Shown in pieces: positions 1 through 43,998 of a stretch of 43,998 nucleotides of DNA. This DNA is from Nanobdellati archaeon. Its GTDB lineage: Archaea > B1Sed10-29 > JAGVWA01. A program made the translations under genes and the position numbers. The notes beneath the pieces are model-generated. The model was not told where the DNA came from. It worked only from the letters and a program-made list of their open reading frames with translations, and did not search any database. Positions within the stretch are counted from its first letter, which is position 1; each line of letters begins with the position of its first letter. The stretch is from contig JAGVWA010000006.1 of the NCBI GenBank assembly GCA_018304505.1, positions 1 through 43,998 on the forward strand, in the 5' to 3' direction.

Positions 1-79
1 CGATGTCGCCGCCACCGTAGCCCATTGTTCCCTTGCTGGACCTGTACGGAAAGTTGAATGTTAATATTAAGAGTCTCAT
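1..79 (-). CDS. Partial CDS (N-terminus only), probable GT4 glycosyltransferase
   Basis: Reverse strand from ATG at 79 reads MRLLILTFNFPYRSSKGTMGYGGGDI and runs off the window edge. This resembles the GT4 N-terminal strand plus GG loop and follows wecB on the same strand. Confidence 0.6.
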   Translation of the reverse strand, partial: MRLLILTFNFPYRSSKGTMGYGGGDI

Positions 80-152
80 TTTATCCCTTTTCTTAAGAAT
101 TAGCTCATTTGATTTTTAAATAGGTTGTATTGAACGTAGTATGGGTCTTCTT

Positions 153-1250
153 TTAGTTGGCGTTTTCGTTTTTCTTCAGCAAAGTATCAACAATGCGCTT
201 GCTTGCAAATCCATCCCATAATGGGGGCATAGCGCCTTTTTTGTAGGTTCCAGTGAGGATCTCAGTTACTTTAGCTAGTATTAATCTCTTGTTTAATCCG
301 GTTACAGTGTTTGTGCCCACGTCAACTGTTATTGGCCGTTCTGTTTCATCACGTAGAGTTAGGCAGGGGAGTCTTAGATATGTGGTTTCCTCTTGCACAC
401 CCCCAGAATCAGTAACTATGAATTTCGCGTGCATAACTAGATTCAAGAATTCAAGGTACCCTTGAGGTTCGATTATTTTAATGTTTGCTTCTTCAAGTTG
501 TTTAAGCATATTGAATTTTTCCAGATTTGCCTTTGTTCTTGGATGGATAGGCCAAACCAATTGTATTTTTTTACTAATCTCTATTGTTATATCAACGGCT
601 TTCTGTAAATTTTCGCTATCGTCTACGTTTTGCGGCCTGTGCAGTGTCATGATTGCATACCCTTGGTTTGTTAAATTTAATTCACGCCAAGTCTGGAGAT
701 TTTTTGCTTTTTCGATGTTTTGAATTAGAGTGTCTATCATCACGTGCCCAACAAATGAGATTTTATTTGACGGGATCCCCTGACGTATGAGGTTTTGTAT
801 GCCGCTTTCTTCAGTTACAAAAAGGTAATTTGATAGCACGTCTGTGACTATTCTATTTATCTCTTCAGGCATTTCATAATTAAAGCTTCGTAGACCTGCT
901 TCTATATGCGCTAGTTTTATTTTTCTCTTTGCGCATACTATCGCACATGCTAGGGTTGAGGTTACGTCTCCAACAACAATGGCCAAGTCAGGTTTTTGCT
1001 CTTCAACAAGTTTGTCGAACTTTTCGATTATCTGTGCTGTTTGTTCTGCTTGATTTCCGCGAATGCCCAGGTTAATATCCGGCTCGCGTATACCAAGTTC
1101 CTTGAAAAATACATCTGACATGTTGCTGTCATAATGTTGTCCTGTGTGCACTAGGATAGTCTCGATATCAGTTTTGTTTTCTAATTCTTTTAGAATTGGG
1201 GCGATTTTTGGGAAGTTCGGGCGGGCCCCAGCAACAAGTATTATTTTCAT
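153..1250 (-). CDS. wecB: UDP-N-acetylglucosamine 2-epimerase (non-hydrolysing)
   Basis: Motifs GARPNF, HTGQHYD, VVGDV, HIEAGLRS, PEEINR, TDSGGVQEE, TERP. Start moved to ATG 1250 (MKIILVAGARP). Confidence 0.95.
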   Translation of the reverse strand: MKIILVAGARPNFPKIAPILKELENKTDIETILVHTGQHYDSNMSDVFFKELGIREPDINLGIRGNQAEQTAQIIEKFDKLVEEQKPDLAIVVGDVTSTLACAIVCAKRKIKLAHIEAGLRSFNYEMPEEINRIVTDVLSNYLFVTEESGIQNLIRQGIPSNKISFVGHVMIDTLIQNIEKAKNLQTWRELNLTNQGYAIMTLHRPQNVDDSENLQKAVDITIEISKKIQLVWPIHPRTKANLEKFNMLKQLEEANIKIIEPQGYLEFLNLVMHAKFIVTDSGGVQEETTYLRLPCLTLRDETERPITVDVGTNTVTGLNKRLILAKVTEILTGTYKKGAMPPLWDGFASKRIVDTLLKKNENAN

Positions 1251-1356
1251 AAAAGTCACTTTTTCATTTATGTTATTTGATTTTTTATGATTGGATAAGT
1301 TTATAAACATAATTGGCCAAATTTGTTATAACTCTCTTTATAAGGAGGGGGTATTC

Positions 1357-2316
1357 ATGGAGTTTAAAGACAAAATTGTTTTAGTAACTGGGGGCGCGGG
1401 AGCCATAGGCAACAACCTTTGTACGGCATTGCTCGCTGAAGACATAACGAAATTGATAATTATAGATGACTTAAGTTCTGGGCAGGAGGCATTCATACCG
1501 AAGGATGAGCGAATTGAATTTGAGAAAGCATCTGTTATTTATAATGAGGTCTTGTCGAGAATTTTCTCAAAAAATAAAATTGATATTGTTTATCATCTAG
1601 CAGCCAATTTCGCCAACCAGAATTCTGTTGATCATCCAGAAAAAGACTTGGAGGTTAATGGGATGGGAACTTTAAGGGTGCTGAAACATTGTGCGGATTA
1701 TGGTGTTAAGCGTTTTGTCTACACATCCTCATCCTGTGTTTATGGGGATATGAATGGTCAAGTTTCTGAAAAAAATGTTGTATACCACTTGGACACGCCA
1801 TATGCTATCACAAAGCTATTGGGCGAGAGATATGCCACATACTTCAGAGAACATTATGGAGTGGAGACTGTAACTCTGAGGTTGTTCAATTCATTTGGTC
1901 CAGGAGAACTTCCTGGAAAATACAGGAATGTCATACCTAATTTCGTTGCCAAGGCCATAAACAAAGAGCCCCTGCCGATTATGGGCTCAGGCGAGGAAAC
2001 GAGAGACTTTAATTATGTTGATAATGTTATTCAAGCACTACTGCTCTCTGTAAAAGTTGACAAGGCAGTAGGTGGCACCTTCAACATTGGTTCCGGAAAA
2101 GAAACAGCTGTACGAAAAATAGCTGAAATTATTAATAAAATTACTGGTAATAATGCTAGATTTGCCAATATCCCAAAGCGCAGTTGGGATAGCGTCAATA
2201 GAAGAAGTGCAGACATTTCACATGCTCAAGAGATCCTTGGTTACTCACCGGTAAATGATTTAGAATCGCAAATCAGACACACATATGAGTGGATACTCAA
2301 TGAAACGGCTGAATAG
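1357..2316 (+). CDS. NAD-dependent nucleotide-sugar epimerase/dehydratase (extended SDR)
   Basis: VTGGAGAIG, HLAA, SSSCVYG, YAITK (YxxxK), RLFNSFGP, TRDFNYV. GGAGGGGG SD-like sequence before ATG 1357. Confidence 0.92.
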   Translation: MEFKDKIVLVTGGAGAIGNNLCTALLAEDITKLIIIDDLSSGQEAFIPKDERIEFEKASVIYNEVLSRIFSKNKIDIVYHLAANFANQNSVDHPEKDLEVNGMGTLRVLKHCADYGVKRFVYTSSSCVYGDMNGQVSEKNVVYHLDTPYAITKLLGERYATYFREHYGVETVTLRLFNSFGPGELPGKYRNVIPNFVAKAINKEPLPIMGSGEETRDFNYVDNVIQALLLSVKVDKAVGGTFNIGSGKETAVRKIAEIINKITGNNARFANIPKRSWDSVNRRSADISHAQEILGYSPVNDLESQIRHTYEWILNETAE

Positions 2317-3388
2317 AAAAACTATTCTCCTGGCAATTCCACGACCATGGGATCAGATGTGGGGGCAGGAAAAGGATTTGATAAATGAGCTTAATTCGAC
2401 TTATGACATTACTGTTTTGGAGTGGTTTGATAGGGACAACTTTGAAAGGAAGTATACTATTCCAAACAACACCCAGATTGTGTTCCGAAAAACCAAAATA
2501 AATAGGGGGCTTGCCTCGACAATATCAAACACGGTGCGTTCTATTACAGATGTCTTGAAGTATCCGCATGACATATACATTACATATAACACACTAAGCA
2601 ATACTTTTGCTCTTATTCTTGAAAAGCTTAGGGGTAAAAAGGTCCTTTTAATTTATGCTGATGACCTACCTGAATTATACAAGACCAATTCATATCTTGC
2701 TTATTGGTTAACTAAGTACATTGCGAATCCGATAGCGTCTAGGGTGGCAAATAAGATTGTTGTAACTGCATCACTTCTTGAAAAAGACATTGATGTAGGG
2801 CACAAAACGACATGGATTCCCAATGGGGTAAATCTATCATTAATAAAGAGAACCAAATTAAAGAAATCTGGAAGATTCACTGTTGGTTTTGTCGGTGGAT
2901 TTGGTAATTGGGTTGATTTTGATATTGTCATAAGTGTAGCGCAGAGAAATATGGATATTGATTTTCTGCTCGTTGGGGATGGAGAAGAATATTCATATGT
3001 TAAAAACAAAACCAAGGGTTTGAAGAATGTTATCTTGACTGGAATGGTGCACAAAGACAGGGCGAATGGGTATATGGGCATGATGAGTGTCTGCCTTATC
3101 CCATTCAAGAAAAACCGTGTGACTGACCGCGTTTCTCCAATAAAGCTGTTTGAATATTGGGGCCATGGAAAACCGGTTATAGTTTCTAGGTGTTATGAGA
3201 TGGTAAAAACTGGTAAAGACCTTGTGTTGTATGCAGACAACGCTGAGGAATTAGAGCAACAGATTTTAAAACTAGAGAATGACGATAGGCTTAGAAGCGC
3301 ACTGGCAAAAAAATCTATCAACGAAGTCAAGAATTTCGATTGGAAGGTGCTAGGGCATAAATATAAGGAGATACTTAAGTCTCTTTGA
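2300..3388 (+). CDS. GT4 (GT-B) glycosyltransferase
   Basis: IPNGV, GFVGG, LVGDGE, SPIKLFEY..GKPVI, FDW near the C-terminus. The start overlaps the upstream gene and is uncertain (2285 or 2300). Confidence 0.88.
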   Translation: MKRLNRKTILLAIPRPWDQMWGQEKDLINELNSTYDITVLEWFDRDNFERKYTIPNNTQIVFRKTKINRGLASTISNTVRSITDVLKYPHDIYITYNTLSNTFALILEKLRGKKVLLIYADDLPELYKTNSYLAYWLTKYIANPIASRVANKIVVTASLLEKDIDVGHKTTWIPNGVNLSLIKRTKLKKSGRFTVGFVGGFGNWVDFDIVISVAQRNMDIDFLLVGDGEEYSYVKNKTKGLKNVILTGMVHKDRANGYMGMMSVCLIPFKKNRVTDRVSPIKLFEYWGHGKPVIVSRCYEMVKTGKDLVLYADNAEELEQQILKLENDDRLRSALAKKSINEVKNFDWKVLGHKYKEILKSL

Positions 3389-3417
3389 GTTGTAGGTCTC
3401 TTTAGCTAGGTGATTTA

Positions 3418-4119
3418 ATGAAAAAATACTTTATGCCAGATCTTAATAAACACTTGACAGAAGAGGAGTTAAAAGGTCATTATAACACATCCTTTGATCA
3501 GTTACTTGCACTTTCAAAACAGACGTTGATTAACAAGCGGCGTCAGGAATTTCTTTTAAGAGAGGATATTTTCTCAGGAAGAAAAAAGATCTTGGACGTT
3601 GGTTGCTACATAGGATTGATTTCTAGGTTCATAGCTGAAAAATACCCTCGGAGTGAGGTTGTTGGAATTGATGTTGTCAAAGAGTTTATAGAGGCTGCAA
3701 ATGTGCTGTCGAAATCTCCAAATACTTCGTTTATTCATGGGAACATCCTAACAGCAAAGATCAAGGAGAAGTTTGACGTCATTATCTTTTTAGAAACGAT
3801 AGAGCATGTTGATAACCCTATTGGGATGATCAGGCATTTTCATAAGCTGTTGAACAAAGGGGGCACATTGATTATTTCAACACCCGACTGCACAGGCATT
3901 ACTAACGTACTTAGGAACATAAAACACAAATCCCTAGAGTTCATAAAACATGAAAAACAAAACTCTGGAACAGAAGCAGACCACTTGTATTGCTGGGACA
4001 AGATAACACTAACAAGGTTGCTTAATCGGAATGGTTTTGAATTAGTCGACTTTTTTGTGAGTCAAAAATACAATCCGTGTGTATATCAGAGTTTGGTCAT
4101 GGTTTCTAAAAAGAGATAA
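3418..4119 (+). CDS. Class I SAM-dependent methyltransferase
   Basis: ILDVGCYIG, GID, FDVIIFLETIEHV, L..GG.LIISTP. AGGTGA SD before the ATG. Confidence 0.9.
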   Translation: MKKYFMPDLNKHLTEEELKGHYNTSFDQLLALSKQTLINKRRQEFLLREDIFSGRKKILDVGCYIGLISRFIAEKYPRSEVVGIDVVKEFIEAANVLSKSPNTSFIHGNILTAKIKEKFDVIIFLETIEHVDNPIGMIRHFHKLLNKGGTLIISTPDCTGITNVLRNIKHKSLEFIKHEKQNSGTEADHLYCWDKITLTRLLNRNGFELVDFFVSQKYNPCVYQSLVMVSKKR

Positions 4120-4126
4120 GCAAAAA

Positions 4127-4975
4127 TTAGGGGGTGTTATATTTGCCAGCTAATTTTTTTACGGTATCGAGCATTGTTAGGGTTTTGATGCCCTTATCAT
4201 TGATGATCTCGAAAATCTTTCCCAACCTATTGCTTATTATGTCTAAAGGGTCAACATAGATATTTAAAATTTGTTTGCGTTCAAGTGACATGTCGATCAG
4301 CTTAGCGAAGATGTCAAAGAATTCACTTTTTGAGTGCTTTGTTGTTGGAGATCTGAATGAGTGAAAAGTATCAAATGGGGAATAAAAGTGCTTAGGGCAG
4401 GAAGTTACTGGAAACTCATATAAGTTTTTCCTTACTTTAAATGGCGCTATATGTCCTGAAACTGAAGAAGTTGTTGAAGATGAGTACAACATTTTTTCTT
4501 TCTCGAGAATATCATAAACGCTAACTTCAAACTCTGACCCAAAGTGAGGAAACCTAAATCCTAGCGGCTTGGTTTTAAGGAGCTTGTTGCAGATAGTATT
4601 ACACTTGGATATCTCATTTTCTTTTTCTTTGGTTGTCAGGGAACGATATTTCGGTGTTTTTAATTCATCATTATACGGGTGAGAGTAGGTGTGATTTACT
4701 ATCTCATGTTTCCGTCGTACGATCTCCTTGTGGATTTCAGGAAACTCCTCGACATACATCCCGACAACTGCAAAACTGGCCTTGATGCTATGCGTTTTCA
4801 TTATATCAATCAGCAAAGGGATTGATTCAACATCCTTTTTATAGTCCATATCGTAAGATATTGAAATGGTTCCTATTTGCCCATTGTGAGCGTATAAATT
4901 GTTGAATATCTGCTTGCCGTAGAGCTTGTTAGTTATTCGCTTTAGTACAAAATTTGTTTTCCAATATTGATGCAT
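4127..4975 (-). CDS. Polysaccharide deacetylase (CE4/NodB-like)
   Basis: SISYDMD, ASFAVVG, HEIVNHTYSHP, GFRFP. Start moved to ATG 4975 after GAGGGACGTGAT to avoid overlap with the divergent gene. Confidence 0.85.
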   Translation of the reverse strand: MHQYWKTNFVLKRITNKLYGKQIFNNLYAHNGQIGTISISYDMDYKKDVESIPLLIDIMKTHSIKASFAVVGMYVEEFPEIHKEIVRRKHEIVNHTYSHPYNDELKTPKYRSLTTKEKENEISKCNTICNKLLKTKPLGFRFPHFGSEFEVSVYDILEKEKMLYSSSTTSSVSGHIAPFKVRKNLYEFPVTSCPKHFYSPFDTFHSFRSPTTKHSKSEFFDIFAKLIDMSLERKQILNIYVDPLDIISNRLGKIFEIINDKGIKTLTMLDTVKKLAGKYNTP

Positions 4976-5054
4976 ATCACGTCCCTCTAGATCTATTTCA
5001 GAGATAAGAAGATATATAAATGCAGTGCATCTTAAGGAGAGTAGAGGGGTTTTT

Positions 5055-5936
5055 GTGTTTAATTGTCCGTATTGTGTTGCAGCATTAAAAAAAACAGGCG
5101 AAGGGTTTACATGCAATAAATGTATGGCATCTTTTGCTCCCGACAAGAATGGGATCTATTCAATAACCAAGGACAAAAAAAAGCTGGTCGAAGAAATTAA
5201 GAGGCTGGGAAAGCAAAAGCCAGGCTGGTATAATGAATCTCAAATAGTTTATGTTACCAATGGCCCATATAAGTGGCAGTACATAGTTAGGAAACAGCAC
5301 TTACTGGATGAGATTAGACGGCTATACAAAAAGAAAAAATTCAATACATATCTTGATCTAGGCTGTGGAGATGGCGTAAACTTAAAAGACATCGTAGATG
5401 AATTCGGTGACGCATTCGATATTTATGGAATTGATTATAATTATGATCGGTTAGTAAGGGCCAAGCATTTCATTAAAAACAAAAATGTCTCGTTGGTTCA
5501 TGTTGACATAAATGAGGATGTTATCCGGCCGAATTCATTTGATGTAATCTTGTTCAATCATGTTCTAGAGCATATCCACGATGATGAAGGCGCGCTAAAA
5601 AAAGTTCATTCGTACCTGAAAAGAGGAGCTCATCTAATATTGGGCATTCCCCAGGAAGGCATATTATACTTCCAGTTTAGGGATAGAGTTCTCGAGCCGT
5701 ATATCATGTGGAAAACAGATCATGTCCAGTTTTATACTGAGGGGAGCATATCAGAAAAGCTTAAAAAGCATAAATTTAAAATTGAAAAGGTAGTAAGAAT
5801 GAATTATGCGTTCCCGCACTCAATTATCGATAAGCATCTGAGAAAGTATAAGCGGATCCATGATGTTTTTGAACGTGTAGGCTCTCGATTCGCCCCCGGT
5901 ATTGCTGGGGCACTGCAGATCACGTGCGAAAAATAA
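5055..5936 (+). CDS. Class I SAM-dependent methyltransferase with N-terminal Zn-ribbon
   Basis: CPYC...CNKC at the N-terminus, then YLDLGCGDG, GID, FDVILFNHVLEHI. GTG start at 5055 after GAGGGG. Confidence 0.88.
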   Translation: MFNCPYCVAALKKTGEGFTCNKCMASFAPDKNGIYSITKDKKKLVEEIKRLGKQKPGWYNESQIVYVTNGPYKWQYIVRKQHLLDEIRRLYKKKKFNTYLDLGCGDGVNLKDIVDEFGDAFDIYGIDYNYDRLVRAKHFIKNKNVSLVHVDINEDVIRPNSFDVILFNHVLEHIHDDEGALKKVHSYLKRGAHLILGIPQEGILYFQFRDRVLEPYIMWKTDHVQFYTEGSISEKLKKHKFKIEKVVRMNYAFPHSIIDKHLRKYKRIHDVFERVGSRFAPGIAGALQITCEK

Positions 5937-5968
5937 TTCGGAAGAATACAATCAACGTAGGCGATGCA

Positions 5969-7105
5969 ATGACAACTTTATTAACAATACCAATGGATTC
6001 CCCAGGAGTTTACATAAAAAAAGGGGAAATTAAGGCAGGATACTACAACCCCGACAATTTTTTCGATAAGGTTATAGTTTTGCTCTTTGGCGAAAAACTA
6101 GAGGGGGATCTTGAAGGCGCAAAGTTGATGGCTGGCAAAGCTAATGTTGAGGTAGTATATATTCAAGGAAGAACAAATATTGAATTAATATCTAAGATGC
6201 AGCAAAACATAAAAAGAGCTTTTGACGGCAAAGATTTTGATGTAATACGAGCATATGATCCGATAATAACTGGCTATGCGGCATACCTTATCAGTAAGCA
6301 GTTTGAAAAACCATATGTGGTTTCGATCCATGGGGATTATGATAGAGACATACGGTATTTAGAACTGTGGCGTAAGGGTAGATATTTCAAGTATTTATTG
6401 TACGCATTGTGGGATCGCTTATTTGAGAGAAAAATACTTAAGACGGCTGAGAAGGTAATCTCCGTGTATCCATTTGGCATTGACTATATAAAAGGGAAGG
6501 GTGTTAGCGAGGATAAAATTGAATTAATATTCAACAAGGTTGATCTTTCAAGGTTCAAGCCTAAGAAAGTAAAACATGATAAATTCACAATCATAAATGT
6601 AGGGCGTTTTGTTCTTGACAAAAATCAGGAAGTTCTGATCCGGGCTATGCGAGATATCGATGCAAAGCTGGTGCTAATTGGCGATGGCCCTGAAAGGGAC
6701 AGGCTAGTGAAGTTAGCAGATGACTTGGGGGTTTCAAACAATATCGAGTTCATAAAATCTGTAGAAAATAAGAAGATTCACTTGAAATACCAAGCCGCAG
6801 ACCTTTACGCAACAGGAATTTTATATGGAGGCGTTGTCATTCCGGTACTAGAAGCGCTTGCTTGCGGCTTACCTTTGGTGCAGAGCAAATCAATATTTGG
6901 TGACAAGCTAGATACTGTTGATGATATCGCTTATAAAATCGAGAATACACCAGAGGCGTTTTCGAAAGCAATTAACTATCTAGTAAAAAATGCCGCGTTA
7001 CGAAAAAAATTATCAGAAAAGGGCCTAGCGTTTATAAAGACCATTGACAAGAAGAGAATGGAGAAAAAGGAAGTCAGGCTATACAAGACGGTGCTACGGC
7101 GATAA
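5969..7105 (+). CDS. GT4 (GT-B) glycosyltransferase
   Basis: SIHG, NKVD, NVGRF..DKNQ, IGDGP, VLEALACGLPLV. Confidence 0.9.
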   Translation: MTTLLTIPMDSPGVYIKKGEIKAGYYNPDNFFDKVIVLLFGEKLEGDLEGAKLMAGKANVEVVYIQGRTNIELISKMQQNIKRAFDGKDFDVIRAYDPIITGYAAYLISKQFEKPYVVSIHGDYDRDIRYLELWRKGRYFKYLLYALWDRLFERKILKTAEKVISVYPFGIDYIKGKGVSEDKIELIFNKVDLSRFKPKKVKHDKFTIINVGRFVLDKNQEVLIRAMRDIDAKLVLIGDGPERDRLVKLADDLGVSNNIEFIKSVENKKIHLKYQAADLYATGILYGGVVIPVLEALACGLPLVQSKSIFGDKLDTVDDIAYKIENTPEAFSKAINYLVKNAALRKKLSEKGLAFIKTIDKKRMEKKEVRLYKTVLRR

Positions 7106-7107
7106 AA

Positions 7108-8067
7108 ATGACGTATAATATAACGATTTCTGAAGTTGCGCCCAGCAGATGGGATGAAAAAATAAAACTGGATGTTGGGGGAAATATATTCCAAACCACA
7201 ATGTGGGCAGGTTACATGAAAGAAAAAGTTAGTGCAGAACCAAGGTATCTAACGGTTTTTCAAGATGGTCAAGAGGTTGCTGTGCTCTTGTATTTTATCA
7301 TTGGCAAGGGCTCAGAGGTTTTTGCGAATTATTATGGTGGCAAAATCTTAGCATATACTTCACGAGTACTTTTTCCAAAGGTGACCTGGATTGGAGGCCC
7401 GCTTTTTTTAAAGCGTCTTACTCAAGATGAGAAAAAAGGCGTGGTGCGTTTAATATTAAAGCAAATAAATGGAAAACGTATATTTGCTACATTTAATGAG
7501 TATTTTGAGTTCTTGCAGCAACACCAAGAAACATTTATTGTTGATCTTAAGCATGATGAAAAAAGACTTTTTGCAGGTCTACAGAAAAACGTTAGAAATT
7601 CGATAACACGCTCATTTAGGGCAGGTCTCAATTATAATGTTACCAACAAGGAAGAAGATCTTATGAAGTATCTTCATGTATTACAGCAGAATAGGCAACG
7701 TGCTGGTCTTGGCTTACCCCCACACTTTCCTAGTACCATGATGAAAAAATATCTTAGAGATCATATGTGGGTTGTTTTGATTTTGAAAGGCACCGACACA
7801 CTGGCTGCAATAGGCGTTCTCGAGTACAATGGTAACATTATCGAGATCGCGCCCGCTATCTCAGATTTTGGTTTTCAGAAGTATAGTTTTGTTGGCGATT
7901 GTTTAAATTGGTCATTAATTAAATGGGGTAGCGAAAATAATTTCAGAACATATGATCTTGCGGGTGTGGAGCCCTCATCAAGTGATCCTAAGATAATTGG
8001 AATTTTTAATTTTAAGAAGAAATTCGGTGGGCAATTGCTGAAGAGGAGTATGATCTGGAAAACTTAG
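7108..8067 (+). CDS. FemAB/FemX-like GNAT protein (lipid II:glycine glycyltransferase-like)
   Basis: N-terminal GNIFQTTMWA, WIGGP, TFIVDL...L.KNVRNSI.R, LNW.LIKW, YDLAG, GIFNFKKKFGG: the FemAB-family pattern. Confidence 0.8.
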   Translation: MTYNITISEVAPSRWDEKIKLDVGGNIFQTTMWAGYMKEKVSAEPRYLTVFQDGQEVAVLLYFIIGKGSEVFANYYGGKILAYTSRVLFPKVTWIGGPLFLKRLTQDEKKGVVRLILKQINGKRIFATFNEYFEFLQQHQETFIVDLKHDEKRLFAGLQKNVRNSITRSFRAGLNYNVTNKEEDLMKYLHVLQQNRQRAGLGLPPHFPSTMMKKYLRDHMWVVLILKGTDTLAAIGVLEYNGNIIEIAPAISDFGFQKYSFVGDCLNWSLIKWGSENNFRTYDLAGVEPSSSDPKIIGIFNFKKKFGGQLLKRSMIWKT

Positions 8068-8079
8068 TAGAAGTGATGA

Positions 8080-9270
8080 ATGATGTTAATCAGAGTGGCA
8101 TTTACTAGTCCGTATTGGAGTCTTTATGATTTGTTTGTTTCATTGTTTAGAAAAGGGGCAACTGAAGAGTTAAGAGGTTTAATAAGGAAAAAAACGCTGT
8201 CTAAGGAGGTTATGCTATTTGATTCTGGGACGAGTGCTATTTATGCTGCGTTAAAAACTCTTAAATTGAAGGAGGGGAATCTCGTTGCAGTGCCGTCTTT
8301 TATTTGCCGTGCCGTTCCCCGAGCTATAGTAGCTGCAGGGTGCATCCCATTTTTTATAGACATTGATGACGAATATGGCGTTGATTATAATTCGTTGAAA
8401 AAAGCAATAAAGACGAGGAAAATTAAAGCGGCTATTATCGTGTATCAGTATGGTAAGGTGCCAAGCAACACGAAAAAAATAATTTCATTATGTAGACAGA
8501 ATAACATAAAGGTTATCGAAGACGCGGCCGTGACAGGTCTTTATGAGACCTCATTTGGCTTAACGGGAACACTTGGGGATGTGTCAATAATAAGCTTCAA
8601 TATCGGCAAACTAATAACTGGACTGGGTGGGGGCGCACTTATCCTGAACGATCCAAAATTAGTAAGCAGAGATATTATCGTAAATACTAGTATTCAACCT
8701 ATGCTGAAAAAGTTGAACACTATTGTATACTTTCTGTTTCGAATAAAATACAAAAAAATGCTCTTTCCCTTTTATTATATGCTGAAAAAAATTAGGGGGG
8801 CAGAATTAAAGGGGGACTCGGACTTATGTCGATTTGATGAAGGGCTCTCAGAGACTGTAACTCCATATGGGATCGCTAATTTTCAGGCACATTGTGCGTA
8901 TGTAGTAATGAATAAACAAAAACAGATTTTAAATGACTGCAAGATAACAGCTGAAGCATATACTAAGCTATTGGACAGCAAGAAAGTAAATGTCCTTCCA
9001 TTGGTTGACAATACCAATGCCAAGGTTGTTATTAGAGTCCAAAATAGGGATAGACTGCAGCAGGAACTCCTAAAAAAAGGAATCGAAACACAATGGACAT
9101 TCTATCCCTGCCACAAACAGCGGCAATTTATAGGCTTCCCAAAAACTAAAATGCCGAGAACAGACCGCGTTTGGAAGCAAACCCTTATGATGCCGAGCGG
9201 ATATAATGTTCCGCATAATCAAATAAGATCAATAGCAGAGGTCGTTAACAATGAAGCAAGCAAGAATTAG
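8080..9270 (+). CDS. DegT/DnrJ/EryC1/StrS PLP-dependent sugar aminotransferase
   Basis: DSGTSAI, VPSFIC, VIEDAA, and SFNIGK with the PLP lysine followed by GGG. Confidence 0.9.
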   Translation: MMLIRVAFTSPYWSLYDLFVSLFRKGATEELRGLIRKKTLSKEVMLFDSGTSAIYAALKTLKLKEGNLVAVPSFICRAVPRAIVAAGCIPFFIDIDDEYGVDYNSLKKAIKTRKIKAAIIVYQYGKVPSNTKKIISLCRQNNIKVIEDAAVTGLYETSFGLTGTLGDVSIISFNIGKLITGLGGGALILNDPKLVSRDIIVNTSIQPMLKKLNTIVYFLFRIKYKKMLFPFYYMLKKIRGAELKGDSDLCRFDEGLSETVTPYGIANFQAHCAYVVMNKQKQILNDCKITAEAYTKLLDSKKVNVLPLVDNTNAKVVIRVQNRDRLQQELLKKGIETQWTFYPCHKQRQFIGFPKTKMPRTDRVWKQTLMMPSGYNVPHNQIRSIAEVVNNEASKN

Positions 9271-9907
9271 CAGTGATGTGGAGAAAACAGTTGAGTACTA
9301 TGATAAATTAGCCGATGGGTACAGCAAGATTTTACGCCCGTGGCGAATTGAATTGCTTGAGAAATACTTTACTGGTCGGCATAAGACGGTGCTCGAAATC
9401 GGGTGTGGCACTGGGAATTACCTTGCTGCAATTAACGTTGATAAGAAAATCGGAATTGACATCTCGAAAAAGAGCCTGCAGATAGCAAAAAAGCGCAAAG
9501 GCCTAAAGACAGCACGTTTAATTCATGGTTTCGCAGAGGATCTTCCAATAAAGTCGAATTCAGTTGACTTTGTATTTTCCTACAGCGCGCTATACAATAT
9601 GCCTGATCAAAGAAAAGTGATAAATGAAATCAAGAGGGTGTTAAGGTCGGGGGGCGTTGCTGTGCTTGAATTTCAAAATATGTATTCTCCTGTCAGCATG
9701 CATAGCAAACTATTGTTTGATGTGCCCCAGTATTTCATGTCAGAAAGAGAAATTAACAAAGTTCTTAAAGAAGAAGGGTTTGATGTTATTGATATCCAGC
9801 ATAGACAAATCATTCCCGGATACCTGGCACCAAATGATTTTAGGGTAGAACTTCCATTACTAAAAAACATTTGTCTCAAGCTAATTTATGTTGTTAGAAA
9901 AAAATAG
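9251..9907 (+). CDS. Class I SAM-dependent methyltransferase
   Basis: VLEIGCGTG, GIDIS, AEDLP...SVDFVFS, EIKRVLRSGG. Confidence 0.9.
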   Translation: MKQARISSDVEKTVEYYDKLADGYSKILRPWRIELLEKYFTGRHKTVLEIGCGTGNYLAAINVDKKIGIDISKKSLQIAKKRKGLKTARLIHGFAEDLPIKSNSVDFVFSYSALYNMPDQRKVINEIKRVLRSGGVAVLEFQNMYSPVSMHSKLLFDVPQYFMSEREINKVLKEEGFDVIDIQHRQIIPGYLAPNDFRVELPLLKNICLKLIYVVRKK

Positions 9908-11372
9908 GTACCTTTAATTTAGAGAGAATCTCTTTTTCACTATGGTCTAAGATATTTAATTTTAAAATCAAGAAAAAATAAAACATTGCGCATAGGCCCC
10001 CGTATACTATTTTTGTGATTAATTCTTGAGGATTCATGTAAAAGAGGGTCACGCTGGCAGCAGCTGCTAGGATAGCAATTTTTAAAAGGTGAATAAACTG
10101 GATAGACAGCTTAATCTTGTTGGTTTTGCTCAGCATGAATAATAATATACTGTAGGAAATAGCGGTTGCTAAAACAGCGCCGGTGTATGAAAAAATTGGA
10201 ATGAGCAAATAACTTGATGCCAAGCTTGCCCCTGCGGCAGTAAGATGGGCCACAGCAATTCTTTTGGTGTTTCCTTGTACTATGTGGTTATAGATCAGGA
10301 GGTTTGTTGGAACTATTAATATTAATAATGGGATTATGAGCGTTATAATGTCAACGGATCTAAGATATTTTAAACCCCCTATCAATGAGATGTAAGCATC
10401 CCCGTTGAACAGCAAGACAAAAATAATAAGGGCACTTAATATTATGGCAAACTTGAGGTAAGTATTTGCTAATCGCTCTGCCAGCAAAATATTTTGTTTA
10501 TTATACGCTTCAACTATATACGCATAACTTATATTTAGGGGGATTCCGATTAGTAGGACGGCCATATTGAGAATAAAATAACTGAGCGCATAATATGAAA
10601 GGGCATCAAGACCTAAAAAGTATGTAATTATGATTTTGTCTGCATTTATGATCAATCCACTTCCAAGTACGTAAATAACCAAAGGTGACGAAAAGAGCAG
10701 CATTTGTTTTATGATATTTTTCTTCACTTTAAATGGTAAAAAGAGGGAATAATCCGCTGCAAGTATTGATACAAAAAGTGTGCAAAGCACCCCTACTGCC
10801 CAGACAGTCAGCAGTAATTCGACGTTCGCCTCACCAAATAAAATGAATACCCCAAAAGCGGCATACACCCAAAATGTTTTTAGTAGAAACTGCAGGAAAT
10901 GGTATAAAATTAGATTCTTGTTGACATACACTGAATTGTTAAGAAGCATCGCGAGGTTTGTTAGTATTAGTATAATACTACCAAGAAGTAGGGTATTAAT
11001 CTTTTCTGGGGAAACAAAATTAAATAAGTACTGTGCAGCCCAAATTAGTACTACTGCGATGATGGTAAGCGTCATTACTACAATTAGGGAGGTGCTGAAA
11101 ATATTTTTTGTTTGCTTATTTTCTATCCCAATTGTTTTCTTGGACACGAAACTGAATACCTCAAATAGGGTCAAGCTTGAAATAAAAGGGATTAGATTAT
11201 AGATCAAGGAAAAAAGTCCATAGTCTTCATGGGTAAGCGTTCTTAGTAAAAATGACATGAATAATGCTATCGAAACAAAATATGTGGCTTGAAGTAGATA
11301 TGTTGCTATTATTTGTTTCGCGACACGTTGTACAATAGACGCTGAATGAGATTTTTTATTAGAAACAATCAT
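9894..11372 (-). CDS. Wzx/MOP-family oligosaccharide flippase
   Basis: About 12-14 hydrophobic segments, N-terminal LLRTL..EDYGLF, D..II.YFLG..LSYY and LIP.FSYTGAVLAT patterns. Adjacent to aglB. Confidence 0.85.
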   Translation of the reverse strand: MIVSNKKSHSASIVQRVAKQIIATYLLQATYFVSIALFMSFLLRTLTHEDYGLFSLIYNLIPFISSLTLFEVFSFVSKKTIGIENKQTKNIFSTSLIVVMTLTIIAVVLIWAAQYLFNFVSPEKINTLLLGSIILILTNLAMLLNNSVYVNKNLILYHFLQFLLKTFWVYAAFGVFILFGEANVELLLTVWAVGVLCTLFVSILAADYSLFLPFKVKKNIIKQMLLFSSPLVIYVLGSGLIINADKIIITYFLGLDALSYYALSYFILNMAVLLIGIPLNISYAYIVEAYNKQNILLAERLANTYLKFAIILSALIIFVLLFNGDAYISLIGGLKYLRSVDIITLIIPLLILIVPTNLLIYNHIVQGNTKRIAVAHLTAAGASLASSYLLIPIFSYTGAVLATAISYSILLFMLSKTNKIKLSIQFIHLLKIAILAAAASVTLFYMNPQELITKIVYGGLCAMFYFFLILKLNILDHSEKEILSKLKVPIFF

Positions 11373-11427
11373 TTACTCGTCGCCGGATACATGTGGTATA
11401 ATATGATTAATAAATTAGCATTAATGC

Positions 11428-13824
11428 TTAAGTTTGGTTGGCTAGCTTATCACAGATTATCTTTGCGTTTCCTGTACATAACACTGAGTTTTGTTTTGTC
11501 CAGGCCGTGAATTCTGTAGGTTCAGGAATTGTGTTTTGGTCAATGATTTCATATATTACATTCCAGTCATTTTCGAATACGAGTTTGACGTGCTTTAGGT
11601 TTGGATCCTTGAGCCATAGTCTGTGAGCAAAGTCAAACAGAATTGGCGGGCTTGTGTTTGGCGTGAATTGTGATCCACAACCTATTGCAGGCATGAATAG
11701 TTGTTGCCCTTGGCTGTCTTCTTTTGCGAATGCTCTTATATCAATACCTGAAAGGCCGTAGTCAGCTGAATCTATTCCAGATGGCCAGAACTTTTGTTCT
11801 ACGGCTTCTTTCCACTGTTCGCTTGTGAAAGTCATGCCTAGGGGGTTGCCTTGTCCATCTGTGCCGATAGTACAGCTAATGCCCCCTTCCTGTTTAGAGC
11901 AACCTAATTGCTGGAAGCAGCCAGTCTGCACACCTGCAATATGAGCCAGAGCACCAAATTTTCCTCCAGTAAAACCAGCCACTATCTCTTTGTCAATTAG
12001 AATATGTGTCGTCTTTAAGGGCTTTAGCAGGGATAAGGATTCTAGTTCTGCTTGTTCAAGCGACCCGGCATCAATCGGGCAGTTAAATCTTATTGAACGG
12101 GGGTCTTGAGGATTAGTCTGCTCTGCAGCGCATTGAGGGGCATGAGTAAATGACGATGCCACAGTAAAGATGATGTCCATCCGGTCTTGGATGTTGTCAA
12201 GAGTTGTGTAAATTTGTCCACCGTTCCAGTAGTTCATCCAGTGGCCATAATCCCACCAGGCTGTAATGACAGAGTCCTTTTGCACGGTGTTTAAGAAATC
12301 AAATGTTTCAAACCACTCTTGTGGCACGTCGTATCCAAAACTTTGTGCAGCATTGCTTATGCCAAGTGACCCAGAAAGGAAAATTGCAATGCTGAAGAAG
12401 TATGCTCCAAGCAATAGGTGCTTTTTATACTGTTGATTTTTGAAAAACTTGGGAATTACGCGAATTACCTCGCTTAGGAGGTATGCAGCGCCGAATGCTA
12501 TGGTGCCTGCTAGGAAGAACATGGTTATTGACTTCTGTGTCAGTGTTTGTAGTGCGAATAATATAAAGCCAGAGGCTGTGATGTCCCATATATGCACTGA
12601 TTTTCGCATTGTGACTACATTGAACATGGTCTTTCCAAATGCTACGAGTCCGCCGATAAATGCAAGCCAGATTGTAATTCCAAATGTTCCGCTGAGCGTG
12701 TTTATCCTGCCAAGGAGGTCTCCGCCGCCAATAGGGTTCTGTTCTGCAATTGTCTGCCACATTCTTTGCTCGTATGGTAGATCAAGCCCAGTTGCCACCC
12801 CCGCTGGCGAAGTAACAAATGAGACCGCTGCACCGAGGAAATCAATGCCGTAGAAAATTGTTGTTATTCCCAGGGATACAGTTATAATTGCAAGAGATAA
12901 TGTTAGTTTATCTTGTTTAGTAAATCTCAAACCGTTTTTTGTGATGTAGAATCGTTCAAGCAATATGGCGGATACAGCGGTTACGGCGATAGCACCGAGT
13001 GATATAGGGTCTGGCGGTGATTTAAATAGGACTGTTCTTGTAAACACAGAAAGTAGTATTGGTATCAATGCTAACGTTAGATTTAATCTCTGCACTTCGC
13101 TGTTTTCAATAAACTGCCTATTACTCATGAATTTAGCGAAGATGGCTATTCCATAGAATGCAGCCACGGTTCCAGCTATTATTAGGGCGCTTACGCTGTA
13201 TGCCATCCACACAACAGAAAGCCATGAAAACAGCAAAAAGGAGAGTATTGATCTACCAAAGGTGAATTTTTTGCTGTTGTAAGCGAATGCTGTAAGGGTG
13301 AAGAAGAATAATGTTAAGCCAAGGGCATCATTTTCAGCATGGCCGAAAATTGAGTAGAATAAATGATTGCCTGAAATGGATAAGAGCAAGGCTGCAAAGA
13401 GGCCCGTTGTGCGGTTAAATGCAATTCTGCCAAATGCGTATATTCCAACAACAGCTAGAGATCCAACAATGGCCGTCATCCACGATGTTATAAAGCCAAA
13501 ATGATCAAAGTTAAATGGTGCTGCTGCACCGCCAGTAAATTTATAGATCACGGCATTTATACCCCACCATCCGATGTCACCGCCGCACCTGATTCCGCGG
13601 CCCCACGGATGGTCAGTTACATTTTCCAGTAAGCAGTCAAAGGGGAAATTTCCTTTTTCTCCGGTTATCATGTATTTTGTCATTCGTGAGCCCCAGTAAG
13701 AATCAAAGCCATATATGTTTGGGAAAGCGTCACTTGGAAAGGTACGGATTCCAAAGGTTATCAGGAAGACTCCAATGATAATCAGTACATCTAGACGATA
13801 TCGTGTTATGCGAGTTAGGTTCAT
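11428..13824 (-). CDS. aglB: Oligosaccharyltransferase AglB (STT3 family)
   Basis: GFDSYW in external loop 1, GHAEND, TIAE (TIxE) motif, catalytic WWDYG, DK-type motif, and a multi-TM N-terminal half. Confidence 0.92.
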   Translation of the reverse strand: MNLTRITRYRLDVLIIIGVFLITFGIRTFPSDAFPNIYGFDSYWGSRMTKYMITGEKGNFPFDCLLENVTDHPWGRGIRCGGDIGWWGINAVIYKFTGGAAAPFNFDHFGFITSWMTAIVGSLAVVGIYAFGRIAFNRTTGLFAALLLSISGNHLFYSIFGHAENDALGLTLFFFTLTAFAYNSKKFTFGRSILSFLLFSWLSVVWMAYSVSALIIAGTVAAFYGIAIFAKFMSNRQFIENSEVQRLNLTLALIPILLSVFTRTVLFKSPPDPISLGAIAVTAVSAILLERFYITKNGLRFTKQDKLTLSLAIITVSLGITTIFYGIDFLGAAVSFVTSPAGVATGLDLPYEQRMWQTIAEQNPIGGGDLLGRINTLSGTFGITIWLAFIGGLVAFGKTMFNVVTMRKSVHIWDITASGFILFALQTLTQKSITMFFLAGTIAFGAAYLLSEVIRVIPKFFKNQQYKKHLLLGAYFFSIAIFLSGSLGISNAAQSFGYDVPQEWFETFDFLNTVQKDSVITAWWDYGHWMNYWNGGQIYTTLDNIQDRMDIIFTVASSFTHAPQCAAEQTNPQDPRSIRFNCPIDAGSLEQAELESLSLLKPLKTTHILIDKEIVAGFTGGKFGALAHIAGVQTGCFQQLGCSKQEGGISCTIGTDGQGNPLGMTFTSEQWKEAVEQKFWPSGIDSADYGLSGIDIRAFAKEDSQGQQLFMPAIGCGSQFTPNTSPPILFDFAHRLWLKDPNLKHVKLVFENDWNVIYEIIDQNTIPEPTEFTAWTKQNSVLCTGNAKIICDKLANQT

Positions 13825-13898
13825 AAAAAATCATCAGTTTTTGTTGCTACATAATGTTGTGCGTACTTGTCAATAAAAAGGTATGGTCTCTTTGATAG

Positions 13899-14918
13899 TT
13901 ATACATAAAAGCTGATAACACCTAATACAATTAGCACTGTAATAAATACATATGGTATTTGGTGCTCTTTTAGATTCCAAAGGGTCATTGGCACATGTGT
14001 CAGCGATTCAATTCGATCATTTTTAGGTTTGAGGTAGCCTTCTTTTGTAAGTTTTCCGAGGCTTGTGGCTCTGAATTTTCTTTTTGCTTTCAGGAATGCT
14101 TCGACAATCCAGGGTATGAATATTATTATGCCTGCTTTTTCGATGTTGCCTATGATTACAACGGTTGCGATGAGGGCGCCGGAGAGATATGTTAGTGAGT
14201 CGCCGGGAAGTATCTTTGCTGGTGCCCAGTTGAATTTAAGGAACGCTAAGAGCGCTGCGACTGAGATGAATGCTATTGCTGCGGCTTCTGTTGCGCCCAC
14301 GTTTAGCGCATGCACACCAAGAAAAAATAATGCTATTGTGGCCATGCTCGCCTCCAGGCCATTTTGCCCAGCCAACATGTTTGTGGCGTTCGAGACGCTG
14401 AGTACTCCGATTGGTATTAATAATAATGGATATAGTATGCCAAGTTCAATTGCTCCAAAGAACGGTAATGTTAAAACGCTGTGCCCTGCGTTAATGGCCA
14501 TTAATGGGATTGCAGCCGGTAGCACAGATAGTGCTTTGGTTTTTTGCGTCAATCCAATACGCAACACGTCATCCCCATTGGTTAGATTGCGTGTTCCCCA
14601 TGGCCTGTTTACGTAAATGTCATCTATGAAACCAATAATGGATATAGTTAAAATCGATAGTAAGCCTGCAAAAATAAGCGTTAAGTTGATGTTATTTAAT
14701 GGGAGAAATACATTCAATCCGACGTACAGCAGTACGCCTATAAAGATGCCTATAGCTACCATTACTCCACCAGATGTTGGGAGCACGGGTTTATTTTTTT
14801 TTTGTTGATCTATGCCAACGATTCCAGTGTTTCTAAGGTAGGAAATTACCTTTGGGCCTATTAGGAGCAAGGTTGCTATGGCAGCTATACACGAAAAAAG
14901 AATTGGATGGACGGACAT
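13899..14918 (-). CDS. UDP-GlcNAc:dolichyl-phosphate GlcNAc-1-P transferase (GPT/AglH-like, MraY superfamily)
   Basis: GIDQQK..P.LPTSGG, GFIDD, NATNMLAGQNGLE, FNW.PAKILPGDS; multi-TM. Confidence 0.9.
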   Translation of the reverse strand: MSVHPILFSCIAAIATLLLIGPKVISYLRNTGIVGIDQQKKNKPVLPTSGGVMVAIGIFIGVLLYVGLNVFLPLNNINLTLIFAGLLSILTISIIGFIDDIYVNRPWGTRNLTNGDDVLRIGLTQKTKALSVLPAAIPLMAINAGHSVLTLPFFGAIELGILYPLLLIPIGVLSVSNATNMLAGQNGLEASMATIALFFLGVHALNVGATEAAAIAFISVAALLAFLKFNWAPAKILPGDSLTYLSGALIATVVIIGNIEKAGIIIFIPWIVEAFLKAKRKFRATSLGKLTKEGYLKPKNDRIESLTHVPMTLWNLKEHQIPYVFITVLIVLGVISFYV

Positions 14919-14944
14919 TTTTGCACTCTCTCGTTATCTGGAAT

Positions 14945-15055
14945 TCACTTTAGGTATTTAGACAAGACGGTCATACTCATGTGGTCTATCATCATGTGTA
15001 TGCCCTCTGCTTCAAACATTGATGTGTCTCTAGCGTTGATCCTTGGCTGGGCCAT
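14945..15055 (-). CDS. Possible small ORF (36 aa, MAQPRINARDTSMFEAEGIHMMIDHMSMTVLSKYLK)
   Basis: ATG preceded by GTGAAGGA in a ~330-bp gap between co-oriented genes. No recognisable domain; the region could instead be non-coding. Confidence 0.25.
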   Translation of the reverse strand: MAQPRINARDTSMFEAEGIHMMIDHMSMTVLSKYLK

Positions 15056-15246
15056 TATCCTTCACTGTCTTGCGCGTAGCCCATTTGTTTGATCATCGCT
15101 TGTTTAAATTTTGGACACTCTAGTTTATTAAAGTTGTCTGATTGTGGTCTGTGAGATCGAGTTTTTAGGCATCTGTGTATTATGGTTATTACTGGTATAT
15201 ATTGCTGATAATATATTTAATGTGCTTTAAAAATGCGAGTTCAATA

Positions 15247-17196
15247 TTATTTGTTTTTTATGAGTATTGTTATGGGGATATAATTCGATAAAACGTGGTC
15301 TTTGGTTATTACTATTATCTCTTGCAGTATTTGGGTGGGTCCTGAATTAAATACATAGATGTATACTTCATATTCCCCGAATTGTAGCAAGTCACTCTTT
15401 TTTCCAGACAATTGAGCTGCTGAGGCACCCCCCATTGCGATTAATCGTTGCCGTTTGTCAGCCGCATAAGCATCAATTGAGTTATATGTTTTTGAGTCAA
15501 AGGTTTCAAGTACTGCTTGCCCCTTATTGCTAAACCCATTGTTTAACAGCTCACTGATAACTGTGTCTTGGTCTTGTCTATAGATCGGCACTAAGACAAT
15601 GTCTGAGGCCAACAGGGCACTTGCATTAACGCTATTGCTGTCTACGAATTCTGCGCGTTTGCCAACACTGTGTACCGCCGCAGTTATGGGATTGCTTGAA
15701 ACTGTCGAGTTTTTATTTTGTCCTCCACTGCTATAACTGATAAGTTGTTGTGGCAATGCGATTGTTATTTCATCATTTGTGGTTTGCTTAGCAATGTTTT
15801 GCATCAGAGCTATTGCACTGTTATCTGTTTTTATCTTGATGTTAGGGTAGTATGAAACAACAGATGCTAACACAAAAATAGTTAGTATAATAGCATTTAG
15901 TTTTTTAACGTTAATATTGATTTGGGGCAGTGTTGGCTTCCAGTTGTATAAAATTGAGGAAATCGCTATGCCTGCAAAGAATATCTGATAAAATTCAAAA
16001 TAAAATTTGTATCTGAGCAGGTATGGAAGTAGGGAGTGCAAGGCTGTTGTAGCAAGGCCAAGTAAGATTATTGGGGCTAGAATTTTTATTTTCTTTGTTT
16101 CAAATGCTTTGTAGAGCCCGATAATGAAGAGTACAAGCAGGATAGTCTGGTAAAGTATGGTGTTGTCTATTTCTGATTGCGACATTACCCTCTGCGAGTA
16201 TTCTGTGTTTGGTAAAAGCCAGTAATACAAGAACTGCATCTGTTTTCCTATTGTTTCTAGTGGGTGGGATGTTGAGTAATCTAATGCGTACTGGAACCAT
16301 GTATTTGCTAATACTTCTGGATCGCTCATGTTAATGCCTCTTTCTGTTGCCCACGCATTCACTGGTTCTGAGCTCACAGACGTATATCTGCTTGTATAAA
16401 AGATGGAGCTCTCATTGCTTGGGTTATTTCGTAGATAGAAATTCCCGCCCCTGTGGCCTGCTGGAAATGGCGCGCTGTAGCCTGTTTGAGATGAATAAAA
16501 GCTGCTTGCTAATCCTAGAAGAATGAACGTGGCGGCAAGGATTACCGCTATCGGCTTTGCTGAATCCTTGATTTTTAGAATAGCTCCCTCTTTCTTGTTT
16601 AATAAGATTATTGAAAAAATTGCGATTGGTATGTAGATAATCAACCAAGCGTTTATTTCAGCAGCGATAAATGTCGGAAATGCTATTAGCATGGAATAAA
16701 CAGCCATCAAAGCATGTTGGTTTGGCTTTAATTCCGTTAATTTGTATGTGGCATAAATCGCTATCAGTAAATAGAAAAACATTGCCATCTCCTTAAAGAG
16801 GAATGTTGAGTAAAACGAAGCTTCTGGACTGATCATAAAAATTAATCCGCTAGCATAAGCGGCGGTTTTATCAATCCAGTTATATAGAATTAAAAATATT
16901 AAGAGGGCGATCGCCGCTGCCAAAATAACATTGATTACATGCCCTATTGCTGGGCTTGTGCCAAATATTTTGTAAGCCATAGCAAGTGTCAAAGCATATC
17001 CTGAAGGTAAGTTGATGCCCCCCATCCATTCATTGTTTAGGGCGAAATATGAGGCCGTGTTATGCATGTCAATTGGGTCAATGCTATCTGGATTTACTGA
17101 GTTTGCTATAGAGGGGCCTAGCTTTATGAATGTTGTTATGAAAATAAGCAGGAGGAAAATCGAAAAATATTTGTTCTGGATAAGCCGTTTAGACAT
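15247..17196 (-). CDS. GT-C membrane glycosyltransferase (ArnT/PMT-like) with C-terminal soluble domain
   Basis: Asp in the first loop (DPIDMH), PSGY..LA..YKIFG, S..L.KE and RY motifs, multiple TMs. Confidence 0.72.
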   Translation of the reverse strand: MSKRLIQNKYFSIFLLLIFITTFIKLGPSIANSVNPDSIDPIDMHNTASYFALNNEWMGGINLPSGYALTLAMAYKIFGTSPAIGHVINVILAAAIALLIFLILYNWIDKTAAYASGLIFMISPEASFYSTFLFKEMAMFFYLLIAIYATYKLTELKPNQHALMAVYSMLIAFPTFIAAEINAWLIIYIPIAIFSIILLNKKEGAILKIKDSAKPIAVILAATFILLGLASSFYSSQTGYSAPFPAGHRGGNFYLRNNPSNESSIFYTSRYTSVSSEPVNAWATERGINMSDPEVLANTWFQYALDYSTSHPLETIGKQMQFLYYWLLPNTEYSQRVMSQSEIDNTILYQTILLVLFIIGLYKAFETKKIKILAPIILLGLATTALHSLLPYLLRYKFYFEFYQIFFAGIAISSILYNWKPTLPQININVKKLNAIILTIFVLASVVSYYPNIKIKTDNSAIALMQNIAKQTTNDEITIALPQQLISYSSGGQNKNSTVSSNPITAAVHSVGKRAEFVDSNSVNASALLASDIVLVPIYRQDQDTVISELLNNGFSNKGQAVLETFDSKTYNSIDAYAADKRQRLIAMGGASAAQLSGKKSDLLQFGEYEVYIYVFNSGPTQILQEIIVITKDHVLSNYIPITILIKNK

Positions 17197-17292
17197 ACCG
17201 CTTTTATAGTCTAAAGCATATATTACTCTTATGGTGTTTAATGTTGTAGTGTATCGGTTTTATATACAAACGGATAGTAAAAAATGTGAGAA

Positions 17293-18279
17293 TTGATGGG
17301 GCGTGCAGTTTTTATTGGAAATTCAAAGTTCTTGTTGCTCATACTAATGGGTATGGCGTTGCTTGGTTTTCTTTTCTTAAACGTTGAGCTCGACAAGGTT
17401 TTCGCGCTGCTATCCGGGGCTCCGCCAGAAATTCTATTAGGGATATTGGCTCTTGATGGGTTGATATTGCTGGTCAGAATTGCGCGTTGGTCATACTTAT
17501 TGAAGCCATTCAACTTGAATATTTCTAGGTATCATAAAGTCTCGTCATACCTTGGTTCTTTGTTTATTTCTAATGTGACCCCTGCCAGGGTCGGTGAAAT
17601 GTCGCGTGCTTACTTTATTAAAAAGAGGTATGGGGGCAACATGTCCAATTTGGTTCCATTAATCATTGTCGAACGTTTCTTAGACATTGGCACCTTGATA
17701 GCTTTTTCAATTGTATCTCTCGTGATGTTCTCTGGTGCGATAGTAAATTCATTTTTTTTCGTTATTGGAATCGCATCTGTTATATTAGCGCTTAGTGTTT
17801 ATATCGTTTTCAACAAGTCATTTTTCAGGTGGTTTGTAAAGAAGTTCTTCTCAGCATTCCGTTTTTCAAAAAGAGTCACTAAATATGAAAAGCAAGCTGC
17901 TGAGTCAATAGGCAAGTTTTACAATGGAGTTTTCCAATTAAAGAACTCTAATTTTCTCGTGATCTCGATGTTTACATTTATAAGCTGGATTTTAGAGGCC
18001 ATGATTCTATTCTTTGTTGGCGTAGCTATTGTTCCGTCGTTATTTACCCCTGGCTTTTTCTTGATTAGCATTGGCTTCACAGCTGTGGCCATTATAGGGG
18101 GTACCTTAAGTAGCTTGCCAGGGGCCTTGGGCTCACTTGAAGCCATACTCTTTACCATGTTCGCATTGCTTGGATTTACAGGGGAGGTCGCGTTGTCAAT
18201 AGCTTTGCTTTATAGGTTTATGTCATATGTTTTAGTAATGGGTTTTTCGTCAGTGTTCTTTGTCCGAGAGATGGTGTAG
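17293..18279 (+). CDS. Lysylphosphatidylglycerol-synthase TM / AglD2-like flippase-type membrane protein (UPF0104)
   Basis: R..RW..LL, SNVTPARVGE..R, ERFLD, PGALG..E, YR motifs. Confidence 0.88.
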   Translation: MMGRAVFIGNSKFLLLILMGMALLGFLFLNVELDKVFALLSGAPPEILLGILALDGLILLVRIARWSYLLKPFNLNISRYHKVSSYLGSLFISNVTPARVGEMSRAYFIKKRYGGNMSNLVPLIIVERFLDIGTLIAFSIVSLVMFSGAIVNSFFFVIGIASVILALSVYIVFNKSFFRWFVKKFFSAFRFSKRVTKYEKQAAESIGKFYNGVFQLKNSNFLVISMFTFISWILEAMILFFVGVAIVPSLFTPGFFLISIGFTAVAIIGGTLSSLPGALGSLEAILFTMFALLGFTGEVALSIALLYRFMSYVLVMGFSSVFFVREMV

Positions 18280-18354
18280 CTGATTGGATTGGCGAGGGAT
18301 AAAGGATAACCAATAAGCTTATAAATATAGCCTTCAAGAGTTAATGTGGTAAGA

Positions 18355-19065
18355 ATGAGTATATCGATAATAATTCCTGTACACAATGAAATATCTAGGC
18401 TTGAGGATTGTGTAAAAAATGTTGAAAAACAGCTCGGGCGACGTGATTTCGAGATCTTGCTGATGGAGGATGCGTCTACCGACGGAACCGCTGATCTTGC
18501 AGCTGATCTAGCGAAGGGGGATAAACGGATTAAGCATATTCATTCAAATATAAAGATGGGAAAAGGCAATGCAATAAAGCGTGGTTTTCAGCTCGCTACA
18601 GGGAGAATTTTGGCTTTCCTTGATTCCGATGAATCAACAGACACCAGTTATCTCCCCCTCTTAATTGAAACAGCTGAAAAGCACGGCATTGCCATTGGGT
18701 CCAGATACATGCGAGGGAGCAAGGCAAAGCGCATCTTTAAGAGAAACGTTATAAGTCGAGTATATAATCTGCTTTTGGCGATTTTATTTAGCTCAAAAAT
18801 CAAGGATCACCAGTGTGGGTTCAAAGCTTTTAAAAAGGAGATTGCCTATAAGCTTATAAAAGAGTGTAGGAATGACAGATGGTCCTTTGATACTGAAATG
18901 CTTCTACTGGCTCAGCGTCAAAAATACCCTGTAACGGAAATTCCTGTGCTATGGGATGAACATCCAGACACCACAAATATACATGTCGTAAGGGACTCGA
19001 TACGATTCATTATAGATATTATAAAGCTAAGGGTACGTTTCTGGACCCAGGGCTCAACAGCGTAA
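18355..19065 (+). CDS. GT2 dolichyl-phosphate sugar synthase (AglD/Dpm1-like)
   Basis: SIIIPVHNE, EDASTDGT, GKGNA, FLDSD, GSRY, DHQCGFKAF, W.FDTE. Confidence 0.9.
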   Translation: MSISIIIPVHNEISRLEDCVKNVEKQLGRRDFEILLMEDASTDGTADLAADLAKGDKRIKHIHSNIKMGKGNAIKRGFQLATGRILAFLDSDESTDTSYLPLLIETAEKHGIAIGSRYMRGSKAKRIFKRNVISRVYNLLLAILFSSKIKDHQCGFKAFKKEIAYKLIKECRNDRWSFDTEMLLLAQRQKYPVTEIPVLWDEHPDTTNIHVVRDSIRFIIDIIKLRVRFWTQGSTA

Positions 19066-19066
19066 C

Positions 19067-20182
19067 GTGATAAATATGAAGAAAAGTTTTTACCCAAAGT
19101 TCATGCTGAAATTGCTCACCACTCGGGCATTCAAACAAATAGGGTATCCAAAACAGGTCCCTTACAAGCTAACTTTCGTAGTCACTAATAAGTGTAATTC
19201 CCATTGTGAAACCTGTTTCATTTGGGACATATACCGGCAAGACGTCACCAAACTCAAGGATGAGTTGAAAACGGAAGAGTTCACCAAAATCTTAGATTCA
19301 ATGAAAAATGACTTATTCTGGCTCAACATTACCGGTGGAGAACCGACAATGCGCACTGACCTGCCGGATATTGTAAAATACGCATCTGACAACTGCAAAA
19401 ACCTTGGCATGATAAACTTCCCATGCAATGGAATTGTCCCGCGGATAGTCATTGACTCGTACACAAAGATTATTGAATCAGTGCGGTCAGACATTGATGT
19501 GTATGTAACCCTGAGTTTGGATGGCCCTAAAGAGGTTCATGACAAGGTTCGGGGCACAGCAGGCAACTATGATTCAGTAATGGCCTGTTTTGAGGGCCTG
19601 AAAAAGCTTGAAGAAAAGCACAAAAACTTTCATATAAATTTTCAAGCAACAGTAAGTAAGCTGAACATTGATTCAATAAAGGGACACATAGATGATATTT
19701 ACAAGCTTGCTGACTTCAACATAATAACATTTGCCCAAGAAGCTTACTTGTTTAAGAACAAGAACAAGAGCATAACAATTGTCGGTCAAGATACGTATAA
19801 GAAAAAACTCGTAGATGCAATACACTATGCTCTTGAAAAAATCAAGGTTGACACGCCTCAAAAAGTTATACAAAAAATTTATCTTAAATTGGCTATTGAG
19901 TTCCTCCAAACTGGAAAACTGCCCATAGCGTGTTCTTCCTCATTTGCAACCGTGACAGTTGATCCGTATGGCGAAGTGACGCCATGCCCGTTCATGGGAA
20001 CGTCTGTAGGAAACTTAAAAAACTACAACTACAACATGAAGCAAGTAATGTATGACCATGAAGCAGTAAAACTTCAAAACCAGTTAAGGAAGGGCAAGTG
20101 CCCGGAGTGCTGGATGAACTGTGAAGCCTATCCGAGTATCTTCGATCAGTTTTTGCCAGCTATGATAAAGTACGCTACGTGA
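19067..20182 (+). CDS. Radical SAM protein with C-terminal SPASM/Twitch-like domain
   Basis: CNSHCETC (CxxxCxxC), ITGGEP, SLDG..HD..RG, and C-terminal C..VDPYGEV.PC...CPECWMNC. Confidence 0.9.
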   Translation: MINMKKSFYPKFMLKLLTTRAFKQIGYPKQVPYKLTFVVTNKCNSHCETCFIWDIYRQDVTKLKDELKTEEFTKILDSMKNDLFWLNITGGEPTMRTDLPDIVKYASDNCKNLGMINFPCNGIVPRIVIDSYTKIIESVRSDIDVYVTLSLDGPKEVHDKVRGTAGNYDSVMACFEGLKKLEEKHKNFHINFQATVSKLNIDSIKGHIDDIYKLADFNIITFAQEAYLFKNKNKSITIVGQDTYKKKLVDAIHYALEKIKVDTPQKVIQKIYLKLAIEFLQTGKLPIACSSSFATVTVDPYGEVTPCPFMGTSVGNLKNYNYNMKQVMYDHEAVKLQNQLRKGKCPECWMNCEAYPSIFDQFLPAMIKYAT

Positions 20183-20192
20183 AGTGAGGCAA

Positions 20193-21503
20193 ATGAAAGC
20201 AGTATTCATGGATGTCGACACTAAAGAAACAATTGTCCCTATCAACAAGGACTTTGCCAATGGATTCGGTATTCGTCCGAGGATTGGGAATTCATTATTG
20301 GCAAGGTTTCTAGAGCACATGCGAGGTAAGGAAAAGGTGCCGTTGTTCTCATTTGCTCAAGGTGCGGCAATGCTGCATGCAAATGGTTTTGAGGTTTCTT
20401 ATTCCTTAAATGAAATTCCAGGCGAAGCTGACTTGGTGATGTTCGCGCCTGCAATGGCAAATCATAAATCTGAAATAAAGAAGATGCATGAAGTCAAAGA
20501 AAGAGTGCCTGGCGTAAAAGTAGGGGTAATGGGTACGTTCGCAACCGTTAGGCCAGATGTGTTTGTAGAACACGCTGATTTTGTTATAGCCGGAGAGCCC
20601 GAAGAGGCATTACAAAAAATCAAGGGCAAAGACTCAATTCCACAAGGTATTGTAAAAAGCGAGTCACTTATGGATCTTGATGCATTGCCATTCCCAAAAT
20701 GGGACATCTTTGACTACAAGAAATTTACCTTCAAGCCGATCATTAGGGAAACGCCATTCGGATTCATATTATCGCAAAGAACATGCCCGTATGGATGTTA
20801 CTATTGCCCTTATCGATTTGGTGGAAAATACAGACAAAAGAGTCCGGAGAGAACTGTAGAAGAAGTCGAACATCTTGTAAATAGGTATGGTGTTAAAGGA
20901 ATCATGTTTCGGGATCCGATTTTCAGCATGAGCAGAGAGCGGGCGGAGAAAATCGCCAAGCTCTTAATAGAAAAAAATCTGGGAATAAAGTTTGTCATTG
21001 AAACGCGACTAGATAGGCTCGACAAGGAGCTTGTAGATCTACTCTATGAAGCAGGGGTTAGGGTAATAAAGATTGGCGTAGAATCAGCAGACAAAAAAAT
21101 GCTCGTAAGGTCGAGAAGATTGCCAATAGAAATCCAGCATCAAGAAGACATGATTGGCTATTGTGATAAAAAGGGCATAAAGATAGTTGCTTTTTACATA
21201 ATTGGCCTGCCTGATGATACCAAAGACAATGTCCTGAACACAATTGAGTACGCGAAAAGGATCAACACCCACGGTGCACAATTCACTGTATGTACCCCTT
21301 ACCCAGGAACCCCTTATTTTGAAGAGGTAAAAGACTTGATTGACGACCATAATCTCGAGCACTACGATTCATTTACCCCTGTATTCAACCATCCGAATTT
21401 AACCAAAGACGAGATATATTCCCTTAAAGAAAAAGCTTATTTGAGCTATTACATTAGGCCAAAGTACGTTTTATCATACATACGGCGGAGTTTAAAGGCG
21501 TGA
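20193..21503 (+). CDS. Cobalamin-binding radical SAM protein (class B methylase-like)
   Basis: N-terminal B12-binding-like domain (G.FAT..P, DFVI.GE.E), CPYGCYYC, GVES, TPYPGT. Confidence 0.9.
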   Translation: MKAVFMDVDTKETIVPINKDFANGFGIRPRIGNSLLARFLEHMRGKEKVPLFSFAQGAAMLHANGFEVSYSLNEIPGEADLVMFAPAMANHKSEIKKMHEVKERVPGVKVGVMGTFATVRPDVFVEHADFVIAGEPEEALQKIKGKDSIPQGIVKSESLMDLDALPFPKWDIFDYKKFTFKPIIRETPFGFILSQRTCPYGCYYCPYRFGGKYRQKSPERTVEEVEHLVNRYGVKGIMFRDPIFSMSRERAEKIAKLLIEKNLGIKFVIETRLDRLDKELVDLLYEAGVRVIKIGVESADKKMLVRSRRLPIEIQHQEDMIGYCDKKGIKIVAFYIIGLPDDTKDNVLNTIEYAKRINTHGAQFTVCTPYPGTPYFEEVKDLIDDHNLEHYDSFTPVFNHPNLTKDEIYSLKEKAYLSYYIRPKYVLSYIRRSLKA

Positions 21504-22381
21504 AGATTCTCATTACCGGCGCAACAGGTTTTATTGGGCAAAACCTAGTTATGGCCCTTGCAAAAAAAAGCAAACACAATATAAGCGTACTGGTGAGGAA
21601 AACGGGAGCGTTTCCTGATAATGTACAAGTTATTCTCGGTAACCTCGTAGATTCTGAATCTTTAATGAAAGCTACAAAAAACATTGATGTTATCGTACAT
21701 TTAGCAGCATATGTAAACATAAAAAACAGAAGGCATTCAGAGCAAACAAATATTATTGGGCTAGAAAACATGCTTAAAGCAGCAAAACAAAATAAGGTTC
21801 GCCATTTTATCTTCTTCAGCACGGCTGTCATAACTTCGGAAATTCCGGGGGTATATACGCAACACAAGAAAATCGGTGAGGACTTAGTTAGGAGGAACAG
21901 CTTGCCTTATACAATAATTAGGCCATCATTGGTTTATGGGCAATATGACAACAAGAACTTTGGACGTATGATAGCCTTAATCAAGAGGCATCCGATAGTG
22001 CCTATTGTCGGCTCGGGGAAAGCGAAAACTCAGCCTGTGTTAGTAGATGACTTGGTAGATGTCACCATTAAGGCAATCGAAAAGAAACCGCAGAATAAAG
22101 TGTATTTCATTGCTGGGCCGGAATCAATTACAGTGAATGAAATGATAAAATTAGTGGCGAATCAGCTCGGTGTTACACGCCATATCATTCATATTCCAAT
22201 TCCGATTGCGTTAGGTGGCCTGAAGTTTTATCTATTTTTTTCTAGGTATCCAAAAATAATCAAAGAACAAATTGTTAGAATGAATGAAGATAAGGTCTAT
22301 GATATAACAGCTGCTCAGAACGACTTTGGGTTTAAGCCAAAAAACTTCGCGTCAGGAATTAGGTTTCTCAAGCGAAGTTAA
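21500..22381 (+). CDS. NAD-dependent epimerase/dehydratase (atypical SDR)
   Basis: ILITGATGFIG, HLAA, YxxxK (YTQHK), IRPSLVYG. The GTG start overlaps the upstream stop. Confidence 0.88.
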   Translation: MKILITGATGFIGQNLVMALAKKSKHNISVLVRKTGAFPDNVQVILGNLVDSESLMKATKNIDVIVHLAAYVNIKNRRHSEQTNIIGLENMLKAAKQNKVRHFIFFSTAVITSEIPGVYTQHKKIGEDLVRRNSLPYTIIRPSLVYGQYDNKNFGRMIALIKRHPIVPIVGSGKAKTQPVLVDDLVDVTIKAIEKKPQNKVYFIAGPESITVNEMIKLVANQLGVTRHIIHIPIPIALGGLKFYLFFSRYPKIIKEQIVRMNEDKVYDITAAQNDFGFKPKNFASGIRFLKRS

Positions 22382-22389
22382 AGTAAAAA

Positions 22390-22956
22390 CTAGATAACAA
22401 ACAGCAATGCAGACACCGTTATCGGCACCAACAAATTGTCGTCCAGCACCGCGAACAGCTCAATAAGTGCAGCGGCAAAGCAAGTGATAAATGCGACTAT
22501 TGGGGTTATAATAAAACTCACCGCTATAAAGCTACCGAAAAAACCCGCAAGGAACCCTTCAAGCGTCTTCTTTCCATGTATCTTGTGTTTCCCGTAAATC
22601 TTTCCAAATATTGTCGAGAAAGAATCGCCTATAGCCAGAATAATCATTGCAATGAACACCGCATCTTTTGGAAAAAACAGCAACGATACCAGCGCGCCCG
22701 TGATAAATGTGATGGCCCCAGTGCCCGGCCACACGCGCTTTCGCTCGAAATTCTTGAGTAACCACGATACTACCGGAATGCGCTTGTTGAACTTGGCCTC
22801 GCGCGAAACCAAAATAGCTATTATCAACATTCCACTGAGCAAGTTTATCAGCTCGGTTCTGTCAAAAATAAAAATCAGATAAGCAATGAACAGGCCAAAA
22901 ACTAAGTGAAACACGTTACGCTTAATTTCAAAACCAATTACTCGCTGTGTCGCCAT
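22390..22956 (-). CDS. Dolichol/phytol kinase-like protein (SEC59 / cytidylyltransferase family)
   Basis: E..R..FH, GD..S..FG..YG, KKTLEG, DDNL motifs; multi-TM. Confidence 0.85.
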   Translation of the reverse strand: MATQRVIGFEIKRNVFHLVFGLFIAYLIFIFDRTELINLLSGMLIIAILVSREAKFNKRIPVVSWLLKNFERKRVWPGTGAITFITGALVSLLFFPKDAVFIAMIILAIGDSFSTIFGKIYGKHKIHGKKTLEGFLAGFFGSFIAVSFIITPIVAFITCFAAALIELFAVLDDNLLVPITVSALLFVI

Positions 22957-23038
22957 GCATTATAATATAAGTTGGGGGTATAAATATCATGAGTATCACA
23001 AGCTTTTTATTCTCAATCCAGCAGAACCATAATTAGTT

Positions 23039-23146
23039 GGGCCCGTGGCTTAGCCTGGCAGAGCGCCGGTCTTATATGACACGTTCTGGTATATCCAGTT
23101 GTCTTGAGACAACCGGAGGTCCTTGGTTCGAATCCGAGCGGGCCCA
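23039..23146 (+). tRNA. tRNA-Ile(UAU) with a 34-nt canonical 37/38 intron (23077-23110)
   Basis: Acceptor stem GGGCCCG/CGGGCCC+A, D arm GCTT/GAGC, anticodon stem CCGGT/ACCGG with CT-TAT-A (TAT at 23073-23075), variable loop AGGTC, T arm CTTGG-TTCGAAT-CCGAG. The intron forms a BHB-like motif (CTTA/TGAG). TATA-like TTTTTAT about 30 nt upstream. Confidence 0.93.
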
Positions 23147-23148
23147 CT

Positions 23149-23375
23149 AGAGGGGGTTTCACATGCAACGAAGCATAGCTTCGTTGATGATTTGAAAAAC
23201 AGTGTTTTTCAAATCCCCTTCGATCCCTGACGCACTGCACTTGCCGGTGGCGAGGCAGAGCAGTTCTTTGATTTTGAAAAGAGGGGCTTGGGCTCATTCT
23301 ATCCCTGAAGTGGGGGCTTCGCCCCCACTACCCCTGACGTGCGCCTTCGGCAGCATTTATCATGATGCGAAGCTG
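23149..23375. repeat. Array of GC-rich inverted-repeat hairpins with 3-nt loops
   Basis: CAACGAAGC-ATA-GCTTCGTTG (23166-23186), GATTTGAAAAAC-AGT-GTTTTTCAAATC (23189-23215), CTTGCC-GGT-GGCGAG (23240-23254), AGTGGGGGC-TTC-GCCCCCACT (23309-23329), GCC-TTC-GGC (23343-23351), GC-GAA-GC (23367-23373). Confidence 0.75.
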
Positions 23376-23414
23376 AGCAGTACCTTTTTATGTATGGTTT
23401 TCTTTCAGCAACTG

Positions 23415-24314
23415 ATGAGCAATTTTCTCTCAGTCACAGACCGGACAAAGCAGGAATTCAACGCAATAATTGATAACGCAATCGAGCTGAAGAAAAGTTA
23501 TGCAAAGCACCGCGATGTGTTCAAAGGCAAAACTCTATTGATGTACTTTGAAAAGCCCAGCACGCGCACCCGCCTCAGCTTCGAGTCCGGCTTCGCGAAG
23601 CTTGGCGGCCACCCGATTTTCTTCACAGGCGGGCACATCAGCTCTGGAAAAGAAGACTTGCGAGACACGGCAGAGATGTACAGCAGGTTCACGGACCTCG
23701 TGGTGGCGCGTGTGTATTCCCATGAGGCCCTGGTCGAGCTTGCAAGGCATTCCAAAATACCGATTATCAATGGCCTTAGCGACCTTGAGCATCCGTGCCA
23801 GGCGTTGGCGGATTTAATGACGGTAAAAGAGCACAGGGGTTTTGAAAACACAACGCTGGCATACATCGGAGATGGAAACAACGTTGCCAATTCACTGGCG
23901 CTCGCGTGCGCGTATACTGGCGTTAAGTTCAAAATCGCGACCCCTAAAGGGTACGAGATGAGCAAAGACATCGCAGCCAAGGCAAAAGCGCTTGGCGGCA
24001 ACATTGAAGCCTTCAACGATGCTAAGCAAGCGGTCCAGGGTGCCGATTTTGTGTACACTGACGTCTGGGTTTCAATGGGTGATGAGAAGGAGGAGCGGCA
24101 GAGGTTGAGTGCATTTAAAGATTATCAGGTCAATGGCGAGCTGATGAAAATCGCTAGCCTTGGAGCGAAGTTCATGCATTGCTTGCCAGCAATAAAGGGA
24201 AAAGAAGTCACTGCAGAAGTGTTTTCATCGCCGCAGTCGATCGTTTACGATCAGGCTGAGAACAGGATGCATGCGCAGAATGCACTGATGATGCACCTGC
24301 TTGAAAAGCATTAG
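23415..24314 (+). CDS. argF: Ornithine carbamoyltransferase
   Basis: FEKPSTRTRLSF, INGLS..HPCQALAD, GDGNNV, YTDVWVSMG, FMHCLP, QAENR. True start is ATG 23415, with TATA-like TTTTTATG about 25 nt upstream. Confidence 0.95.
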   Translation: MSNFLSVTDRTKQEFNAIIDNAIELKKSYAKHRDVFKGKTLLMYFEKPSTRTRLSFESGFAKLGGHPIFFTGGHISSGKEDLRDTAEMYSRFTDLVVARVYSHEALVELARHSKIPIINGLSDLEHPCQALADLMTVKEHRGFENTTLAYIGDGNNVANSLALACAYTGVKFKIATPKGYEMSKDIAAKAKALGGNIEAFNDAKQAVQGADFVYTDVWVSMGDEKEERQRLSAFKDYQVNGELMKIASLGAKFMHCLPAIKGKEVTAEVFSSPQSIVYDQAENRMHAQNALMMHLLEKH

Positions 24315-24325
24315 AAGCAGACAAC

Positions 24326-24964
24326 TCATTGCCAGTAAACATTTTCGTGGCCACTTACTTTTTTATCAAGATTTACAAGAAACTTTTCATCAGCAAGTTC
24401 TAGTAGGGGTAAGTCCCGCAGCTCGTCAGAAAATGCCATAGCAACATCTCCGAATCTCTGTTTGACCATGTCTGCCTTTGCCTGGTTCTCGCAATTCTCT
24501 CCGTCAATTATGTTTGTTATTTTCCCATCAATTACCCCGATTTTTGTGCATATTAGCTCATCTGCGCCAGTTTTTTTGTAAATCGGCAGCATGTAGTAAT
24601 CGAGCGATGCGGTCGCAATAACGACTTTGTAGCCTTGCCGCTTTAGTTTTTTTATTTCGGTTAGCGCATCCTTCATCAGGTTTTTCTCATGCAGCTTCCA
24701 GAATTCTTCAACATATGTTTGTAGTGTTTTTATTGGGATGTTCCTGATCGCTAACAATATTTGTTGTTTTGCTGTTGCTGCAGGTATGAGGTTTAGTTTG
24801 TACAAGAGATAAACGATTGCGTGGTATGGCCCCCACAGTATTTTTGCAGGATACTTATTTAGAGTGAATAAATAAAAGTCTATCAGCGCGTCGCCTTTGT
24901 AGATAGTTCCGTCGAAATCGAAAACAGCAACCTTAGTTTTTGGGGTTTTGTTCATAAGAATCAC
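24326..24964 (-). CDS. HAD-IB family phosphatase (SerB-like)
   Basis: VFDFDGT, ATAS, K, and SDELRDLPLL motifs. Confidence 0.88.
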   Translation of the reverse strand: MILMNKTPKTKVAVFDFDGTIYKGDALIDFYLFTLNKYPAKILWGPYHAIVYLLYKLNLIPAATAKQQILLAIRNIPIKTLQTYVEEFWKLHEKNLMKDALTEIKKLKRQGYKVVIATASLDYYMLPIYKKTGADELICTKIGVIDGKITNIIDGENCENQAKADMVKQRFGDVAMAFSDELRDLPLLELADEKFLVNLDKKVSGHENVYWQ

Positions 24965-25626
24965 TTAACTTTCTTGGCGAGGATCAGCACGTGGTCCTTC
25001 TCATGGGGTGCTAGGTTGACAACTTCTTCAATGATTAAGCCAGCTTTTTTTAATGTCTCTATTTCTTGTTTGAAAATCTCCTCAGGTTTTTTAGCAACGT
25101 CGATGCTGCGCGCTTTTACAGCCATCAGCGCGTAACCATTTTTCTTGAGGTGCATGTTTGCGTTTTTAATGAGGATTTCTGCCTGGTTTTTCTGCGCCAC
25201 GTCCTGATAGACAACGTCTACCTTTTCCTCGATGAACTCTGAATAATCATCGGGATTGTTTGCATCTGCAAGAAGGGGTATGATGTTTTCCCTCTCTTCG
25301 GCCACATGCAGGAGTTTTTCGAATGGCTTTGTCGCGACATCGATGCAGATTAGAAGGCCGCTTGTGGTAATTATGTCTGATATGTGGCTGGCTGTGGTGC
25401 CCTGCGCTGCCCCGAGATATAGCACGTTGGATCCTGGTTTGATCGGCATGTGTTTGAGGCCGTTGTGAATCGCGGCGCACAGCTTCGATTTTTCAGGATT
25501 CCAGATCCTGAATTCGCGTGAGTTTTGCTTAATGATTTTCTCATCGTAAACTCTTACACCTGGAGCGATGCTCTGCGTAGCAAATTGATTCTTTATCTTG
25601 TAAACGTTCGGGAATATTTCTCTCAT
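24961..25626 (-). CDS. flpA: Fibrillarin-like rRNA/tRNA 2'-O-methyltransferase
   Basis: R.WNP.KSKL.AAI, VLYLGAA.GTT.SH.SD, YQDVAQ..Q, KARSID. Confidence 0.96.
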   Translation of the reverse strand: MREIFPNVYKIKNQFATQSIAPGVRVYDEKIIKQNSREFRIWNPEKSKLCAAIHNGLKHMPIKPGSNVLYLGAAQGTTASHISDIITTSGLLICIDVATKPFEKLLHVAEERENIIPLLADANNPDDYSEFIEEKVDVVYQDVAQKNQAEILIKNANMHLKKNGYALMAVKARSIDVAKKPEEIFKQEIETLKKAGLIIEEVVNLAPHEKDHVLILAKKVK

Positions 25627-26348
25627 TTACTCGGCCGGATAATGGTTTTTATAATTGACAGGATGATGATGAAAAACAGCAGGCTGATCGCTAATTCGTT
25701 GGCGGGGATGGCGCTCCTTTCCTGTTTTTCTTGGATGACGATGCCTGTTTTCAAGGCCGCGTCGAGTTCTTCTCGGTCGTTGCAGTACATCAAAACGTGC
25801 CCCCCGCGCACGGTTAGTGCGAGCCGTTGAACTATGGTGTTGTTTTGTAATTCTGTTGTTAGGTTGAATTCCATGGTGTCTTTTTGTCGGGAAATGTTTT
25901 CAGCGTATTTTGTGATGCCATAATTTCCGGGAATGAGGGTTGTGACAATGAATTCTTGATTTATGGGCGGCAAGAACAGGATTTCTTTTTTCGCGCAGAT
26001 AGTGTCAATGAAGCCCCGGCCGCCTAATTTGTATTCCCCGTTTCCGAGATTTGTTATGTAGTTGTTGTATTCCCCATAGAGCGTTACTTCAACAGTTTCG
26101 TTGCTGGTGTTTGATTTCCATTCGAGTATTGAGATGTCCTGGTATTTGTTCTGTAAAAACTCATAGGTGTTGTTGATGTTGAAGTTTTTGTTCATCGCCA
26201 TAGCGTGATTTCCATAGTAATATTCAGTCAGGGCGATCTGGTCTGTAAGGTTTTCCAGTATATTGTGGGTTGATGTTATTAACAGATCAGATTGTGCCGC
26301 AGTCGCTATTCCGAAGAGCAGAACAAAAACTATCAGGGTTTTGATCAT
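25623..26348 (-). CDS. Hypothetical exported protein with C-terminal TM anchor
   Basis: N-terminal signal peptide, several N-x-S/T sequons, C-terminal hydrophobic helix with a basic tail. 4-nt start/stop overlaps with both neighbours. Confidence 0.7.
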   Translation of the reverse strand: MIKTLIVFVLLFGIATAAQSDLLITSTHNILENLTDQIALTEYYYGNHAMAMNKNFNINNTYEFLQNKYQDISILEWKSNTSNETVEVTLYGEYNNYITNLGNGEYKLGGRGFIDTICAKKEILFLPPINQEFIVTTLIPGNYGITKYAENISRQKDTMEFNLTTELQNNTIVQRLALTVRGGHVLMYCNDREELDAALKTGIVIQEKQERSAIPANELAISLLFFIIILSIIKTIIRPSK

Positions 26349-27217
26349 TTTATCAGTTCTTTTATCTCGTTTTCAAGTTCCTTTGAGAGTTTGTCTGCGT
26401 AGAAAGCCCCCTTGAAGTAATCAACCTTTGCTGCTATACTGATTTTTGACGAGAGCTTTCGCGCGATTTTTCCGCGCACGTTCTTGTTTGCGCCCCTGAG
26501 TTTCGGAAATCCAAAGATGACGCCGTGCTTCGGGCTCGGCGTGCCCTGTCGAATGTGCGCAAATAGAGCCTTTTCTGCACCTAGCACCTGGATCGTGGAA
26601 CTCGGGAATTCTGAAAGTTTCTCTAGGCTTCCCGCTATTGAAATTAGCCTGGCTGCTATCGGAGCGCCTATTAGGTGCGTGATGTTTGGTGCTTCTTCTT
26701 TCATTACCGTTTCTAGATATTCGAGGGTGCGCGTTCTTTGTTCTCTTAGTGAAATAATAGATTCAGCATACATGACAATTTGGTCCAAGTCTGTGTCTTT
26801 AAGTGTGCCGCCCATTGTCTCTCTGCAGGCTTTTTCAATCTTGTCTGCATACCCTTTGTTTCCCACTACCTGCTCAATCTTTTCTTTAGTAAAATTCGCC
26901 TTCGATTTTAGTTTCGTTATTAGTACAAGGTACTCGTCTGCGTCTTCTACATGCCGGGATAGTTCTGGAAAGTAGTTTGCATACCACTCTCGTAGTTGTT
27001 CGGTTAGCAAATTAGAAGTCTTGTCTATCAAGTCTATTGATTTGACTGTCTGCACGATGGTCTTGTCGCGCTGCTCGAGCTTTTTTTGTATGCGCTCTTT
27101 TGTTTTTTTGAATGCTCGTTCTCTAAGCGAGTCTACTGATTTTTGCCTTGCCGGCTTGCCAGCCGAGAAGGGCTGCCTTTTATAGGTTTCCCTGTTCTTC
27201 CTAGGTTTTCCTTTCAT
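26345..27217 (-). CDS. nop5: Nop5 (Nop56/58 homolog), box C/D sRNP core protein
   Basis: LREWY..YFPEL, APN...G..IAARL, P.STIQVLGAEKALF, SPKHGVIF, RGKIAR. GGTGA SD upstream. Confidence 0.95.
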   Translation of the reverse strand: MKGKPRKNRETYKRQPFSAGKPARQKSVDSLRERAFKKTKERIQKKLEQRDKTIVQTVKSIDLIDKTSNLLTEQLREWYANYFPELSRHVEDADEYLVLITKLKSKANFTKEKIEQVVGNKGYADKIEKACRETMGGTLKDTDLDQIVMYAESIISLREQRTRTLEYLETVMKEEAPNITHLIGAPIAARLISIAGSLEKLSEFPSSTIQVLGAEKALFAHIRQGTPSPKHGVIFGFPKLRGANKNVRGKIARKLSSKISIAAKVDYFKGAFYADKLSKELENEIKELIK

Positions 27218-27355
27218 TGTGTTTTCACCGTCCCTTGTTTGCTTGCTAGGATTTATGGTGAGTTTTTGGTATTTAAAGATGCCTTTATAAGGCCATAAAA
27301 TAAGGGTGCAGGATCACCTGGGCGCGATTTGAATTTACGGGTGTAGTTTAGTTTT

Positions 27356-27577
27356 TTATATGCTTTGGATCTGCTTTTGTGCTTCAACTGATGCCACGTG
27401 CAGCTCTCGCTGTCCCCGTGTCAGGTGGTCAAGCCCTTTTGTTGGGTACCTTCGTTGTCCAAGTCCTATGTCGAACCAGTTAGCATGATCTCGTTTTTTG
27501 TCTGGTACCACTTGGCACGGCCATCTCTTCTCATGGGCATACAGTTCTGCATCGTAAAAACCGGTATTGGTCCACAT
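27356..27577 (-). CDS. Small hypothetical protein (73 aa)
   Basis: GGTGG SD-like sequence and TTTTTATA upstream on the minus strand. No recognisable domain. Confidence 0.45.
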   Translation of the reverse strand: MWTNTGFYDAELYAHEKRWPCQVVPDKKRDHANWFDIGLGQRRYPTKGLDHLTRGQRELHVASVEAQKQIQSI

Positions 27578-27711
27578 ATTGCCACCAAGTAGTAGTGTCT
27601 TTTTGTTGGCTTTGGTATAAAAATGTTTTGATTCGGAAAACTAAAGAAAGAGAAAATAAAATAAAAAATAAACCAAAAAGAAAATAAAAAATAGGAAGGC
27701 CAAGGGGCCTT

Positions 27712-28002
27712 CTAGAAGACGTCTACTTCTTCAAAACCGGACCCTGCTTCTAAGGTCTGTTCCAGCTCTGTTGCGCTTTCAATGTCTTCTGGGGTTTCTG
27801 TTGAGTACTCTGGCTGTGCAGGTTGTTGCGGTGCTTCAATTGTTGGTGCCTCAACTGTTGCTGCTTCGTCTCCAATTGCAGGTGGCACTTCTCCCATAAC
27901 GCCCCCTGCAGTGACGTCCTGCGCTTGCTGCTGTGGTGTAATGCATGCTGCAAATAGGACCATTGCCAGCAGTATCGTTGATGCAATCAATTTTTGTTTC
28001 AT
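27712..28002 (-). CDS. Acidic low-complexity lipoprotein
   Basis: Signal peptide ending in a lipobox (LFAAC), then an E/Q/P/T-rich body. GAGGAG SD at the end of the upstream gene. Confidence 0.75.
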   Translation of the reverse strand: MKQKLIASTILLAMVLFAACITPQQQAQDVTAGGVMGEVPPAIGDEAATVEAPTIEAPQQPAQPEYSTETPEDIESATELEQTLEAGSGFEEVDVF

Positions 28003-28006
28003 GAAC

Positions 28007-29332
28007 TCACGCTCCTACTCCTCTTGCTTGCGGTTTGGCGCCTGTTGTCAAGGCAGGCCTTTGCGCATTTTTATCTCCACTAGGTATTGCCCGTGCAGAT
28101 ATTGTCCTGAGGGTTTCTCTCGCAGCCACGGCTTTTTCTTTCCTCTCCTCAAGCCTTTTCTTATCGAAGTCTGTCACGGATCTTCGCACGACTGATGCAG
28201 CTGTTCTTACAACTTCGCGCCTCTGTGATTTCTCGATTACCCTGTTCTGGCGTGCCAGCTCGCGTATTTGGTTGAAGTTTTCCCTGACTGCATTGACGTG
28301 CCTTGCAGAATCGTTGAAAGCCCTTAGTAATTGCCTTTGCGGGGTGTCACTATCTAACGCGTTCAGGGCATTTATTTCCGACTCTTCAAAGTCTTGCAGT
28401 TGTGCTTCAAGGGTGTCGATTCTCTGTCCACGGTTATGCAGCCTGTTGATTTTTTCTTCAAGAATGCATTTTCGGTGTTCGAAAATGAGTTCGAGTTTTT
28501 CCTTGGCCGCGGTTTTGGCTTCATCTCTGGTGTCCTTCAGTTCTTCGCGTTTGGCCTCCCGGATTTCTCGCAATGCGTTTCGCACTTCTTGGATCTTTTC
28601 CGGTGCAGTCAGTACATCGAGTTGCCTTGCTGCATCCCTGAAGTTCATCATTGCGGTTTTTACAGCATCTGAAATACCATCGTACTCTTGTTTTGATTCA
28701 GCAGTCTGGTTCAGGGCTTCACGTGCGCTTCGGACCTCTTCTAGGTACTGCGTTAGGTTTGCCAGCTCTTCATCCGATGCGCCGGATTCGCGCGCTATCT
28801 CGAGTACTTTTTCCATTTCAGCTATCTTAATTTCAACGTGGTACTTGTCCTGTAGATGCCGAACTTGGTTGCGCCTGTTCTCGCCGATTTCCTTGGCGAT
28901 TTCAGAGACTGACTTTCCGAGTCTGGTTTCGCAGATGTTTGTCGGCTTTTTCTCGATTTCGATTACTGACCCTTCTGCTGTCTCGATAATTTCTATGTCG
29001 TCTGCGGTTTCAGAAACTTCCTCTGATTCTGTTTCGTTTGTAGTGTCCGATGTGGTTTGGTTTTCTTCCATGCTTGTGTCATCTGATGTTGTGTCACCTG
29101 ATGTTGTGTCGTTTGACGTTGTTGCGTCATCTGATGTTGTGTCGTTTGATGTTGTTGCGTCATCTGATGTTGTGTCGTTTGACGTTGTGGTGTCATCTGA
29201 TGTTGTGTCGTTTGACGTTGTGGTGTCATCTGATGTTGCTGTGTCATTCGACGTTATTGTGTCGTTGCTTTGCGAGATTGCGCTGCTTGTTAATAGTAAT
29301 ATGAGTAATAGCGCAATCAACAGTTTTCTCAT
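28007..29332 (-). CDS. Secreted surface protein with an Asn/Asp/Thr repeat stalk and long coiled-coil/helical region
   Basis: Signal peptide MRKLLIALLLILLL, TTSNDTTSDD repeats, charged heptad-rich C-terminal two-thirds. GGAGGG SD. Confidence 0.8.
   Translation of the reverse strand: MRKLLIALLLILLLTSSAISQSNDTITSNDTATSDDTTTSNDTTSDDTTTSNDTTSDDATTSNDTTSDDATTSNDTTSGDTTSDDTSMEENQTTSDTTNETESEEVSETADDIEIIETAEGSVIEIEKKPTNICETRLGKSVSEIAKEIGENRRNQVRHLQDKYHVEIKIAEMEKVLEIARESGASDEELANLTQYLEEVRSAREALNQTAESKQEYDGISDAVKTAMMNFRDAARQLDVLTAPEKIQEVRNALREIREAKREELKDTRDEAKTAAKEKLELIFEHRKCILEEKINRLHNRGQRIDTLEAQLQDFEESEINALNALDSDTPQRQLLRAFNDSARHVNAVRENFNQIRELARQNRVIEKSQRREVVRTAASVVRRSVTDFDKKRLEERKEKAVAARETLRTISARAIPSGDKNAQRPALTTGAKPQARGVGA
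29076..29266. repeat. Intragenic imperfect 33-bp tandem repeat (about 4 full units plus shorter sub-units)
   Basis: Unit GTCATCTGATGTTGTGTCGTTTGACGTTGT(G/T)G(T/C) on the plus strand, encoding (T/A)TTSNDTTSDD on the minus strand. Confidence 0.85.
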
Positions 29333-29407
29333 TGCATCCCTCCAGTTGGTTCATATAAGTTCATATAATACGCTTTTGTTGTTTTAGTATAAAAAGGGGC
29401 CTGTAAA

Positions 29408-29447
29408 AAATGACCCATATAAAAATAAATGACCCATATAAAAATAA
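29408..29447. repeat. Perfect 19-bp direct tandem repeat x2 containing TATA-like sequence
   Basis: AAATGACCCATATAAAAAT at 29408-29426 and 29427-29445. Confidence 0.85.
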
Positions 29448-29458
29448 GTAAAATCGGC

Positions 29459-29593
29459 ATAGGTTGCCCGAAAGGGTTTTACATCTGAGCACGGGTGAGT
29501 AGGAGTTTCTCCTAAGTTCTTCTTACTCCGCCTAGGTTCGCGAGGAGACCAATCCGGAAACCCACAATGCTCTGAAAATGGCTGATGGTCTAT
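29459..29593. ncRNA. Candidate structured non-coding RNA of unknown class
   Basis: GC-richer, non-coding island between AT-rich flanks, with nested helices, a GAAA tetraloop hairpin and a possible kink-turn. TATA-like and T-tract signals occur on both sides, so the strand is unresolved. Confidence 0.5.
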
Positions 29594-29655
29594 CTTTGCG
29601 AAGTCGGGGTTTATAAGACTTGCCTGTAAATTTCTTTTTGCTTTTTCTTGTTTTT

Positions 29656-30075
29656 TTACATTTTTATTAGTCCGTCTTGCGATTCCCAGTACTCTTCCGG
29701 CGCGTCCTTGAATTGTTTGTACAGTTTATTGACAGAGTGGTGGCCAACGCGCTCCTTACCGAAGACGACGTGGGGCACTAGAGCGCCGCTAAAATTTTTG
29801 GAGATATGCAGCAATTCATGAATGATGGTTTTTTCTTTCTCGTGCCCTGGCAGATTGTCGAATCTTTCAGAGCAAACCTCGATTACGTAGTGCGGTTCTA
29901 AGCCAAGGGCTTTTTGCCATATCCGTGGGAACTCCCAGGTCCGGGCTATGGCGTTCGATTTCGTGTTGAATGTCCTAACGAACTTCACGCGTCTTGAGTC
30001 GATGTGATCGAGGTCAAGCTTGCGGATTATCTCCTCGGCAATGAGCTTTATATCGGGCGCAAAATCGATTTTCAT
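29656..30075 (-). CDS. Putative zincin metallopeptidase (small 'phage metallopeptidase'-like family)
   Basis: A.AR.W..P..WQ.AL...P.YVIE, F..L, IIHELLHI (HExxH). Overlaps the upstream stop by 4 nt. Confidence 0.8.
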   Translation of the reverse strand: MKIDFAPDIKLIAEEIIRKLDLDHIDSRRVKFVRTFNTKSNAIARTWEFPRIWQKALGLEPHYVIEVCSERFDNLPGHEKEKTIIHELLHISKNFSGALVPHVVFGKERVGHHSVNKLYKQFKDAPEEYWESQDGLIKM

Positions 30076-31133
30076 TCAAGTAGCTCCTTCATCCTGACGT
30101 ACTTGTCAATGTCTTCCTGGTAAACGACGCCAACAAGTTTCTTGCCATGCATCACTGGCAGTACAGCAGTGTTCTGGTTTGCCATGGTTTCCATGACGCG
30201 GTTTAAGTCAGTCGTGCTGCTTACTGGCGCTATAGGTTTTGAAACATCATTTACGTGCATCGTTTTTTGGTCTTTTTTACGCAGTTGGTAGATATCGCGT
30301 AGTGAGACCGTTCGCATTTTATCTGTGATAAAGCTCGTGCGCCTCTTCTTAAGCATCAAGTTGATTACCGCTTGCAGGCCATGACTTTCCTTTACAACCG
30401 TCGGTTTCAGTTCTATTATGTCGAGCAGCTTGGCCCGTGACAGGGCGTCTGTAACCAAAAGCCCCTGGTATTCCGCAGACGCGCCGAAGATTATGAATAA
30501 GGAAATGAGCATGATCCAGACGTCAAATCGAAGCAAGGCCCACAAGAACAGGCCAATGGAAATCATGATGCTGACGTTCTTTGCAACCTCTGTTGCCCGT
30601 TTATAGTCAAGCTTATACGCGAGCAGTGCCCTGAAAATGCGTCCCCCGTCTAGCGGAAATGCAGGCAAGAGCAAATTGAAGCTGCCGAGAATAAGGTTTG
30701 AGTATAGCGAATAAAATATGAACAGCTCGAAAACCGACAATGATGAAATGCCCCCATGCACAAAGGCGCTCAGCCATTCATTTAGCGGCCAATTGAAAAG
30801 CACTGACAATCCTAGTAGTATGTACACCATGACGAAGTTGAACAACGGACCGGCAATGCTGACCTTTAGCTCCGTATATGGAGATATGTCCTTTGTGTCG
30901 ATCATGGACATGCCGCCTATTGGAAGCAGGGTAATGGATTTCACGTTGATTTTGTTCTTCAGCGCAACGTAGCTGTGGCTCAGTTCGTGCAAGGTGACGT
31001 AGATAAACACCAGAAGAATAAGGAACGCGAATGACACGTTCAGGACCAGTAGGAGAAGGATAAATAACAAAAACGAGATGTGCAGCTCGATGTCAATGTC
31101 AAAGACTGATAAGATTTTATAGGACCATGCCAT
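30072..31133 (-). CDS. Site-2 protease (M50) with C-terminal CBS domains
   Basis: LHELSH, LLPIGG, AGPLFN, FNLLLPAFPLDGGR, and a CBS-like C-terminus (LPV...KLVGVV). Start set at ATG 31133. Confidence 0.92.
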   Translation of the reverse strand: MAWSYKILSVFDIDIELHISFLLFILLLLVLNVSFAFLILLVFIYVTLHELSHSYVALKNKINVKSITLLPIGGMSMIDTKDISPYTELKVSIAGPLFNFVMVYILLGLSVLFNWPLNEWLSAFVHGGISSLSVFELFIFYSLYSNLILGSFNLLLPAFPLDGGRIFRALLAYKLDYKRATEVAKNVSIMISIGLFLWALLRFDVWIMLISLFIIFGASAEYQGLLVTDALSRAKLLDIIELKPTVVKESHGLQAVINLMLKKRRTSFITDKMRTVSLRDIYQLRKKDQKTMHVNDVSKPIAPVSSTTDLNRVMETMANQNTAVLPVMHGKKLVGVVYQEDIDKYVRMKELLE

Positions 31134-31143
31134 AGGTATCAAC

Positions 31144-31317
31144 ATGCCAAATGGAATCTGCGATATATGTAGTATGCCCCAGAGGCATTTAAACGTATGC
31201 CAGCGATGCGGCGCGAGGGTATGTGATATGCATTATGTGCCATTGAACGCGTTATGCTCGAACTGCGCTGCGCAGCTAGGCACTTTTCAGGAGAAGGGAA
31301 AATGGCTCAAGAAGTAG
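31144..31317 (+). CDS. Small zinc-finger protein (57 aa), not in the ORF track
   Basis: MPNGICDICSMPQRHLNVCQRCGARVCDMHYVPLNALCSNCAAQLGTFQEKGKWLKK*: CxxC-CxxC-CxxH-CxxC. Overlaps the RNA ligase start. TTTTATA about 25 nt upstream. Confidence 0.82.
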   Translation: MPNGICDICSMPQRHLNVCQRCGARVCDMHYVPLNALCSNCAAQLGTFQEKGKWLKK

Positions 31318-32417
31318 CAGCGGCAAAGGCCCTCGGAATTGAGGTACCGCAATTTGCACACCACTTAAGCAGTGGGCACATCCAGTTCATCAATGATCAC
31401 TTTCGCTTCCAGAAAGAGCTACTGGGCATCGATAAGGGCACGTTGTATTTTCCACAAACAAATGAGGTGGTTTTTGGGTTCCCGAAAATTAGGCGAATAC
31501 TCGCCATGCGAAACCTCGGGATGCATTTTAAAAAGCCATTTTACGTAGAGGAAAAATTGGATGGCTACAACGTCCGGCTTTGCAAGGTCAATAATGAGGT
31601 ACTTGCCTTTACGCGCGGCGGCATTAAGGACAAGTACACGGCACAGCGCATTTTGCAGCACATGACTGGTGATTTCTTTGACAAGCATCCGCAGTATGTC
31701 CTCTGCGGCGAAGTCATCGGATTACAGAACCCTTATCAGGAAAAGGGGTATCCAGAGGAGAGGGACTTCGGGTTCTACGTTTTCGACGTGCGCGAAAAAA
31801 ACACAAACAAGCCAGTTAGTGCCGAAAAACGCTATGCTCTAATGAAACGGTTCAAGATTAATCAGGTAAGGTCATTTGGCCTTTACAAGGCAACAGACTG
31901 GCAGGCGTTGCTTAAGCTAACGCGAAAATTAGGCGACCAAGGTCGCGAGGGCATTGTAATGAAAAGTCACGACATTGGGATGCAGCTGAAGTACACATCA
32001 AATCAGTCGACAAGCAAGGACCTGGAGTACGCGTTCACGTTCCCATTTGACTACGGGCAGGCGTTTTTTTTCAGACGTTTGATAAGGCAGGGCTTCCAGG
32101 CCTCTGAGCTGAACCTAACGAAAAAGCAGCTTGACCATGAGGCTGCGCGTATTGGCAAGGCAATTCTGTTTCCGATGGTGCATACCATAAATGAGCTGAA
32201 GAAAGGAAATGAAGTGACAGAAGATTTTGAAATCGAAGTGCCTGACGAGCAATTTGGACGCGAATTTATTGAACACCTGAAAAAAATGGGTTTGGTGCTT
32301 TCTGTCAGGGGCCTGAAAAAAGGCAGGGCGTCTTGCAAATTCAGGATATCACGGCACTATCAGGCTACAAACGATAAAACAAAGGCATACCTACAAGGAT
32401 CACTGTCATCAGATTAA
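31302..32417 (+). CDS. ATP-dependent RNA ligase, archaeal Rnl3/Pab1020 family
   Basis: FPKIRR, EEKLDGYN (motif I), TRGG, GEVIG..NPY, FYVFD, REGIVMK, KYT, and C-terminal F...R..R..FQ. Confidence 0.9.
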   Translation: MAQEVAAAKALGIEVPQFAHHLSSGHIQFINDHFRFQKELLGIDKGTLYFPQTNEVVFGFPKIRRILAMRNLGMHFKKPFYVEEKLDGYNVRLCKVNNEVLAFTRGGIKDKYTAQRILQHMTGDFFDKHPQYVLCGEVIGLQNPYQEKGYPEERDFGFYVFDVREKNTNKPVSAEKRYALMKRFKINQVRSFGLYKATDWQALLKLTRKLGDQGREGIVMKSHDIGMQLKYTSNQSTSKDLEYAFTFPFDYGQAFFFRRLIRQGFQASELNLTKKQLDHEAARIGKAILFPMVHTINELKKGNEVTEDFEIEVPDEQFGREFIEHLKKMGLVLSVRGLKKGRASCKFRISRHYQATNDKTKAYLQGSLSSD

Positions 32418-32431
32418 CGGAGTGAAAAACC

Positions 32432-33343
32432 ATGGACCTTGCAAAACCCGCAGGCTTAATTGTAAACGAGATACTTAAACTCAAGGAAAACGAAACGCTC
32501 TTAATCATGCGCACGGCGTCTCAAGGCCGGATTAGCCAGGCATTGCAGGATGAGGCAACTAAAGTTGGGGCTGCTGTTTTTGAAATGGTATTCCAAAGCA
32601 AGAAATTCATTGGTACTTGGGGACTTGGTATTTCCCGGATTTTTGGGGAATTCGATGCGGTAATATCATTAGGCTTCGCCACAAACCAGGGTGTAGATTT
32701 AAACAAGGCCAGAACACGGGCTGTATCAATGCCATCAATTGATGATGAACTTTTTGCCAGGGCAATCGACCTTGACTACAATGAAATGAGAAAGAAGGCC
32801 AAGAAGCTCAAGCAGGTTCTAGAAAAAGCAGAGAAAGTCCACATAACGTCGTCAAGCGGCACTGACTTGCGCCTTGTTGTGACGAACCAAAAAGTCAAGG
32901 CGCTGGACGCAGCCATAAGCGCGAATCATAGGCATGTATTTCTTCCAGAGGGTGAAGTTGCCGTGGTGTTGAACCGAAAAACAGCAAACGGCGTCATTGT
33001 GGCAGACTTTCTTGGGGAGCTAGGCAAGGCCAAAACTAGGATTCATGTAAAAAACGGTGCTGTGCACGAAGTAGAGGGTGACAATGAACTTGCTGAGCGT
33101 CTAACGAAAATTCAAAACGCAGGGGTTGTGTCAAAATTCGGGATTGGCCTGAACAAGAAGACAACGCTTAAGTCAATGATAGAGGCCGTCACAAACAACA
33201 GCACGTGTAATTTTGTGTTTGGAGACAATTCGCAATTTAGCGGTAGGATTTGCTCAGAAGTGTCTCTTCCGTGCGTTGTAATCAAACCCGACATCATGGC
33301 GGACGGGAAAAAAATAATGGCGGGGGGACAGTTATTACTGTAG
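32432..33343 (+). CDS. Aminopeptidase-like protein (M29 / leucyl aminopeptidase fold), possibly inactive
   Basis: SMP, GTDL, LPEGEV, ANGVIV.D, GIGLN, GDN..F.G, KP...DG..IM..G scaffold. Several expected metal ligands are not evident. Confidence 0.72.
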   Translation: MDLAKPAGLIVNEILKLKENETLLIMRTASQGRISQALQDEATKVGAAVFEMVFQSKKFIGTWGLGISRIFGEFDAVISLGFATNQGVDLNKARTRAVSMPSIDDELFARAIDLDYNEMRKKAKKLKQVLEKAEKVHITSSSGTDLRLVVTNQKVKALDAAISANHRHVFLPEGEVAVVLNRKTANGVIVADFLGELGKAKTRIHVKNGAVHEVEGDNELAERLTKIQNAGVVSKFGIGLNKKTTLKSMIEAVTNNSTCNFVFGDNSQFSGRICSEVSLPCVVIKPDIMADGKKIMAGGQLLL

Positions 33344-34335
33344 AACACGCGCGGATCAGCGCGCTAAAAAAACGGTGCAGGCTCCCTATGCTACTTCACA
33401 AGCCTGCAGACCAAAAGTATTATCTCGGAATTTCAACTGATGGGCTATTTGTGTTTTTTGATGAAAAAAAGCGCGCGTTCTCGATTGAAGGCAATTCAAT
33501 AAACAGTTATGAGACTGGCTTTGAAATTGTTACAAGCATTGAGGAATTAATAAAAGGTTTACCAAGAATTGGGGCTAGGGTACCCTGTTTAGAAACCAGG
33601 GACTACACACGGTTGATGAATGAGACTAAGCTTGTCGATTTCTCTGATCAAATTGATGAGCAGCGGATGAAGAAAAGTGGGGATGAGCTGAAAAACATCA
33701 AGCGGGCATGTAAAATCACGAGCAACGTAATGGGGGAAGTCAATGATCACCTGAAGCCGGGCATCCTGGAATCAGAACTGGAGCGCCGGTTGAAGACATC
33801 GGGCTTGGAAGAATCACACGGTACCGCGTTCGATTTCATCATCGCGTCTGGAAAGAATTCAGAGATGGTGCATGCGAAGCTCAAGGACAGGCGGATAAGG
33901 GCGCATGATCTTGTTATAGTTGACATCGGCTTCAAGTACAACGATTACTGCGCAGACATGACGAGGACGTTTTGCTTAAAACCAAATCACCAGCAGTTTG
34001 AGAAGCACGCCTTGATAATGCAGGCCCAGGAAATCGCTATCCGCACAGCCAAGAAAAATGTAAAGTTTAAGGACGTAAACTCTGAGGTAAAACAGTTTTT
34101 GCAGAAGAATCATGTTAGCCAATTCATGCCATACAGGGTCGGCCATGGCATCGGGCTCGAGGTGCACGAGGCGCCATTTCCAGAAAACGAGGGGCTGTTG
34201 CCAAGTGGAACATGTTTTACACTAGAACCTGGGATACACATTCCCGGTTTCGGGGGAATTAGGATCGAGGATGACTTTGTAATGCGCGCAAAAGCGAAAC
34301 AATTGACTGACGCGCCGCGGGAGCTGAAGCCATGA
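33334..34335 (+). CDS. Xaa-Pro aminopeptidase/dipeptidase (M24B)
   Basis: RMKKS..E, F..IIASG.NS..H, DIG..Y..YCADMTRT, GHGIGLEVHE, TLEPG, GGIRIEDD. Start is uncertain (33271 GTG, 33334 ATT or 33388 ATG). Confidence 0.88.
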   Translation: MTVEHARISALKKRCRLPMLLHKPADQKYYLGISTDGLFVFFDEKKRAFSIEGNSINSYETGFEIVTSIEELIKGLPRIGARVPCLETRDYTRLMNETKLVDFSDQIDEQRMKKSGDELKNIKRACKITSNVMGEVNDHLKPGILESELERRLKTSGLEESHGTAFDFIIASGKNSEMVHAKLKDRRIRAHDLVIVDIGFKYNDYCADMTRTFCLKPNHQQFEKHALIMQAQEIAIRTAKKNVKFKDVNSEVKQFLQKNHVSQFMPYRVGHGIGLEVHEAPFPENEGLLPSGTCFTLEPGIHIPGFGGIRIEDDFVMRAKAKQLTDAPRELKP

Positions 34336-34952
34336 GAAAATCGCTTGACAAAGCCCTTGTGGCAAGGGACGTCTTAATCGGCGCAGTCATTGCATCAATT
34401 TTGGTTTTAGCAACCTCGAATTTTGACGAGCTCCTTGTTAGGCTTATCACGGAAAATCAAGCCCCATTGCTGAATCCAGTAATGGCGCTGATATCTGATT
34501 TGATGGTTATACATGTTGGCATACCATTGATACTTGTGTTTGTTTATCTTGCAGATGGCAAGGAGAAACGCATGTTCTGGAACACAATAACCGCGCTAGC
34601 ATTGGCCATGGCGACGGCATTGGTTTTAAAAGAGCTTGTCAGCAGGCCACGGCCATATCTTGTTTTCGGCATCAATAACCTTAGAACAGAGTTGCTTTCA
34701 TCGTTTCCGTCAGGCCACGCTGCAAACTCATTTTCAATCATGGGCATCCTAGCGTATCATAAACGGCCCCAGGCATTGTTCTTCCTGCTCTTTGCAGCAA
34801 TCGTAGCCTATTCACGGGTGTATCTTGGCGTGCACTATGTCTCAGACGTCTTGGCAGGCGCACTAATCGGCATGCTCTGGGCGCGAGTTGTTTTTGCGCA
34901 TGACCTTGGCCTGAGGATGAAAAAGTCGATCTCCAAATTAATGCGCCAATAA
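34332..34952 (+). CDS. PAP2-family lipid (polyprenyl pyrophosphate) phosphatase
   Basis: K....RPRP, SFPSGH, SRVYLGVHY.SDV motifs. Confidence 0.92.
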   Translation: MRKSLDKALVARDVLIGAVIASILVLATSNFDELLVRLITENQAPLLNPVMALISDLMVIHVGIPLILVFVYLADGKEKRMFWNTITALALAMATALVLKELVSRPRPYLVFGINNLRTELLSSFPSGHAANSFSIMGILAYHKRPQALFFLLFAAIVAYSRVYLGVHYVSDVLAGALIGMLWARVVFAHDLGLRMKKSISKLMRQ

Positions 34953-35015
34953 TTTTTAAATGAAAATAAAAATGAGAATAAATAAGATTAAAAACATGCG
35001 CTGCGTAAATACAGT

Positions 35016-35237
35016 ATGAAAACGTACATCTCGACCTGGTTCACCAGTGAGGGGGCGCGGCCATCTGAGGTTGTGCAAAAGCTCGAAAAACTCGGGTTTA
35101 AAAAATTAACAGGCGCCTACGACATGGAGTATGATTGGGGCCGCAATGCGAACGTAAATGATGCCCTTGGTTTGGCTGATAATGTGCAGAAGGCCATGAA
35201 GGACGATAACGTCATGTTTAAAGTTGAGACAATATAA
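35016..35237 (+). CDS. Small hypothetical protein (73 aa), paralog A
   Basis: Aligns without gaps to the adjacent paralog; alternating beta/alpha pattern. Confidence 0.85.
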   Translation: MKTYISTWFTSEGARPSEVVQKLEKLGFKKLTGAYDMEYDWGRNANVNDALGLADNVQKAMKDDNVMFKVETI

Positions 35238-35280
35238 TTTAGGGTGGCAAGGATTGGTAAGGCTGATAAGGGCGGATGTA

Positions 35281-35502
35281 ATGAAGACATATCTGACAGT
35301 GTGGTTCAACACGAATGGGGAAAAGACGTCTGAAGTAACCTCGCGTTTAATGTCAATGGGGTTCCGCCCGGTAAAGGGGAAACACGACTATGCATATGAC
35401 TGGCAAAAAAATGCCTCAGTAGACGAGGCGATTTCCTTGGCAGACCAGGTACACTCGACTTTGCGCGGATGCAACGTAACATTTAAACTTGAAACAGCCT
35501 GA
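35281..35502 (+). CDS. Small hypothetical protein (73 aa), paralog B
   Basis: Start moved to ATG 35281 (MKTYLTVWF) by alignment with paralog A; 32/73 residues identical by hand count. Confidence 0.85.
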   Translation: MKTYLTVWFNTNGEKTSEVTSRLMSMGFRPVKGKHDYAYDWQKNASVDEAISLADQVHSTLRGCNVTFKLETA

Positions 35503-35506
35503 TCAG

Positions 35507-36130
35507 ATGAAAAGCCTCTATTCATTTGAACCGAAACAAGTGGACATAACGCACCGTGATCAATTTGAAGTCCGCATCATTTTTGAGCTAATAAAAGCCC
35601 TCAAGCCCCAGGAAATAAACATAACATCAACTGACTTGGAGGGTAGTCTAAGGCAAGGGGTGTTCAACCCAACGTTGACCCAAGCGAACATAAAGCTCAG
35701 CCTGCTGCAGCAGGATTACTCTGTTTGGTACAAGCCAGTCTTCTTTCTGCCCGGAAAATCGGCTATAGTCGACCTTGTCATGCTGCGCGGGCACCACGAC
35801 TCGCTGTACATGATCGATGATGTTCTTAAGAAAACGCTGGCGAAGAAGACTAAACTCACTGCGCGGGAGAAGAAGGTATTCATAAATGAGCTGCTGCGAA
35901 CCCTAAAGCCGATACACATGATGATACTGGCAAAGAAAAGATTTTATGTAACGGACAGTGCTGAACTGTCATTAATAAATTCTGTTCTAAAACCATCGAA
36001 CTTGCTGCTTATTTCAGAGAAGGAAGTGCCCATGAAGTTGAAAATGATGCTTCCGAAAAACGTGCACCTAGTTGAAAAAGCCGACATCAACCATGCGAAG
36101 TTCGTAGATGCGGCTATGAAGCTGATTTAA
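35507..36130 (+). CDS. Hypothetical protein, possible degenerate PD-(D/E)xK nuclease-like fold
   Basis: Starts 4 nt after paralog B. The pattern SVWY....VDLVML...MILAK...LKP..LLLIS..VP is reminiscent of restriction-endonuclease-like folds. Confidence 0.6.
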   Translation: MKSLYSFEPKQVDITHRDQFEVRIIFELIKALKPQEINITSTDLEGSLRQGVFNPTLTQANIKLSLLQQDYSVWYKPVFFLPGKSAIVDLVMLRGHHDSLYMIDDVLKKTLAKKTKLTAREKKVFINELLRTLKPIHMMILAKKRFYVTDSAELSLINSVLKPSNLLLISEKEVPMKLKMMLPKNVHLVEKADINHAKFVDAAMKLI

Positions 36131-37352
36131 AATTTAGGGTATCAATGGCCTTTCCGAGCGCGTTTTCATGCCTCGAGAGTTGAACAGCGAGTTCGCGTTT
36201 TTCTTTTTCAAGGAACTGAATCTGCCTGTCAAGATCGCTCAACTCACGCACATGGGCGTTCCGTTCCTTTTCTAGTTCCATGAGCTGCTGAACCGCGGGG
36301 GCCATTTTATCATGAATTTCGTTTTGCCTCTTATCAAGCTCCGTCAGGCTTTCTTTTATATTTTGTAGTTTGCCACTGAGAATGCTGGCAACCTCGGCCC
36401 GCATTTTTTCCTGCTGCTTTCCGCCAATAAATCCCTGGTCGTTATCAAGCACCTTCAGAACCGATTCAAGGATTATGCGCAAGTGATCGCTTTCGTCATT
36501 AGAGAAAGCCTTGGCAGGCTCGAGAATGTATCGCTCCAATGACGCGTTCACTGATTTATCCAGCGTGCTGACTTTGTGGAATTTCTTTAGGGCCTTGGAA
36601 ATTCCGGAGATGCTTGAATACACCACTGCTGAAGCGGCTTGCTTTTGCTCATCAATCGTGGCGAGCTCGTTTCTTTCTTTTTCAAAGTCGATTTTTTTAG
36701 CGCGCGCGTTTTTTTCAGAGATAAGTTGCTCAGAGCGTTCGCGTTTTTCAGACAATTCCGCTGCCCAGGCGTCGGATTTTTTAATTTTGTCTGTAACGTC
36801 ATTTATGGCCCTGCTGTTCCTGAGAATGTCATCAAAAACCCGGTTGCCATCATCGATTTCGCGTAGCGCTTTGCCCATCTCATTAATTAGGTCTATGAAT
36901 GCGTTCGCGTTTTTTCCAAGGTCTGCCACGTGCTGTTTCAGCAAGAATGATGTGTACGCCGTGTTCTTGAAATCCTTGCGCATGAAGTCCTGCATTTTCT
37001 CAGTGTTGCTTGCGCAGAATTCCACATACGCTTTGACAGACTGAGTTGTTGGAAAAGTTACACTGTTCAAAACAGGCGTTAAATGGTTAACGAGATTTTT
37101 CCGCGATTGCTCCACAGCATCGCGTAATTTTTTGTTTTCTACCTTTTGCAGCTCAGCGGTCTCGATTTGCTTCAATGACTCGCGAACCCTGTCAACTGCG
37201 CCTTCGATCTTTGGCTTGAACGCGTCTATATCCGCAAATGAAACGCTCTCCAATTCTTTCTCTGCAAGCGCTATGGCTTCTGCTTTTGTGTATTTCCTTG
37301 ATTCTGTTGGTACAGGCTGCTTTTTTTGGAAAATGCGCCGAAAAAACTCCAT
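36114..37352 (-). CDS. Hypothetical coiled-coil protein
   Basis: 412 aa, E/K/L-rich heptads, amphipathic N-terminus MEFFRRIF. No Walker motif. Confidence 0.75.
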   Translation of the reverse strand: MEFFRRIFQKKQPVPTESRKYTKAEAIALAEKELESVSFADIDAFKPKIEGAVDRVRESLKQIETAELQKVENKKLRDAVEQSRKNLVNHLTPVLNSVTFPTTQSVKAYVEFCASNTEKMQDFMRKDFKNTAYTSFLLKQHVADLGKNANAFIDLINEMGKALREIDDGNRVFDDILRNSRAINDVTDKIKKSDAWAAELSEKRERSEQLISEKNARAKKIDFEKERNELATIDEQKQAASAVVYSSISGISKALKKFHKVSTLDKSVNASLERYILEPAKAFSNDESDHLRIILESVLKVLDNDQGFIGGKQQEKMRAEVASILSGKLQNIKESLTELDKRQNEIHDKMAPAVQQLMELEKERNAHVRELSDLDRQIQFLEKEKRELAVQLSRHENALGKAIDTLNFKSAS

Positions 37353-37406
37353 TAGGGTTTTTGGATACCTTCAAGTTTATATAACAGGGGCTCATTTTAC
37401 AACAGC

Positions 37407-38690
37407 ATGAAGATAACTTTTTTGGGCGCGGCCAGGGACATCGGAAGGTCAGGGTTTCTGGTGCAAGATCAGAATGCCAGAATCGTGCTGGATTACGGGA
37501 TCGCGTTAAAAGCGGATAAGCCGCTTTATCCCCTGCCTGTCAAGGGATTTATAGACGCGGCTGTGCTGTCGCATTCGCACTTGGATCACTGCGGTGCCCT
37601 GCCCGTGTTGTACAAGAATTCAGAAGTGCCGTGTTATATGACGCCTCCGACTATGGCGCTGGCGAGCTTGCTCATAAAGGACGCGATGAAGGTCAATGAT
37701 TCAAAGGGCTTACCGCTGCCGTATTCTGATACGCATTTTAAGCGAATGATGCGGAACGTGCAGCCTATAAACTGTGGAAAGCCGCACCCTATCGCCAATG
37801 GCGTCACGCTGGAATTCAATGACGCTGGGCACATTCCCGGCGCAGCCATGTGTTTACTCAAAACCAAGAGCCACAATTTGCTTTACACAGGGGATTTCAA
37901 GTTACAGGACACTAACATGCACAGTGCAGCGTATTCTGATTACAAGGGCGTTGATGTGTTAATGACAGAAACCACTTACGGCACCAGGGAACACCCGGAC
38001 CGGGAAGAGCAGGAAAAGAAATACGTCAACTTAGTTAAAGAGACACTCGAGCAAAACGGCAACGTGCTGTTGCCAGCTTTCGGGGTCGGCAGGTCTACTG
38101 AGATAATCATGATCCTGAGAAAACATGGTGTCGAGGCCCCGATTTACATGGACGGCATGGCTAAGGAGGCTGCCGAAATCGCAATGGATTTTCCAGATTA
38201 CGTGCGGGACTATGATGCCTTTTACAGGGACATGATGAGTGTTGATTTCATTCAAGACTTCAGCGAGCGCAAGCGCATTTTTAATCGCCCGGGGGTTGTA
38301 GTTGCCCCGGCGGGAATGCTGCAGGGGGGCCACATGAAGAACTATGTCCTGCGGCTTAACAAAATCAACAAGCCCAAGGCCTTGCTATTTTCAGGCTATC
38401 AGGCCGAGGGAACGCCGGGCAGGAACCTCCAGGACTACGGCAAGCTCATTATTGACAAGGTGCAGATCGATGTTTCAAAATTCACTATAGGATACTTTGA
38501 TTTTTCAGCACATGCTGGCTTGAGCGACCTGCAGCGGTTTGTCAAGAAGGTCAAGCCGAAGCTCGTCATTTCAATACACGGCGAACCTGAGTCAACTAAG
38601 TCATTTTCAGAATGGGTCGAAGGCAACACCAAGGCCGTTGCGAGGTACCCGAAGCTTGGAGAGACCCTGGATATAGATGAAATCATCTGA
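37407..38690 (+). CDS. Beta-CASP metallo-beta-lactamase ribonuclease (aCPSF2-like, no KH domains)
   Basis: FLGAA..IGRS, LDYG, HSHLDH, AGHIPG, YTGD, ETTYG, GYQAEGTPG, FSAH, HGE. Confidence 0.92.
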   Translation: MKITFLGAARDIGRSGFLVQDQNARIVLDYGIALKADKPLYPLPVKGFIDAAVLSHSHLDHCGALPVLYKNSEVPCYMTPPTMALASLLIKDAMKVNDSKGLPLPYSDTHFKRMMRNVQPINCGKPHPIANGVTLEFNDAGHIPGAAMCLLKTKSHNLLYTGDFKLQDTNMHSAAYSDYKGVDVLMTETTYGTREHPDREEQEKKYVNLVKETLEQNGNVLLPAFGVGRSTEIIMILRKHGVEAPIYMDGMAKEAAEIAMDFPDYVRDYDAFYRDMMSVDFIQDFSERKRIFNRPGVVVAPAGMLQGGHMKNYVLRLNKINKPKALLFSGYQAEGTPGRNLQDYGKLIIDKVQIDVSKFTIGYFDFSAHAGLSDLQRFVKKVKPKLVISIHGEPESTKSFSEWVEGNTKAVARYPKLGETLDIDEII

Positions 38691-38743
38691 ACTCCCATGG
38701 GATTCAGCAAAGCTATAAAAAGCGAGACAGCATTCTTTACAAC

Positions 38744-39448
38744 ATGAGGGTGCCAACAGGAATCCAGGGTTTGGATGAACTAATAGAAGGCGGGCTTTTA
38801 GAAGGCTCAAGCACATTGATTGCAGGCGGCACAGGCACAGGCAAGACCATTTTTGGATCACAGTACATATACAACGGCGCGAAAGACTACTCAGAGCCCG
38901 GGATTTACATCACGTTCGAGGAAGGCGAAAAGAACCTCTGGTGGAACATGAAGAACTTCCGATGGGACGTTGCTAAGTACACGGAGCAGAACATGATGAA
39001 GATCTACAAGGTCTCAATGATAGAACCCGGAGAATTTGCCGCGCGCTTTAATTCAGAAATCGAGCGCATCAAGGACATGGTGGACAAGATGAACGCAAAG
39101 CGCCTAGTAATTGACTCGACAACAAGCTTTGGCATGTGGATGGAAAGCGACCATGAGATAAGATATTCATTATTCAAGCTGGCCGAAGAATTAAAGGAGA
39201 TGAACGTCACAACCTTGCTGACTGCTGAGACCCTCGGGGGAAAGAGCCAGCTTTCCAGATTCGGCGTTGAGGAGTTCATTACAGACGGCGTCATTTCCTT
39301 GTATTATAGACCGCCGAGGCGTTTCATGATGGTGCGCAAAATGAGGGGGACAGATCACAACAAGGACATTCACCCGTACGACATTACCAGCCATGGCTTG
39401 GAAATCAACACGCAGGAACGTGTTTTGTGGGAAAGTCTCGTGGATTAA
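38744..39448 (+). CDS. Single-domain KaiC-like / RAD55 RecA-superfamily ATPase
   Basis: PTGI.GLD....GG, GGTGTGKT, TFEE, RLVIDS, VEEFITDGVI, RKMRGT.H. Confidence 0.9.
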   Translation: MRVPTGIQGLDELIEGGLLEGSSTLIAGGTGTGKTIFGSQYIYNGAKDYSEPGIYITFEEGEKNLWWNMKNFRWDVAKYTEQNMMKIYKVSMIEPGEFAARFNSEIERIKDMVDKMNAKRLVIDSTTSFGMWMESDHEIRYSLFKLAEELKEMNVTTLLTAETLGGKSQLSRFGVEEFITDGVISLYYRPPRRFMMVRKMRGTDHNKDIHPYDITSHGLEINTQERVLWESLVD

Positions 39449-39481
39449 TCTGGCTGGCTGCTCAAATTGTGATGTTAAATT

Positions 39482-39551
39482 GTTATACTAACTCGTTATA
39501 CTAACTCGTGATACTAACTCGTGATACTAACTCGTGATACTAACTCGTGAT
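39482..39551. repeat. 13-bp tandem repeat x5 (plus a partial unit) directly upstream of DGGGP synthase
   Basis: GTTATACTAACTC x2, then GTGATACTAACTC x3, then GTGAT. No spacers. The ATG is at 39555. Confidence 0.92.
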
Positions 39552-39554
39552 GCA

Positions 39555-40400
39555 ATGGAGCTGAAGGATTTTCTCGCCACGGTAAAGCTGAGTCATGCGT
39601 TCCTACTGAGCCTGGCGTCTATTATAGGGATGCTGTTGGCGATTCGCGGCCTGCCAGAAATTCAAGTGGTTATCCTTGCAATAGCTGCGCCGTTCTTTGT
39701 CGAGATAATGAGCTTCACGCTTAACGATATTTTTGACGTTGAAGCAGACAGGGTAAACAGGCGCCAAGACAAGCCGATGGCAGTAGGGAGAATAAAACCG
39801 ATAGAAGCATGGGTCATCGTGATTGTGTCGTTTGTCCTCGGTGCAGTAAGTGCGTATATGGTTAACTTGATGGTGTTCTGGATCGTCATCGTGTTCTCGT
39901 TCCTGTCCGTGCTTTATTCAGTGTACTTGAAAAAGATGGCTCTTATCGGTAACGCCGCAATAGGGGCCTCGATGGCGATTCCATTCATTTACGGAGACTA
40001 CGTTGTTTCGCAGGTGCTGGAGCCGAACGTGCTGTTCATGGCCCTGCTGGCGTTTCTTCTGGGCCTTGGCAGGGAACTTTCAAAGAGCATACAGGATGTA
40101 AAGGGAGATAGAAAACAGGGCAGGCGTACCTTGCCGATTGTTGTCGGTGAGGGGCCCGCAGCCAGCGCAGCCCTGCTGTTTTATGTGTCCGCTGTTTTGC
40201 TGGTCCTGCTGCCGTTTTTTCTGCAAGGCCCGTATTACTATGACGTCTTCTATTTGGTGCCTGTACTGGCAGCTGGTTTCCTGACATTGGTTTCTGCAAG
40301 GCTAACACTTCAACAGCGCAACTTTGAAAAAATCAGGCGGTACACAATGTTCGCAATGCTGCTCGCCTTGCTCGGTTTTTTGCTCGGTGTGTTTCTCTAG
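39555..40400 (+). CDS. UbiA prenyltransferase, probable digeranylgeranylglyceryl phosphate (DGGGP) synthase
   Basis: NDIFDVEADRVNR..KP...G, YS..LK....GN, RE..K.IQD..GD...GR.TLPI: the DGGGPS-type Asp-rich motifs. Confidence 0.85.
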   Translation: MELKDFLATVKLSHAFLLSLASIIGMLLAIRGLPEIQVVILAIAAPFFVEIMSFTLNDIFDVEADRVNRRQDKPMAVGRIKPIEAWVIVIVSFVLGAVSAYMVNLMVFWIVIVFSFLSVLYSVYLKKMALIGNAAIGASMAIPFIYGDYVVSQVLEPNVLFMALLAFLLGLGRELSKSIQDVKGDRKQGRRTLPIVVGEGPAASAALLFYVSAVLLVLLPFFLQGPYYYDVFYLVPVLAAGFLTLVSARLTLQQRNFEKIRRYTMFAMLLALLGFLLGVFL

Positions 40401-40434
40401 CAAGTTTTTTAAACCAACGTACCCTGATTAATGC

Positions 40435-41148
40435 ATGCAAATTGAGCTTGTAAAGCTTGCGCAGCACCCTGATTGGAAAGACCTCTTATGGGACATCGTA
40501 AAGCAGGAAAATATGGATCCATGGAACATCAACGTCGAGCCGCTGGTTAACGATTACATAACGTACGTGCGTGAGATGAAACAGCACAACTTCTCATTGT
40601 CTGCTAACGTCATCCTGGCTGCCTCGATCCTGTTGAGGTACAAGTCTGACTCGTGGCTACTGAAGGAGCCTGAGCCTGATGAGCAGGTCATGGAGGTTCC
40701 TGACGGCATTATTCAGGCCCCTGAAATCCCGCACCTTGAGCCAATAATGAGGGAGACAAAACGTCGCGTTTCGCTGGAAGAGCTAATTTTCGCGATAGAG
40801 GACATAATGACAAAGGAGAAAAAGAAAGCGAGGAAGCAGAAGGCGAAGCTGGAGCGGAGCGTTGATGACGCGCTTATGGAACTTGTCAAGGAATCGCCAG
40901 AGGACTTTGAACGGAAGCTTAAAATGGTTTACGATAAGGTGAAGAAAAACATTGACAAGGAACAGCTAACAGTGTTTTCGAAGCTGCTTGATCAGCGCGA
41001 TGATGCATTGCACGTTGTCGAGCACCTTGTGCCGCTGCTTCACTTGGCAAATGAATCGAAGATCGCGATGTGGCAGGAGGAGATGTTCGGCGAAATCTTC
41101 ATTAACTTGATTGACGAGGTTGATAATGATGCAGAAAAAACTGGCTGA
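40435..41148 (+). CDS. scpA: Segregation and condensation protein A (kleisin)
   Basis: MDPWNI.V..L..Y, A..LL..KS, R.V.LEELI, and C-terminal LLHL......QEE.FGEI.I. Confidence 0.88.
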   Translation: MQIELVKLAQHPDWKDLLWDIVKQENMDPWNINVEPLVNDYITYVREMKQHNFSLSANVILAASILLRYKSDSWLLKEPEPDEQVMEVPDGIIQAPEIPHLEPIMRETKRRVSLEELIFAIEDIMTKEKKKARKQKAKLERSVDDALMELVKESPEDFERKLKMVYDKVKKNIDKEQLTVFSKLLDQRDDALHVVEHLVPLLHLANESKIAMWQEEMFGEIFINLIDEVDNDAEKTG

Positions 41149-41620
41149 GGCAGCGCTGTTTATGAGCGCAATGCCAATGCAGTTGTCAGAGATATCGAAA
41201 ATTCTTGAAACCGATGACAATGAAGCGTCTAGGATACTTGAAGGACTAATAAGTGACTATAGGGAAGGCAACGGCGCGCTTGAAATCGTTAGAGAGGGAA
41301 TGAAGTATCAAATGCGCGTCAAAAACCTGTTTGCCGACAAGGTGTCGCATCTAGCTGTTTCAGCGGAATTAACAAAGGCTGTCCTGAGGACACTTGGATT
41401 AATCGCTACACGTGAACCAATTATGCAGAGCGACGTTGTCAGAATAATAGGGAACAAGGCATATGATTATGTAAAGGAGCTGCGCGAAAACGGCTTCATT
41501 ACCGCCAAGAAGCAGGGCACTACAAGGCTTTTGTCAACCACGTCGAAGTTCGAGGCCTACTTTGGAAAGAAGTCCAGCATCTTGAAAGAGGCAGTAACCG
41601 GGGTCTCGGTTGCGGAATAG
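41126..41620 (+). CDS. scpB: Segregation and condensation protein B
   Basis: EAALF...P, L..TL..IA..EPI.QS..V.I.G..Y.....L...GFI, T..F..YFG. GAGGTTGA SD. Confidence 0.9.
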   Translation: MMQKKLAEAALFMSAMPMQLSEISKILETDDNEASRILEGLISDYREGNGALEIVREGMKYQMRVKNLFADKVSHLAVSAELTKAVLRTLGLIATREPIMQSDVVRIIGNKAYDYVKELRENGFITAKKQGTTRLLSTTSKFEAYFGKKSSILKEAVTGVSVAE

Positions 41621-41650
41621 CGACAGGCCAAGGGCTTCTTATAGGGATTC

Positions 41651-42904
41651 TTATTTGAGAAGCCTGCCGAGGTCCTGGCCCTGGTCAAGCGAACTCAAGT
41701 CAGCGCCGCCTGTAGTTTCTTCAATGTTCTTCCGCTGTATCACGTCCTGCACCTTTGCAAACGTCGTCATCCTGTCGTCGACAAGGCTCTGCAGCACCTC
41801 TGCTTTCTCTTGCTGCTTCTGCTTAAGTTCGGACAGCCCAATGCCGCTTCTTTCTGAGAGCTTTTGCATTTTCCCGCTTGGCAATGACGTTCGTTTTACG
41901 TCGTCTGTTTTTATGTCGTAGTGGTAAACCTCATTGAACGACACCCCGAGCTCGGACTCTGATTTTGACACCTCGACAACGCCTGTGATGCGCCTCTTCA
42001 GGCCAACGTTGGTCTTGATTTTCTGCTGCACAATAATCAAATCAACAAGCGGCAAGGCTGATTTTGGAACGTTCATTGGATAATTTGACAGGCGCGCCAT
42101 TGACTCTGCAGGGCTGTTGGCGTGCACTGTTCCTACCGCAGAGTGGCCGACATTCATGGCGCTGAACAGTGTTTGGGCCTCAGTGCTCCTGACTTCACCG
42201 ATAACCAGCCTGTCAGGCCTCATGCGCAGCGCATTAATCAAGAGGTCGTTCATTGTCACTGCTGCCCTTCCGGAGGAGCCTTCCATTCTCACGACATTGG
42301 GCCTGTTTGGCAAGCTGAGTTCGCGCACGTCTTCTATTGTTATGATACGCTCTTCAACTGGGACAAAGGCCAGCAGGTTGTTCAGCGTCGTGGTTTTGCC
42401 GCTGCCTGTGCCTCCGATGACGAGGATGTTTAATGGGTAGTTCCTTTGCCCCTCAACTGCCATCCACAAAAACGCTGCAAGGTCCACTGATAATGTTCCG
42501 GCCAGGATAAGGTCAATGATTGAGAATGGCTCCTCTGAGAACTTTCGAATTGTTATTGTTGGCCCTGTAGGCGTTGCTGGCGGAATTGTGGCGTTCATTC
42601 GGGATCCGTCTGGCAAGCGCGCGTCCAGGAAGGGGTGTGTTATGTCGATTTTGTCAGTACTCGTTCTTTCCGCGTCCTTGATGATCGCCATTATCTCGCT
42701 GTTGGAGAGGTGTAAGTTGGTTTCACACACGCCGTATTGCCTGTGGTAAATGAACACCGGCACGTCTGGCCCATTGATCATGATTTCCTCGAGTGAAGGG
42801 TCAATCAGCAGCGTGTTGTATCTGGGCTTTTCCATCACGTATTTTTTCAGTGGTTTCTCGTCAATGATTTCGACGTTAATTGCAGCTTGAGGTTGTTGTG
42901 CCAT
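41651..42904 (-). CDS. Type II/IV secretion / Tad pilus ATPase (CpaF/TadA/VirB11-like)
   Basis: EEIMING, DARLPDGSR, TIRKF, GGTGSGKTT, TIED..EL, ALRMRPDR...GEVR, N.GH..T.HA. Confidence 0.92.
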   Translation of the reverse strand: MAQQPQAAINVEIIDEKPLKKYVMEKPRYNTLLIDPSLEEIMINGPDVPVFIYHRQYGVCETNLHLSNSEIMAIIKDAERTSTDKIDITHPFLDARLPDGSRMNATIPPATPTGPTITIRKFSEEPFSIIDLILAGTLSVDLAAFLWMAVEGQRNYPLNILVIGGTGSGKTTTLNNLLAFVPVEERIITIEDVRELSLPNRPNVVRMEGSSGRAAVTMNDLLINALRMRPDRLVIGEVRSTEAQTLFSAMNVGHSAVGTVHANSPAESMARLSNYPMNVPKSALPLVDLIIVQQKIKTNVGLKRRITGVVEVSKSESELGVSFNEVYHYDIKTDDVKRTSLPSGKMQKLSERSGIGLSELKQKQQEKAEVLQSLVDDRMTTFAKVQDVIQRKNIEETTGGADLSSLDQGQDLGRLLK

Positions 42905-43001
42905 AGACTCAGGTAGATTATCTTTAAACTGAAATAAAAAGCCTTTTGGTTTGCAATAAACAACAGTGCAGGCAAGGCGTTATTCAATTCCAAAAAGGGA
43001 G

Positions 43002-43271
43002 TTATTCAACGTTCCTGGCATTCAGATCCTGCAGCGCCCGTTCTGTAGTGGCGGCGATTTCGCGTGCAGCGTCGCGCGCAGCCAACAAACTCCTGTGCGC
43101 TTCCACGCGTTTCATGCCTCCAAATGTGTCCCTGCCGCGGTCTATTTCTTCTACAGCCAGCGCATTCAGCTCAGCTTCAACATGATCAAGTGCCGCGCCT
43201 AGCGCAACAAGTTTCTGGGTTCTGTCCCCAAGTTCTACGAGTTCTGCAAGTGCGGCTTGTGCGTTCCACAT
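43002..43271 (-). CDS. Small helical hypothetical protein (89 aa)
   Basis: ATG start with TATA-like TTATAAAA about 25 nt upstream; A/L/E/R-rich. Confidence 0.5.
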   Translation of the reverse strand: MWNAQAALAELVELGDRTQKLVALGAALDHVEAELNALAVEEIDRGRDTFGGMKRVEAHRSLLAARDAAREIAATTERALQDLNARNVE

Positions 43272-43364
43272 GCGATTTTATTTGTGGATTGGTTTTTATA
43301 ATGCTTTCGCACAGTGTGCAAGGGCAAGGTTTTTAAAACACAAACTGCACTTTAATAATAGCAT

Positions 43365-43474
43365 GGGCTGCTAGCTTAGCCAGGATGGAGCACCCGACTG
43401 ATAATCGGGAACTCCTTAAGAAATTATTTCTTGGGAGTCGGGAAAGGTCGAGGGTTCAAATCCCTTGCGGCCCA
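43365..43474 (+). tRNA. tRNA-Ile(GAU) with a 35-nt non-canonical intron at 43/44 (43410-43444)
   Basis: Acceptor stem GGGCTGC/GCGGCCC+A, D arm GCTT/GAGC, anticodon arm CCCGA-CTGATAA-TCGGG (GAT at 43400-43402), hairpin insert, then AGGTC and T arm GAGGG-TTCAAAT-CCCTT. TTTTAAA promoter upstream and T-tract downstream. Confidence 0.88.
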
Positions 43475-43554
43475 TTTTTTTCTTCTTTGCAAAGCTTTAA
43501 ATTCTCTCACTAAGTTATAGATTTAAATACAACAGGGAGCAATAAAATTACAGG

Positions 43555-43884
43555 GTGTTTATAGTGGCAGTGTCAAGCGCAGCGGCAGAGCGAAGAAGGC
43601 GTGGACGGGTTCGTGAAGTAATACACAAAAAGGCAACGGTCCTTGGCTTAAGCGCAAAAGAATACGCGCGCCTATCGGCAATGCGATCCCGGGCCAGAGC
43701 GGGTCATGCCGGTGAACCCAGGGTTGCAAAACCTGGCATGCAAGCGGTTTTCAAGGGCATGGGCGGCGAACTTAGAAAACCGCAACCCCCACAGGGCCTG
43801 CAGCAGGCTACTGAGATGCACAGGAAAATCGGACTGCTGGAACGCATCTTCGGTCAACGCAGGAAAGCGAAACCACAAGCCTAA
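43555..43884 (+). CDS. Basic hypothetical protein (~105 aa)
   Basis: TTTAAATA TATA-like box at about 43522; GTG start; R/K-rich with no known motif. Confidence 0.45.
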   Translation: MFIVAVSSAAAERRRRGRVREVIHKKATVLGLSAKEYARLSAMRSRARAGHAGEPRVAKPGMQAVFKGMGGELRKPQPPQGLQQATEMHRKIGLLERIFGQRRKAKPQA

Positions 43885-43998
43885 CCGGATTTTTTAAGCA
43901 GCAATACCTTTATAAAGGCATCTTGGTTTTACCAATTTAAGTGCACCTACGAAAATGTGTGCAAAAACCTTTAAATAGAGGGTTGTTCAAAATAAGTA

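Follow-up and report, generated by a model that had tools for sequence, protein, structure and literature searches.

An intron-bearing tRNA-Ile(UAU) gene and the probable reading of AUA without TiaS in a small-genome DPANN archaeon

Positions 23039-23146 of the archaeal contig JAGVWA010000006.1 (43,998 nt, the whole stretch of DNA that was analysed and hereafter the window) very probably hold a functional tRNA-Ile(UAU) gene, by which a small-genome DPANN archaeon reads AUA with no need of tRNA-Ile2(CAU) or TiaS, a state that would be ancestral to its phylum. The means by which archaea lacking TiaS read AUA and avoid the misreading of AUG has been a question since agmatidine was described in 2010. 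In the 534 open reading frames of at least 200 codons in this genome, AUA makes up 31.6% of the isoleucine codons (23.8 per 1000), such that a dedicated decoder is needed, and as AUA is commoner than AUG (21.6 per 1000), the discrimination between these two codons matters. The gene described here adds no new kind of system to those already known. A conserved element of its intron, complementary to the exon, provides a testable lead on a possible intron dependence of the maturation of the UAU anticodon, such as occurs in eukaryotes.

Results

Gene anatomy and sequence support

The gene is recognized on the plus strand by the Rfam tRNA model RF00005 (54.6 bits, E 3.7e-09, model positions 1-71), at a score above the family's gathering threshold of 29 bits, and the alignment contains a 35-nt insertion after the anticodon. 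ARAGORN, when run in intron mode, reads the same interval as a tRNA-Ile(tat) with a 34-nt intron, and the failure of a default tRNA finder to report any tRNA gene in the window is due to its having no intron mode. An earlier first-pass annotation, made from the letters of the DNA and its open reading frames, had described an Ile-type tRNA with a TAT anticodon at this location, a description that proved accurate to the base. Removal of the intron leaves an anticodon loop of seven nucleotides (CT-TAT-A at 23071-23076, followed by A38 at 23111), and all stems are intact in both the Rfam alignment and the constrained fold described below. Upstream lies an A/T-rich, TATA-like box (TTTTTATT) which, on the basis of the usual position of archaeal TATA boxes, is a putative promoter of the gene. 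The coordinates of these features are collected in Table 1.

Table 1. Positions in the window of the tRNA-Ile(UAU) gene, its parts and its companion gene.
Feature	Position	Strand	Basis and remarks
TATA-like box, A/T-rich, TTTTTATT	23004..23011	+	Read from sequence; upstream of the mature 5' end by some 30 nt; putative promoter
5' exon of tRNA-Ile(UAU), tRNA positions 1-37	23039..23076	+	Rfam alignment, ARAGORN intron mode, constrained fold
Anticodon TAT (U34 A35 U36)	23073..23075	+	Sequence, Rfam, ARAGORN; T34 is 23073
34-nt intron, canonical 37/38 position	23077..23110	+	Rfam, ARAGORN, constrained fold
TGAG, the intron side of the 4-bp central BHB helix	23105..23108	+	Constrained fold; partner C32-U33-U34-A35, G23106 opposite U34
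3' exon, tRNA positions 38-73	23111..23146	+	Sequence, Rfam, constrained fold; CCA not encoded
Element CGTTCTG of the intron, a complement of the D-loop/D-stem 3' strand	23082..23088	+	MFE fold, enrichment, covariation; mimics the D-stem 5' strand
CAGAGCG (last D-loop nucleotide, A21, D-stem 3' strand, G26)	23059..23065	+	MFE fold, covariation; partner of the intron element
Companion tRNA-Ile(GAU) for AUU/AUC	43365..43474	+	Rfam 50.8 bits, with CUGAUAA as the anticodon loop; a non-canonical intron is inserted downstream of the anticodon arm

Over 22900-23191, no letter differs in the assembled contigs (as distinct from raw reads) of four public runs, which stem from three studies, although two of these runs are a possible source of the window itself; at the level of contigs, the T at 23073 on which the anticodon assignment depends is thereby upheld. 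The neighbouring genes are ordinary, and include an epimerase, a carbamoyltransferase, a HAD hydrolase and a radical SAM protein. Shortly after the tRNA, on its downstream side, comes a stretch rich in palindromes (23162-23214) that is common to other contigs of the same metagenomes, with a summed depth of 40-80 against about 10 in its flanks, and that is perhaps a terminator element or a dispersed repeat.

Rfam places two tRNAs in the window, the second of which is the companion tRNA-Ile(GAU), mis-called as Pro by ARAGORN. The insertion in this gene, of some 33 nt, sits between copies of a TCGGGA motif, and because the motif is repeated the exact splice sites are ambiguous. Both Ile tRNA genes of the assembly reside on the window contig, whose G+C content (42.8%) is the lowest of the 21 contigs, the rest of which fall between 44 and 49%.

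Folds of the precursor

When the precursor was folded under the constraint of a cloverleaf, a motif of the hBHBh' type formed in the anticodon region. The anticodon stem is followed by a four-pair helix between C32-A35 and the intron strand TGAG, by bulges of three nucleotides each (U36-A37-U on the 5' side and A-C-A38 on the 3' side), and by an outer helix of GACA with UGUC; because one extra U stands opposite the 5' bulge, the motif is to be considered slightly relaxed. The wobble that the first-pass annotation had drawn between the TGAG strand and U34 is recovered in this fold. The unconstrained minimum free energy (MFE) fold is a helix between the intron and the D-arm (-48.4 kcal/mol, versus -40.5 kcal/mol for the cloverleaf with BHB), and the BHB motif is not formed in it. 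A splicing endonuclease domain (PF01974, 99.2 bits) is encoded at G000:C7:26257-26511, where G000 denotes this genome and C7 one of its contigs. It is the only match to the catalytic domain, falls within an open frame of 175 aa, and belongs to a genome that is rich in non-canonical introns.

TiaS and CAU tRNAs

The window is one whole contig of a 917,116-bp assembly (92.8% complete, 0.19% contaminated), and the genomes of relatives span 0.3-1.3 Mb. TiaS_FLD (PF08489) gave no match in this genome at E ≤ 1 in a search in which four archaeal controls did match, a full-length outgroup TiaS protein used as the query also returned nothing from it, and none of the 31 genomes of the phylum that were analysed has a TiaS match. 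The suggestion of the first-pass annotation that AUA is decoded here without TiaS is in agreement with each of these results.

Rfam counts 33 tRNAs in the assembly at E ≤ 0.001 (40 matches at E ≤ 10), and the sole CAU tRNA found is of the initiator type (A1:U72). The hunt for a second one comprised a T-arm scan, an anticodon-arm scan allowing for introns, a 5'-half scan, Rfam at E ≤ 10, and BLAST with DPANN elongator-Met sequences, none of which produced another CAU tRNA from the assembly. These scans did recover a number of cryptic, multi-intron tRNAs (Val-UAC, Lys-CUU, Glu-UUC, Glu-CUC, Gln-UUG, a second His and a second Val). Elongator tRNA-Met was also found by neither the scans nor BLAST in this assembly, and since it is present in relatives (one per genome in 23 of 30), the tRNA census must be incomplete; with roughly 7% of the genome missing, the absence of Ile2(CAU) has to be judged on more than this one genome. 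Apart from the initiator, the relatives have just one CAU gene with this D-arm, whose acceptor is of the elongator-Met type, and a GGGCC body occurs in none of them. Eleven of the 21 elongator-Met genes viewed have no intron at 37/38.

Many tRNA genes of this genome are heavily disrupted, with at least two introns, some of which lie in the T-loop after TTCAAATC; examples are found at C8:45476-45580, C15:34100-34270 (minus strand), C3:142640-142800 and C14:11090-11200. At its gathering threshold, Rfam misses several of the disrupted genes (Val-UAC, Lys-CUU, Glu and Gln). An intron-bearing tRNA at C19:9418-9525 with the loop T-C-GGG-G, called Phe by ARAGORN, is apparently a Pro(GGG) in which position 33 is C instead of U. 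We also observed an orphan tRNA-like fragment of 46 nt (C15:28946-28991, plus strand) in which a GGGCCCG start is joined directly to the 3' half of an anticodon stem, a T-arm and the 3' strand of an acceptor, and whose identity with the 3' end of the Ile(UAU) gene is 88%. A small ORF has the fragment at its end, and the island in which they lie includes PIN, nucleotidyltransferase and PaREP1-like genes; no integrase was seen among the 11 ORFs scanned. The idea that it is the 3' part of a split tRNA was set aside, as 5'-half scans of the genome yielded no partner.

Distribution and age of the UAU gene

Searches for the pattern AGAGCG-N5-CTTATA with tRNA-like stems recovered the UAU gene from 25 of the 31 genomes of the phylum, the six others being 67-90% complete. 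All 25 genes carry a homologous intron at 37/38, T34 is present in each of the 24 besides that of the window, and across 20 aligned relatives the gene is conserved with compensatory changes. UAU together with a homologous intron was found phylum-wide and in other DPANN groups as well.

On a wider scale, TiaS was found in 141 of 301 sampled archaeal genomes, and a cross-tabulation by hand places the UAU pattern in 111 of the 160 TiaS-less genomes versus 30 of the 141 that bear TiaS. Four matches from three of these 30 were viewed and none was a tRNA; the remaining 27 genomes were judged from the listed words only, which are unlike real anticodon stems. An apparent joint occurrence of TiaS and a UAU-like word in one genome (G064) was rejected, neither match being a tRNA. 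The trait is not confined to tiny genomes, as all 13 genomes of a TiaS-less family with genomes of 1.1-1.9 Mb (f30) show the pattern, and none of the 13 has TiaS. Nor does every archaeal UAU gene keep its intron, an idea we discarded when three of 40 genes from other families, in a sample chosen by exon pattern only, proved intronless. As judged from these comparisons of sequence, the UAU arrangement is ancestral to the whole phylum and common to many other TiaS-less archaea, among which, in the genomes sampled, it is the rule. The term "rare" applied to the gene at first pass was therefore an overstatement, the more so as the trait had been published for ARMAN archaea in 2011, as the available text of that report states (PMC3239211).

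Position 34 and its intron partner

The first-pass annotation further held that the gene arose from tRNA-Ile(CAU) by a C34U substitution. Precursors for comparison were drawn from the relatives and from a pattern scan of public genomes (at least 120 matches) whose design reaches only introns of about 13-43 nt; the relatives and the matches listed together gave 66 distinct UAU and 61 CAU precursors, and it is to this combined set that the following counts refer. Other archaea, in their intron-bearing CAU genes, place a G opposite C34 in 60 of 61 cases; opposite U34, the UAU genes have an A 42 times, a G 22 times and some other nucleotide twice. About 30 of the 61 CAU genes have an Ile body of the GGGC type, in records titled Thermoproteota, Bathyarchaeia, haloarchaea, Methanosarcinales, Archaeoglobus, Hadesarchaea and Nitrososphaerales. 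Within the phylum, a count over the 25 UAU genes gave about 13 with G opposite U34, 10 with A, and 2 that were ambiguous, the G being common to several families of the order and class.

A recent substitution, in which the gene was an Ile2(CAU) until lately and its intron is still uncompensated, would account for a TGAG strand that would match CUCA perfectly, and is in keeping with the near-universal G opposite C34 in CAU genes among the matches listed. We nonetheless regard such an event as very improbable, as relatives show a long-standing UAU with a homologous intron (T34 and the intron are present in all 24 of the other UAU genes of the phylum), G opposite U34 extends over several families, and none of the 31 genomes of the phylum yielded TiaS. 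The proposal thus fails as a recent, gene-specific change and is plausible only in an ancient form. More doubtful still is that T23073 is an assembly error, or that the gene no longer functions and the reading of AUA falls to an Ile2(CAU) and TiaS that went unassembled. The incompleteness of the genome and the missing elongator tRNA-Met that was expected in it speak for such an artefact, yet they are opposed by the agreement of the contigs from four runs, by intact stems that are conserved with compensatory changes in relatives, and by the want of TiaS in all 31 genomes, and we give this explanation almost no credence.

Derivation of the UAU gene from a tRNA-Ile(GAU) by duplication and G34U, with a separate gain of the intron, deserves more attention, and has been proposed for Korarchaeum, whose UAU gene has its own GAU gene as best hit according to the accessible text of that study (PMC6000648). 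The mature body of the gene studied here is as close to two Ile(GAU) tRNAs (identities of 0.77 and 0.82) as it is to CAU tRNAs of the Ile2-like type (median 0.80). Body identity is consequently uninformative as a judge between the two ancestries and, being no higher to CAU than to GAU, leaves the case for CAU ancestry to the intron. The intron, however, does not favour a GAU parent: the two outgroup GAU genes compared have none at 37/38, the GAU gene of the window has its insertion at another place, and the intron position together with a (T/G)GAG strand is common to intron-bearing CAU genes with a GGGC body in many archaeal groups. In addition, the intron partner of a G34 would be C or U, whereas G or A is observed. 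For these reasons we consider an origin from GAU unlikely.

It is plausible, though unproven, that an ancient C-to-U change took place in an intron-bearing Ile2(CAU) ancestor, and that compensation from G to A followed in some lineages while the G was kept here. To the extent that the sequences of relatives can be relied upon, the U34:G wobble is an old and tolerated state rather than the trace of a recent mutation, and may most simply be read as inherited from an intron-bearing ancestor of the Ile2(CAU) type, with the caveat that G:U and A:U pairs interconvert easily, such that a G opposite U34 may be derived rather than ancestral.

Complementarity between the intron and the D-arm

The helix that the MFE fold uses in place of the D-stem and the BHB pairs the intron segment CGUUCUG with CAGAGCG of the D-arm (23082-23088 with 23059-23065 in the window; loci L002-L025 and L188-L192 in relatives). 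We scored this element as at least seven contiguous pairs between the exon segment and the intron, and took the expected frequency from shuffled introns. It is present in 21 of the 25 UAU genes of the phylum (2.7 expected), in 43 of the 66 pooled UAU genes among the matches listed (6.4 expected), and in 13 of the 37 intron-bearing genes among 40 sampled from other families (3.4 expected; the other three are intronless). Among the matches listed, control target windows reach seven pairs in only 1-9 of 66 genes, and the CAU genes with a GGGC body have the element in 2 of 30 (1.3 expected).

As a MAFFT alignment of 60 exon-intron fragments put the element out of register, covariation was assessed by anchoring on the invariant AGAGCG and in a subset that is in register. 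In the anchored set (49 of 63 sequences anchored) the next pair is C:G in 15, U:A in 15 and U:G in 6, and is unpaired in 12, a result that none of 2000 shuffles equalled. The in-register subset (n = 17) has 95.6% of its cells paired, versus 26-51% when the partner is slid, and two extension pairs that lie outside the selection hold in 15 and 14 of the 17 sequences. RNAalifold, when applied to 20 full-length precursors, returned the plain cloverleaf only, with no helix between intron and D-arm.

It may be that this complementarity has no function of its own, and reflects chance, shared ancestry or a by-product of the origin of the intron. The RNAalifold result agrees with such a reading, as do the absence or weakness of the element in about two thirds of other lineages, the existence of UAU genes with no intron at all, and the relatedness of the sequences, by which the counts overstate independence. 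The enrichment is nevertheless far above that of shuffled introns in each of the three sets and above that of the control windows, the anchored position covaries, pairing is lost when the partner is slid, and G:U pairs are better suited to pairing in RNA than to a repeat in DNA. On balance we lean away from a functionless element, while regarding it as a serious possibility.

Among the CAU genes listed, the only other group with D-arm complementarity consists of elongator tRNA-Met(CAU) genes in records titled Methanobacteriaceae (L055, L071, L096, L097, L110 and L152), whose introns have 9-10 nt complementary to the 3' strand of the D-arm. A box C/D guide within the intron of the UAU gene was considered and dropped, since on inspection alone the intron is too short and has no box C or K-turn motifs. 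In the literature text that was searched, no description of an intron/D-arm pairing was found, and a search for TiaS jointly with DPANN returned an unrelated paper only. The element may thus be a new side observation, and one that merits follow-up.

Discussion

Given the anatomy of the gene, it is reasonable to postulate that its transcription yields a precursor of 108 nt, that the intron at 37/38 forms the slightly relaxed BHB and is cut out by the archaeal splicing endonuclease, and that ligation of the exons and addition of CCA follow. The mature tRNA, presumably charged with isoleucine, would carry a UAU anticodon that is genomically encoded, and for this reason would require neither tRNA-Ile2(CAU) nor TiaS and its product agmatidine.

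The manner in which such an anticodon would avoid AUG may involve the modification of U34 and U36, which is possible in this organism. The genome encodes Elp3 (654 bits), as well as TruD, Pus10 and a TruB_N/Cbf5-like protein; the TruA/Pus1 family (PF01416) has no match in it in a search in which 13 controls matched. From the accessible portions of published work, the U34 mutant of a haloarchaeal tRNA-Ile gains cnm5U and binds to AUA, AUG and AUU (PMC3895270), and in yeast the formation of pseudouridine 34 by Pus1 is promoted by the intron of tRNA-Ile(UAU), which also keeps Elp-dependent ncm5U34 from forming (PMC11408192).

A more speculative role may be envisioned for the 5' part of the intron (UGAC-A-CGUUCUG), as a covarying "anti-exon" that would pair with G30-C32 and with the 3' strand of the D-loop/D-stem through G26. 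The 5' half of the precursor would thereby refold to a long hairpin with U33-A37 in its loop, in competition with the D-stem and the BHB, and this hairpin could act as a maturation checkpoint by which the precursor is retained until U34 or U36 is modified, or as a shield of U34 from Elp3. A UAU anticodon that is unmodified or wrongly modified, and thus able to misread AUG, would in this way be kept out of translation. We think it rather doubtful that the element acts in this capacity; were it to do so, the intron-dependent pathway of the eukaryotic tRNA-Ile(UAU) would have its counterpart in archaea.

With respect to known systems, the reading of AUA by UAU in the absence of TiaS has already been published for ARMAN archaea, which include Micrarchaeota. 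According to the available text of Fujishima et al. (2011, PMC3239211), ARMAN-2, -4 and -5 possess tRNA-Ile(UAU) and have neither tRNA-Ile(CAU) nor homologues of TiaS, and a structural follow-up from 2025, as far as its available text describes, uses the same tRNA-Ile(UAU) precursor of ARMAN-2 as substrate (PMC12397907). The precursor of ARMAN-2 (Ca. Micrarchaeum) resembles that described here in belonging to a DPANN archaeon, in its UAU anticodon and BHB intron at 37/38, and in the lack of TiaS; tRNA-Ile(CAU) is absent from ARMAN-2, and none was found in the incomplete tRNA census of the present genome (PMC3239211, PMC12397907). By the same accounts, its intron is of 25 nt and forms a strict hBHBh' motif, whereas that of the present gene is of 34 nt and has an extra nucleotide opposite the 5' bulge; the ARMAN-2 endonuclease is a three-unit epsilon2 enzyme, whereas the sole domain match here lies in a frame of 175 aa. 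The other published cases of UAU are Nanoarchaeum equitans and Korarchaeum cryptofilum, which are also TiaS-less and have UAU instead of Ile2(CAU), the Korarchaeum gene also having an intron (PMC6000648); these belong to other phyla than the present genome, and the likeness is drawn from the available parts of published descriptions (PMC6000648, PMC3895270, bioRxiv 10.1101/614032).

The archaeal tRNA-Ile2(CAU) itself has in common with this gene an acceptor of the GGGCC type, the D-arm sequence AGAGCG and, often, an intron at 37/38 with a (T/G)GAG strand that pairs with positions 32-35. It differs in that its C34 is converted to agmatidine by TiaS, whereas here position 34 is T and TiaS was not found. 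A comparable solution is seen in the bacterium Mycoplasma mobile, where in a reduced genome the enzyme modifying C34 has been lost and AUA is read by a tRNA-Ile(UAU), according to the accessible text of PMC3575796. The enzyme lost is TilS rather than TiaS and the gene has no protein-spliced intron; bacterial tRNAs typically do without such introns, as stated in the accessible part of PMC11408192. The eukaryotic tRNA-Ile(UAU), by that same part of PMC11408192, is like the present gene in that UAU is genomically encoded and the intron occupies 37/38, and Elp3 is encoded here also. In eukaryotes, pseudouridines 34 and 36 are formed by Pus1 in an intron-dependent manner, whereas no protein of the TruA/Pus1 family was found in the genome from which this intron-bearing tRNA-Ile(UAU) derives.

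Follow-up and report, generated by a model that had tools for sequence, protein, structure and literature searches.

A candidate structured RNA with a predicted three-way junction in one order of DPANN archaea

Does the intergenic gap between the gene of a secreted repeat protein and that of a metallopeptidase in this genome encode a structured RNA and, if it does, which part of the gap is the RNA, on which strand does it lie and to what kind of RNA does it belong? The genomes of DPANN archaea are very small and contain little non-coding DNA, and to our knowledge almost nothing is known about their small RNAs. The genome studied here (917 kb in 21 contigs, 92.8% complete) carries the gap on contig C20, which is the window of our analysis, that is, the whole stretch of 43,998 nt. 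An earlier note, made from the letters of this stretch alone, had proposed that about 135 nt of the gap form an unclassified structured RNA, perhaps a new archaeal class bound by L7Ae and circularised by an Rnl3-type ligase encoded nearby. Our comparison with related genomes suggests a narrower finding, namely a new lineage-restricted structured RNA candidate with three members, whose inner part (29491-29566) is conserved and probably folds as a three-way junction. This inner part is upheld because it has homologs in two related genomes, G002 and G004, rather than by the folding of a single sequence.

The locus and its single-sequence features

The gap is 320 nt long and is flanked by two minus-strand protein genes (Table 1). 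The landmarks that the earlier note had placed around it, a C/D sRNP gene and an Rnl3 ligase, were correct, as the Pfam matches to Nop5 (PF01798) and to the ligase (PF09414 + PF18330) indicate. No frame of at least 40 aa in the ORF list spans the core in this genome, and there is no other plus-strand gene upstream between 26345 and 29460. The 441-aa protein on one flank has a signal peptide, long repeats rich in Thr, Ser and Asp, and a charged, coiled-coil-like tail. A 450-aa frame at 28035-29387 on the plus strand is kept open by the repeats of this opposite-strand gene and is probably an artefact. Both promoter regions of the gap hold small duplications: the 19-nt repeat listed in Table 1 and, before the 441-aa gene, an exactly tandem-duplicated 10-nt unit with TATA-like letters at 29349-29368.

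Table 1. Positions in the window of the features discussed in the text
Feature	Position	Strand	Remark
Nop5 gene	26345-27217		PF01798
441-aa secreted repeat protein gene	28007-29332	minus	one flank of the gap; no Pfam match
Tandem 19-nt direct repeat, one TATA-like box per copy (second box ~29435-29444)	29405-29442	plus	2 copies, 95%; candidate promoter
T-runs after the core in minus sense	~29440-29452	minus
Closing helix ATAGGTT / GGTCTAT	29459-65 / 29587-93	plus	present as quoted
5' hairpin with GAAA loop	29466-29477	plus	read from the sequence; specific to this genome
K-turn-like motif, non-bulged strand	29482-29491	plus	partner 29568-29580
GAGCA / TGCTC	29487-91 / 29568-72	plus	present as quoted
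Conserved core, predicted three-way junction	29491-29566	plus	R1 and R2 matches and manual structural alignment
GGGT / ACCC	29493-96 / 29560-63	plus	present as quoted
P2	29493-95 / 29561-63	plus	predicted closing helix; 5-6 bp in G002 and G004
P3	29496-99 / 29522-25	plus	predicted; closes the variable hairpin 29500-05 / 29509-14
Short hairpin	29500-14	plus	'alternative' hairpin of the earlier note; present as quoted
3'-side bulges, one per arm	29515-21 and 29546-54	plus
P4	29527-30 / 29555-58	plus	predicted, manual alignment
P5	29531-35 / 29541-45	plus	predicted; a rival drawing has different partners in each genome
K-turn-like motif, bulged strand	29568-29580	plus	or else belongs to a weak hairpin just 3' of P2
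3' arm of closing helix (29587-93) with T3 + GCG (29594-99)	29587-29599	plus	possible plus-strand stop, by inference
BRE/TATA-like element pointing into the core	29609-29619	minus	like the promoter of the 43365 tRNA gene; G002 has a similar promoter-like element
T-rich run (T5, T5, T7)	29631-29658	plus	alternative terminator for a longer RNA of ~175-190 nt
PF18894 metallopeptidase gene	29656-30075	minus	other flank of the gap
Rnl3-type ligase gene	31254-32417		PF09414 + PF18330

All the strings quoted for the proposed RNA are present where they were placed, and the outer features of that proposal are at chance level. On the plus strand the minimum free energy (MFE) of the 146-nt stretch, -40.9 kcal/mol, was practically equal to the mean of the shuffles (-40.87; z -0.01), and 94 of 200 shuffles folded as well; the z for the minus strand was +0.29. 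Among 2000 dinucleotide shuffles, 410 contained a closing helix of 7 bp or more when G-U pairs were allowed, and the helix, which has no counterpart at the homologous positions in G002 and G004, is not supported. The 5' hairpin with its GAAA loop is specific to this genome, neither homolog having a counterpart 5' of the core. The nested helices divided. The short hairpin and the GGG/CCC pairing (29493-95 / 29561-63) are backed by the homologs, and the long GAGTAGGAG/TTCTTACTC helix is not.

Homologs and the predicted fold

When the 171-nt locus 29440-29610 was compared with 40 relatives by BLAST, a single match exceeded chance, in G002 (80% identity over 45 nt, E 3.3e-5). From these two cores we built a covariance model (R1), which located a third copy in G004 (E 3.6e-6), with scores of 92.1 bits in this genome, 105.1 in G002 and 36 in G004. 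The model built from all three cores (R2) scored 86.8, 85.7 and 77.3 bits in the same order, with a single strong copy per genome, and nothing else exceeded 20 bits among the 31 genomes of the phylum. The element is present in three of the 18 genomes of the order and three of the 31 of the phylum, and its carriers belong to three different families. When the model search was extended to 151 relatives across Archaea, the next matches reached at most 26 bits and none was credible. The label 'new archaeal sRNA class' is too wide because the element was found in only three genomes of one DPANN order.

The weak matches from these searches were all rejected. The match in G061 lies inside a frame resembling an alanyl-tRNA-synthetase motif and the one in G010 within a 943-aa ORF; those in G146, G133 and G016 were rejected as coding-looking by reading alone, and those in G138 (22.7 bits) and G134 (18.8 bits) were set aside by score alone, against 77-87 bits for the three members. 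A syntenic scan in other genomes of the order with the filters off covered 13 stretches upstream of Nop5 and 7 around the metallopeptidase/Rnl3 block, and nothing in them exceeded 13.6 bits. A pattern scan of a species-genome collection returned 43 stretches, of which about 39 would be expected by chance according to our own estimate. One was real, a 'Candidatus Micrarchaeota' MAG contig that coincides with the G002 locus (G002:C27). Among three stretches from the JGI metagenomes, one is a twin of the G004 locus and the other two lie in coding DNA and had no model score; both matches in viral contigs were chance. Partial model matches also brought to light a stretch of G006:C5 in which an 18-nt hairpin with a 5-bp stem and a loop of 5 nt recurs, with three copies inside 600 nt, at 3783-3800, 3937-3954 and 4340-4357.

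The genomes that share the element are considerably diverged. Nop5 of this genome is 51% identical to that of G002 and 47-62% (in two pieces) to that of G004, the range within the order being 42-62%. A 20-kb DNA comparison of the window with G002 and G004 yielded 15 matches at E<=0.01, which were placed in the tRNA at 23039, parts of Nop5, the metallopeptidase gene, an Rnl3 fragment and this element, with a few further short matches unmapped. Within the element, the three genomes share three blocks (8, about 15 and about 11 nt) that vary little or not at all, in constant order and with nearly constant spacing. The segment between the first two blocks measures 22, 29 and 22 nt and has internal indels, and the hairpin lengths among the genomes differ by 11 and 4 nt. 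A coding element was rejected, since the last conserved block falls in different frames and the substitutions are spread across all codon positions with no third-position bias. One minus-strand frame is open in all three cores. Given the small genomes of DPANN archaea, an element kept nearly unchanged across families whose proteins are about half identical is therefore likely to be useful to its carriers.

The three cores were aligned by hand on the conserved blocks. In this alignment standard pairs occupied 72 of the 80 cells, and 9 of the 30 pairs were compensatory, with both sides changed: seven in the variable hairpin of P3, one in P2 (G-C vs A-U) and one in P4 (U-A vs C-G). The variable hairpin is made of three unrelated sequences with stems of 6, 11 and 7 bp, its arms are swapped between this genome and G004, and it always pairs. 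Compensatory changes in predicted helices, by which a conserved structured RNA can be recognised, are thus found in the manual alignment of the three sequences. The fold z against shuffles in plus sense was -3.84 for G002 and -1.98 for G004. In the predicted fold the strands of the junction are 0, 1 and 2 nt long and the 3'-side bulge of the P4-P5 arm measures 9-11 nt. Around the junction the letters do not vary among the three genomes, and at the helix tips they are free to change.

The covariation needs to be read with care. The compensatory pair in P4 depends on the register, and the MFE fold of G004 shifts P4 by one register and loses it. In the model-fitted alignment A3, the observed covariation was reached by 100 of 500 shuffles and was not significant, because only three sequences were available. 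The rejected weak matches also gave 'compensatory' pairs, so that model-fitted alignments can manufacture them.

Could the same conservation be that of a DNA element, with inverted repeats for a dimeric protein or with promoter and terminator signals of the neighbouring genes? The gap is rich in promoters and terminators, and the variable hairpin is a perfect Watson-Crick inverted repeat without a G-U pair in any genome, as a protein-binding site would have it. This explanation fits poorly with the nested long-range pairs (about 70 nt apart in P2 and about 28 nt in P4), which change compensatorily, and with features expected of RNA, namely the invariant G-U in P3, the GNRA loop and tandem G-A in the G002 hairpin and the strong folding of the G002 locus. 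In addition, three invariant blocks of 8-15 nt in fixed order exceed what protein operators usually need. We regard a DNA-level element as quite improbable, and the structured RNA candidate is considered further below.

The part of the sequence outside the core gave one more similarity between the genomes. A 10-nt identity (17/21 when extended, E 0.05) links 29463-29472 of this genome, in the 5' hairpin, with the hairpin 3' of the core in G002. A circular permutation, which this identity had brought to mind, was dropped, as each of the three genomes has a small hairpin in collinear position directly 3' of P2.

Strand, transcript and proposed function

The earlier note had left the strand open, and it was right to do so: promoter-like boxes and T-runs are found either way. 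We hold the plus strand to be the likelier one, with reasonable but far from complete confidence. The letters and the spacing of the boxes in the duplicated plus-strand repeat match the promoter before the SRP RNA gene of this genome, and by analogy with that promoter a plus transcript would start near 29462-29466. The short T-run with GCG after the core (29594-99) resembles the string after the SRP RNA gene. The predicted RNA would then extend from about 29464 to about 29597, close to the length of about 135 nt first proposed. A start near 29464 would leave most of the closing helix outside the RNA. The likeness to the SRP RNA gene thus consists in the equal type and upstream distance of the TATA box, a short T-run after the structured part and an intergenic position. 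Unlike that gene, the element shows no similarity to the SRP, RNase P or 5S models, is about 130 rather than 274 nt long and occurs in 3 of 31 genomes instead of universally.

The folds also lean towards the plus strand. The plus-strand fold z is lower than that of the minus strand in all three genomes, and in plus sense P3 holds an invariant G-U and the G002 hairpin has a GNRA loop and tandem G-A; the GAAA loop of the 5' hairpin in this genome was likewise counted for the plus strand. The structure-conservation index from alifold (0.79 plus vs 0.84 minus) does not separate the strands.

The signals on the minus strand suggest a different reading, in which a structured 5' leader, riboswitch-like or protein-responsive, would be transcribed from the BRE/TATA at 29609-19 and would control read-through at the T-runs 29440-52 into a gene for a secreted or membrane protein. 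The targets would be the 441-aa gene (29332-28007) here and, in G002, a gene for a 138-aa membrane protein that lies 18-30 nt beyond the element. In each of the three loci a TATA-like box is found 45-75 nt from the core on the minus-sense side, and in G002 a plus-sense promoter was not evident on reading the locus. Here and in G004 there are T-runs beyond the core in minus sense, in G004 a T6/T5 run directly after it, and in two of the three genomes a co-oriented gene is next downstream. Three transitions in this genome leave the extension of P2 paired in minus sense only, the mismatches on the plus strand (29490-92 / 29564-66) becoming three wobble pairs on the minus strand, and the slightly higher alifold index points in the same direction. 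Against the leader, G004 lacks a co-oriented gene, its next gene, pyrG, being convergent, and the two downstream genes that do exist are unrelated and of no common family. On the minus strand P3 acquires an invariant A-C mismatch and the G002 hairpin has pyrimidine mismatches and no GNRA loop, and the fold z is weaker in every genome. A minus-strand leader appears unlikely to us, while it is the alternative that we take most seriously.

A regulatory leader on the plus strand fits the gene order poorly. In plus sense the next gene downstream is convergent in two of the three genomes, and therefore the element is probably not a cis-regulatory leader of that strand; in G002 the 295-aa gene downstream of it has its own TATA. 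We also consider that an antisense guide is unlikely, because most of the conserved letters are engaged in helices and no stretch of the genome's own DNA offered a complementarity better than chance (best match 15 nt, E 0.097).

What kind of RNA, then, might the element be? Our best explanation, to which we give about an even chance, is that selection in one Micrarchaeota-type subgroup of DPANN maintains a small structured RNA with 29491-29566 as its core, an RNA made as an independent plus-strand transcript of about 130 nt and serving with its junction as a binding platform. Its transcription would be driven by the duplicated TATA at 29405-29442 and would stop near 29597. The core may fold into a tight three-way junction, with P2 closing it, P3 carrying the variable hairpin and P4-P5 carrying a 3' bulge. 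Because the junction is invariant and the tips are free, the junction would be the part that is read by a partner, as a specific binding platform. Such a partner would most likely be a protein, in a small RNP, and less likely a small ligand. Neither the neighbouring metallopeptidase (11 of the 18 genomes) nor Rnl3 (16 of 18) tracks the RNA (3 of 18). Several points speak against this explanation: there are three members, the shuffle control of A3 was not significant, P4 depends on the register, the sequence of this genome does not fold better than its shuffles, and the minus strand carries signals of its own.

A bolder form of this proposal, a compact three-way-junction RNA of an undescribed Micrarchaeota-type DPANN class whose invariant junction binds a ligand, catalyses a reaction or forms a peculiar RNP, seems to us rather improbable. 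An RNA of an undescribed class that cleaves itself as a small ribozyme, catalyses some other reaction or binds a ligand is somewhat more doubtful. A ribozyme or ligand-binding RNA would suit the compact junction with invariant sequence near it and free distal helices, the patchy, single-copy occurrence and the lack of a matching Rfam family. It is opposed by junction strands of merely 0-2 nt, by the lack of any match to an Rfam ribozyme or riboswitch model even at E<=10 and by the absence of a consistent gene association. The small RNA with a binding junction, of the more modest kind described above, is compared with known families in what follows.

Known RNA families, neighbouring genes and significance

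That the RNA is unclassified was borne out by Rfam 15, which assigned no family to any of the three loci, either at gathering or at E<=10. At gathering, two tRNAs only were matched in the whole window. At E<=10 with permissive filters, the region 29300-29750 gave two weak miRNA/snoRNA chance matches, both outside the core, the G002 locus gave none and the G004 locus gave four weak chance matches. The statement that the element is not 5S, SRP or RNase P RNA also stands, as the true copies sit elsewhere in the genome and none is at the candidate: 5S (RF00001) at C3:66724-66839 with 67.5 bits, SRP RNA (RF01857) at C3:72138-72411 with 145.3 bits and RNase P RNA (RF00373) at C15:37817-38093 with 90.7 bits. 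A tRNA is not indicated either, since no tRNA model matched 29300-29750 at E<=10 and ARAGORN found none in the window. A 5S-like look of the minus strand was rejected, as no model matched and the homologs do not keep the likeness.

Three-way-junction aptamers and 5S rRNA have a closing helix and two arms, with conservation near the junction and variable distal helices. The element resembles them in all these respects. It differs in that no model of these families matched, the junction strands are 0-2 nt long, no consistent gene lies downstream and the true 5S is elsewhere.

The RNAs bound by L7Ae through a K-turn require a closer comparison, since the earlier note had read such a motif into the outer stem. 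C/D box sRNAs have a C box RUGAUGA near the 5' end, a D box CUGA near the 3' end, a terminal K-turn and guides of 10-12 nt. Here we read a CUGA on the 5' side and a CUGAUGG on the 3' side, that is, in the wrong order and with a C box that departs from the consensus; a CUGA 3' of the core is missing from both G002 and G004, and the CUGA and CUGAUGG have no conserved partners. H/ACA sRNAs have an ACA three nt after the lower stem of a single hairpin with a pocket and a K-turn. The ACA at 29564-66 is GCG in G002 and GUG in G004, and the core is a predicted three-way junction and not one hairpin. The likeness to both families therefore amounts to the K-turn-like motif in the outer stem of this copy and the CUGA / CUGAUGG strings, together with a genome that encodes Nop5. 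The differences are that the motif, the box-like strings and the ACA are not kept in the two homologs and that the core is without a K-turn.

A sequence was counted as K-turn-like if it combined a C stem of 3 bp with a 3-nt bulge, GA on both strands and no fewer than three of four NC pairs. The arrangement in this genome, with its tandem G-A, satisfies the definition. Of 2000 dinucleotide shuffles, 737 held such a motif, as did 1359 of the 6281 stretches of 146 nt taken from the genome, and it is absent from the homologous place in G002 and G004 on either strand. The K-turn and L7Ae reading is consequently not supported, as the motif is at chance and not conserved.

The same proposal had the RNA circularised by the neighbouring Rnl3. 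In all three genomes the ligase lies 1.7-3.3 kb from the element on one contig, and Rnl-type ligases are reported to be linked to circular C/D sRNAs (PMC9014305, PMC3326292), with a lower circularisation of C/D box sRNAs in an Rnl knockout of Thermococcus (PMC9014305). Within the order the ligase is found in 16 of 18 genomes, the metallopeptidase in 11 and the element in 3, and in G005 the block of Rnl3, metallopeptidase and Nop5 persists on one contig without the element. Rnl3 is therefore not specific to the RNA, and its proximity is shared synteny, not a functional link. A scan for bulge-helix-bulge motifs was uninformative, as 90 of 100 shuffles also gave a match. With no conserved C, D or ACA box added to these results, we find a K-turn sRNA that is bound by L7Ae and circularised by Rnl3 extremely improbable.

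The surroundings of the element are shared in part. In this genome and G002 the M50/CBS protease gene stands on one side of it and Nop5 on the other, with the relative orientation preserved. Its immediate neighbours vary: they are pyrG and a PsbP-like gene in G004 and two genes of no assigned family in G002.

In our view the element fits best among the orphan structured-RNA motifs reported in surveys in which intergenic regions were searched for candidate motifs by comparative genomics (PMC2864571, PMC1950547). As with such orphan motifs, it has conserved blocks and compensatory pairing in a few related genomes, a core of about 80 nt, a single copy and no assigned function. It differs from them in being absent from Rfam 15 and in having three members in one DPANN order, with a covariation that is statistically unsupported so far. 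Supplements aside, a literature search found no paper on structured or non-coding RNAs of Micrarchaeota or on DPANN riboswitches. If expression and a partner are shown, the candidate would become a new RNA family for a poorly studied phylum, and it would offer structural work a compact, well-delimited three-way junction.

Some observations on the neighbouring genes are worth recording in their own right. A block of Rnl3, the M50/CBS protease and the PF18894 'phage' metallopeptidase (29656-32417 here) stands on one contig in G001, G005, G006, G008 and G010. The PF18894 metallopeptidase is a conserved chromosomal gene in the 11 of 18 genomes of the order that have it, and it is not a phage marker here. 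Stop codons were seen inside three of the protein matches: one TAG and one TAA in Rnl3 of G004 (G004:C4:49709-50854), one TAG in the metallopeptidase of G005 (G005:C12:6522-6893) and one TGA in Nop5 of G007 (G007:C1:74994-75731). Broken genes, assembly errors or recoding may be responsible. Finally, the two tRNA genes of the window, both on the plus strand at 23039-23146 (54.6 bits) and 43365-43474 (50.8 bits), were matched by Rfam and missed by ARAGORN; they are 108 and 110 nt long, and introns of about 35 nt are therefore implied.
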